Assembly (NCBI RefSeq): GCF_963921235.1 | Contig: NC_086108.1 | Span: 65,226,001-65,290,000 of the forward strand | Source: Mobula hypostoma | Taxonomy: Eukaryota | Direction of reading: 5' to 3' | Length of the DNA stretch: 64,000 nucleotides | In this document: piece after piece, positions 1-64,000 of the stretch | How positions within the stretch are numbered: position 1 is the stretch's first letter | How the letters are laid out: every line of letters starts with the position of its first letter | Translations under genes and position numbers: made by a program | The notes under the pieces: generated by a model | The model's database searches: none | Seen by the model: the letters and a program-made list of their open reading frames with translations, nothing else | Told to the model about the DNA's origin: nothing

Positions 1-9
1 AAATTAGAT

Positions 10-625
10 TAGACTATGAGGACATGCAATCTTCTTTTATTGTCATTTAGTAATGCATGCATTAAGAAATGATACACTATTCCTCCAGTATGTTATCACA
101 GAAACACAAGACAAACCAAGACTAAAAAAACTGACAAAAACCACATAATTATAACATATAGTTACAACAGTGCAAAGCAATACCGTAATTTGATAAAGAA
201 CAGACCATGGGCACAGTAAAAAAAAGTCTCAAAGTCTCTTGAAAGTCCCATCATCTCACACAGACGGTAGAAGGAAGAAAAACTCTCCCTGCCATGAACC
301 TCCAGTGCCGCAAACTTGCCAGTGCAGCACCCGGGAGGCACCCGACCACAGCCAACTCTTGAGTCTGTCCGAAAACTTCGAGCCTCCGACCAGCCCTCTG
401 ACACTGAGCACCATCTCTGCCGAGCGCTTCGACCCTGGCCCCGGCAACAGGCAATAGGCAAAAGCCAAGGATTTGGGGCCTTCCCCTCCGGAGATTCTTG
501 ATAGCGGTGGCAGCGAAGCAGGCATTTCAGAAGTTTCTGCAGATGTTCCTCTGCGCTTCTCATGTCTGTCTCCATCAAATCAGGATTGTGCACTGCGTCG
601 CGCCACCATCTTCTCCTCCCCTCCG
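10..625 (-). mobile_element. Non-autonomous LINE-related retroposon (SINE-like)
   Basis: Minus-strand 5' end contains GAAGATGGTGGCG. The AT-rich 3' tail lies at the window start. No coherent ORF. Confidence 0.45.
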
Positions 626-629
626 TACC

Positions 630-2394
630 TTGCACTAGGACCCATTGCCCAGCATCAACAGCAGCTTAGTTCCACTATTACTGACTGTGTTGACCAGATC
701 CTGAAGGTCATAAAATAGTATCAGACGCCACGAAACCCTGTAACTTCAAAGCCCAGCATCTCTTTCAATCTACTGTTAAAATCAGGCCAAGCAATCAATC
801 AAAGTTGAATTAAGAGCACAGGGAGATGGGAGTTGCAGGAAGAACCAGGAGCTGCACAATGCATATCTAAAAATGAGGAGACAACCGGGTATAGCTGCAT
901 ATGAGTTAGACAGATGGTTGCAAGATACAACTACCTGAATGCAAAAGGCAAGGGTAAGAGATCTTACAGAAAACAGATCACCTCAAAGCCTTACAGTCCT
1001 ACTAGGTTCAGCTGCGAATGATGGTGAACAACTAGACAATGGAAGAGACTTTCCAACCTCACCAACATTAGGGCCAGAAGATCACTGATAAAGACAAGGA
1101 CAAAGCATTTGTAATCATGTTCTGTCAGATGTGCTGAATGATTCCACTTCCCTTGAGATCCCGACTACCTTAGAAGCCAGCTTCAAACTATTCAATTTAC
1201 TCCATGCAATGTCAGGAAAAGACTGATAATAATGGATACTGTAAAGGCTATGTATCCAGTTAAAATCCCACTACAATAATGAGGACTTCCAGTAAGATGC
1301 GTGCTAACCAAAGGTGTTTTTGTCTTTTTTAATGCTTTTTTTTTTACGATCGCAGGACAATGCTGGACATTAAAAACTTCAGTTACTGTATGTCTGCCAC
1401 ATTAGCAAGCTGCTTGTTGGTGGAGGAGCTGGAGGAATTGGATTTTGTGCAGACCATGTTACTGCCTACAACAGGAAGGCATCAGAGTCAATGCACGAAG
1501 GCAATCGCAGTCTAACTGTGAGTGATTGTCTTGGACACTTCTCTTGTGATCACAAGACCCTGTTGGACATTGTTAATGTAAAGTGCTGCAAGTCTGTTTC
1601 CCTTGTTTATTGACAAGACAGACACTTGGGGAATTGCACGGCCACAGTCGTAGAGAGGTCTACATCTCAAGCAGAGGAGTTGCTGATGGCAGTATAGTGC
1701 AACAGTAGAAGACAGTATCCATACTGGGTCAGGGCTGCCCCTGTTGGTGCTGTCCCCTAGTGTTCAATTGGTGTAATGACAAACTGGATTGCAAGCATGT
1801 GTGCAAATGTTCATCTGCATACTGCTGAGAAACGTTCGTTCCTGTCAATAACACCCATGCACCATCAATTCGTGGAACACATCTCTCAGACACTCGGGCT
1901 TTATATTGTTTAGCAAGACTGTATGTTTTACTGCTGCCTTATATGTGCTATACATGCCTTGAGTTGTGTATGACTGTCGGTCGTGTGATTTGCATCTTGG
2001 CTCCTGAGGAATGCCGTTTCATTTGGCTCTATTCATGTATGGTTGAATGATAATTAAACTTAAACCTGAACTTGGCGTGATACAGCGTTAGCTGTGCAGC
2101 TCATAAAGCCATTCCAGCACAATCACAACATCGCCATCTACCCAACAATGTGGAAACTTTCCAAATTTTCCATCTACAAAAAACTTAGAGCGAATCAAAT
2201 CTGGCTAATTATTACCGAACCAGCCAGATGTCAACTGTCCACAATGTGATGGAGGATGTCATCAACAGCGCTAGAGTATGGCACACACACACCAATTTCT
2301 TGGTGGGTTTCACAGAACTACATGGTTCTATGTATCATTATCATCTTGATACAAGTGCTAACCAAAGAGTTGAATATCAGAAGTGAAATGAGAC
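630..2394 (+). mobile_element. Ancient LINE RT remnant (L2/CR1-group), host of the ERV; interrupted at ~1290-2075 and resumes at ~18641-18705
   Basis: Degenerate RT-coding sequence (AAGGCTATG at ~1244, ATCTACCCAACAATGTGGAAA at ~2137). The continuation encoding the AFD..WH motif region (GCATTTGACTCAGTGTTGC) appears right after the ERV 3' LTR. Confidence 0.55.
1290..2075 (+). mobile_element. Non-autonomous retroposon inserted in the old LINE
   Basis: Starts near CAGTAAGATG, ends in a short AAACTT-type repeat tail and splits the LINE remnant. Confidence 0.45.
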
Positions 2395-2910
2395 AGTGGA
2401 AGCTACCTGATAGTCTGGGGCAGTTGTAGTCAAGTGGGACCTTTGAAGTGAGACCGGCAGAAACACCTTTGCTGTAGCCGTGTGTACTTAGCCAGATGAG
2501 TGAGGCTCTGTAGTGAGACTCTTCATAAAGCATAGTATCCCCCTACACAATATGGTTTGCCAGGATAACAGAAGGATGTGAAACATACCTAACAACTAAG
2601 ACTCTGTTGTCTTTACTAACTTCAAAATATCATCGGCTGTCTGCTTGAATTTTCAATTGACTTTAACACCTCTGTTACGAAGGTGATTCATCTTTCGAGC
2701 AAGGAATTCAAATATATACAATTTACAATAATCAATATCGCAGACTTCTGTTCAGACTTCAAAATACTGTGGGTGACAGGGGCCCATGCTATTCTTCTTG
2801 TGCACAAGTAAAATGAAAAGGAGTGCTTGAGTTATAAGAGTGCATGTGTTCTGGTCCCATTTATTTTAGTTATGTTATTTTTATTATCGGTGATGACAGA
2901 TACTTCAACA
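2395..2910 (+). repeat. ERV 5' LTR
   Basis: Homologous to 17412-17485 plus 18137-18640, with a 40-bp exact match (2585-2624 = 18287-18326). Ends in CA. The start is approximate. Confidence 0.8.
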
Positions 2911-2916
2911 GTTACT

Positions 2917-2934
2917 TGGACATTCCACCCTTGG
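2917..2934 (+). promoter_or_regulatory. Putative primer-binding site, tRNA-Gln-like
   Basis: TGGACATTCCACC just after the LTR matches 11 of 13 bases of TGGAGGTTCCACC, the complement of the tRNA-Gln 3' end. Confidence 0.45.
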
Positions 2935-3188
2935 CTTTGTTGTATGGGAGAAAGGAATTCAGCCAATCAGTCCTAAATCCTAGGCTGCCCATATCTGAGC
3001 AAAGGACTGAGTCTGCTGCTGGGACAGAAGTTTCCTCCTGTGTGGAATAGTCAAGGTACGCCACCTCAGTCACCAATATAGGAAAGCTGAAGCATTAAGA
3101 AAAAGAGACAAGGTTGCAGTGGTCCAGGTTGGAGCCTGCACGAGCTGTTGCTATACGGATTGGCGTCCACTCAAAGCACAGAAAAATT

Positions 3189-3196
3189 CGGTAAGT
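3189..3196 (+). promoter_or_regulatory. Candidate retroviral major splice donor
   Basis: CG|GTAAGT in the ERV leader between the PBS and gag. Confidence 0.4.
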
Positions 3197-3399
3197 GCGT
3201 TGTTGAGAAAAGAATTCCCAAACATGCATCTGTACACATGTATGTGTGTCTGTACGTGTCCTGATTGTGTGTGTGTGTGAAAGTCCTCTGTCCTGGACCT
3301 CTAAAGGACTCCAGTAGCAAATGTTTGTAATAGAAAGTATATTGAAGTGTGTGGAATAGACTATGTGAGTGTCTGCAGGTGTGTGTTAGAGGAAGGAAA

Positions 3400-4408
3400 A
3401 TATGAGAAAACTGTAGAGTGGTCTGTGTTTGTTTAATGTAGACATAGTAATTGCAGACACAGTAAGATGAATCGTATAGGAAAAATAGAGAAAATCTAGA
3501 GATCAAAAAAATATGAAAAGAGCAGGCAAAGATGGTGGTGTCTGCTTTAAGGAGAAAAAAAACCAAATTTAAACAAATGGTGCCAGAATCTGAAGATGAA
3601 CTAGATGACTATAATCCTCTTTATCCCCAAATACCATTACCACAGAGTCTGCACAACGCGTCGCCTCCCAATTATCCATGATCGTCAGTGCTAGCCAATG
3701 CCTCAATTCTGTCTGAGATTTTGACTACCACTTCAGAAGGTAGAGAACAACAGTGGGGTGTGGGAGGGGGGTTTAATTAAAGGTCTGATAGCAGAACATG
3801 CTAGAACTCGTGACTAGTGTGTATCTGAATCCTGTGTGCACATTTCCAGGACTGGATGGGCACCTGGTTGAAGATTACAGACCATGCTCTAGATCTGAAT
3901 AATGGGCTATAATGGAGTCGACTCCTGATCCTAAAGAGGAGGTAGAAGGATTTATCCCTACGATGGAAATCCTCTCTAAATGTCATACTCCAAATGTTGA
4001 TGTAGTAATGGACGCCTGCTTGGGGTTGGTTAAGTGGAAACAAATTAGAGAACATATTGAATGACTAAGACAGGCTCAAATATTGATCTGAACACACTAA
4101 TCTACTAGAAACGTTGAGGGAATGGTTCCCTCGTATCATAGATTGGCATAAGATATGCAGTTATGAAGAGAAGAGACAAAAATGTTGATGAATACATGGA
4201 ACATGTGTGATGATGCATCTTAAAAATATTTTGGCTTACACTCAGAAACAGGAATACCTGCTTTGGTAAATGTTATTGAGAGGGCTGCAGTACGGGTTAA
4301 AAAAAATGTTCACTGCAACTTGTGTAGGATGGGAGGGGGAAGAGTTAAACAAAGTAGTAAACATTTTACAACATTGCCAGAGGCAGTCACAATATCAAAA
4401 GATTAGAA
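3400..4408 (+). pseudogene. gag: ERV gag (late-domain region and capsid)
   Basis: LYPQI (3619-3633) and PPNY (3664-3675) late-domain-like motifs. Capsid-like segments YRPCSRSE..TPDPKEEVEGFI, IDWHKI and GLQYGLKKMFTATCVGWEG. Stops and frameshifts present. Confidence 0.7.
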
Positions 4409-4789
4409 ATGTTAAAGGAACCTTGGATTTGGAGAGATATTGGAACTTGGTTAAGAAAAAGGAAGTGCATAGCAGGTACAGACAGGCAGAAACAAATGAG
4501 GTACTTGAGGAGTGTAAGAAATGCAAGAGGACACTTAAGAAGGACATCAGAGGGGCTAAAAGAAGACATGAGATTGCTCTTGCTGACAAGGTGAAGGAGA
4601 ATCCTAAGAACTTCTACAGATGTATTAGGAGCAAAGGAGTAATAATGGGAAAAAAAATTGCTTCTGGAAAGTCAGACTGGTAATATGTGTGTGGAGCTGA
4701 AAGAGACAGGGGAGATCATAAATGGATTTTGTGCATCTATATATACCTGGAAGATGGACATAGTCTATGGATGTAAGGCAATGCATAGA
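4409..4789 (+). mobile_element. CR1 LINE ORF2 fragment, upstream part (continues at 9739)
   Basis: LKKDIRGAKRRHEIALADKVKENPKNFYRCIRSK, typical of the CR1 EN-RT linker. Confidence 0.8.
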
Positions 4790-7700
4790 CCTCCTGAAAC
4801 CAGACCTCTAGAAGGAAGCACAGAATAAATAGTTCAGCCAGTTGCCAAGTGAAGCAGCAAGGAACTTTGAGACTTGGATAGAGAGTCCTAGTGCGTGATT
4901 ACTGAGAAGACAAGTGACAACACCCAGTAGGATAGCTACAAGAACTGCACCACTGATGTACACAGTGGCTGTTGGAGATCAGACAGGGAGACATCATGTG
5001 AACCAGACACTGCATACTCAAACAAAGAACACAACTGAGTCAATTTCATCCAACAAGTTGCCTCTCAGTGATAATCATGCCACTGACAGCAATGTGACAC
5101 CAGAAACAGAGAACACTGTCTCAGACAAGACACCTACCTAACCTGATGCCACTCCACAGGTCCCGAGGTGCTATCCTGGAAGAAACAGAGCGCCACCCAA
5201 AAGACTGAACCTTTAGAACTGTGAAGTTATTTGTGGACTGTTATTGTGAAAGCATGTGTAACCTCAGGTTCAGCTAGTGGCTTACTCTAGGGAAAGACAG
5301 CCTCTGGCCTGGCCAAACTTGAGAAATCATCTCGTCCCTGTCTGGTCCCTCATGTGCCCACCGGGACAAAACATCAGCATCAATGTTCCTGCTTCCTGGC
5401 GGGTACTTCAGGCTGAAATCATAGGCACACAACGCCACCAACCACCAATGGCCTGTGGCATCCAGTTTCACTGAGGTCAGGATATAACTTAGAGGGTTGT
5501 GTCCGTCCTCACCTCAAACTTGGCCCCATAGAGGTAGTCACTCAGCTTATCCACCACCACCCATTTCAACGCCTGGAATTCCAACTTGTGCGTGGGATAG
5601 TTTCTCTCAGAGAGTGACAGACTCCAGCTGACAAACGTAATGGGTCTCAACCTGGTGCCCTGATCCTGATAGAAGACACTCCCTAAGCCCTCTCAGCCGG
5701 CATCCGTGAGCAGTACATACAGCAATCGGGGGTCCGCAAAAGCCAGCACCAGTGCCTGGCTCAGCAGTTCATTCAATGACTGAAAGGCCTCCTCACATTT
5801 TGTATCCCACCTCGGTACAAAGGGCTTCGACAGGATAAGATACTCTCCACCCCCCTGTCCTATTTTCCCCTCCCTTTCTTCCCCAAGGGAGGGTAACAGC
5901 ACAGAAACTGATTCAACGGATGACTCTCTTTCACGTAGCCCTTCACGAGCCTCTGATAGTAACCACAGAACCCAAGGAATAAGAGCAGAGCGCTCAGAGT
6001 CTGGAGTCCTGGCCAAGTGGTCACCGCCTCTATCTTAGCCAGTCTGTAGCTACTCCATACCGTGAGACTATGTGCCCAACATAACTAACAGACATTTTTC
6101 AGAACTGGCACGTCCAGGGAATGTTTTGACCCTTCAGCTTTCAGGCAGCCCAGCACCTTCAGTAGCCTCGCTTCATGTTCTTCCAAGGTGGACCCAAACA
6201 CTATGAGGTCATCCAGATACACCAATACCTCAAGCAAGTTCGTATCCCCCACTGTCTTCTCCAGGACCCGCTGGATGTTTGCATGGGCTCCCAATATGCC
6301 CTGAGGCATCCTTCCGAACTGGAAGACTCCCAGGGGACATATAAATGCTATCTTCTCTTTGTTGGCCTCACTCATAGGGATCTGGAAATATCCACTCCAC
6401 AAGTCCAGCACACTGAACCACTTCGCACCACTCAGATAGGCAAGCACATCGTCAATCCTCGGGACTGTATACTACTGGTAAGGGACGGTACACTTGTTCA
6501 GAGTCCTAAAGTGCATGCACATTTCAGGCCACTACTATTGGGGATGCATAGTGGCTTTGGGACTCAGTGATGACCCCAGCTTCCTTCAACTTACACAAAT
6601 GCTGCCGAGCGTCTTCCACCTCTGCAGGGGCCAGTGCTTGTGACCTTTCTTTAAACGAGGTGTCCTTGGTCACCCGGGTAGTGTGATGAGGGCTCTTGGA
6701 ACAACCCACATCAAACTCGACAGTGGAAAAGACACCTTCCAGCTTCAACATCTTCTCTACCAACCTCCTTTTCCAACCCACAGGAACCGGAGAGTCTCCA
6801 AAGCTGAATGGCTCAGTAGTCAACTTTCCCCCTTTTTCCAATAGTTTCTCCCCAGCTTGACTCACAGGGATACTAGACATTAATGTCACCAGGAACAGAT
6901 GTACTGGGGGCATCCCCTGCTTGAAGGTGACCTCCCTCTTTGTAGCATTCCTGACAATCATTGCCATCCTGCTCCTGCTGTTCGGGCCTCACCAGTACTC
7001 CAGCAGGAAATCCCGACTCCCCCTCGTGGTCTTCCGGAGCGTCCACTAAGAGGGCCTCGCCCCCAAGCACTCCAGGAAATTTGGGGGTCCCCATCATTTT
7101 CACTACTTCCCCGGGCTGTACCACCATTTGCTTTGACTGAGTGAACCACAAAGTTCCTCGTTTAAATTCGATATCCAGTCCAATGCAACCGCACACTTCC
7201 TCAAAAGCAACTCAAAACACCAGGTGAACGGTCAATGTTCCCAGAAAGCTCTCACCAGCCTTCTCCTTGCAGGCCCCCATGAGCCTCCTCACAAGAGGGA
7301 TGTTGGTCCCCACCAGAATTGAAATGCTGCCCTTCTCAGCAGGGTCCAGACAAACCAGCACTAATGTATCAAGGACCTCGGACACTCCCACATTGGCCTC
7401 TGAGAACTCCAGCTTCACTGACAAATAACTGTCGTATGGATAATCACCAGCACTAAGACCCTAGATCTCCAATGCCCTGAATGGTGTCAATGGTAAATGC
7501 TTCAGATACCAGTTGTAAAACGAACAGTAGAACAATGTGATCTGCGACCCGGTGTCGAGTGTGGCTTTAGCATAAGTATCCTCTATCCGTAGCGATGCAC
7601 TGGAGCATAGTCCCACTGAGCCTTCAGGAATAGGGTCTTTTGCTTTTGGGGGTTCCTTGATATATTGTTGGGAATGTGTTCTCCCAAAGACTCCAGGCCA

Positions 7701-9738
7701 TTCCCTCACTGGGTCTCCTCTAAGTTTTCCCCAATGACTCTCTCTGCTTAGGAACCTGGGGGCTCACTCTCCTTCTGGTGTAACACCGGCTGCCAGCAGC
7801 CCTCGGCACTGTTTGTCCCCTTAGGGCATCCACTCCTCATCAGCTCCATCATCTGGTGGGGGGGGGGCTCACACCCGCTGATAACAGCCAAGACATCTCA
7901 GTTCTCAACTCTGCCACAATCTCCTCTACCGCTCCCCGGGGCAGGCTATCCGTAGTCACTTTACCCCAAAGGACTACACCCTGCTGATGGAGCCCTCCCA
8001 CGCCTCTGACGCATTCTCCTCTTTCCATACCTCTCTGATCAGCTCAACAAAAGGGGGGGGGCACATCTTACGAAACTGTCGGAGACCCCAAGCAATCAGA
8101 TCCTGGGACTGGGTGCCCCTGGCTATCTGGTCCATTTTTAACTGATCCACCTCGGCCGCCTGAATGACCCCTCTGCGCTACAAGCAATTTAGCTGCCTCT
8201 CTAGCCAAAAAATAAAAGCAGAAAGCTTCCCCCTCTTCTCCTGACACATGTTCTAAAACCCCAGCATAAGCTCCACTGGGCTTCCCATTGGGCCAAAAGA
8301 GCTTTCCAGTGCTCGCAGGCAATTGCTCATGGTTGCTAAGGGATACTGCAACCTGACGGCTCTCACAACGTCAACAGCCCGTCCACTCAAACTCTCAACC
8401 AATCTCTGTCCATCAGAGCACTGCCACTCATCTAACAAGTGAGAGGTCTGCTCTGCACAAGTCTCATACTCCTCTTCCCCTTTAGGGGTGGGCATTATTC
8501 CAGAGAATAGGCGGAGCCTACCATAGCAGGGACTTTGAACCTGGGCATTTTTCCATTTATTCGCCAGAGAGTAAATACTACCTCAATACTCTCACTCTCC
8601 TCTCAAATCTGACCACTCCTTCTCTTCACTCCTCTAAAACGATAGAACCCTGTCTTTGAAATCTCCGCTCCCAGCTATGGGAAACTCGACTTCTGATTTA
8701 GCCTGCTCTGCCACCGCTAGGTCAGTGCAGGTCTGCATTAAAACGAGAGCTGTGCCCACCATTTTATCAAACCTCCGCAACTTTAACCATACTTAACGGG
8801 CGAGCTAACAATTCATCTGGAGTACGAATATCTACCCCACTGGTTCAATGCTCAAGGTAATCACACAGCATCCAACGAAATCAATCCCGAATGATACTCC
8901 CACAATTGTAACCCTCAGGTTTGGCTAGTGGATTACTTAGCGGGAGACAGCTCCCAGCCCAGCCAAACTTGAGAAATCTTGTTTGGGTGGATGCTGCATG
9001 ATGGGTTCCCTTGTTACAAATTCTGTACCATGAAATAACAAACAGTACACAATATGCAATTAAACGATTGAGCTTTCTAATTCTTATTTTGATTATAGGG
9101 TTAGAAAAGAAACAGAAAAAAGAAAATGGGCCCATTCTCATGAAACAGTTTATTTCACAATGTTGGAGCTCACGGTTTTCCCGTCGGTTCGTTCTCCTTC
9201 AATTTTCTCCCCAGGTGTCGACTCCCGACCTCATTCTAAGTCCACTCCGTCCTGTAGTCCACGGCTTTCCCGTTCTGGCACCTTCTCTCTCCATCTTCCG
9301 CCGAACAAAAGACCGCAAAACCGTCACTTTTGGGCTCATAGGAAAGAAAACGTCTTCCCTCATTGGCCAGCGCACATTCCCAAGTCCCCGTTATCTCTAG
9401 TCATAACCCAAACACTGCTGCTACAGAGAAACCATAACATTAGCAGTGAAACATTACAGCGCATTACATACTTATTTGGAATATGGGTTTATGAAAGTGA
9501 AATTGAATGTTTTGTACATATACAGTTTTATAGTGCATTAATCTAAAAGGGGAGGAAGTGTAATGTATGGATCTGCGTCTTTTAGAACAATGACCCACCC
9601 CCTTAGCACTACATATTGACCTATTGCCTGCACGTGCGCATTGTTCTTTCTCTCGCTCTTGCTGCAATGTGAGTAACTAGTTAAAGCTATCTCCTGCGTG
9701 CATGCTTTCAGTTAATGTGGTTGTGCACAGACACAACA
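4790..9738 (+). mobile_element. Gypsy element A, 3' end only (integrase tail 4790-5256; PPT and 3' LTR 9469-9738), split by Gypsy B
   Basis: Integrase tail resembles that of the 23067-27956 element. PPT AAAAGGGGAGGAAG at 9545-9558, then LTR TGTAATG...ACAACA at 9559-9738. Confidence 0.7.
5257..9468 (-). mobile_element. Gypsy element B with PNMA-like Gag; integrase and most of the 3' LTR deleted
   Basis: 5' LTR 8907-9468 (TGTAA...TTACA) and degenerate tRNA-Pro-like PBS at ~8883-8903. Gag PTPKGEEEYE..EW..QRLVESL, protease DTGSQ, RT YLDD (6085-6447) and RNase H follow. Only ~70 bp of the second LTR remains (5257-5328). Confidence 0.85.
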
Positions 9739-10962
9739 GTCAACATGGCTTCGTACGTGATAAGTCATGTCTAACCAGTCTTATAAAGTTTTTCAAGGAA
9801 GTTACCAGGAAAGTTGATGAAGGTAAGGCAGTGGATGTTGTCTACATAGTCTTTAGCAGGGTCTTTGACAAGGTCCTGTATCAGAGGTTGATCATAAAGG
9901 TTCAATTGTTTGGCATTAAAGATGAGGTAGGAAATAAGATTAGATATTGGCTTCGCAGAAAAAGCCAGAGAGTGGTCATAGATGGTTGTCTGGCTAGCGG
10001 TCATTGACTAGTGGTGTGCCACAGAGACTGGTGCTGGGTCGGTCTGTTGTTTGTCATCTATATCAACGATCTGGATGATCATGTGGTTAACTGGATCAGC
10101 AAATTTGACATGAAGATTGGTGGCGCTGTGGACCGCAAGGAAGACTATCAAAGCTTGCAGTGGGGCCTGGACCAACTGGGAAAATGGGCTGAAAATGGCA
10201 GATGTTGCACTCTGGGAGGACCAACCAGGGTAGGTCTTGCACAGTGAGCGGTAACACACTGAGGAGTGCAGTAGAACAGAGGGATCTGGGAATACAGATC
10301 CATAATTCATTGAAAGTGACATCACAGGTAGATATGGTTGTAATAGAGCTTTTGGCACATTGGCCTTCACAAATCAATGTGATGAGTACAGGAGTTGGGA
10401 TGTTATGTTGAAATTGGCTAAGATGTTGGGGAGGCCTAATTTGGAGTTTTGTGTCCAGTTTTGGTCACCTACCTACAGGAAAGATGTAATTAAGATTGAA
10501 AAAGTACAGAGAAAATTTACAAGAGTGTTGATGGGTCTGGAGGACCTGGGTTACAGGGAAAGGTTGAATACGTTAGGACTTAATTCCCTGGAACGCAGAA
10601 CATTGAAGGGAGATTTGATAGAGGTATACAAAATTATGAGGGGTACAAATAGGGTAAATGCAAGTAGGCTTTTTCCACTGAGGTTGGGTGAAACTACAAC
10701 TAGAGGTCATGGATTAAGGGTGAAAGGTGAACTGTTTAAGGGGAACATGAGAGGAAACTTCTTCAGTCAAAAGGGCAGTTTGAGTGCGGAATGAGCTGTC
10801 AGCACAAGTGTTGGATGCAGGGTTGATTTCAACATTTAAGATAGGTACATGGATGGGAGGGGTATGGAGGTCTATGCTCCAGGTGCGGGTTGATGGAACT
10901 AGGCAGATTAACGGTTTGGCATAGACCAGATGGGCTGAAGGGCCTTTTTCTATGCTGTAGTG
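9739..10962 (+). mobile_element. CR1 LINE RT and 3' end
   Basis: QHGFVRDKSCLTSL, LFVIYINDLD, RPNLEFCVQFWSP and a CR1 3' UTR. Confidence 0.9.
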
Positions 10963-10979
10963 GCAAAATAGTTGTTGTG

Positions 10980-11590
10980 ATGCGTCTAGTGTGGTAGTGT
11001 AGTGGGTAGTGCTTGTTACTCTCACTTTCAGCTTCCACCGCTGGCTAGTGGGCTTACAAAAAGGAGAGTTGAATGTGTAAGTTTCTCCTTGCCAGTACGT
11101 AGCCTTTCCAACAGCAAGCCTCATGTGGTGTCTCCTCCCCGGCGACACATGGAAACTGAACTCCTTTCAGCCTCAGGCTGAACTACGGAGGACGGGGAGG
11201 AGGTCTGGCCCCTGAACACTTAGCAGACAGGCTCGCTGGTGTGTGGACACACCCTGGTGCTCATGAACCAGATACCCATCAATGGGTAAATTGCCCCACT
11301 GGCTTGTGGGCAGCCTCAGGAGAGATGAAGGCTACGGGAGTAAACCCAGACAGCAAATCCAGAGTGGAGCCCCTAAGGTGGCTGGATGTCATTGAACATC
11401 CTTCCAGCGGCCAGAAGGTGCCAGAAGGTGCCAGAAGTATTGCTTCATAAGGTTTCATTTGGACTACACTGGTGTGGCTGAGAGGGGAATCTAGACGACT
11501 GGACATCTCAGGATTTCCATATCTTCCACCCAGGCTTGTGATGATGATCATCATCACCCATTGTCCTTCAAGAAAGATGGATGCCAACCA
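10980..11590 (+). mobile_element. RTE-related non-autonomous retroposon
   Basis: Ends in an RTE-like terminal stem-loop (GTGATGATG ATCATCATCAC) followed by a GTCCTT..GATGGA tail, similar in layout to 32381-33080. Confidence 0.5.
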
Positions 11591-11891
11591 GCAGTGTTCT
11601 ATGGCTCTATGAAATGAGGATAGAATACTTGTATTCACACCAATGACTGCCTCGTAGGGTTTGGGCAGTGGATGCAACAGAGGGATGGGAAGGGGACAAC
11701 CACAGGTTTGCGTTTTGTTTGCATGCAGCCTCGCCACTGGGCTCAAAGGTGCTCTTGGCTCTATTTCAGCTTTGAAAACAATCAGCTTCCCCCACTCTCC
11801 ACCACCACCTACACAGTGGACTACACAGTTTACTGTAAATAACCCTTTTGGACAACATCTCCAGCCTCCACAGTTGGGGCGCCATGCCTAA
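11591..11891 (+). pseudogene. gag: ERV gag nucleocapsid
   Basis: Degenerate CCHC knuckle RFVCMQPRHWAQRC (11711-11752; first Cys codon now CGT). Confidence 0.65.
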
Positions 11892-13020
11892 AACCAGCCC
11901 ATTGTAAAGATTTCTGAGCCCGTTGTTCCTTTCAGTGTAGGTGGTGGACAACTAGACTTTTTGATTCATACTGGAGCCACTTTTCCTACAATCTGAGCTT
12001 CCGACTGGCCACAAGCATCACTAAGAGATGAATCAGTAAATGCCATGGACTGATAGGACAGACGGTTTCACTGCCCCTTTCCTGCTAGGTCACTTATCAG
12101 CTTTTTAGATATGAAGGGGAACATCAATTTCTAATAACACCAGAATCACTGATCAATTTATTGGGCCGGAATCTTTTTTGTAAGTCGGGATGTATATTAG
12201 CACACTCCCCAGAAGGGGTACAGCTGGAGGTGCCTGAGACAGTCTATCAATCGTTTGTGTTTTATTGGAAGACTCCGTTCAAAAATGACCAGGGCTCTGG
12301 TGGTGGAATTTCGTTGGTGTACCTTTGTCTGCTAATACATTAACCATACTTAAGCAACTGCTGAAACTTCCAGAGGCTGGCACGTCTGAGTGACACCTGA
12401 TGGCACATTATTCCGCAGAGGATCTGGACTATCTGCATGAGAAAACAGCAAAACAATTGTTGCAAGATCTAACAGTAAGTCATTCCCTCTTGTTATTTTT
12501 GCTCTCTGCGTGGGCCCCGGAGGTATTGTTGCTGCTGTAAAGCTTACACCCATTTTGTTTTAAACATCGCCTGATTTGAGCCCACACTTTACCCTTGATG
12601 TTGCACCATCAAATCACTCACAGGATTTGGGACCCATGCTTAATCATTTCCTATGTAAGCCATCAGAGGTTAATTATGCCCAATTGGAGGGAACTCTTTC
12701 AGAATTTCTCCAGGCACTTGTCTTTCTGTACATACAATAACCCTATTTCCTACTCTGCTGAGTTTGAGCATCAAGTCCTAAGTCTCTCCAAGGTAAGTGC
12801 TGATGAAACAATGAAACGCTTGTTCACTCAAGTACCTGAATCATGGTGGGTGAAAGGAAGTAATAATGTGGGCTGAGTACTGTGTGTAGAACTTTTGAAA
12901 GTACTGTACTGTGTGATTGGATTCATCAAAACCCCTCCAACGCAAACCTCAGTGTCCTTTGAATTCAGAGGCAGAGAAGGACATTAAGCCTGTATTGCAA
13001 GCATTCCTATAAAGGGGAAT
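11892..13020 (+). pseudogene. pol: ERV pro-pol N-terminus: protease, 2H-phosphoesterase-like domain, RT start
   Basis: FLIHTGAT (DTG active site mutated) and NLLGRNL. HL(M/T)AHY and PHFTL...DLGPM motifs. RT start KPQCPLNSEAEKDIKPVL. Confidence 0.75.
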
Positions 13021-13636
13021 TGTCATTCCGACAGGATTGAGTTCTGTTCATTTGGGCCGTGCACACATTCAGTAAGCATACGCAATTTCTCTGTTGTGGG
13101 CATGTGCGTTGGGGAGAAGGTGGGCATTCTGGCTGGAAAGATAGTGGCCCTCATGTATTGAAGGTGGACAATAAAAGTAAAGTTGTTTAAACAAAAGGAA
13201 AACTTGTCTTTGTTGTTTGAGTGTGAACAGTGGTACCAGAAGATGGTTTCCAATTATAGGATCCCGCCAGCATGTGGCGAGAGCAAGCCTTACCAAAGCT
13301 GGAAAAATGAAATTGGAATATGGACTTGTGTTACTAAGCTCGAAAAGAACAAGCAGACCCTTGCAGTTGTGCTGTCGTTTTCGGGAGCAGCCAGGGAGAC
13401 CGTGATAGGAATTTTGGTGAACAAAGATGGCAGTATAATTACACTAATAAATACACTTGATTCAGTTTTTCTGAAGGAAGAAAGAAATTGGATTATGAGT
13501 CATATTCAGATGTTGACAAAATTTCCAGAGACAATTCTAAAAATATGGCTGATTATATTATTCATTTTGAACGAAAGTAAAATTGTATGTGTAAATACAA
13601 ACTGGAACTTACTGATCCAGTTTCAGCTTTTAAATT
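13021..13636 (+). mobile_element. 5' fragment of LTR retrotransposon C (LTR, PBS, gag start)
   Basis: TGTCA...GAACA LTR at 13021-13229, Met-like PBS TGGTACCAGA, and gag-like MVSNYRIPP..YQSWKNEIGIW..KQTLAVVLSFSGAAR. Confidence 0.65.
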
Positions 13637-15369
13637 CAAACAACAGGAATTCTGCAGATGCTGGAAATTCAAGCAACACACATCAAAGTTGCTGGTGAAC
13701 GCAGCAGGCCAAGCAGCATCTGTAGGAAGAGGTGCAGTCGACGTTTCAGGCCGAAACCCTTCGTCAGGACTAACTGAAGGAAGAGTGAGTAAGGGATTTG
13801 AAAGTTGGAGGGGGAGGGGGAGATCCAAAATGATAGGAGAAGACAGGAGGGCGAGGGATAGAGCCAAGAGCTGGACAGGTGATAGGCAAAAGGGGATACG
13901 AGAGGATCATGGGACAGGAGGTCCGGGAAGAAAGACAGTGGGGGGGGACCAGAGGATGGGCAAGAGGTATATTCAGAGGGACAGAGGGAGAAAAAGGAGA
14001 GTGAGAGAAAGAATGTGTGCATAAAAATAAGTAACAGATGGGGTACGAGGGGGAGGTGGGGCCTTAGCGGAAGTTAGAGAAGTCGATGTTCATGCCATCA
14101 GGTTGGAGGCTACCCAGACGGAATATAAGGTGTTGTTCCTCCAACCTGAGTGTGGCTTCATCTTTACAGTAGAGGAGGCCGTGGATAGACATGTCAGAAT
14201 GGGAATGAGATGTGGAATTAAAATGTGTGGCCACTGGGAGATCCTGCTTTCTCTGGCGGACAGAGCGTAGATGTTCAGCAAAGCGGTCTCCCAGTCTGCG
14301 TCGGGTCTCACCAATATATAAAAGGCCACATCGGGAGCACCGGACGCAGTATATCACCCCAGTTGACTCACAGGTGAAGTGTTGCCTCACCTGGAAGGAC
14401 TGTTTGGGGCCCTGAATGGTGGTAAGGGAGGAAGTGTAAGGGCATGTATAGCACTTGTTCCGCTTACATGGATAAGTGCCAGGAGGGAGATCAGTGGGGA
14501 GGGATGGGGGGGACGAATGGACAAGGGAGTTGTGTAGGGAGCGATCCCTGCGGAATGCAGGGGGGGGGGAGGGAAAGATGTGCTTGGTGGTGGGATCCCG
14601 TTGGAGGTGGCGGAAGTTACGGAGAATAATATGTTGGACCCGGAGGCTGGTGGGGTGGTAGGTGAGGACCAGGGGAACCCTATTCCTAGTGGGGTGGCGG
14701 GAGGATGGAGTGAGAGCAGATGTACGTGAAATGGGGGAGATGCGTTTAAGAGCAGAGTTGATAGTGGAGGAAGGGAAGCCCCTTTCTTTAAAAAAGGAAG
14801 ACATCTCCCTCGTCCTAGAATGAAAAGCCTCATCCTGAGAGCAGATGCGGCGGAGACAGAGGAATTGTGAGAAGGGGATGGCGTTTTTGCAAGAGACAGG
14901 GTGAGAAGGGGAATAGTCCAGATAGCTGTGAGAGTCAGTAGGCTTATAGTAGACATCAGTGGATAAGCTGTCTCCAGAGACAGAGACAGAAAGATCTAGA
15001 AAGGGGAGGGAGGTGTCGGAAATGGACCAGGTAAACTTGAGGGCAGGGTATATTGGCGAGACCCGACGCAGACTGAGAGACCGCTTTGCTGAACATCTAC
15101 GCTCTGTCCGCCAGAGAAAGCAGGATCTCCCAGTGGCCACACATTTTAATTCCACATCCCATTCCTATTCTGACATGTCTATCCACGGCCTCCTCTACTG
15201 TAAAGATGAAGCCACACTCAGGTTGGAGGAACAACACCTTATATTCCGTCTGGGTAGCCTCCAACCTGATGGCATGAACATTGACTTCTCTAACTTCCGC
15301 TAAGGCCCCACCTCCCCCTCGTACCCCATCTGTTACTCATTTTTATGCACACATTCTTTTCTCTCACTC
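13637..15369 (-). mobile_element. Penelope-like element, 5'-truncated minus copy (13637-15046) with inverted plus arm (15047-15369)
   Basis: RT C-terminus (LPFLDL, YYKPTD) and GIY-YIG (GVIYCVRC..LYIGET). Near-identical to 47350-48763. Confidence 0.92.
13736..13771 (-). ncRNA. Minimal type I hammerhead ribozyme of the Penelope-like element
   Basis: AGTC-CTGACGA-AGGGTTTCGGCCT-GAAAC-GTC-GACT: stem I, intact catalytic core, stem II and a minimal stem III with GUC site. Confidence 0.85.
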
Positions 15370-16735
15370 TACTGCCAGGGCAGTAGCAATGGACCTTTAT
15401 GGGCATCTGGTACCCCAATGTGTTCAGGCTGCCAATTCTATATCAAATTCTATTGATGAATTTATACAATTTCAATGTGATGCACCTGAGGCCACAACAT
15501 TTCATGGACTAAAATATAAGCGCTGGGATTTCTGGCCTTAGCAAGGAAAATGATGGCGAAATGTATGATTTGACAGAGACGTAATCCTGGAAAATACTGT
15601 CGGTACCAGCCATTGTGGATCCTTCCCCTGGGGGACCATTCATGTATCTCCAAATGGACTTTATGCAGTTACCCAAATATTTGGGTTATAATTATGTGCT
15701 TGTTGTTGCATGTTTGTTTTCTTGGTATGTAGAAGCATATCCAACTCGTTGAAGCTCGTTTAGTTGTTGCTGAACTCTTATTATGAGAATTTATTCCTAG
15801 GTTTGGAATCCCAGAAAAGATCGAGTGATAACAGCCTAGACTTCACAGGCAAGGTAATAGGTGAACTAATAAAAGCCGTACTATGTAAGCATAATTTCAC
15901 CTGTCCTTTCCGCCCTTAATCTTCTGGTGCAATTGAAAGAAAGAACGGGCCCTGAAAAGCGAGCTGGCTAAATTGTGTGGAGAAACTGGGCTAATATGGC
16001 CAGAGGCACTTCCACTGGCCCCCACAACAATATGCTGCACACCAATCTGTGTAATGGGACTATCTCTGCATGAGGTAGTATTGGAATGTCCCACATGCTT
16101 GCTAATCACTCATCCCACTTCAGTAAAATACATGGACCTCCATACTGTGAGGAAAAACATGTTGCAGTATTGTGTGGCATCAATGCAAACTCTTTTAAAG
16201 GTTTCCATCACCAGGTATCAGAAGCCCAAAAAGTCCTGACAACTGCAGAGTGCCACACCTGCCAGATAGGAGATTGGGTACTAGTGAGAGCCTACTGATG
16301 AATTAACTGTCTAGAGCCTTTCTCGGAAGGTCCCTTCCAAGCGTGGAATGAGGAAGAGTTTCGGTGCCTGTCCACCTGGCCTGGGTGTGAAGTTGGATTG
16401 CTCCAAGCGCTGAGCCCATTTGGTGAGATTGAGAATGGCTTCAGGCTGTGTCGCCATGCCCGTTTCAGGTCCTGGAGCGTGGCACTACTTGGTGGTTGGA
16501 CAGCTTAAACATTAGTCCAGATGGACTGGAAGCCCGTTTCGGGTATGGAGGCGAAGTTTGATCTGATTCCTTTCTCTGCGGCGCCAAGGCTGTGAACTGG
16601 TCCAACTGCTGTGTGTTTCTGCCCCATTGGTGTGATGTGCTGGGGACCAAGGGTTGGGCTGACTCCGGCTGCTCTGCGAGCGGATCTCGGACTCAGTCTG
16701 GTTCGAGATATGTTGGCTTGCTTCTATTGTTTGCA

Positions 16736-16768
<33 letters not shown>

Positions 16769-16995
16769 TCTCTCTCTCTCTCTCTCTTTCTAAGTTTAGT
16801 GGTTTTTGTTTTTTTTTAAATTGGCTTATTCAGGTTTCTTGCTTTGTGGCTGCCTGTAGGCAACCAAATTTCAAGGTGTAAAATTTATACATTTTTTGAT
16901 AATAAATGAGCTTAAAACCTTTGAAGTGTTGCTGACCACGTACACTGTTTTAAAGGTCCAAGGAAAGCTGACGTGGATACACAACTCACATTAAG
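15370..16995 (+). pseudogene. pol: ERV RNase H end and integrase (interrupted at 16341-16920)
   Basis: PFMYLQMDFMQLP..YVLVVACLFSWYVEAYP, FIPRFGIP, SSGAIERKNG, WPEALPLA, GDWVLV..GPFQ | VLLTT..TWIHNSH. Confidence 0.85.
16341..16920 (+). mobile_element. Non-autonomous retroposon with internal (GT)n(CT)n microsatellite (16738-16788)
   Basis: Splits the integrase GPFQ|VLLTT motif. Its 3' tail resembles 28110-28329 and 45060-45250. Confidence 0.6.
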
Positions 16996-17411
16996 CCAGC
17001 GGTTTCACTGGACCAGGGAACAGGAGGCCAGAAGAACATTGATGGTAAGCACTGTCGGACTGAGCTCCTGATCTTTGCTGTTTGCCACCTTAAGTAACCA
17101 ACATGTATTATATGTTTTGGGTAATCCGGACATCTATTTCTGCCTAAATGCAGAGGTATCCCACAACACTAATAATCCTTTACATCGCCTTAAATGTGAA
17201 TATATGTTGCATAGTAACTGCTCAGGTTGTGGGTTTGGATTAGAGGGCCAATACATTCAGAAAGTGGTTTGCCAATATGCCCTGTACCTCCAAATCACAG
17301 TGAGTTTGATTCTATGTTTTAGTTTGATAGTGAAACCAAAACTGTAAAGGAAGCAGGAACTGAACTGTCCATAGGAATGACTCTTGCCAGCGGAGCTGTT
17401 TTGAGGGTGGG

Positions 17412-18640
17412 TGACAACCTACCTACAAAGACGGGCATTACTGCCCTGCACTGAAGCTGCTTCATGAGGATAGGGGTGAAGCATATGTAACATCCTGGTT
17501 AAGATTTTTACTGCTATGCTGTAGGTAGTTCATTTTAGCGTTTCTGTAAGAGCATTCTGGTCTGTTTTTAGCATGTCTGGGTTTGAGCTAAAGATAAGGG
17601 GTTATGTTGTTCAACTTAGGAATGTTGTGTCAGCCAGTCAGGATGGTGGAATTGGGAGAAGGTTCTAGAGAATGCTAGGCAGAGAGATTTTTTGTGACGG
17701 AAACTGCTGTGGGTTGAGGTCTTCTTCGGCGGGGGTTGGGAGAAGGCAGGAGGGAAGATGGCTGAGGATACCATCCCTGTTCCACAAGGTGTTTTGTGCA
17801 GATGAATACCTTCAATGAGGAAGGACCAATACACCCATGGAGTACCTGTTTGTTCAGGATGGATTTCAAGTGACATTTGGAAGGTGGGTTAACTGTAATG
17901 GGCCCTTTTTATTTTATTTCCTTTTCTTTTTCCTACTAAGTATTCAATAAAGCTGAAATTTGTAAGTATACTTTCTTTATAATTGTATGCAGTTTGTGAC
18001 CTGTTATTTCTTGCCAACTGCTACTTACACAGTATTCACACAGATTGGGGTTGGGTGGTTGAGACATCCCGACTTCCCGGTTTTGGTGGGACCCAAATCA
18101 TACTGACCCTAGAAGTTTAAAGTTTGAGAAAGGTGGCCAAAAAGTTCTATTCAAAAGACCTCTGCTGTGGTAGTGTGTATTCAAGCTAAATGAGTGAAAC
18201 CTTTATAGTGAGTGTTCTCCAGAAAGGTCTTCCCCTTACACAATAGGGGGTGATGGAGACAGACAAGATGCAGAAGGATATGAAAGATACCTAACAACTA
18301 AGACTCTGTTGTCTTTACTAACTTCACACTATCATCGGCTGTCTGCTCGAAGTTTTGATTGACTTCTAACACTTGTATTGTGCATGGCGATTGATCTTGT
18401 GGGAAAAGAATTCAAACATATACAATTTACAATAATCAATATCCATAACTGATAAGCCGGTTTTGCATTAAAATGGCAGTTTTCTGTTCAGAATTCAGAA
18501 CAGTGTGGGCGACAGGGGCCTGCTGTACTCCCTGTTCACAAGTTAAGCGAAAGGAATGCTGGAGTCATAAGAGTACGTGTGTTCTGGGTCCAGTTAATTT
18601 AGTTATTTATTTCATTATTGTGATGACAGTTACGTTGTCA
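17412..18640 (+). repeat. ERV 3' LTR, interrupted by a solo LTR at 17486-18136
   Basis: Purine-rich GAGGGTGGG precedes TGACAAC (17412), whose perfect inverted repeat GTTGTCA ends at 18640. Homologous to the 5' LTR. Confidence 0.75.
17486..18136 (+). mobile_element. Solo LTR related to Gypsy B LTR
   Basis: Starts TGTAACA. Shares blocks with the reverse complement of 8907-9468 (AGATAA.GGG, AATGGGCCC followed by a T-rich tract, TGTTATTTC). The 3' terminus is lost. Confidence 0.6.
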
Positions 18641-19964
18641 AGAATCTGTCCTTGATAGCATTTGACTCAGTGTTGCGTCAAAGTAATGTTTCAAATCTGA
18701 AGTCTGAGAAGCCATATGGTCTATTCCTGCTTCTAATGTGTATGTTTCCATGCTCCATTGAAGTTAATGCCTGTTTAATATCACGAAGCAAAATGAAATT
18801 TCATCCCCCACTATCTCAACTCTTTCCCTCGGTTACTCTGCTCTCACTTCCACCCCACATGTTGGAAAGGAAAGACTAAATTGAAAAAGAAACGGTATTA
18901 GAAAGATTAAGGCGAGAAAAACTATTTCTAGAATTTCTCCGGGTAGTTTCAGTTCCAATGCCAGAAATTACTGAGGAACTAATGGGGGATGTATTAAGTT
19001 TACGAATTCCGCTTTAAGACTTTAAAACCATATTCTTAAGTTTTCAGTGTTATTAAATTTACCCTTTTCTGATCATGAGAGCTGTAAAACTGGTACATTA
19101 TGTGTATCTTCTCCTGAGAAAGCAAATACAAACTACTTTCTGGCTCTGGATTTCACTTATCATTTCCAGACCACATTTATTTTTCCTACAGTTTTGTTTT
19201 TTTTCTTGCCCATTTCCTGAAGCTCTTACAATGTATGTTAATACTTAAAAATTTATTTCAAAATCCAGTGCATCAAATTTTTGGTTATACTTATCTTTTT
19301 TTAAAATCACCCAATCTTCAAGCTTTCTGCTCTTTTTATTTAACAACGTTATGAACTGGTACCAGCTTTGACATCTTGTCAGTCACAGATGGATCATTCT
19401 TACTTTGGAAATTTTCTCATTGGAATGTGAGTTCATTGTAAATTGTGGAAGGCTTACTTCAATGACTACTGCACATTGTGTACTAAGCAAAGCTTATAGT
19501 TTAATCTCTCAGTCTACTTCAGCCATTTATCCTATATACCTATATACTTGGCAGGAATTGGCAGCTCCGTTTGTTGAACTGTTCAAACTTCAAAAAGTCT
19601 CCAACTTGCATGCATGCGTTGTCAAACACAGTAGGCTTTGAGTTTATGAGACTTACTGAGTGACAGATGGCGCCACATCTGTCACTGCATTCCTTCATCA
19701 TTCTCCTGCCTTATTGGGAGTCCCCAATGTTACACTCGGGAAATCGTGACTCTGTTCACCTGGTCAGAACTGGCACAGGATCTGACATCCCTCTGATTGC
19801 AATGCATATTCTAGGTCTGTGAATTAGGAAGCAAAGGCAGGTTTGTTAATTTTAAAATTATTTTAATGTGTTTAATTATTGCTTAATTATTGCTGAGTTT
19901 TGAAGTGCATGTAATTATTCTTATATTTCAAACATCTTTTCCCAATAATTTACTGCCAAATTTC

Positions 19965-22800
19965 TTAACAAGTATAAGAAATAAAGTAGATGAGCTTGAG
20001 GCACAGTTGGAAATTGGTAAGTATGATGTTGTGGGAATAACAGAGACATGGCTTCAAGTGGACAGGGCCTGGGAAATGAATATTCAAGGTATACGTCCTA
20101 TTGAAAGGACAGACTGATGGGCAGAGGGGGTGGGGTGGCTCTGTTGGTGAGGAATGATATTCAGTCCCTTGCGAGGGGGGACATAGAATCAGGAGACGTA
20201 GAGTCAGTATGGATAGAACTGAGAAATTCTAAGGGTAGAAAGACCCTAATGGGAGTTATCTACAGGCCCCCAAACAGTAGTCTGGATGTAGGGTGTAAGT
20301 TGAATAAAGAGTTAAAACTGGCATGTCGCAAAGGTAATGCTACAGTTGTTATGGGGGATTTCAACATGCAGGTAGACTGGAGGAATCAGCTTGGTACTGG
20401 ACCCCAAGAAAGGGAGTTTGTGGAGTCCCTCCGAGATGGATTCTTAGAACAGCTTGTACTGGAGCCTACCAGAGAGAACGCAATTCTAGATTTAGTGTTA
20501 TGCAATGAACCGGATTTGATCAGGGACCTTGAGGTAAAGGAGCCATTAGAAGGTAGTGACCATAAGTTGGAGAAGGGAAACTCGTAAGTGTCAGTATTAC
20601 AGTTGAACAAAGGGAACGGTGGTGCTATGAGGGAGGAGCTGGCCAAAGTTCAATGGAACAATACCCTAGCAGGGATGACAGTGGAACAGCAATGGCAAGT
20701 GTTTCTGGGAATAATGCGGAAGGTGCAGGATCAGTTCGTTCCAAAGAGGAAGAAAGATCCTAAGGGGAGTAGGGGGAGGCTGTGGCTGACAAGGGAAGTA
20801 ATTGACAGTATAAAAATAAAAGAGAAGTATAGCATAGCAAAGACGAGTGGGAAGCCGGAGGACTGGAAAATGTTTAAAGAGCAACAGAAGGTAACTAAGA
20901 AGGCAATATGTGGAGAAAAAATGAGGTATGAAGGTAAACTAGCCAAGAATATAAAGGAGGATAGTAAAAGCTTCTTTAGGTATGTGAAAAGGAAAAAAAT
21001 AATTAAGATCAAAACTGGGCCCTTGAAGACAGAAATGGGTGAATTTATTATGGGGAACAAGGAAATGGCAGACAAGTTGAACAGGTACTTTGGATCTGTC
21101 TTCACTAGGGAAGACACAAACAATCTCCCAGATATAATAGTGGCCAAAGGACCTAGGGTAATGAATGAACTGAAGGAAATTTATATTAGGCAGGAAATGG
21201 TGTTGGATAGACTGTTGGGTCTGAAGGCTGACAAGTCCCCGGGACCTGATGGTCTACATCCCAGGGTACTTAAGGAGGTGGCTTTAGAAATCGTGGATGC
21301 ATTGGTAATCATTTTCCAATGTTCTATAGATTCAGGATCAGTTCCTGTGGATTGGAGGGTGGCTAATGTTGTCCCAATCTTCAAGAAGGGAGGAAGAGAG
21401 AAAACAGGGAATTATAGACCGGTTAGCCTGACGTCGGTGGTGGGAAAGATGCTGGAGTCAATTACAAAAGATGAAATTACGACACATCTGGATAGCAGTA
21501 ACAGGATCGGTCCGAGTCAGCATGGATTTACGAAGGGGAAATCGTGCTTGACTAATCTTCTGGAATTTTTTGAGGATGTAACTATGAAAATGGACAAGGG
21601 AGTGTACCTGGACTTTCAGAAAGCCTTTGATAAAGTTCCACATAGGAGATTAGTGGGCAAAATTAGGGCACATGGTATTGGGGGCAGAGTTCTGACATGG
21701 ATTGAAAATTGGCTGGCTGACAGAAAAACAAAAAGTAGCGATTAATGGGTCCCTTTCGGAATGGCAGGCGGTGACCAGTGGGGTACCACAGGGTTCAGTG
21801 CTGGGACAGCAGCTGTTTACAATATATATTAATGATTTAGATGAGGGAATTAAAAGTAACATTAGCAAATTTGCCAATGACACAAAGCTGGGTGGTGGTG
21901 TGAAATGTGAGGAAGATGTTATGAGAATGCAGGGTGACTTGGACAGGCTGGGTGAGTGGGCAGATGCATGGCAGATGCAGTTTAATGTGGATAAATGTGA
22001 GGTTATCCACTTTGGAGGTAAGAACAGGAAGGCAGATTATTATCTAAAAATGGAGTCAAGTTAGGAAAAGGGGAAGTACAACGAGATCTAGGTGTTCTTG
22101 TACATCAGTCACTGAAAGCAAGCATGCAAGTACAGAATGCTGTGAAGAAAGCTAATGGCATGCTGGCCTTCATAACAAGGGGAATTGAGTATAAGAGCAA
22201 AGAGGTCCTTCTGCAGCTGTACAGGGCCCTGGTGAGACCACACCTGGAGTACTGTGTGCAGTTTTGGTCTCCAAATTTGAGGAAGGACATTCTTGCTATT
22301 GAGGGAGTGCAGCGTAGGTTCACAAGGTTAATTCCCGGGATGGCAGGACTGTCATATGTGGAAAGATTGGAGTGACTGGGCTTGTACACTCTGGAATTTA
22401 GAAGGCTGGGAGGGGATCTTATTGAAACATATAAGATTATTAAGGGATTGGACAAGCTGGAGGTAGGAAGCATGTTCCCGCTGATGGGTGAGTCCAGAAC
22501 CAGAGGCCACTGTTTAAGAATAAGGGGGAGGCCATTTAGAATGGAGTTGAGGAAAAACTTTTTCACCCAGAGAGTAGCGGATATATGGAATGCTCTGCCC
22601 CAGAAGGCTGTGGAGGCCAAGTCTCTGGATGCTTTCAAGAAAGAGATGGATAGAGCTCTTAAAGATAGCGGAATCAAAGGTTATGGGGAAAAGGCAGGAA
22701 CTGGATACTGATTGTGGATGATCAGCAATGATCACAGTGAATGGCGGTGCTGGCTCGAAGGGCCGAATGGCCTACTCCTGCACCTATTGTCTATTGTTTG
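19965..22800 (+). mobile_element. CR1 LINE, near-complete ORF2 (APE endonuclease and RT), disrupted
   Basis: [40 protein letters not shown] and a CTATTGT repeat tail. Confidence 0.95.
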
Positions 22801-23066
22801 AGAAATGGAAATGGTCCTCTGTCACATGCTATCAGCATTGTTTCAGGGGCACTTGATTATTTTACCAAGCTCAATGTCGGGCTCCAAGGTGCAGAGAGCA
22901 GAAGGTCACTCTTCCATTGTCATCCCAGCAAAAGTATATGTTGTGGGGGGGGGCAGGGTTGTAGAGTCAGTGTCAGTTCAGTAATTCTGAGTGGTTGGAT
23001 AGATCCAATGTAATTCACCAGCAAGACACTTGCTTCAGATTTGTATGCATGCTGTGAGGAATTGTC

Positions 23067-26000
23067 TGTTGTGTATGTGGCCGTTTACACAACAGTATCA
23101 TTAATAAAAATGCTAGCGGCTGGAGCTAAGTTAACAGGGGCTTTTACTTATGGAACCCGAACTGAACACATATATACAGATCAATACGCGCCTAATAGCG
23201 CATGCTCAGTAACGTGTTACTAAGACATAATATAGTCCCATATTATACAGTAGGGCTATATGGTACATTCCTCCCCTTTCATTTCAAAAGTGTATCAACT
23301 GTTTTTTTAGGGGCACTACGCTAAACAAATACTGTTTATACAAATGCCCACCAACTGTTTAATTAGAAACTTAATAATATGAAGTTATAACAAAGTAACA
23401 TAATAATAATAATAATTATAATTATAACTGAAGTCTCTGGGGGGGGGGGCCTTCTCTACCTCAACGTCTGTCCTGCAACATTTGATTTGGGGAATTAGTC
23501 TCCACAGGTACATCAGGTGGGTCCTCAGCACTGATGACAGGCTTATCTGTGGATGAGGCTGATGTAGTCACATCAGGAGTGTTTGCTTCTATGTTCGGGG
23601 AGTCAGGGCAAGATGTTGTTGTTGTTTTCCACCTGAGCATCCAGGATGTGATCCACATGATGTCTCCATACTTTCTCTCCCATCTGTACTCTATATATCA
23701 GTGGCCTGTCTATGGCGGAAATTATACTCGGCTGCCACTTTTCAGTCCAGTAATCCCGTGCAAGAACTGACTGTCCCACATTGAAGTTCCGTGTTGACTT
23801 GGCATTCAAGTGTTTGAACTGTTTGTTCTCTACATCATGTCGTACATTCGGTTTGAGAAGTTTCATGCAAGACCTCAGGTTCCTGTTCAGAAACATCATT
23901 GATGGGGTCTGACTAGTGGTTGCATGTACTGTATTACGATAGGCAAGGAGGAAGCTGTCTATCTTGTGTTGCAGCGGTCGATTTTCGCTGTCCCTTGCCT
24001 TGAGGGCTTTCTTGAATGTCTGTACAAATAATTCTGCCAAGCCATTTGTGGAAGGATGGTAAGGAGCCGATGTAAAGTGCTTAATTCCATTGTTCTTCAC
24101 AAAACTTTGGAATTCTTCAGAGACAAATTGTCGTCCATTGTCTGTGCAGATTTGTTCTGGTATGCCCTTCCTGGCGAACATGGTCCTCAGCACAGTAATG
24201 GTCTTTTCCGATGTGGTTGTCTTCATTTTGATGACCTCTGGCCATTTGGAATGTGCATTAATGGCATTTAAAAAGATAGAGTCCATGAATGGTCCAGCAA
24301 AGTCGATGTGCACTCATTGCCATGGTGATAAGGGCCACTCCCACAGATGGAGAGGGGCTTGTGGTGGTGTGTTCTCGATCTTTTGACATCCAGAGCAGTT
24401 CTTGGTCACGTCCTCAATTTGTTTAACAATTCCTGGCCACCACACATAGGCACGGGCAAGACCTTTCATTTTCACGGTACCCAGGTGCCCCTCCTGCAGT
24501 TTCTCCAGCACTCTGGTGCGTAGCTTGAGAGGAATCACAACTCAAGAACCACACATTAGAGTTCCCGACACACTGACAACTGCTCCTTCCTCGCTGAGAA
24601 GGCTGGAAACAGTGTGTTACCCCGTGCTGGCCATCCCTTTACCGTGATGTCATACACTTTTGACAACATAGGGTCATTACGTGTTTCCCTTTCAATGAGG
24701 CTGTTTGTCACTGGTAATTGTTCAACTATTGTTGTGTGGAAGATCTCTGCTGAATCCGTTTGTGTAGTTACCTTGGAAGTGGGCAGTGGTAAACGTGACA
24801 AACCATCTGCATTGCTATGTTGCTTGGTTCCCTTGTGTTTGATGTCATACTTGTGACCTCCTAAGAAAAGGGACCATCGCTGTAGCCTTTGTGCTATCAT
24901 CACTGATACGCCTTTTCTTGGATTGAAGATTGACACGGGCGGCTGATGGTCAGGGTAAACTTTTGACCATACCGGTAGTGACTGAATTTCTTGACTCCCC
25001 ACACGAGGCTTAGGGCCTCCCTATCAATCTGTGCGTATTTGCGATCAGCTGAAGTTAGTGTTTTTGAGGCAAAGGCTGTTGGCTTTTTGGAGCAATCAAG
25101 AAACTTCTGCGATAATACAGCTCCTATCCCATGGGGTGAGGCATCACAAGCTAGTCGGATAGGTAAGGAGGGGTCAAAGTGCGCGAACACCCCGTGTGAA
25201 GTTATGAGTCTTTTAGTTTCTTGAAACGCTTTCTCACAGCTCTCAGTCCACTTCCATTGTGTCCCTGTCTGTAATAGTGCATTTAGTGGGTGTAGGACTG
25301 TGGATAGGTTAGGCAAAAAACTTGTGGTAGTAGTTCACTAGACCAAGATATGCTCAGCTGAGACACATTTTCAGGTGGTGGTGCCTTAAGCACCGCTTCT
25401 ATTTTGTCTTGAGACATGTGTAAGCCATCCTTGATCACATGCCCACAGAACGAAATTTCCTCTTTGAAAAACTCACATTTCTGTCGATTAGCTCTGGGCC
25501 CATATTCTCGTAACCTGGTGAGCACTTGTTTTAGGTTAGAAAGATGTTCGTCGCCATCTTTGCCAGTGACAATGACGTCATCCAGGTAACACTGAACCCC
25601 TGGAATCCCCTGGAGGACCTGTTCCATTGCCCTTTGTCAGATTGCAGGAGCTGATGCTATCCCAAACACCAACCTGTTGTATTGGTAAAGTCCTTTGTGT
25701 GTATTTATTGTCAGGTATTTCTTGGATGCTTCCTCGATTTCCATTTGCAGGTAAGCCTGGGTCAAATCGATTTTTGTGAAATGATCCTCTCCTGACAGGG
25801 AAGCAAAGATGTCTTCAATACGAGGTAGAGGATACTGTACTGTGCGGAGAACTGGGTTAACAGTCACTTTAAAATTCTCCACATATGCGCACCTTGCTTG
25901 GTTTTCCTGGTTTTGTGCTGGAGGTTTTCTTCATCACTGGAACAATGGGAGTGGCCCATTCACTCCAATCCACCTTTGACAGGACCCCAGTCTGCTCCAG

Positions 26001-27956
26001 ATTTTTCAGCTCCGCCTCTGCTGTAGGACGGATTGCATATGGCACTGGTCCAGCTTTGTGAAATTTTGGTCATGCATTTTCCTCAATCTCAATCTTTGCT
26101 TTCATGCCCTGAAGTGTTCCTATTCCTTTCATGAACACTTCCTCAGAGTCAGCAAGTATTTATGACAGTCTCTCAGATGTAGCCTTGCTGCCCTCCTTTG
26201 CTGACACATCTAGTGCCTTGATGGTGTGCCAATCCAACTGAATTTTCCTGAGTCATTCATGTCCCAGCAACAGTAGTCCTCCATTTTTCAGTATTTAGAG
26301 GTTCAATTGCTGTGTTTTACCTCCGTGGGTCACCGTCACTTTAATTTTGCCTTCGGGACGCACTTTCTGTCCTGTGTAAGTCTTTAGCAGTTGTTTAGTT
26401 CGTTTCAGAGGTATGTGCGAAAACAGTCGTTTGTAGTCGCATACAGAGATCACTGTTAAGGCTGAGCTTGTGTCCAACTCCGTTTTCAGTCTCACGCCTG
26501 CCACTTGTGGAGTGATCCATATTACTCTTTGATCATCTGTCTCTTCCACGCTGTGAAGTGGCAGACAAGACAATTCACATTTTCATCAGAATTGCTTTCT
26601 TTCATTTTGTGCACATTGTTGTATTTTCCTTTCTGGGGTTTCTTGTTTCTCTGTATTTTGTCCTTTTCCTGCTGTATTCCAGCTTTGCATACTCTGCCAA
26701 TGTGGCCCCGTTTGCCACAGTTTCAGCATTCTTTATCTTTAAACCAACAACCATCAGGGTCATATGACCTGTTCCCACAATGGTAACATTTCTTTCCTTC
26801 ATTTCTGTGCAGTGACATTTTATTCGTAGCATATTCTAGAGATTTTTGTTGTATCTATGAAGCACCTCGTGCAGCTGTTTCTAATGATACTGAGGTGTTT
26901 GGTGCTTTCTCAAATGTAGGGTCTTTTTCACACAGGAGCTTCTTCTGTGTGGTTTCACAGTGCATGCCACACACTAACCTGTCCCTCAATGCCTCCGATA
27001 GACCAGCTCCAAATTGACAATGTTCTGATAATTTGCGCAATTCAGCACAATATTCAGAAATGCATTCATTTTTGCTCTGATTCTGTTTATGGAATTTAAA
27101 TCTTTCAGCAATGACCAGCAGTTTGGGGTTTAAATGCTGTTGGAGAGTGTCTACTATTTGCTTGAAAGTTTTGTCAGCTGGCTTTTCGGGGGTTATATGT
27201 TTTCACACCCATTACACTAAGTAGGACACTGGCTTTCTTTTCTGCATTAACATCGTTAGCATCACAATATAACTATTCTTTCAATATAAGTTGCCCAGTC
27301 TTCAATGCCACTATCAAATGCTGTAATCGTTCCAATTAACGCCATCCTTGCTGTGTTAATTTATCCTTGCTGTGTTAATTTATCCTTGTTATGTCAATTT
27401 GGCCCCTGTCCCTTGTTAATTTAACCCTGGTCTCTTGTTTTCTTTTTGACTCATGTAACCTCTTTTTTTGGCTAGCATCGGGAGCGTACACTGGATAGAT
27501 GCGTGTGTTGCTCCTTTTTTTAAATCTCCCTTCTGAGGCAGGCAGACCCTCAGCCCTGGAGTTTAGTGTCGGCTGTGGTCTCGCCTGGACGCACCACGGC
27601 TCTAACTGTGTCTTTCGCTCTCCCGACGTACCCGACTCCGGCTGAACTCCCGTTTCTTTTCAGACTGGCGGCCTCACTCTGCCTCTTTTGAGTGCCATTA
27701 TCAATTAAAACACGGCGTTCCGATACGATGCAGGTTCATTGACCTCGTCGCCAATTTGTTGTGTATGTGGCCGATTACACAACAATATCATTAATAAAAA
27801 TGCTAGAGACTGGAGCTAAGTTAACAGGGGCTTTTACTTATCGAACCCGAATTGAACACATATATACAGATCAATACGCGCCTAATAGCGCATGCTCAAT
27901 AATGTGTTACTACGACATAAAATAGTCCCATATTATACAGTAGGCTAAAAGGTACA
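23067..27956 (-). mobile_element. Near-complete Ty3/Gypsy LTR retrotransposon (degenerate gag-pol)
   Basis: LTRs at 23067-23267 and 27757-27956 (about 12 substitutions and 1 indel counted). PBS TGGCGACGAG, PPT AAAGGGGAGGAA, gag ATG at 27345. Protease LDTSS, RT YLDD, RNase H CDAS, integrase HIDFAGP. Confidence 0.95.
27344..27400. repeat. 19-bp tandem repeat x3 abutting the Gypsy gag start
   Basis: ATCCTTGCTGTGTTAATTT twice exactly, plus a diverged third copy. Confidence 0.8.
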
Positions 27957-28109
27957 TCTGTAGTATCCTGTAACATGGTGATCACATCTCCTGGCGAACC
28001 TTTTTGAGGATTGTTCCCAAATTGGCGATAGTTTTCTAAAAAAAAAAATCTCTTGTCTCCTATGGTAATTTTGACCAGAGATCATTGATTAATGACATAT
28101 GGAAGAAGA

Positions 28110-28329
28110 GTAGCAATAATTAAAGATTCAAAGAGCATTTATTATCAAAATATGTATGCAGTGTCCAACCCTGCGATACATCTTCCAACAGACAGCCACG
28201 GAACAAAGAAACACCATAGAACCCATTCAAAGAAAACATCAAACACCCAATGCGCAAATAAAAGAACAAATCGCGTAAATGGTGAAAAACACAACATAAA
28301 AAAATCAAACTGCAGAGTCATCGAAACAA
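28110..28329 (-). mobile_element. 3' tail of a non-autonomous retroposon
   Basis: Resembles the reverse complement of the 16830-16920 tail. Confidence 0.5.
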
Positions 28330-28341
28330 TCTAGGAATATG

Positions 28342-28549
28342 AAGGCAACACGCATAAAATTCTGGAGGAACTCAGAAGGTCAGGCATCAGCTATGGAAAA
28401 AAAGTACAGTTGATATTTCAGGCTGAGACCCTTCGGCAGGACTGAAGAGTTGGCTGTACTCGATTCCATAGATACTGCCTGGACTGCTGAATTCCTCCAG
28501 CTTTGTATGTCTGTTGCTCGAATTTCCAACATCTGCAGATTTTCTCTTG
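28342..28549. mobile_element. Miniature fold-back Penelope-derived element with decayed hammerhead (28408-28443, minus)
   Basis: Two inverted copies of the PLE 3' terminus, flanked by a 12-bp TSD TCTAGGAATATG (28330-28341 and 28550-28561). Confidence 0.75.
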
Positions 28550-28877
28550 TCTAGGAATATGGACTTTTCTTTAAGGAAAAAGGATGACTCCTATTGCTTA
28601 TTTACATATATTCATTGTCACTTTATACAGTAGAAGTGTAACAGAGACAAATTGAAATAAATGAAGCATTTTAGAAAACCTATTCAAAAATTAATAATCT
28701 TTAAAAAAACTGATTGAAAAATAACAATTTCTAGATTGTATTGTTATTGTACCTGAGATAAAACATTAGAAATACAGTGTGATATTATAGGCTTTGGTGC
28801 ACATGGTATACATAGAAAATCAAAGAAAGATAAATGAAGACACCTTGCTCTCAGTGAGACCTCTATTGCTGCTCTAA

Positions 28878-29860
28878 TAGAAACCACAGAAAAACTACAG
28901 CACAGAAACAGGCCTTTTGGCCCTTCTTGGCTGTGTCAAACCATTTTCTGCCTAGTGCCACTGACCTGCACATGGACCATATCCCTCCATACACCTCCCA
29001 TCCATGTATCTGTCCAATTTATTCTTAAACGTTTAAAAAGAACCCACATTTACCACCTCGTCTGGCAGCCCATTCCATACTCCCACCACTCTCTGTGTGA
29101 AGAAGCCTCCCGTAATGTTCCCTTTAAACTTTCCCCCCTCACCCTTAACCCATGTCCTCTGTTTTTTTTTCTCCCCTTGCCTCAGTGGAAAAAGCCTGCT
29201 TGCATTCACTCTAGCTATACCCATCATAATTTTATATACCTCTATCAAATCTCCCCTCATTCTTCTATGCTCCAGGGAATAAGGTCCTAACCTATTCAAC
29301 CTTTCTCTGTAACTGAGTTTCTCAAGTCCCAGCAACATACTTGTAAACCTTCTCTGCACTCTTTCAACCTTATTAATATCCTTCCTGTAATTTGGTGACC
29401 AAAACTGAACACAATACTCCAGATTCGGCCTCACCAATGCCTTATACAACCTCATCATAACATTCCAGCTCTTATACTCAATACTTTGATTAATAAAGGC
29501 CAATGTACCAAAAGCTCTCTTTACGACCCTATCTACCTGGATTTCCGGGATTACTTTTCGATCCTTTTTTAAACAATGGAACAACATGAGCCATTCTCCA
29601 AACCTCCGGCACCTCACCCGTAGACACCGACATTTTAAATATATCTGCCAGGGCCCCTACAATTTCAACACTAGTCTCCTTCAAGGTCCGAGGGAATACC
29701 CTGTCAGGTCCTGGGGATTTATCCACTTTAATTTGCCTCAAGATAACAAGCACCTCCTCCTTTTCAATCTGTACAGTTTCCACGATCTCACTACTTGTTT
29801 CCCTTAATTCCATAGATTTCACGCCAGTTTCCTTAGTAAATGCAGACACAAAAAAACCAT
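28878..29860 (-). mobile_element. CR1 LINE, truncated, with an internal deletion at ~29540
   Basis: KSPGPD..VVPLFKKG is joined directly to the C-terminal RPNLEYCVQFWSP region. Confidence 0.9.
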
Positions 29861-30286
29861 TAATAATGACAAATATTTCATATCCAGCTTGTATTTGGTT
29901 GTTTTGAGAGCTATGCATGTAGCACTGGTCTCATCACTGAAAACAATGAATTATGAATATTGATGGGTATTTACAGTATTTGCCATCGTTATCATTCTGC
30001 ATTCACTCACAAATGACAGAAAAAAAATATAAGCAAAGCAAAGCCAATGGCAACTGGTCTAACCATTTACTATTCAAATATTGATGTGCACTCCAGCTCT
30101 GTCAGGATTTCCAGATGTACCATCCAACATCTTTTTTTCTTGTACCCATCTAACTGGGCCAAGCTGGTGTGAGTCGTTTCCTGTGAAAATATCGCACTGC
30201 TCTTTGGTTTTAAAAAGTCACTTGTTGCTTCATTTGACAGTGAGATAATCATTATGTATTTTATTATGGGTGAGTTTTAAAGAATC

Positions 30287-30370
30287 GAGGGGTGGCTCTG
30301 CATGCCATGTACCAACAAAATTTTTGTGTATGCCATCTTGGGTACGTGTGCCATTGGTTCACCACCCCTG
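30287..30370. mobile_element. Short hAT-like MITE
   Basis: Terminal inverted repeats (G)AGGGGTGG / CCACCCCTG. TSD degraded. Confidence 0.45.
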
Positions 30371-32419
30371 ACAGTCTCTTACTATGAGATTACTAATTAA
30401 CTCAATCTCATTACAAAAACTAAAGCAAATTTGAGATATAAGATCATACAATGGTACAGCACATAAGCCTAATGGCCTGCATTCTTGATGCTGGCTATTG
30501 TGCTCCCTAGATTAGTTCCATTTACCTGCATTTTGTCTTTGGCCTCTTTGCCACTGAGTACATACACTGTATAAAAAAGTGAAAAATAAATGAATCCAAT
30601 GTAAGTTAGGGACTCCTACCAGATTAATGAAGTGGATTTTTGGAAACTTGAAAGTACTGTGAGCATGTTGATCATTCATCAAGCAATTGTTTCAAACGTA
30701 GCATATTTCTGCCAGTAATTTGTGGTACTTTTGGCTGTGGCTCAGTTGGCGGTAATTTTGCCTCTTAATCAAGGGGCTGTGGATTCATGTTCAGCTCCAG
30801 AAACATAAGAACAAAAATCTAGAATGATGCCCCAATGCATGTTTCAGGGATGCTGAAGTCAGAGGTGCTTTTTTCAGCAGCGATATTCAACAGGAGTCCT
30901 GCCTGTCAGTCAGGTTAACGTTAACAATTCGGTGACACCATTTTGAAAGAATGTAAAGAAGTTCATTCCGAGTGGCCTAACAATACAATCCTTCGATCAA
31001 AGTCATTAAGAAAACTATGTATTTGTCACCAAATGCATCGAGGATGTTGTCCCCCAGAAATCGGTCAGGATCTATCCAAACCAGGAACCTGGATCAACGG
31101 TTCCATGCAAACAGTACTTACCGCGCAACACAGAGCTTACATTGCCAGTAATCATCAGACACTCAAGAAATGCAGCCATGATCTGCGCAGAGTCATCAAG
31201 GCAGTGAAACGACAATACAGGGACAAGTTCCAGACACAACTCTCCAACAACACACACAGCTTATGGCAAGGTCTGCACACCATCGCAGGCTTCAAAGCTA
31301 AACACAGTGGTGTTGCCAACATCGCTGCCTCTCTCCCAGATGAACAAAATCTTTTTTACGCTCAGTTTGATGTCGCCAACACTGAGCCGCGAGGAGAGCC
31401 ACCAAAGCAACTGCTCTTTAGCCATCTCTGAGGCTGAAGTACGCAGGTGTTTCCAACGAGTGGACAGCCACAAGGCCGTGGGACCGGACAGCGTCCCGGG
31501 GCAGGTACTCAGGATGTGCATGGCACAACTAGCAGGTGTGTTAACAGACATTTTTAATCTCTCCATCTCCCAGTACAGAGTGCCCTCTTGCTTCAAAACA
31601 TCCACCATTGTCCCTGTACCTAAAAAGACCAAGGTAACATGTCTGAATGACTGGTGTCCTGTCACACCCACCTCAATAATAAACAAATGCTTTGAGTGGC
31701 TGGTCAAGGACTACATCTGCAGCATACTACCACCCACACTGGACCCTCTACAATTCGCCTACTGGCACAACCGATCAACAGATGATGCAATATCTATCGC
31801 TCTACACACCGCCCTTACACATCTGGAGAAGAAGGGTGTTTATGTGAGAATAATGTTCTTGGACAACAGTTCAGCATTCAACACCATAATTCCCTCCAGA
31901 TTCGACAAGAGGCTCAGAGACCTCGGCCTTCATCCTCCTTGTGCAGCTGGATCTTGGACTTCCTGTCAGATCACCAGCAGGTGGTATGAGTGGGCTCCCT
32001 CGACTCTACCCCTCTGACCCGCAACACAGGTGCCCTGCAGGGCTGTGTTCTAAGCCCCATCCTTTACTCTCTGTATACCCATGACTGTGTTGCCACCCAC
32101 AGCTCCAAACTGCTAATTAAATTTGCTGATAACACTACATTGATTGGCCTAACCTCAATAATAACGAGGCAGCCTCCAGAGAAAAAGTCATCACCCTAAC
32201 ACAGTAGTGTCAAGAAAACAACCTCTCCCTCAATGTCACAAAAACAAAGGAGCTGGTTGTGGACTACAGGAGGAATGGAGACAGGTTAACCACTATTGAC
32301 ATCAATAGACTGGGTTGAGAGGGTAAACAGCTTTAAGTTCCTCGGCATACACATTACCGAGTATCTCATGTGGTCTATAGGTTCGTCCATCGTCATTGAT
32401 GAAGACCTCGACACCATTA

Positions 32420-32563
32420 GTACTTTTTACGAGGTCGAGTTGCTAGCTCGACACTCAACCCAGCATGTATGGAAAGCGTGTCCACGAGTGGCTGGACTAG
32501 ATTTGAACTCAGGAACCTTCGCTCCCGCAGTCCGACGCTGATGTCACTGCGCCACCAGCCAGC
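32420..32563 (-). mobile_element. Short tRNA-derived SINE
   Basis: A box TGGCGCAGTG, B box GAGTTCAAATC and a short A-rich tail. Confidence 0.7.
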
Positions 32564-32887
32564 TTGATGGTGTCAAGACTAGCGCTTGATTTGGATTTAA
32601 GTGAGGGAGAGTTGCGCAGCATCAGCCTCACTCTCTCTTCCCAATTCCCATCTGGATCCAGTGGCAAGACAGAGTCGAGACGACTGGAGATGGGACTAGG
32701 CGCAGTGGATAACCAGGACGTCTTCTGTGTCTTGTCCTGCTCTACACATTCCACGACGCTTGCAGAGACCGCCTTCATGATTGTTGGACCTTCCATTGGT
32801 CTCGTCCGCTCAATCCACCGGAGTCTGCCTTTACATGCTGGGATAGACAACTCCCTAGCTCACCAAGGGTTTGAGACCCATCGGCTA

Positions 32888-33080
32888 CCCTCACCTGGTT
32901 TAGTCGGCTTGTCGAAGCCGTTGCCCGGGGTGTGGCCGCTGTCGCATGCAAACAGCAACGGGGAGTCACAGGTGAGAGCTGAGTTCCAGGTGGGACCAAA
33001 GGTGGACTAACTGCCCTGAAAAGGATGCGACATGTTCCCCCACCAGAGGTGCTACCCCTCCCTGACGCCCCATACACCCC
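32888..33080 (-). ncRNA. HDV-like self-cleaving ribozyme at the 5' end of the RTE element
   Basis: P1 GGGGTGT/ACACCCC, P2 CTCTCACCTG/CAGGTGAGGG, P3 GAC/GCC, L3 starting TCC. GG-GCAA junction, P4 CGGCTT/AAGCCG, J4/2 ACTAA with candidate catalytic C at 32903. Confidence 0.75.
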
Positions 33081-34129
33081 GGCTGTACATACTGGCTGTG
33101 TGGTGAAAAAAGCACAACAGCGCCTCTTTCACCTCATATGGTTGAAGAAGTTTGGTATGGACCCCAAGATCCTAAGAACTTTTTACAGGGGCACAATTGA
33201 GAGCATCCTGACTGGCTGCATCACTGCCTGGTATGGGAAATGGTACCGTAGCATAAAAGCCAGGACCAACAAGATCCGGGACAGCTTCTTCCACCAGGCC
33301 ATCAGACTGATTAGTTCACAGTGATACAGTTGTATTTCTATGTTATATTGACTATCCTGTTGTATGTACTATTTATTATAAATTACTATAAATTGCACAT
33401 TGCACATTTAGATGGAGATGTAATGTAAAGATTTTTACTCCTCATGTATGTGAAGGATATAAGTAATAAAGGCAATTCAATGCAAATTACTGTCTTTGGG
33501 AGTTTGCTGTGTGGAAACTGACTGTCATAGTTCTGCATTTAAGTTATTACATTGATTAGTAATATTTTAGCTGCAATCCCCCTGTGATGTCCCAGGGGTT
33601 TGAAGTGCACTAAACAAATGCAAACTTGGATCCATTAGTTTTTCCCAGCGAGTTTCTGCAAAGAACCATCATGTCACAAATGCCTGCATTTGGAGGAGAG
33701 GCTAAATGAATACATAAGGTAAACTGACAATATCAACATAGTAAGTTTGTGCTTCTGCTGGCATGCCCTTTAAAATTTGAAAATATTCTTCTGAGTTGGA
33801 ATTTATATTTCAAAATTATTCAAGGATTACTTCAAGAAGGTATTGGTTGTTATTTTGAACCTACATCTGAGGAAAATGTGTAAAAAGTCTTAGAGGTACT
33901 GCCCCAAAATTGAAGTCCCTTTGTTTTACTCTCATTCCACCGGTGTTTGTTTCTCACTTGTTTATGTCTCTGACTGCTAGTTTTTAATGTGATTATTCTG
34001 CAACCTATCACAAAATTGACTCTGTTCTCTCCACTCCCTTCTATTCTGAAACATAAAATACACTTGTTTCTCAATTTCCTGGTTCAAATGAATGATCCTT
34101 GGCTGTAAACACCAACTCTGTTTCCCTCG

Positions 34130-35720
34130 TAAATTCACTGTCAATACAACACCACAACCTTGGGTTAGTTAAAGACAAGGCTATTTGAAGATAAAGACCT
34201 CAAAACCTGGCACACCATGCATAGTCTACAGGAATCAGTGACCCCTGCCTCTTATATGTTTCTGATGTCCAGTTTAGCAACAACTGGCATCACAGGGCAC
34301 TGGAAAAAAATACAACCAACTTTGTTTCTGCATAATCGTCCAAATTTGTTGGAAGGATAAGTGAACCAAAGTCAGTACTCTCTCAGAGACCATCAAGACC
34401 AGCATTGTGTCCCTTGATCCTCTTGTTTGACTACGCTGGCAAGATTATCTCATTTACGTGCCCAACATTAGACTCCCAATATGAACACTCAGTTTCAAGT
34501 TTGGTTGGGGGACAGACTGCAGGACAGAGAAAAAGATTCAAGGATGTGCAAAGCACGTTGATTATTCTCAATGCTGGTGCCCCACAAGGCTGCATGCTTA
34601 ACCTCCCCTACTCTACTCACTATACACTTACAAACGCCTGGCCAGATTCTGCTCCAACTCCATCTGCCCATTTGCCAAAGACAACACCAAAATTGGCCAA
34701 ATTTCCAATAATCATGAATATAGGAAGGAGAAAGTTCAGTTAGTGGCATGGTGGCATAACAACAACTTTTCCCTCCGTGTCAGCAAAATAAAAGAGCTGG
34801 TCTCTGACTACGGGAAGGGAGGCAATCCCACATGCTTCTGTTTATGTCAATAGCTCTGAGGTTGAGAGCTTCAAGTTCCTCAGAGTGAATATCACCAGCA
34901 GTCTGTCCTAGTCCCACCCTGTTGATGCCAAGGCCAAGGAAATGCACCGGTGCATCTACTTCCTCTGGAGGCTAAGAAAATTTGTAATGTCCCCTTCCGT
35001 AATCTCAACAATTTTTAATCAATGCTTCAAAGGAAGCATCCTATCCAGATGCATCATAGCTTGGTAGAGCAACTGCTCTGCGCAGGACTGGAAGAGCCTG
35101 TAGGGAGTTGTGGACATAGTTCAGCACAGAATGGAAACCAGCCTCTGTTCGTCAACTGTGTCTACTCTTCTCACTGTCTCATTAAAGCAGTATATATAAC
35201 CAAATACTCAAACCAACCCAGACATTCTCTCTTCTTCACCTTCCCACTGGACAGAAGATATAAAAAACAGAATGTATGTGCCATAAATGTTAAAGACAGC
35301 TTCTATCCTGCTGTTATAAGATTACTGAATGATCCCCGAATTTGATAAGCATAAACTCCTAACCTCACACTCTACCTCATTAAGGCCTTGCACCGTATTG
35401 TCTGGCTGCACAACACTTCATTCGTATCTGTGACACTTTATTCTGCTTTCTGTAATTGATTTTCCTTGTACTGCCTCAATGCACTGATATGATGAAATGA
35501 TCTGTATGGATGACATGCAGAACAAAGGTCTGCACTATACTTGGTACATGTGAAACTAGTAAACCAATTTCCCAATTTAAAAAGTCAAGAAGTCCAAAAT
35601 CCCCACTGACTCCTGGGAATCGTTTGCCTCTGCCTGCTTAAAGTGGAGACAGCACGTATGATAATATTAAGAACTTCAAGGCTAAGCATGAGAAGTCCTC
35701 TGAGTAAGCAGTGGAAGGAA
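34130..35720 (+). mobile_element. Old RTE remnant (34130-34548, 35580-35720) interrupted by a Rex1-like remnant (34549-35575)
   Basis: RTE-like GQRKRFKD is fused to Rex1-like LNAGAPQGCML. The Rex1 3' ORF contains DSFYPAVIRLLN. Confidence 0.55.
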
Positions 35721-35744
35721 CACCTTACATTATAAACTGCCTAG

Positions 35745-36385
35745 AAGTAACACACACAGAAAACAGCAAGTCAGGCAGCATCAATGGAAAAGAGTAAACA
35801 GTCCATGTTTCGGACTGAGACCCTTCTTCAGGACTGAGAAGGAAGGGGGAAGATTCCAGAATGAAAAGGAGGCAGGGCGGGGGAAGAGACAAGCCAGAGG
35901 TTGATAGGTGAAAACAACTGGGTGGGAAAGGCCAAGGGCTGGAGAAGAAAGAATCTAATAAGAGAGGAGAGTGGACAATAGGAGAAAGGAACCCAGGAAT
36001 TTGTTCACCCAAGGAGAAATCGATATTCATGCCATCAGGCCGGAGGGTACCCTGATGGAATATAAGGTGTTGCTCCTCCACCCTGAGGGTGACTTCACCC
36101 TGGCAGAAAAGACGGTCATAGATCAACATGTCGAAATGGGAATGGGAATGGGAAGGAGAATTAAAATATTTGGCCACTGGGAAGTCCCGCTTGTGGTGGA
36201 TGATGTGGAAGTGGTTCCCCAATTTACGACGGGTCTCACTAAAGTGAAAAGGGCCACATCGGGAGCACCGCACACAGTAGACGATCCCAGCAGATTCACA
36301 GGAGAAGTGTTGCCTCACCTGGAAGTTCTGTTTCGGGTCCTGAATGGAGGTGACGGAGGAAGTGAATGGGCAGATGTAGCACTTA
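35745..36385 (-). mobile_element. Older Penelope-like 3' fragment with decayed hammerhead (35800-35835)
   Basis: GIVYCVRCSRC..ETRRKL, LRVEEQHLIF and CTGAAGAAGGG..GAAAC. Confidence 0.8.
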
Positions 36386-38850
36386 ATATTACGATAGTCA
36401 TGGGGGATTTTAACATGCAGGTTGATTGGGAAAATCAGGTTGGTAATGGATCGCAAGAGAGTGAGTTTGTTGAATGCCTAGAAGGTGGCTTTATAGAGCA
36501 GTTTGTCATTGGGCCTCCTAGGGGATCAGCTATACTGGATTGGGTGTTATGTAATGAATTAGAGGTCATTAGGGAGCTTAAGGTAAAAGAACCCTTAGGA
36601 ATCAGTGATCACAATATGATTGAATTCAACTGGAAATTTGATAGGGAAAAAGTAAAGTCTGACGTAACTGTAATTCAGTGGAGTAAGAGAAATTACATTG
36701 GTATGAGAGAGGAGTTGGTTAGAGTAATTTGGATGGAGCTGCTGGCAGGGATGTCAGCAGAGCAGCAATGGTGTGTGTTTCTGGAAAAAATGAGGAAAGT
36801 GCAGGACATGTATATTTCAAAAGTGACAAAATACTCAAATGGCAAAGTAGTACAACCATGCTGACAAGAGAAGTCAAAGCTAATGTATAAAACAAAAGAG
36901 AGGGCATACAACAAAGCAAAAATTGGGAAGTTTTTAAAAACCTACAGAAAACAACTAAAAGAACCATTAGAAGGGAAAAGGTGAAATATGAAAGTAAGCT
37001 AGCAAATAATATCAAAGTGGATAGTAAAAGCTTTTTTCAAGTATGTAAAAAAAGAGAAATGAGAGTGGATATAAGACCGCTAGAAAATGAGGCAGGAGAA
37101 ATAATAATGGGGGACAAGGAGATGACAGATAAACTAAATAAATATTTTGCAACAGTCTTCATTGTGGAAGACACTAGCAGTGTGCCAGAAGTTGTATGTG
37201 TGTGAAGGAAAAGAAGCGGGTGCAAGGGGGAAGGTGCCAAAAAGCTGAAAGACCTAAAAGTATCTAAGTCACCTGGACCAGATGGACTGCACCCCAGGGT
37301 TCTGAAAGAAGTTGTGTTAGAGATTGTGGCGGGAATAGAAATGATCTTTCAAAAATCATTGGACTCTGGCATGGTGCCAGAGGACGGGAAAATTGCAAAT
37401 GTCACTCCACTCTTTAAGAAAGAAGGAAGGCAGCAAAAAGAAAATTATAGACCAGTTAGCCCGACGTCCGTGGTTGGGAAGATGTTAGAGTCAGTTGTTA
37501 AGGGCGCGGTGATGTAGTACTTGGTGATACAGGGCTAGAGAGAACAAAGTCAACATGGTTTCCTTAAGGGAAAATCCTGCCTGGTGAACCTGCTGGAATT
37601 CTTTGAAGAGATTACACATAGGATCGATAAAGGGGATGCAGCGTATGTTGTATACTTGGACTTTCAGAAGGTTTTTGACAAGGTACCACACATGAGGCTG
37701 CTTACCAAGTTAAGAGCCTGTGGTATTACAGGAAAGTTACTAACATGGTTAGAGCATTGACTGATTGGAAGAAGGCAGTGAGTGGGAATAAAAGGATCCT
37801 TTTCTGGTTGGCTGCCAGTGACTAGTGGTGTTCCGCAGGGGTCAGTGCTGGGACCACTTCTTTTTATGCCGTATATAAATGATTTAGATGATGAAATAGA
37901 TGGCTTTTTTGCCAAGTGTGTAGATGATACGAAGCTTGGTGAAGGGGCAGGTAACTTTAAGGAAAGCGGTAGGATGAAGAAGGATTTAGACAGATTAGGA
38001 GAATGGGCAAGAAAGTAGCAAATGAAATATAATAATGGAATATGCATTGTCATGCACTTTGGAAGTAGAAATTAATGTGCAGACTATTTTCTAAATGGGG
38101 AGAAAATCCAAACATCTGAGATGCAGAGGGACTTGGGAGTTGTTGTGTGGAAAACCCTAAAGATTAACTTGCAGGTTGAGTAAGTGGTGAGGACGGCAAA
38201 TGCAATGTTAGCATTCATTTCAAGAGGTCTAGAATACAAGAGCACGGATGTAATGCTAAGGCTTTTTCAGGCACTGGTGAGGCCTCACCTTAAGTATTGT
38301 GTATAGTTTTGGTCTCCTCATCTTAGAAGAGATGTGCTGGCATTGGAGAGGGTCCAGAGGAGGTTCACAAGGATGATTCCAGGAATGAAAGCGTTATCAT
38401 ACAAGGAATGTTTGATGACTCTAGGTCTGTCTCACTGGAACTTAGAAGAATGGGGGGGGGGGGGGAATCTTATTGAAACCTTTCGAATGTTGAAAGGAAT
38501 AGTCAAAGTGGGAGATGGAAAGGATGTTTCCCATGGTGAGAGAGTGTAGGACAAGAGGGCGCAGTCACAGGATAGAGGGGCATCCATTCAAAACAGAGAT
38601 GCAGGGACATTTCTTTAGCCAGAGGGTGGTGAATTTGTGGAATTTGAAGCAGCTGTGGAGACCAGATCGTTGGGTGTATTTAAGGCAGAGACTGATAGAT
38701 TCTTGATTGGACATGGCACCAGAGGTTACAGGGAGAAGGCCGGGAACTGGGGTTGAGGAGGAGGGAAAAAAGGATCTGCCATGATTGAATGACGGAGCAG
38801 ACTCGATGGGCCAAATGGCCTAATTCTGCTCCTATATTTTATGGTCTTAT
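36386..38850 (+). mobile_element. CR1 LINE ORF2, disrupted
   Basis: [32 protein letters not shown] and a 3' tail. Confidence 0.92.
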
Positions 38851-39169
38851 GCTCTAAAATTAACAGCTACAACTACAGATCACACAGAAACATGAATTAT
38901 AAACTCGTGTGTTCAGGTAATTTAAAAATCAACTATTTCACAAAATATCATCATGCAACCAATTACCTTTTGAAACTAGAAGCCTAGGAACCATAGCTTG
39001 ACATATCTACAATTATTGGACAGCAGTGTCTTTTTAAATAAATTGGCATACAAAATGGGGTTAATTTTTCATAATTCTGCAACAGAATGTTGAACATGAA
39101 AATAAAGCTTCACATTTAAAGTTGAAACTCACCAAGTGAGCATCAATAGAGCACTGCAAACTTAAAGAT

Positions 39170-39300
39170 CTGTTTTGACTGAAGAGTACTGAGCTGAAAC
39201 ATGAACTCTGCATCTCTCAGTCTCCATGGATGCATGATGAGCTGAGTATTTCACGTATTTTCTGTTTTTATTTATAATATCCAGTAACAGCAGTTTCTAT
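39170..39300 (+). mobile_element. Highly decayed Penelope 3' terminus remnant
   Basis: CTGAAACATGAACTCTG..GATGC..GCTGAGTATTTC resembles the PLE terminus. Confidence 0.4.
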
Positions 39301-40282
39301 TTGTTTTCCAAAGCATGCAAGCTTGTTCTGATTGGAACTGCATGAAAGGCAGTATTTCACATAATATAGCATAAAGGGTAAAATAGCTAACTGAAACCAG
39401 ATCAACTTAATTTCTTAAGCAAATTGGCAACTAAACTTATTCTCACCTCACTTGATCTTGTCTCTAAAGGTATGGGAATACTTTTAATGGAACTGTCCGA
39501 TTCATTTTCCAAACCTGAAGTCAGAACCACCCAACATTGTAAAGCAGGAAATTTATTGTTGGATAAATTAAAGTAAAACCCTTCAGTTGTTTTATCAATT
39601 TGTATCAGAATCAAAATCAGCTTCATTAGCATTATCTTATATGGCTTGAAATTTATTCTTTTGTAACAGCAGTACAGTGCAGGACATAACATTACTACAA
39701 ATTACAAAATAAGTAAATAGTGTAAAAAAGTGATTAATGAGTTCATAGACCATTTATAAATCTGATGACAGAGGGGAAGAAGCTGTTCCTGAATCATTGA
39801 GTATGGAATGCAATACAAAAGCAACAAAAAATGACTTCGATCAACACTGCACCCAGTGTTTGGTCAACACAACACTCCAGTTCAACATTAGTAAGGTGGT
39901 TATAAAGCAAGCTTAATAGAATTCCAAAATCAAAAGAAGTGAATGTTTTAATATGAGTGACATTCTTGTTAAAGAGTATCTTGGGTATTTCTAGCTGTAA
40001 CTATGAAAAATATACAGTTATTGCTAAAACCAAAGTAAAAAAAAACTTTCTTAAGTATCTTTAACTTAGTCTAAAATCTACAGGAGTACCATCATAAAAA
40101 ATTTGACACAGAACCACTTAGAAAGATACAAAGCAAATGGCATAGCATGGTTAAAAAGGTAGTTTTAAAGGAGGGATCCAGGAGATAAAATGTGAGATAG
40201 AAAGATGAAGATGTTTTGACAGGGAACTGTGAAGAACAATTCTTGAGGTACAGATGACATGGCGCATACATTGCAGCGATTA

Positions 40283-41995
40283 GAAAATGAAGAGCAAGAG
40301 GATAAGACGTGAAAGAATAGGAGCTATCAAGTGCGACAGTGGGGAAGTGTGTATAGAACCGGAGGAAATAGCAGAGGTACTTAATGAATACTTTACTTCA
40401 GTATTCACTATGGAAAAGGATCTTGGTGATTGTAGTGATGATTCGCAGCAGACTGAAAAGCTTGAGCATGTAGATATTAAGAAAGAGGATGTGCTGGAGG
40501 TTTTGGAAAGCATCGAGTTGAATAAGTCACCAGGATCAGATGAGATGTATCCCAGGCTACTGTGGGAGGCGAGGGAGGATTGCTGAGCCTCTGGTGATGA
40601 TCTTTGCATCATCAATGGGGACGTGGGAGGTTCCGGAAGATTGGAGGGTTGCGGATGTTGTTCCTTTATTCAAGAAAGGGAGTAGAGGTAGCCCAGGAAA
40701 TTATAGACCAGTGAGTCTTACCTCAGTGGTTGGTAAGTTGATGGAGAAGATCCTGAGAGGCAGGATTTATGGACATTTGGAGAGGTATAATGTGATTAGG
40801 AATAGTCAGCATGGCTTTGTCAAGGGCAGGTCATGCCTTACGAGCCTGATTGAATTTTTTGAGGATGTGACTAAACACATTGATGAAGGAAGAGCAGTAG
40901 ATGTAGTGTATATGGATTTCAGCAAGGGATTTGACAAGGTACCCCATGCAAGGCTTATTGAGAAAGTAAGGAGGCATGGAATCCAAGGTGACATTGCTTT
41001 ATGGATCCAGAATTGGCTTGCCCACAGAAGGCAAAGAGTGGTTGTAGACGGGTCATTTTCTGTATGGAGATTGGTGACCAGTGGTGTGCCTCAGGGATCT
41101 GTTCTGGGACCCCTACTCTTCGTGATTTTTATAAATGACCTGGATGAGGAAGTGGAGGGATGGGTTAGTAAGTTTGCTGATGACACAAAGGTTGGAGGTG
41201 TTGTGGATAGTGTGGAGGGCTGTCAGAGGTTACAGCAGGACATCGATAGGATGCAAAACTGGGCTGAGAAGTGGCAGATGGAGTTCAACCCATCTAAGTG
41301 TGAAGTGGTTCATTTTGGTAGGTCAAATACAATGGCAGAATATAGTATTAATGGTAAGACTCTTGGCAGTGTGGAGGATCAGAGGGACCTTGGGGTCTGA
41401 GTCCACAGGACGCTCAAAGCAGCTGCGCAGATTGACACTGTGGTTAAGAAGGCATACGGTGTATTGGCCTTCATCAATCATGAAACTGAGTTTAGGAACC
41501 ACTACAGGAAGGGTGTGGAAGCCATAGAAAGGGTGCAGAGGAGATTTACAAGGATGTTGCCTGGATTCGGGAGCATGCCTTATGAAAACAGGTTGAGTGA
41601 GCTCAGCCTTTTCTCCTTGGAGCGACGGAGGATGAGAGGTGACCTGATAGAGGTGTGTAAGATGATGAGAGGCATTGATCATGTGGATAGCCAGAGGCTT
41701 TTTCCCAGGGCTGAAATGGTTGCCACAGGAGGACACAGGTTGAAGGAGCTGGGGAGTAGGTACAGAGGAGATGTCAGTTTTTTACTCAGGGAGTGGTGAG
41801 TGTGTGGAATGGGCTGCCGGCAATGTTGATGGAGGCAGATATGATAGGGTATTTTAAGAGACTTTTGGATAGGTACATGGAGAAAGATAGAGAACTATGG
41901 GTAAGTCTAGTAATTTCTAAGGTAGGGACATGTTCGGCACAACTTTGCGGGATGAAGGGCCTGTATTATGCTGTAGGTTTTCTATGTTCTATGTT
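40283..41995 (+). mobile_element. CR1 LINE RT and 3' end, small internal deletion at ~41497
   Basis: 286-aa RT ORF with [19 protein letters not shown] and KFADD. Confidence 0.95.
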
Positions 41996-44009
41996 TTAAG
42001 ATGCACATGAGACCAGAACTGAAGTACTCTTATCTTGGAGAGTTTTAGGGATGCAACAGTTTAAAGTGGTAGGTCACAGAGGATTTGAAACAATATCTTT
42101 GAAAATGATCCTGTTGCTTATTGGGGCACAATGTACATAATTGAGCAGTTTATTTGACTAATTAACAAAAATTGTGTTGATTAGTTCACTATCAATTTGA
42201 TAAATTAACAAAGCATGAGTGATATAATTACTCCTTCAATTTGCTTATTTTTGATTGTTATAACTTCTGTTGTTCAATTTTCTGATTTTACTGAAATAAT
42301 TTTTCTTATCCATCATATTCACTTGGAAATTTTATCATTTTCTCAAATCTACCCATCTGTTAGTTTTCTTAATTCAATATGAACACACTTAGCTCTTTAA
42401 TCTTGTCATGTTTTGATGATTTATAATGTGATAAAATGCTATTTAATCTTTTTCTCAATTTTTCCTAATATCTTTTTTGGTAAGTACATTGACCCTAACA
42501 ATAATACTTAGTGCATATAATTTAACCTTACAATTGTCAGTACCTTTTCGTGAGCCTCTATTGATAATGGAAAATTTCAAAGTTATGCTATTACAGTAAT
42601 AATTAAACTGAATTCTATAGAAAATAAGAAAATGTTTTCCATTTGGAACTTAATACCAGAGTCCCCTCTCCAATTTCCCAGTAAAAGCAATAGAATACCT
42701 GACAGCCACTCAGCTCCTCAGTGTTTAAAGATGTTCTTTATATGTACCTGAGAATGTACCTCTTGCCAAAGTTCAGCCATACTCCCAGGGAGAGATTACA
42801 TTGGATGTTGTAGTATTAGAAAGAGACAGACCAAACATTCCACATTCTTTTCATGAATATGTCATCCTGCTTCCTCTCCCGTTACCAATCTGCAATCTTT
42901 TTCCATTATGAAAGCTTTGAATCCACTTGATACTATAATGGTGCTGTAAATCAGTCATCCAACACACAAGACATGAAAATGTTGCACTATTTGCATATAA
43001 ACCATGTGGTAACTTTAGAACATGACTCTTTTTGATATAACACAATACCATTATTGCAAAAGAGAATCACATTCTTATTGTTATACATTCCATCTCAAAA
43101 CGTTGAATCTTCCAAAAATGCTAAACATTATAAACAGACTTTCAAACTTGCTCATTAAAATATGTTGAGACTGTAATCTGAGAATTTGGCAGATATGTGC
43201 CCTGGAGGAGAAAGCCAAGACCATAGCAGCTTGATGCTTTCTCTATTAGTTAGCCTTAGAGAGGATATTGGACAGTGGGTGGGGTAGGAGAAGGAAAGTA
43301 AAAAAAATCTCTAACCAGCGTATGTTTGAATTTGGATGTAGTTGTGTTTTCATTGTTAAGTGTTCTTTTCCAAATTAACTCAATTTGTATCTGAAGCTGT
43401 TATGACATTTTTATGGTTAATTATGCAGTCACTGGGCACAAACAACTGGAGCTGATGGATTCAATAAATATTAGTTTGGCTTTCTTTTGAATGGTATGAG
43501 TGAGTAACAGAAGATACTAAACACATGATATGTATTATACATAACTGACTTGTACAGATGAAAGCACTAAAAAATTTACTTCTTAACAATATGAAAATAT
43601 TGCACTGCCAGCTACATACCCAAGAAAAATTTGCACTGATGTTGAATATGAGATAGAAACATGCATTAAAAAATTACATCATGGCCTCAATACCACTCCC
43701 GTTCACATATCCAGCATATGCAAAATGGAACACAAACTATATGCTGGACCATGTCCTTAACATAATGTGTATTAACATCACTAAAAGTCACATATGTGCT
43801 GCAGACACTTTCTGGTAGGAGCCAAAAGGCCTCCAGAGCCAAAATTTTAATGGATCTCAGAGTAAGTAGTCTGTTGCCTTTTCATTTTGCAGTCCATCCA
43901 AAAACATTTCACTGTCAATAAACTCTGTTCAGGTGCTTAGCTTGTCTTTGAACTTATTCGTCTATGAACTGTTTGAGGATCACGATTCTCAGGGAGGTAG
44001 TGGTTGAGT

Positions 44010-45050
44010 AAGACTGTAAGACTATGAGATCATAAGATAAAGGATCAGAATTAGGCCACTCAGCACATCGGGTCTGCTGTGCCACTCCTTCATGGCTGAC
44101 TTATTAACCCTCTCAGCCCCATTCTCCTGCCCTCTCCCTGCAACCTTCGACGCTCTGACTAATTAAGAACTTACCAATCTCCACTTTAAATCCACGCTAT
44201 GACTTGGCTTTCACAGCTATCTGTGGTAATGATTTCTACAGATTTACTCCTCTCTGGCTAAAGAAATTCCTCATCTCTGCTGTAAATGGATGTGCCTCTA
44301 TTTTGAGGCTGTACGCTCCGGTCCTAGACTTCCCCACTATCAACATCCTCTCCTTGTCCACTCTATATAGGCTTTTCAATATTTGACTGGTGTCGATGAA
44401 ATAAGATCATAAGACATAGGAGCAGAATTAGTTCATTTGGCCCACCTAGTCTGCTCCACCATTCAATCATGGCTGATCCTTTTTTCCCGTTCTCAACCCC
44501 ATTCCCTGGCCTTCTTCCCATGGACTTTGATGCCATGTCCAATTAAGAACCATCAATCTCTGCCTTAAATACAACCAATGACTTGGCTTCCACAACTGCC
44601 TGTAACAAATTCCACAAATTCACCACCCTCAGGATAAAGAAATTTCTCTGCATCTCTATTTTAAATGCTTCCCCTCTATCCTGAGGCTGTGCCATCTTGT
44701 CCTAGACTCCCCCATCATGGGAAACATCCTTTCCATATCTACTCTGCCCAGGCCTTTCAACATTTGAGATCCACCCCTCTCTCATTCTTCTAAATTCCAG
44801 CAAGTACAGACCCAGAGTCATCAACCTTTTGAACTGCCTCTGGACCCTCTCCAATGCCAGCACATCTTTTCTTAGATGAGGAGCCCAAAACTGTTCACAA
44901 TACTCAAGATGAAGCTTCGCCAGTGCTTTATAAAGCCTCAATATCACATCCCTGCACTTGTATTCAAGACTTCTTGAAATTAATGTTAACATCCCTCTCA
45001 TTCTTCTAAACTCCAGTGAGTACAGGCCCAGAGCCATCAAATGCTTCTCA
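44010..45050 (-). mobile_element. Two stacked CR1 3' fragments
   Basis: Two CR1 tails (starting ~44010 and ~44402) and LEYCEQFWAPHLRKD. Confidence 0.75.
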
Positions 45051-45059
45051 TATGCTTAA

Positions 45060-46135
45060 GGTGCAAAGTATATTTATTATCAAACTACATATTTATCATC
45101 ATATCAAACCCTAAGATTATTTTCTTGTAGGCATTCACAGTAAATACAAGAAACACAGTAGAATCAATGAAAGACCACCCCAAGCAATGTGCAAAAAACA
45201 AACTGTGAAAATACAAATATTTTAAAAATCATAATAAATTAATATTAAGAAGAAGAATCATTGAAAGTGAGCTCATAGTTTATGGGAACAGTTCATTGAT
45301 GGGAAGATCAAAGTTATCCCCTCTGGTTCAAGAGCCTGATGGTTGAGGGGTAATGACATTTCCTGAAAGTGGTAGTGTAGGTCCTGAGGCTCCTGTACCT
45401 TCATCCTGATGACAGCAGCAAGAAGAGAGCATGACCTGGAAGGTGGGGTATCCTTGATGATCTACTAGTACTTCTCTCCAGTGACTTCCTTCATGCAACA
45501 ACATGCACCATGTAGATGTGCTCAGTGGTGGGGACGGTTTTACCTGTGATAGACCAGGCCATATCCACTACTTTTTGTGGACTTTGCATTTAGAGGGCAC
45601 TGGTGTTTCCGTACCAAGCCATGATGCAACCAGTCAATATATTGTCCACCACACATTCATATAAGTTTGACAGTTTTAGATGGCATGCTGAATTTTCGCA
45701 AAATTCTAAAAAAAAATGTAGAGGTGCTGCCATGCTTTCTTTGTAATGGCACTTATGTGCTGGACCCAGGAAAGATCCTCTGAAATGGTAACTCTGAGGA
45801 ATTTAAAGTTGCTGACCTTCTTTGTCTCTGATACCCCAATGGACCCCAGGCTAGCTCCTTGGTCTTGCTTACTTTGAATGAAAGGTTGTGGTTGTGGCAC
45901 TACTCAGCCAGGTTTTTATTCTCCCGCCTATATGCTGATTTCATCACCACCTTTGATTCATTCAATGAAAGTTGTGTCATCTGCAAACAAATCTGTCATT
46001 GGAGCTGTGCTTAGCCTCACAGTCATAAGTGTAAAAGTGAGTAGAACAGGGGCTAAGCTCACTGCCTTGTAGTGCACCTGTGCTGACAAAGATTGTGGAG
46101 GAGACATTGTTACTAATCCAAGCTGACTGGAGTAA
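45060..46135 (-). mobile_element. Rex1-like LINE remnant
   Basis: STGALQGSELSP, LFADD, FKFLRVTISEDLSW. Confidence 0.7.
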
Positions 46136-46681
46136 CCCATTCATTCCTCGAATTATTCTCGTGGGCTCTCTCCAGTGCCAGCAGATTTTCTTAGAGAAAG
46201 GGCACAAAATTGCTCACAATACTTTGTGTGGTCTGACCAATGCCATATAAACCTCAGCATTACATCCTTGCTTTTATGTTTTTCTCAAAATGAATGCTAA
46301 CATTGGATTTGCCTTTCTTACCTGCAAGTTACTCAACCTACAAGTTAATCTTTTGGGAATACTAGACGAGAACTCTCAGGTCCTTTAGCATATCTGATCT
46401 TTGAATTTTCTCCAGTTAAAAATTATCTATGTCTTTATTCCTTCTACCAAAGTGGATGGCCATACACTTCCCTACACTATATTCCATCTGGTACTTCTTT
46501 GTCCATTCTCCTAATCTGCAAGTGCTCCAGCAGACTCCCTGCTTCCTCAAAACTACCTGCTCTGCACCTATCTTCGTATCATCTGCAAACTTAACTACAA
46601 AGCTATTAGTTTTGTCATCCAACACACATCAAAGTTGCTGGTGAACGCAGCAGGCCAAGCAGCATCTATAGGAAGAGGTGC

Positions 46682-46717
46682 AGTCGACATTTCAGGCCGA
46701 GACCCTTCGTCAGGACT
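46682..46717 (-). ncRNA. Minimal hammerhead ribozyme (inverted arm)
   Basis: AGTC-CTGACGA-AGGGTCTCGGCCT-GAAAT-GTC-GACT. Confidence 0.75.
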
Positions 46718-47171
46718 AACTGAAGGAAGAGTGAGTAAGGGATTTGAAAGCTGGAGGGGGAGGGGGAGATGCAAAATGATAGGAGAAGACAGGAGGGGGA
46801 GGGATAGAGCCGAGAGCTGGACAGGTGATAGGCAAAAGGGGATACGAGAGGATCATGGGACAAGAGGTCCGGGAAGAAAGACGGGGGGGGGGTGACCCAG
46901 AGGATGGGCAAGAGGTATATTCAGAGGGACAGAGGGAGAAAAAGGAGAGTGAGAAAAAGAATGTGTGCATAAAAATGAGTAACAGATGGGGTACGAGGGG
47001 GAGGTGGGGCCTAGCGGAAGTTAGAGAAGTCAATGTTCATGCCATCAGGTTGGAGGCTACCCAGATGGAATATAAGGTGTTGTTCCTCCAACCTGAGTGT
47101 GGCTTCGTCTTTACAGTAGAGGAGGCCGTGGATAGACATGTCAGAATGGGAATGGGATGTGGAATTAAAAT

Positions 47172-48341
47172 GTGGGCACCCGTATGGGTCCTAGCTATGC
47201 CTGCCTTTTTGTTGGGTTTGTGGAACAATCTATGTTCCGTGCCTATTCTGGTATCTGTCCCCCACTTTTCCTTCGCTACATCGACGACTGCATTGGCGCT
47301 GCTTCCTGCACGCATGCAGAACTCGTTGACTTTATTAACTTTGCCTCCAACTTTCACCCTGCCCTCAAGTTTACCTGGTCCATTTCCGACACCTCCCTCC
47401 CCTTTCTAGATCTTTCTGTCTCTGTCTCTGGAGACAGCTTATCCACTGATGTCTACTATAAGCCTACTGACTCTCACAGCTATCTGGACTATTCCTCTTC
47501 TCACCCTGTCTCTTGCAAAAACGCCATCCCCTTCTCGCAATTCCTCCGTCTCCGCCGCATCTGCTCTCAGGATGAGGCTTTTCATTCTAGGACGAGGGAG
47601 ATGTCTTCATTTTTTAAAGAAAGGGGCTTCCCTTCCTCCACTATCAACTCTGCTCTTAAACGCATCTCCCCCATTTCACGTACATCTGCTCTCACTCCAT
47701 CCTCCCACCACCCCACTAGGAATAGGGTTCCCCTGGTCCTCACCTACCACCCCACCAGCCTCCGGGTCCAACATATTATTCTCCGTAACTTCCGCCACCT
47801 CCAACGGGATCCCACCACTAAGCCCATCTTTCCCGCCCCCCTCTCTGCATTCCGCAGGGATCGCTCCCTACACAACTCCCTTGTCCATTCATCCCCCCCA
47901 TCCCTCCCCACTGATCTCCCTCCTGGCACTTATCCGTGTAAGCGGAACAAGTGCTACACCTGCCCTTACACTTCCTCCCTTACCACCATTCAGGGCCCCA
48001 AACAGTCCTTCCAGGTGAGGCATCACTTCACCTGTGAGTCGACTGGGGTGATATACTGCGTCCGGTGCTCCCGATGTGGCCTTTTATATATTGGTGAGAC
48101 CCGACGCAGACTGGGAGACCGCTTTGCTGAACATCTACACTCTGTCCGCCAGAGAAAGCAGGATCTCCCAGTGGCCACACATTTTAATTCCACATCCCAT
48201 TCCCATTCTGACATGTCTATCCACGGCCTCCTCTACTGTAAAGATGAAGCCACACTCAGGTTGGAGGAACAACACCTTATATTCCGTCTGGGTAGCCTCC
48301 AACCTGATGGCATGAACATTGACTTCTCTAACTTCCGCTAG
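47172..48341 (+). CDS. Penelope RT C-terminal half plus GIY-YIG endonuclease (uninterrupted but 5'-truncated)
   Basis: MGTRMGPSYA, RYIDD, LPFLDL, YYKPTD, CKRNKCYTC and GVIY..YIGET in a 389-aa open frame. Confidence 0.85.
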   Translation: MGTRMGPSYACLFVGFVEQSMFRAYSGICPPLFLRYIDDCIGAASCTHAELVDFINFASNFHPALKFTWSISDTSLPFLDLSVSVSGDSLSTDVYYKPTDSHSYLDYSSSHPVSCKNAIPFSQFLRLRRICSQDEAFHSRTREMSSFFKERGFPSSTINSALKRISPISRTSALTPSSHHPTRNRVPLVLTYHPTSLRVQHIILRNFRHLQRDPTTKPIFPAPLSAFRRDRSLHNSLVHSSPPSLPTDLPPGTYPCKRNKCYTCPYTSSLTTIQGPKQSFQVRHHFTCESTGVIYCVRCSRCGLLYIGETRRRLGDRFAEHLHSVRQRKQDLPVATHFNSTSHSHSDMSIHGLLYCKDEATLRLEEQHLIFRLGSLQPDGMNIDFSNFR

Positions 48342-48635
48342 GCCCCACCTCCCCCTCGTACCCCATCTGTTACTCATTTTTATGCACACATTCTTTCTCT
48401 CACTCTCCTTTTTCTCCCTCTGTCCCTCTGAATATACCTCTTGCCCATCCTCTGGGTCACCCCCCCCCCCGTCTTTCTTCCCGGACCTCCTGTCCCATGA
48501 TCCTCTCGTATCCCCTTTTGCCTATCACCTGTCCAGCTCTCGGCTCTATCCCTCCCCCTCCTGTCTTCTCCTATCATTTTGCATCTTCCCCTCCCCCTCC
48601 AGCTTTCAAATCCCTTACTCACTCTTCCTTCAGTT

Positions 48636-48671
48636 AGTCCTGACGAAGGGTCTCGGCCTGAAATGTCGACT
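48636..48671 (+). ncRNA. Minimal hammerhead ribozyme (main arm)
   Basis: AGTC-CTGACGA-AGGGTCTCGGCCT-GAAAT-GTC-GACT. Confidence 0.75.
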
Positions 48672-49669
48672 GCGCCTCTTCCTATAGATGCTGCTTGGCC
48701 TGCTGCGTTCACCAGCAACTTTGATGTGTGTTGCTTGAATTTCCAGCATCTGCAGAATTCCTGTTAGTTTTGTCATCCAAATCACTGACATATAACATGA
48801 AAAATGCAGTCCCAAATGACCCCTGCAGAATATTACTAGTCACCAGCAGCCAACCAGAAAAGGCATCCTTTTGTCACCTCACTCTTTGGTCTTGCCAGTA
48901 AGCAAATCTTCTACTCTTCCACTTCAAGGACTGATGCAAGACTAAAAATAATGACAGATTTTCCAAGCACAAAACATGGCTTACTTGCTCCAATAATACA
49001 CACAAAATACTTTTAAATAGTATCTCAGTTAAATTATATCACATATCAGCAAGTGGCTTTAATCATTTGCATTTCTTTGTCAGAATATCATATGGAATAT
49101 CAATGATGCTCCACAGGTGTAAATTCAGATTGAATTTAAAAAGTACAACAAAGTTTGGGAGTGTTGATCAAAAGATCGGAGAAAATGTGTGTGTGCATGT
49201 ATGTGTGAGAAAATGGATGGGCAATGTTAGTGGGATGGATATACTGTAGCTGGTTTCAGATGTGTACAGTATATGGGGTTGGAATCTTGGATATGTGTTA
49301 CAAACAACACTCATCTTCCAAATTCTGGTTCAGTCTGAAGCTGACACAAATGGAGAAATTGAATGTATGACTGGGGATAACTTTGAATTGGACTGGATTG
49401 GATCCCAATTTCAACTGGAGGTTTCGAATTCATGGAAGCTAGCTGTATGTTTTTCTAGTTAATGGACAGCGCTCAAAAATGAGAGTTTGGACAAATGAAG
49501 GACTATGGAATTTCAATGCTTGTTTTAAAGACTGAAGCTTGAATGAAAGTACAGCCCATGTCCTCCAGTCGATCTTAATGCCATTTTATACAAAATGCCC
49601 TCCTGTCCATATCCCTCCATTCCCTTCATATCTATGCAGCTATTTAAAAGCCACTTAAACTCGGTCAAC

Positions 49670-51195
49670 AACATGTCCACAAGCCTGACTGTCCCAGTAG
49701 ACCCATAGTTTCTGCCTGCTCCTGCCCCACCAAACTTGTATCTGCCTACTTGGACTCCATTTTGTCACCCATAGTTCAGTCCCTCCCCACCTACATCCGG
49801 GATACACCCCATGCCCTCCACCTCTTCAATAACTTCCAGTTCCCCGGTCCCAACCGCTTCATTTTCACTATGGATATCCAACCCTTATACACTTCCATTC
49901 CCCATCAAGAAGGCCTCAAAGCCCTCTGCTACTTTCTGGACAATAAACCTCACCAGTTCCCCACCACCACCACACTCCCCCAGTTGGCGGAACTGGTACT
50001 CACATTTAATAAATTCTCTTTTGGCTCTTTCCACTTTCTTCAGACCAAGGGTGTAGCTATAGGCACTCGCATGGGCCCCAGCTATATCTGTCTCTTGTTT
50101 GGTTATGTGGAACAATCTATGCTCCAAACCTATACTGGTACTGCTCCCCAACTTTTCCTTTGCTACATTGACGACTACATTGGTGCTGCTTCCTGCACCC
50201 ATGCTGAGCTCGTCAATTACATCGACTTTACTTCTAACTTCCACCAGGCCCTCAATTTCACTTGGTCAATCTCGGACACTTCTCTCCCCTTTGTCGATCT
50301 CTCGGTCTCCATCTCTGGAGACAGACTGTCCACTGACATCTTTTATAAGCCCACTGACTCTCATAACTACCTCGACTATACCTCTTCCCACCCTGCCACA
50401 TGCAAAAATGCTATTCCCTATTCCCAGTTCCTCCGTCTCCACCACATCTCCCCCAGGATGAGGCTTTCCATTCCAGGACATCTCAGATGTCCTCTTTCCT
50501 TAAGGATCGTGGTTTCCCTTCTGCCATCATCAGTGATGCCCTCACCCGCATCTCCTCCATTTCCCGCACTTCAGCCCTCACCCCATCCTCCCGTCACAAC
50601 AACAGGGACAGAGTTCCCCTTGTCCTCACCTACCACCCCACCAGCCTCCGGATCCAGCACATTATCTTCCGCAACTTCCGTCACCTTCAACAGGACCCCA
50701 CCACTAAGCACATCTTTCCCTCTCTACCCCTCTCCGCTTTCCACAGGGATCGTTCCCTCCGTGACTCCCTGGTCCACATGTCCCTCCCCACAGATCTCCC
50801 ACCCGGCACTTATCCCTGCAAGCGTAAGTGCTACACCTGTCCCTACACCTCCTCTCTCACCACTATTTAGGGCCCCAAACAGTCCTTCCAGGTAAGGCAA
50901 CACTTCACTTGTGAGTCTGTTGGGGTCATCTATTGCATCCGGTGCTCCCATGCGGCCTCCTCTACATCGGTGAAACCCAACGCAGATTGGGGGACTGCTT
51001 CACTGAGCACCTCCGCTCCATCCGCCACAACAGACAGGATCTCCCGGTTGCCACCCACTTCAACTCTGCTTCACATTCCCATTCGGATATGTTCATACAT
51101 GGCCTCCTCTACTGCAATGATGAGGCCAAACTCAGGTTGGAGGAGCAACACCTCATATACTGTTCTGGGTAGTCTCCAGTCCCTGGGCATGAACA
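49670..51195 (+). mobile_element. Older Penelope-like element (different subfamily) within a CR1 remnant (49540-49665, 51196-51550, minus)
   Basis: FTMDIQPLYTSIP, KGVAIGTRMGP, YIDD and LYIGET, with frameshifts. Confidence 0.88.
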
Positions 51196-52149
51196 TACCT
51201 TCTAACCCAGGCTGCCTTCTGGAAAAATTCTGTACCTTTTCCAGTCTCCACATCATTCATATAATTTGGTGACTAAAACTGCACACTATAGTCTAAGTGT
51301 GATCTGACTAAAATTGTAACTATAGAATTACTTCCTTATTCTTTGCTCAACACCACTACCAATGAATATATGTATTCCATATGCCTTCTTTACCACCTGT
51401 CCACTTTTGTAGCCACTTTCAAAACTCCAAAAGCCTTCTGTACCTCAATGTTATTAAGAGACCTACCATTAACTATACACTTTCTCCTTCCATTTGACCT
51501 CCCACAATGCAACACCTCAAACGTGTCTGGCTTAAACTCCACCTGTTCATGAATTAAATTCCTGTTCACTTAAAAATGATTTATGTCAGGGGGCCTACTG
51601 CACCTGATGCTGAGAGAAGCCTATGTGATGGCCAAATAAAATGGAGCCTTATATAGCAAGATTCTAACCTATACCACCTGATAAAAAGAAAAGTATGAAC
51701 AGTTGCAGAGATGAGAAATAAGTCCTCCAACTGATGAGATTCATTGATGATAGATATAAAATCATTCCATGTGGATTTTCAGGAAAATATAATGAAGGAA
51801 AGAAAATACCTTTTTCTCCCAACAACCCAGAACTTGCTTTGAAATTTTCTTGCTAAAAAGAAACTAGGTTGCTTTCATTGTTGGCTGTTGTGTTGTGCCT
51901 GAAGTTAAATTCTTTACAATTAGAAATTGACTGATACCTTGTTTAATCTCTTATCCTTCTTTCTGAACATGAGTACTATAAAACAAAAATAATTGTATCA
52001 AAAGACAAGGATAGATCCTGAGAGTAATTCCAGCAAATGTTTTAGGTCTGGGAGATAAACTATTGTATAAATTATCTGGCTATAAATGGATGGTTAAAAT
52101 CAAATAAGCACTAAACTTAATCAATTAAATTGCTTTGGTGATCATTGCT

Positions 52150-52395
52150 TAGGTATAAATATAGGCCAAAACCCAGAGAATCCTCTGTCCGTGTTTGAAA
52201 ACATCTCTACTCACCTGAGATGACTGAGAGGATCCTGGAATAATGCCGCTTCTGAAAGTGCACTTGAGAATACAACCTTTCCTCAGCACTGGATTGAAAT
52301 AGCAGCCTGTACTAAATGATAATTCTCTAGAATGAAGGCAAGTCCACATTTTGATTAAGAAAGGAGAGACATTACAATAAAGTCAAGGCAGATGC
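52150..52395 (-). mobile_element. DeuSINE remnant
   Basis: Resembles the reverse complement of 30733-31030. Confidence 0.4.
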
Positions 52396-53719
52396 TAATG
52401 TAGTAAAATTACTGAAATTTATGGAGTTGCAATTAGTTATTGCCACTTTGTGACAGCTAGAAAAAAACTTTTAATGGGTAAAACTGCATTACTAACATAT
52501 TCCATAAAGCTTTTCCAAGTTAAATATACAAATGTTTGTAGAAACACCCTTAGTCATGTAGGTTAATTAAAATTCACTTATTTTATTATGTTTGCCAGTC
52601 ACTATTAATTCATAAAGTAACTTTTCTGCATAGGCATGCTGCTCCAGCTTCTTACTGCTGTGTTAATGAACATCGATCTCAGCTTCCAATATTAATTAAA
52701 CCAGGCGAGGTTGTTCAGAAAAAACTTCATGAATGACATTTCACTAACTAAGAAGAGGAAATACTTTTCTTTTTAAACTATTGCTCCTTAAGTTACAAGA
52801 ATTGACTGAAACATCATACAACTTAATCATCACCACGAAAAGTTTTCCAAGACAATTCATTTTTATAGTCCTCAATTGTTGTCAATATTTGTGTAATATT
52901 TAAAGTTAGTTCTCCACAACCTACCCAGCTAATAAAATGAATCACAACAGTGAAATATAAAACCCTTATAATGCCCCTCAGTATCTTATCCTCAACTGCT
53001 GCCTCTAAAATTAGAAGTTATTAGCTGCAAGATTTCAAATTGTTTCCCTCTGGAGAATGGGTGGAACCAGAAACCAAATAGTGATAAATTGTTTAAATGT
53101 CAGTTAATAAATCACACAGCAATGACTGTAAATAATGATCACCATCTTGGAATCATTAATATTTGCTTGATTTCTGAGGCAGATCAGTTTTTTTCTCAAA
53201 ATATGAAGTGTATACAATGAAATACAATTAGTTCTCTGATTTCTACCTCCTCTTACACTAAAACATAAAAATTGTAACATTTGTAATTTTTGGGAAGCTA
53301 TCAACTTACACAAGACAAAAAAATCTGAAAAAATGTTACTGATACTGTATATCAAAGTACAATTATTTTTAAATGATAATATTCATTTGTGAATGTTCTT
53401 TACGATTCCTCTTTGATATTTTAAGAATCCGGGACTCAGCCGGGAATCAGTGCCTTAAGTAATGCAATGAGATTACTGAATTTTCATTAACGTTCTATTA
53501 CTTTGAATGAGTGTTAAACCATAAGTAAAACCTGAAGAGCTGCAGCTTTTACAGGCGATCAGTGTTGAAACTGTAACAGAAGGACAAAACTATTTTAAAT
53601 GCCATGTTCAGAAAAGACATTGTGAGAATTTCAAAGGCAAAAATATCTTGATCTCATTGAAATATTTCAGTGCAAACACTTTTTGATCACAGGTAAATCA
53701 GCAAATTAAAACTCCCAGA

Positions 53720-55450
53720 CGACAACTACAAATATAATACGGCTGTTCAAAGAGGGGGAAAAAAAGCGGGAAACTATAGGCCAGTTAGCATGACACCTTT
53801 TATTGTAAAAAGGCTGTGATCCATTAATTAGATAATTGTAAAATGTTTAGAAAATCATTATACAATCAAGAAGTCAACATGTCTTTATGAAAGGGAAATC
53901 ATGTTTGACACATTCACTGGAGTTCTCTGTGAAAGGAATAAAGAGGGTGGATAAACAAGACCAGTGGTGCATTTAGGTTTCCAGAAGGTATTCAATGAGG
54001 TATTAAAGGTTAGTTTAGAGTCTAAAGGTTACAGTTCAATTGGGCACAAGACTGGGGGTAGTATATTCACAGACATGGAGGAGTAACAGCAACAGGGGAT
54101 GAGGATGCCTACGTCATCTTCAGATTGTCATTCAGTAACTTGTGGGGCACCACAGAAATTAGTGTCGGGCTCAAATATTTACAAATTATTTTAATGACTT
54201 GGACGGAAAGACCAGTAGACAAACGTGTTTGTTTGTTTGTTTATTTATTTGTTTAGAGCTGGAGTGCAGAACATGCTCTTCCTTTCCAAAAAGTCATGTA
54301 TTAATGCTAGACTATTCACAAGTTAAATTACAATGATCAATTAAGCGACTAACTGGAACATCGTTGGACTGTGGGAGGAAACCCAAGTGGTTCTTGGGAA
54401 GAACAAACAAACTCCTTACAGATGGCCCTGGAATTGAATTCTGACCCCTGGAACACACTGAGCTGTAATAACATCATTAACCACTTATCATTTGGGATGC
54501 TTTGTTAATAAAACAAAAAAAAGCTAGCTATTTGTTTGAAGGACACTAGAAGATTGCAAAAGGAAATTGGTTACATGAATGGGGAAGAAGTTGGCAGATG
54601 GAGTATCATGTGAAATTATCCTCTTTGAAAGGAGGAATATGAAAGAAAATTATCATTTAGATATAGCAAGTAATTAGGAAGGCTAATTGAAAGCTGGCTT
54701 TATTACATGGTATGGAACATAGAAGTACCTTTACAACCTGTAAATTTACACCTGGTGAGATATTATCTCGAGTACTCATACAGTATTTGGTTCCATGTTT
54801 AAGGAATGATAGATTGACTTAGGAGGCAGTGTAGAGAAGATTGATTGGGTTGGTTGAAGGGGTTGCTATGAAGAAAGATTGAGCAGATTGGGGCTACACC
54901 CCTTTGAATGTAGAAGAATGAGTGGTTTCCTTATTGAAGTATACAAGATTTCAAGGGGAATCGACAAGATGGGTGCTGAGAAAATGCTCAACACAATCTA
55001 GTTACAGGACATTCCCAGGTAATGAACAGGTTCCGTTTTACAGATGTCCAGAAGTTAATTTTGCACAAAGATGAGAATAAATGCACTGAACAAAACTTCT
55101 GAATTTAATAATATTTAGGACTGCCCGCAAGTCAGGTATTATTAACCTATAGACAGCCTGTATCTAGAACTGGGGAACATAGTTTATGAAAAAGTAGAAG
55201 CAGAGAGGAGGAAGAATTTATTTTCAAAAGGTAGCAAATCTTTGTAATTCACTCTCCCAGAAGACATTCAAGGTGGAGTCAATGAATATATTTTTAAGGT
55301 GGCAATTAAAGGACATTTGAACTGCAATGGAATTAACTGGCGTATGATAGTGAGGAAGGGGAAAACATTAGGAAGTGAGGCCAAGATTGATTTAGCATGG
55401 TTTTTATTGAGTAGCAGAGAAGACTTGAGGGCGCAATTGTCTATTTTTTT
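53720..55450 (+). mobile_element. Old CR1 remnant containing a V-SINE-like copy (54225-54490, minus) and a Tigger-like MITE (55003-55162)
   Basis: AACTATAGGCCAGTTAGC (NYRPVS). V-domain-like TGTGGGAGGAAACC. TACAGG...CCTGTA termini. Confidence 0.55.
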
Positions 55451-56359
55451 TTGTTTTTTATAAATCTATTAGTTATGCTTGTAAGCTTTATAATTTTACC
55501 AAGTTAGAGATGAGAGAATATCATTGAATCCTATGCCAAAGCTAACTAAACTGACAAGAATTTCTGATGACATTTGCCTCTGTGACCATATGAGGGGGAA
55601 AATTGTACGGCTCAAGCACAACTTGACATCAGAAAATCTACAGCACATAGATAGTTGTGGAATTGAACCAAATAGTGTAAAGGTTGAGCTGGTTATAATT
55701 ACAAAACATACTCGTTTAGATTTTAAGACTAATAGTGAAGCTTGGTAGTAATTTTAAAAACATTTCCTTCAACAACCTGGTGGTCTGTGGTCAGTAATCC
55801 TTTTCTGATGCCTACTTCAATTGGTCATGAATTGAAAATCCAGCATTTGGGGCTCATCACTCTAACTGAACAGAACAGCATTAATGAATTCTTACAAAAG
55901 CATACCTGAAAATATAGCTCACAATTTTTGACTAAACCTTTTAAAGATTCTAAAATTGAAACATGTGCTCTATTTTAAGAAAGCCCAGGTATAAGTAAAC
56001 TTTTAAAAGAATGTTATATTTTTGAATTATTTATGAGAAAATCATAATATATGCATAACATTGCTTTTGTGGAGGCAGGTACTTTGTTAAACTGTAATTG
56101 TGCATTAACATAATATTATACCCATGTTGTTAATCATTAGATTTTCAAGATGCTTGATGGCTGGATTGGTTTCTTTTTTTTTTTGCAGCCTCTTGGGATT
56201 GAGAATGACTTGCTTCTACTCTTGCGTTTTGGGTTCTGAGATGCCAAATGAGGCTAACATGGGAACTGTGCTCCATCATAGATGGGTCAGAAAGTGGCAA
56301 GTGGGTAAACTGTAAGATGATGCACTCCTTCCTCTGTGTAGGCTACGCCCAGTAGTCCA

Positions 56360-56415
56360 TGACTTCGATACCAGATGTAGTGACTTCGATACCAGATGTA
56401 GTGTCTTCAAATACC
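56360..56415. repeat. 21-bp tandem duplication
   Basis: TGACTTCGATACCAGATGTAG twice, plus a partial third copy. Confidence 0.85.
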
Positions 56416-56419
56416 CTTT

Positions 56420-57000
56420 TCACCATTCAATGAATAGTAGCAGCAATACCTGCTGGAAGGAATACTTTTAGTAACTCACCAAATATATTTGACCTGGATT
56501 AATGCATTCTTGACTTCCTCTTGTCACAACATATTCAGGCCAGCATTGTTGCCACTCCTTATCAACAAGTCACCTGGATGGATATATTCCAAATAAAAAG
56601 ATAACAAGCCCTGGGAGTAGATGGCATCTCCACAAAAATTATTAACCTCAGACTGAAGAGCTTCAGTTATGAACCCTCAAAATCAATGCCTGCATCTGGG
56701 AAGAGGAAAAACCAGGGAACCATACATGATGTAATCATGACAATCTGCAAGAAAAAAAACTACAGGTGGGCAAGAGTCTGCCTGTTATCTATCAGAGGGA
56801 GTCACCATCAAGTGCTTCTGAGCAACTTCCGGCCAGTGGCTAAAGAACTACGCTCTGAGTCACCATGGATTGCAACACTCCAGAAGCACCTTGGAATTAC
56901 TCTTCATTGCATGACAATTCCAAGAAAAATGCATGGAGCACCACCAGCCACTACTTTGTTAAGAGCTTAAACTAACCTCAGACCTCCCTTGATTATAATG
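56420..57000 (+). mobile_element. Old RTE remnant
   Basis: Degenerate KALGVDGI and IMTICKKK..NYR..LLSI motifs. Confidence 0.45.
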
Positions 57001-58609
57001 GAGAAGATTGCAAGTTGCCCTGCTTAAGATCCATTGAATCACCGAGAGCAACTTTGGAATTTCATCATTAAATTACAGATGCTCATATACCATAAAACTG
57101 CTGTTAGATTTAGTGAGGGGGTGGGGAATTATGTTAGTTATGACGTGATTACTACTGCAGAGTCTGTACCATCCCAAGGTACAAAATAAAAGTGGGAAAG
57201 GAGAGGGCTAAATGAGGATTTTAGAAACACACTGCAAATGCAGATTCTGAAACAGTATGCTCTGTTTAGTGTTAAGTAAAATCAGAAAATGATGCAAAGT
57301 CGTTCCAATGATGGGCAAAAGAGGACAGAAATCACAAGCATAACATGCCCGAATGTGCAAGAAGAAATAATGAACCATGGCTGTTGACATTTAGCAAATA
57401 GTTTTTTTACTATTGGTTTTCTGGCTTGTTGTTCTCACATACCTTAAACATTTCATTTTTCTACTTTAACTGTACAATGGCATCCTATTGATTAAAGGAA
57501 CCAAGATCCATGTTTACTGAGGGGATTCTGACATTCTTTTACTGCTATTTTGAAAGCATACTGCACAATTCTATTTACTTGTGTATTAAGCTATATGTAT
57601 CTACAATTATTGAATGCCAATTTTTAGTACTTAAATACATAAATAATAGAAGCGAATAAAAACCGTTTTAAACTACACACCTGCTATGCCATTTAATCAT
57701 ATCATGGCTAATGGTTTATTTGTGTGCCACCTTCTTATAATAACCGCATATCCCTTGATTCTCTGAATATCCAAAAATCTATTGACTACTATATATAGAA
57801 TTTTAAGATTCTGATCAGACTTTTGAATATAACATTCATACATCGTTCACGTTTTTTCCCCTCAAATTACAACTCAATAACTTCTGAAAGCCATCATACA
57901 TTTTGAAGCTATAAATTGTAAGAAGCATACAAATTAAATTACAAAATCTTCTGTTGCATTCTAGCAATATTATTTTCAAAGTAGTTCATGTAAGATTATA
58001 ATCAGTGTCAAAATTAAGTTAAATGACTCCTAGGATACAAACATTGCTCTCCATCAGGCTCGACCTTCCTCTCTAATTTAATATTGCTTTTTTTTAAAAA
58101 CATAAAAAGAATATTTATTCATTCTACAGCTTTATGATGAAGTGGCAAACTTTGTAAACTTACTGAAAGTCCAAATAATCAGAGTCTCGCTATTTTTAGA
58201 GAGCTTTTGCAGGCAGTACAAATTTCCACTTTATATAGGAAAAAAGTAAATTCACTCTCACTGGAAATCAGTGACCTGGTGGGAGCTTCATAGCAAATTG
58301 CTATGGGAAGAATCCAGAAAAATGAAAATGTCTAAATGTTTACTTCAAACTTTTCATCGGCCTGCTAGCCTGAAGATATTTATGTAGCTTTGCTTGTTTC
58401 AAAAAAAAATATTAACTAGCAATAAAACCAAATTCCAGAAAGGATCGGCTAAACTAAAAATAAATACCTAAATATTTTATATAAGTTTGGATGACTTATT
58501 CCTTTTTGAACTGAATGTCAATGCTTTTTTAAAAAAAAAATTACCACTGCAATTGATCAGCTTCCCATTACTGTTAAGTACATATAGCTATTAGATTTTA
58601 TTGATACTG

Positions 58610-58970
58610 AATTCCTTTACAACTTCACATCTCAAAAATCTTAAAGTATGATACATTCAATAAAGTACTTTGGAAATGCATTCACTTAGAATCTAGTGAA
58701 TTTTGCAACAGCAAGAGGTTCAAAAACGATAATGAAGTAATGACTGGATATAATCTGCTTCAGTTCATTATTGACCAACTCAAAAGGAAACGCTCATCTC
58801 TGCAATGAGTTGCATCATGGGACCTTCTAATTCAATTGGCTTAATGATTTAGCCAAAAGGTATAATATACAAAAGTACTGCACCTCTTCAGTATTGTGCC
58901 AAAGTTTGGGTTAGATGCTAAAAGTGAATATTGTGGCACAGAGGGAGTGTGTTACCACACCCAGGCTAAC
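58610..58970 (-). mobile_element. DeuSINE remnant
   Basis: Degenerate similarity to the 30733/33480 SINE on the opposite strand. Confidence 0.35.
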
Positions 58971-59993
58971 ACCTAATTCACTTAATAACATAAATCAACT
59001 AAACTAGAAAAAAATCACTGAGTTGAGAAGTAATTTAAAACTGCATAAATCAATGCAGTATTGATCAGAAGATATGTGGATAGACGTCTTAAATTTGGCA
59101 AAGCAATGACGTCCGTGAGATTCATGAGGCCTCACTGTAAGTGGAATTATTTCAAACACAATAAAGGCTTTACGGAACAAAATACCAAAGATTAAGAATA
59201 TATGCATTTAGTAATGTATCACAAAAACATCAATCTGATTGATCTATTTTCAGGCAGCCATACTGATGGTTTCCAGGGGGCTCATCACTGGGAAAGAAAG
59301 CAGTTCAACTCCTATATTGTTTGCTTTATGTACACCAATCATTGCTCTTAAATCTTCATTTCATCAAGTTGTCTGAAGCTTTTGCCACTGATACACGTGC
59401 AAGGCTCATACTGTGTCCTTATTTCCTTGATAGGCTTCCTCTGTGAATTAAAAGATAGAACTTGAGTCTGTATTTCAGATTAAAAATCAAAGATATCAAA
59501 AAAATCAACAATTAAATAGCCAGCAAAATAGCACCATAGGCTGTGACTTGAAATGGATGAACAGACATATAAAAACATTGCTCACCACAATTGAACTCAA
59601 CAGTAGCACTCAGATCTGAAAAACTAAAATTAAAAGTAAACATGGATACATTATGAATTTCTCATTGTCCGTTACAAGATCCTTGCAAATCAGTAAATCT
59701 AACACACATACTGTGATTGTAATGAGATATTCTGTATTATGTATGCAAGGAAGAAATGTAGCACTGATCATTGTGAGCATTACAAATCCTGCAGATTAAT
59801 TTTCTGAAAAGATGAATATCTACTCTTTAATTCAGAGCATGCAAGTATTTCTGGCAAGATCTATGTTTATTGTATGCTTGCATTCTGTCCTCAAGAAGGT
59901 GGCTCTCAGCCATCTACCTTTGTAAGTGCTGCAGAAGGTGAGGATACTCCCACTCTGCGGTCAGGCTGGGGGTTCCAGGATTTTCATTTAATG

Positions 59994-61412
59994 CAGCGCC
60001 TTGAAAAAGTACTCAGCTCCCCACAATGATTTTCATATTTTAATGCCACATTTTCTAAATTTAAAATATACTGAAGTAAGACTTTTTGAACCAGTCTACA
60101 AAACATTATGTATTATGTCAAATCAAAAGAAAAATTCCAAAACTTGTCAACAATTTATTAAAAACTAAAAACTAAAATAGTGAAGCTGATGAAGTATTTA
60201 TCCACTTTGTAATTACTAAGCTAACTTTCTTCAGATGCACTACTGTATATTACCTTAGCAACTCACCCAATTTGTTGATGCAGAAAATTGCAGGATCACC
60301 TGGAAAAAATACCCCTAAGATTCAACAGTATGGTAGATTTTCAACAGACCAAACCAAAATGAAGACAAAAGAGCATTCAAGGCAAGTCAGGGAAATGATA
60401 ATAGAGAAGCATAAATCTTGGGAAGGGTACAAGACCATCTCAAAGGAACTGAACATTTGGAGCTCATTGCAATTCATTGCGAAAAAATATAAAATCACGG
60501 CCGCAATGCCAGATCAGACCACCCCTCTAAACTCAGTCACCAGAGAAGAATTGTACTTCGAAGAGAGGCTACAATGATGCCAACAGTCACACTGATTGAC
60601 CTGCTGAAGTCAATAACTGCAACTGGAGATGAAGTTCATGGCTCCACAATCTCTAAGACCGTGCACAAAAAGGGTATTTATGGAAGAGTGGCAAGGAGGA
60701 GGCACTGGTTAAGAAATTGCAAAATCTTTATGGGCAGGGATATGCTAAATGTCACTTAGAAGATACTGTCAAGGTGTGGAAGAAAGTCTTGGGTTGGGAG
60801 AGTCTGGAAATCTAGTCAGGATTGATGGGAAGATGAATGTTGCTAAATACAGAGAGATCCTGGCTAAAAACCTGCTAGCCTCTGCCAGAAAGTTTAATCT
60901 GGGGAGAAAGTTCGTCTTTTAGCAGCACAATGACTTAAAGCACACTGCCAGAGCAACCATGAAGTGGCTTCAAATGAAGAAAATTGATGTCCTCGAGTGG
61001 CCCAGTCAGAATGCTGACCTTAACCCGATCAAATATCTCTGGCGAGACCAATATTGCTGTCCACTGTTACTCCCCAACTAACCTGGCATAGCTCAAACAA
61101 TTTTGCATGGAGGAATGGGCAAATCTTGCTCCATCACATTGTGCAAAGCTATTAAGAGTCTAGCTGTGAGGAGTGGTTCAACTAAGTACTGAGCAAAAGG
61201 GGGTGAATATTTTTGAACTGCTGACATTTCAGTTTATTGATTATTTAGTTTTTCATGCTTTAAATTTTTCTCAATTTTTTTAGGCTCTACTGTGGAAAAA
61301 GAAACTTATGATTCACAAATTAAAAAATCAGTTAAATTGATCAAAATCACTAGTAATAGTACTCATTTATGTGAACAAAGAGTTGGGGGCTGAATACTTT
61401 TAGAAGGTACTA
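59994..61412 (+). mobile_element. Tc1/mariner DNA transposon, IR/DR type, internally deleted transposase
   Basis: Terminal repeats CAGCGCCTTGAAAAAGTACTCAGC / GCTGAATACTTTTAGAAGGTACTA, with inner repeats at ~60190 and ~61195. Transposase remnants MKTKEHSRQVREMIIEKH..GYKTISK and [11 protein letters not shown]. Confidence 0.88.
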
Positions 61413-62179
61413 TAAATGCAAGTGCTATAATTCCAAGGTTGGATATTTATGACTATGAAGTGAATATGGAAATGTTGATGCTTTTATAGCCTACCAGGTG
61501 GTAGAAGTTGCAGATATGTCAAAGATGCTGATACATTTAATAAGACAAACTGAAAGATAAAGTCAGAAATCACAGGAGACTTAAGCAGTCTATGTTCATC
61601 TGTATGCCTGACATTCAAATTTAATTTCTTAAAGCTCTTTGGACCCAGAAGTGCTGCTTTCTTCAATGCAGCCACTCTGTGCCAACTGTGAGTGGGATAC
61701 AGATCAACTCAGGTTAAATATCTGAAAGGTGCAGAGTTTTCTGAGTATTTGCCTTACACTTTATACACAAGTGAAGTGAATATCATTTAACTCATGACAT
61801 GTAGAATGTTTTGGAAGTGAAAAGGCAAGTCAGTGGCTTGTAAGGAATATCTGGCTATTCCACTTCAGCTTCTGGAGCTCCTGCTCCAAGGATCTTAATA
61901 GTCCTTTTTCCACAGAACATCAAAGCAAATTGATACAATTGTCCATTATCAGTAATGGTCACTGTCACCTACTGTTGCAAATTTTGTGGTGCCACATCCA
62001 GTGATATTTTCTCAACAGTTTTGATATTTATTCTTTGAAGTTAAATATATTTTCTCTGAAGAATTCACTGTTTTTCAATCCTCATCCTTCCCTCAGCTCT
62101 GATCATCATTTAGGGCAATACTTACAATTTTGCAAATATGGTCCTTTGTTTTTTATACAGTGTATTGTTTTGCTAAGCT

Positions 62180-62800
62180 AATTGAAGGATAACATTCAAA
62201 GTTTAGTTTAATACCATATCCACAAGTGCAATGAAAAATTTCCTTGCAGCAACATGACATGAAGAATCAAAGCAGCAATCACACACAAAAAAAATCAAGT
62301 GATACTCCATTTTTTTATATATACAAAAGAACACAATTAGAACAAAAAGTCAATTTCAGTGCAAAGTGATGATAGTTTTGCTAAAATGTAATGATTTTGG
62401 TTTTACCAGTTGGTTCAAGAATGGAATGGTTGAAGAGAAGTACCTGTCTTGGAACATGGTGGTATGAGACCTCAGACTTTTGTGCCTCTTGCCTGATTGT
62501 AGCTGTAAAAGCAAGCGCATGGTCTTAATGGTGGGATCTTTGATGACAGATGTTGCCTACTTGAGGCATTACCTCATGTAGACACTACCAATAGTGGGGA
62601 GATGATGTGTTGGATTGAGAAGAGTATTTTTTTATGTATATACAGCTCCTTACATTTCTGTACATTCAAACTGCCAAACCAGACCATGATGCAGGCAGTT
62701 AGGATATTTTCAATGGTATGAAGTTTGTTTGTGCATACAGTGACAAGTCAAACCTCCAAAAAAAAAAGATGCTGGTACACTTTCTTTATGATTGCATGTA
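62180..62800 (-). mobile_element. Rex1-like 3' remnant
   Basis: Similar to 45060-45700 (TGGTTCAAGA..TGGTTGA, AGACCATGATGCAG). Confidence 0.5.
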
Positions 62801-63049
62801 TGTGCTGGTTCTAGTAATGGTGTCAACTCTTTTCTCTCCAATTAACATAGCCTGGCCTGTATCTACATGCCAGAAAACATTATTGAACTCCTCAACAATT
62901 TGTATACTGTTTTCTCATTGGCTGACCAGTCTCAGCACACAGTCCTCTCACAAGTTGAGCAAATGTGAATAAAATGGCCATAATCTGCAAGTAAATGTTA
63001 AGTTGCTAACTTATCACACCTATAACCGGCACACCAATTTTGAGTTGGA

Positions 63050-64000
63050 GAGCTGGGAAGGTTTAGGCATAAAAGGGAGACACTGCTAGCGGAGCACTCA
63101 TTGACAGAGTAGTCTGAGGCAGAGTGGTAGGGCTTTGGCTCATTCGGGCTTCGGCGAGGAAAGTGGGTAAATGCACTTCATTTTTTTTTCCTTGCATTTT
63201 TTTTCTGGAGGGAAGAGAGCATGTCTGTATGGTTAGTACTTTGCACTGGGTGTCAGATGTGGGAATCCTGGGAACCTTCCAGTCTCCTAGATGGCCACAT
63301 CTGTGCCAGGTGCACCAAGCTGAAGCTTCTGAGAGACCGTGTTAGGCTCCTGATGACCTACAGCTTATTAAGGAAAGTGAGCAGGATATAAATAGAAACT
63401 ACAAGGAGTTAGTCATGCTGAGGCTGCAGGAGTTAGACAAGTGGGTGACTGTCAGGAAAGGGAAGGCTCAGATAGTAGAGAGCACCCTTCTGGCCATCCC
63501 CCTCAGTAATTGTTATCTCATTTTGGATGCTGTTGAGGGGGAAAACCTGACAAAGGACGACCACAGCAATCGGGTCTCTGCCATTGAGCCTGGTTTTGTG
63601 GTGTGGAAAGGAGGGAAGATGATGAGGAATGCGGTAGTCATAGGGGATTCAATAGTGGGGGGAACAGACAGGAGGGTCTGTCAGCCTGATAGAGACACCC
63701 GCATGGTATGTTGCCTCCCAGCTGCCAGGGCACAGATGTCTCGGATCGGGTGCAGAGTATTCTGAAGGGAGAAGGTGAACAGCCAGAAATCTTGGTACAT
63801 GTTGGTACCAATGACATAGGTAGAAAAAAGGGAGGAGGTCCTGAAGAGAGAATTCAGTGAGTTGGGTAGGAAGCTGAAAAGTAGGACCTCCAGAGCAGCA
63901 ATCTCAGGATTGCTGCCTGTGCCACATCATAACAAGTGCAAGAATAGCATGATCAGGCATATTAATGCATGGCTGAGAGACTGGTGTAAGGTAGCGGTCC
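63050..64000 (+). mobile_element. 5' end of a CR1 LINE with degenerate ORF1 (zinc-finger/coiled region and SGNH esterase)
   Basis: VVIGDSIV, VCCLP and VHVGTNDIG motifs. Runs off the window end. Confidence 0.85.

Follow-up and report, generated by a model that had tools for sequence, protein, structure and literature searches.

Within the 64,000-nt stretch of DNA analysed here, which we call the window, the minus strand carries what we read as a damaged copy of an HDV-like ribozyme fold found at the 5' end of a family of short retroposons derived from RTE elements and of its full-length relatives. We propose, with a probability of about three in four, that intact family members self-cleave 5' of G1, freeing the element from read-through transcripts, and that an extra hairpin projects from the flexible 3' end of loop L3 and leaves the active site unchanged. 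Judged from sequence, intact members are probably active. According to this proposal, a transcript reading into the element would fold the HDV core, and C32903, serving as the catalytic C75, would cleave 5' of G1. Since L3 opens with 7 canonical nt, U20-G25 and P1.1 would form as in HDV, and a P1.2 domain with 3- and 2-nt linkers, together with an 11-bp P2, would accelerate cleavage in the manner of drz-Agam-2-1. Recognition of the shared tail by an RTE protein would lead to copying of the freed RNA, so that new copies would start at G1. Accessible text on the antigenomic ribozyme describes the nucleotide on the 3' side of the conserved G in L3 as flexible, bulged and poorly conserved (PMC3386971), and since the insert follows this position it probably points away from the core.

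The fold in the window and the element it heads

Read on the minus strand from 33080, the parts of the fold follow one another as P1, J1/2, P2, P3, L3, P3', P1', GG, GCAA, P4, J4/2 and P2' (Table 1), and the family shows the nested double-pseudoknot order of P1, P2, P3, P1.1 and P4 with P3' contiguous to P1'. The first-pass annotation had proposed a perfect 7-bp P1, which we recovered with all seven pairs (33080-33074 with 32933-32927), and the P1.1 GG followed by GCAA, the 6-bp P4, the J4/2 with C at 32903 and the 28-nt L3 with its own 5-bp hairpin all lie where it had placed them. Its 10-bp P2 (32978-32969 with 32897-32888) also stands, with an extra pair that it had missed, U32968-A32899 next to P3, followed by the bulged C32898; likewise its length of 95 nt for J1/2 is right, and the P1.2 structure inside J1/2 had escaped it. 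Two features that it had counted as part of the structural variant are present in this copy but do not belong to the family: where the window has a central A-C mismatch in P3, 29 of 29 other copies have GGC/GCC, and where its J4/2 reads ACTAA, with a private first A, 29 of 29 read GCTAA.

Table 1. Positions of the fold, its parts, the element and the interrupted host LINE in the window.
Feature	Position	Strand	Remarks
HDV-like ribozyme fold	32888..33080	minus	G1 = 33080; from parse, copy starts, descriptor and pairing changes
P1, 5' strand	33074..33080	minus	predicted cleavage 5' of 33080
J1/2, P1.2 domain in family	32979..33073	minus	basal arms 33070-33061 and 32990-32981; weakened in window copy
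P2, 5' strand	32968..32978	minus	10 bp plus U32968
P3, 5' strand	32965..32967	minus	G>A at 32966 private to window copy
L3, canonical 8-nt part	32957..32964	minus	U20, C21, C22, G25 (32959); A>T at 32957 private
L3 insert, 20 nt	32937..32956	minus	5-bp hairpin (32956-32938), 9-nt loop, then one G
P3, 3' strand directly into P1, 3' strand	32927..32936	minus	fold parse
P1.1 GG and J1.1/4	32921..32926	minus	GG kept in 7/7 representatives
P4, 6 bp with tetraloop	32905..32920	minus	2 double-sided pairs
J4/2, CNRA motif	32900..32904	minus	predicted catalytic C at 32903; G>A at 32904 private
P2, 3' strand	32888..32899	minus	bulged C32898
Whole non-autonomous element, composite subfamily, about 700 bp	32378..33080	minus	RTE 5' UTR, presumed tRNA-like SINE, RTE 3' tail
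Rest of RTE-derived 5' UTR	32565..32887	minus	78% to L111 (nt 3-505), 75% to L214 (nt 232-505)
Presumed tRNA-like SINE, embedded once at junction of halves	32420..32564	minus	amplified with element
RTE-type 3' tail	32378..32419	minus	82% over 28 nt to L214, L216 and L217 tails (E 0.11)
Host LINE flank beyond G1	33081..33245	plus	element antisense to host
Host LINE, other flank	31208..32377	plus	RT frame 31208-32017, RVT_1 E 3.9e-6, under curated cut-off

The copy in the window is likely inactive or nearly so, its P3 being broken by the private G>A and its fold predicted to be diverted by the private A>T. The changes at 32966 (in P3), 32957 and 32904 and the deletion at 32994 were each absent from 17 subfamily copies (0/17), the P3 change at 32966 was also absent from 29 other loci (0/29), and a change at 32985 was found in two of the 17. 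In the isolated P3-L3 segment, folded with energies that ignore pseudoknots, the P3 pairs have a probability of 0.00 in the window copy versus 0.82-0.84 in a family copy and are lost because the hairpin extends into the P3' strand; the model favours an insert hairpin that the A>T at 32957 lengthens to 9 bp, capturing the 3' strand of P3. The J1/2 of a near-majority family copy folds as a long P1.2 at -48 kcal/mol (z -4.44, none of 200 shuffles as good), joined by 3- and 2-nt linkers, and that of the window copy is no stabler than its shuffles (z -0.28), P1.2 being lost. Taken together, these predictions argue against the view that this copy is itself a working ribozyme. It may nevertheless not be fully dead, because the jewel-wasp R2 ribozyme still cleaved despite a P3 mismatch, as the available passages report (PMC3774820).

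A search of the 3.48-Gb genome with the first 221 nt returned 2,382 candidates; scoring covered 40 of them, and 30 loci were fetched. All 29 other loci align from G1 or from at most 3 nt away, and 28 of them continue for about 516 nt, most stopping about 45 nt later in an AAC-type tail, which gives a main family of about 560 bp; it is without an ORF. Consisting of a 5' UTR and a 3' tail only, lacking an ORF and flanked by target-site duplications, the element has the makeup of a bipartite non-autonomous RTE; the exact parent was not found, the best relative being L111 at 78%. The 560-bp family has a 12-bp hairpin in which the last bases of the 5' half pair with the first bases of the tail (32576-32565 and 32419-32406 in the window, minus strand), and the SINE of the window's subfamily is embedded in the loop of this hairpin. 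We take this SINE (32564-32420) to be tRNA-like; ARAGORN found no tRNA within it. A private insertion of the SINE in the window copy was ruled out: of 26 loci picked with a query spanning both SINE junctions, 17 give a nearly full-length alignment and 13 have G1 as their first base, whereas no locus begins at the head of the SINE. In sequencing runs of eight coded organisms the family reaches a share of 0.42 or more (query L012:1501-2060), so the element family is common to related species. Some copies (L086, L190/L220) have an inverted 5' part, as expected from twin priming.

The two host LINE flanks are joined directly in eight of nine uninterrupted host copies, and the target-site duplication at the window copy measures 5-7 bp with two differences, so that the two bases just ahead of G1 may come from the host or have been added without a template. 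The claim that the host LINE resumes immediately beyond G1 therefore holds to within 0-2 nt and not to the exact base. Elsewhere in the window, long frames with weak GIY-YIG matches (14064-15164, minus; 47169-48341, plus) possibly belong to Penelope-like elements, and further RT or endonuclease frames lie at 20588-21745, 35962-36864, 40522-41400 and 49648-50895.

Element 5' ends and autonomous relatives

Forty copies were picked on an internal L3 motif to avoid selection at the 5' end, a design that excludes copies truncated beyond the motif. Of these, 26 start at nt 1, 31 at nt 1-4 and two at nt 9-10, the others being scattered; a duplication is detectable in 14 of the 26 copies that start at nt 1, and nine of these duplications directly abut G1. 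The fold had been said to mark the exact 5' end of the element, and these starts agree, as do the unrelated upstream flanks of 30 copies and the changes in P1, P1.2 and P4 described below. Copies sharing sequence upstream of G1 would have spoken against that claim, and the comparison of the 30 upstream flanks gave no similar pair.

T stands just before G1 in 38 of 53 copies versus 34% in the flank background (p 3e-8), and is mostly the last base of the duplication. It may stem from a second-strand cleavage preference or from pairing of an untemplated A. The RTE target-site signature was rejected as its source, since that signature, in the text available to us, concerns the first base of the duplication (PMC6007223).

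RNA runs were seen as contigs only, and contigs do not show RNA ends. In one RNA-seq run from another organism (X19), a 253-nt contig spans the whole fold at a depth of 11.5, with 25 differences and three gaps, and an adapter-like 17-mer, presumably the end of an Illumina adapter, is joined directly to G1. This contig fits an RNA ending at G1 and is a hint only, as it is a single contig, maybe built from duplicates of one fragment, in which cleavage and initiation look alike. Contigs of runs X15, X16 and X18 cross G1 into varied flanks, with no end pile-up listed, and run X20 covers an inner part only.

A second copy of the P1 heptamer opens J1/2 (33071-33065 in the window). In family B both 9-nt repeats are alike, and starts judged by eye fall at the second repeat in seven of 16 copies and at the first in five, with four unclear; subfamily descent could be an alternative source of this pattern.

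Elements with their own coding capacity also begin with the fold. Matches to a pattern built to leave out the main family numbered 282, and four of the 30 fetched (L103-L106) have the fold followed by an endonuclease frame; L103-L105 extend as endonuclease-RT elements of about 4 kb, the fourth relative being more broken. In a metagenome pattern scan, two of 34 loci were homologous, contigs L111 and L124, with the same order of fold and then endonuclease-RT, the other loci being without similarity; L111 is 78% identical to the element over nt 3-505. The relatives have the architecture of the RTE clade, namely a single ORF with AP endonuclease and RT, a length of about 4 kb, a short 3' UTR and a microsatellite tail. 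The endonuclease-RT protein is 60% identical to P0090, named Craniofacial development protein 2, a name that we take to mark the BovB/RTE endonuclease, and a comparison of proteins alone found homologues in amphioxus, slug, frogs, tapeworms, mantis shrimp and Komodo dragon. The RTE derivation put forward by the first-pass annotation is upheld by these single-ORF endonuclease-RT elements of about 4 kb that start with the fold and by the shared 3' tail; RTE seems the natural clade label, judged from architecture and a single named homologue rather than from a tree.

Four further relatives (L214-L217) are young, with long open frames of up to 1,129 aa, and L214 carries the Pfam domains Exo_endo_phos and RVT_1. 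Their identity to the element is about 75% over nt 232-505, and three of them also have its tail (82% over 28 nt, E 0.11), but their 5' ends are different and show no similarity to the ribozyme part; sharing the UTR body and tail and not the ribozyme, they indicate that the lineage can move without it. Upstream of their ORF, GC-rich sequence stands in the ribozyme's place (for example G000:C50:39668900-39674400), and in L214 part of this stretch reads like what we take to be methylmalonyl-CoA epimerase coding sequence; a captured host promoter may have replaced the ribozyme. Another related copy (L204, about 660-760 in element orientation) opens, by eye, with a long hairpin, not an HDV fold.

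Viral contigs gave no match by pattern or by protein, and the 28 pattern matches from a scan of prokaryote genomes were not used as evidence. A DUF6451 search did not lead to the parent: the RTE-like family that it yielded is another one, and 20 stretches of it showed no DNA similarity. A second RTE-like family (L053, L326-L341) has a 1,018-aa frame with DUF6451 and a GAA tail. Its 5' end is conserved and sharply defined, and carries a structured motif with CUAA as its last bases, for which we found no clean HDV-like parse and no Rfam match.

Pairing changes, the L3 insert and competing readings

Seven real copies from six lineages were aligned and a 65-pair structure was counted, in which 95% of the cells pair. 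Double-sided changes occur in 14 of the 65 pairs (one in P1, 11 in P1.2 and two in P4), a number reached by none of 500 shuffles, with slid controls giving 3-6; the count comes from few, related sequences, with the J1/2 structure taken from one aligned row and several changes from L124 alone. The change in P1, from G2-C to U-A, is found in L111 alone. P2, P3 and P1.1 are uninformative because they are practically invariant. None of the five pairs of the L3 hairpin changed on both sides among the seven representatives, in which one-sided G-U substitutions alone were seen; its fifth pair is hidden by gaps in four rows and reads U-G in nine of 12 C/E copies. Covariation, which had been proposed as a check for P1 to P4 and the L3 hairpin, thus appears in P1 and P4 (and in P1.2), fails to appear in the hairpin and has no room in the invariant P2 and P3.

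The core is conserved beyond its helices: U20, C21, C22, G25 and C75 are kept in six of six lineages, J4/2 reads CUAA or CCAA in all six, and the purine at position 1 is G1 in the copies. This conservation bears on an unlikely alternative, in which the fold is a relic or is mostly held off by the insert. The 5' end would then be set by a transcription start at G1 or by a reverse transcriptase that stops at a stable structure, and the fold would act in RNA stability, in translation or in the binding of a protein. Young intact RTEs without the ribozyme part, the read-through contigs in three runs and the A at position 24 in two lineages, where the published motif has C, would all suit such a relic. 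So would a rival fold seen when the P3-L3 segment of a family copy is folded alone: under the same pseudoknot-free energies, the hairpin has a probability of 0.42, and in the rival fold C24-A27 pair with its loop; because of this fold an attenuating role of the insert is conceivable. A relic would hardly be expected, however, to keep C75, U20, G25 and both P1.1 pairs in all lineages where J1/2 is only 65% identical, or to have its 5' end at the first P1 pair in every lineage with an intact end, and the seven of 16 family B copies that start (by eye) at the second repeat do so at one that is P1-competent. We therefore retain the reading of a fold that is probably active in intact members.

In the window copy and the family alike, L3 consists of the usual 8 nt, a 19-nt hairpin and a G, and its first 7 nt match the published TYYHCGY motif in the window's family. 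A pattern scan of the genome with fixed flanks found an L3 of 25-29 nt at 2,815 places, of 6-25 nt at 54 and a longer one at 11, with no matches for reversed-pattern controls; a short-L3 sister family was rejected, the 54 short matches being heterogeneous, with scattered deletions, and seemingly unrelated. Mean identity is 0.92 for the outer four pairs of the hairpin, 0.99-1.00 for P2 and P3, 0.74 for P4 and 0.65 for J1/2, and the loop ranges from 9 to 7 nt among lineages. The hairpin stem is conserved, its pairing unproven by covariation. A role of the loop as a palindrome or inner tetraloop suits three loop types and not the C/E lineage, and is unsupported. The segment could also be read in another register, with P3 formed by GGC and the GCU right after the 8-nt loop, L3 canonical and the extra 20 nt between P3 and P1. 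GGC and GCU do pair there, with one G-U (two in L124), and the loop would be exactly HDV-sized, but in the HDV descriptors examined P3' continues into P1' with no gap, the bases next to P1' are always GCC, and the hairpin arms are complementary in six of six lineages, which together make this register improbable.

We re-coded a published RNAMot descriptor and ran it on 30 copies. It matched none, nor did versions allowing the longer J1/2 alone or the hairpin alone, and allowing both matched 24; 22 of the 30 copies match this hairpin and long-J1/2 descriptor strictly with P1 at G1, and tolerating one P3 mismatch adds the window copy. Rfam reported no ribozyme family in the window stretch (E up to 10) or at six other loci (E up to 1). 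The claim that standard descriptors would miss this variant is therefore borne out for one published descriptor (0/30) and for Rfam, with the addition that the long J1/2 by itself also defeats the descriptor. The relaxed descriptor (hairpin allowed, J1/2 up to 150 nt, one P3 mismatch) matches exactly once in the window, with P1 at 33080 and C at 32903, a match by construction because the descriptor was written after the motif had been seen, and has no match in 12 dinucleotide shuffles of the window on both strands. A purely accidental array of helices in the GC-rich end of a repeat is very improbable and already largely refuted: the GC-rich 5' end, the lack of an Rfam ribozyme match and the after-the-fact descriptor would allow it, and the 12 empty shuffled windows, the compensatory changes in three helices and the exact coincidence with the 5' end go against it.

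Comparison with known systems

HDV-like ribozymes have an L3 of 7 or 8 nt in the passages available to us (bioRxiv 10.1101/2022.09.22.508989; PMC1874588), and the family exceeds this with 26-28 nt; a length of 7-8 nt is a limit of the descriptors, not a catalytic determinant. In the accessible part of the RNArobo/RNAMot descriptors (PMC4870747), the TYYHCGY start of L3, the RN after P1' and the CNRA in J4/2 all agree with the window's family, and L3 is set at 7-8 nt and J1/2 at no more than 51 nt, versus 28 and 95 here. Because the patterns checked fix L3 at 7-8 nt, a search with them misses thousands of copies in one genome and may also overlook relatives elsewhere. The natural 20-nt L3 insert is, as a variant of the HDV-like fold, apparently new, in so far as the running text of the literature covered gave no report of a hairpin in L3. 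If the fold is active, the insert marks a new core-adjacent site for engineering or regulating HDV-type ribozymes, and the family offers an easy way to probe why two-ended parasites arise so often from RTE elements. A bolder suggestion, which we hold only tentatively and think rather doubtful, would make the L3 hairpin a functional fifth domain and the mark of an HDV-like subclass, so far unrecognised, at the 5' end of an RTE lineage widespread in animals. Its stem, almost as conserved in sequence as the core, would lie at the active site and either tune cleavage or dock onto P1.2 or the RTE protein, and the duplicated P1 would give the element a choice of two 5' ends.

Freeing the 5' end of a retroposon is an already known ribozyme role. 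HDV-like ribozymes head RTE, R2, R4, Ingi/L1Tc and LOA/baggins elements in the sources as available (PMC6765202, PMC5786205, PMC3774820), and like them the present fold has its cleavage site predicted at the first base and a long variable J1/2. It also has in common with them the L3 G and the J4/2 C, and the duplicated P1, as modelled for R2; the two start registers of family B agree with the two-P1 model for R2 (PMC3774820). R2 ribozymes use about 15 nt for P1.1, P3 and L3 together, and the accessible text describes no L3 hairpin in them (PMC3774820). The nearest structural parallel that we compared is drz-Agam-2-1, a mosquito HDV-like ribozyme with a P1.2 domain, which is accelerated by a structured J1/2 and an extended P2 (PMC4908430, available passages). 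Both have a nested double pseudoknot and a structured J1/2 on short linkers, and the extended P2 measures 12 bp in drz-Agam-2-1 and 11 bp with one bulge in the window's element; drz-Agam-2-1 has measured activity and, in those passages, no L3 insert is named, whereas the element here has the 20-nt L3 insert and an activity that is predicted only (PMC4908430).

Ribozyme-headed RTEs and bipartite RTE parasites are both already known (PMC6765202, PMC5786205). Like the bipartite non-autonomous RTE elements Bov-A, RTESINE, WALLSI3 and MAR4, as the accessible text describes them (PMC5786205), the window's element joins a 5' UTR to a 3' tail, lacks an ORF, keeps the 5' end of its parent and ends in a microsatellite. 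Unlike these elements (PMC5786205), the window's subfamily carries its tRNA-like SINE between the two halves and not in front, so that the ribozyme stays 5'-terminal.
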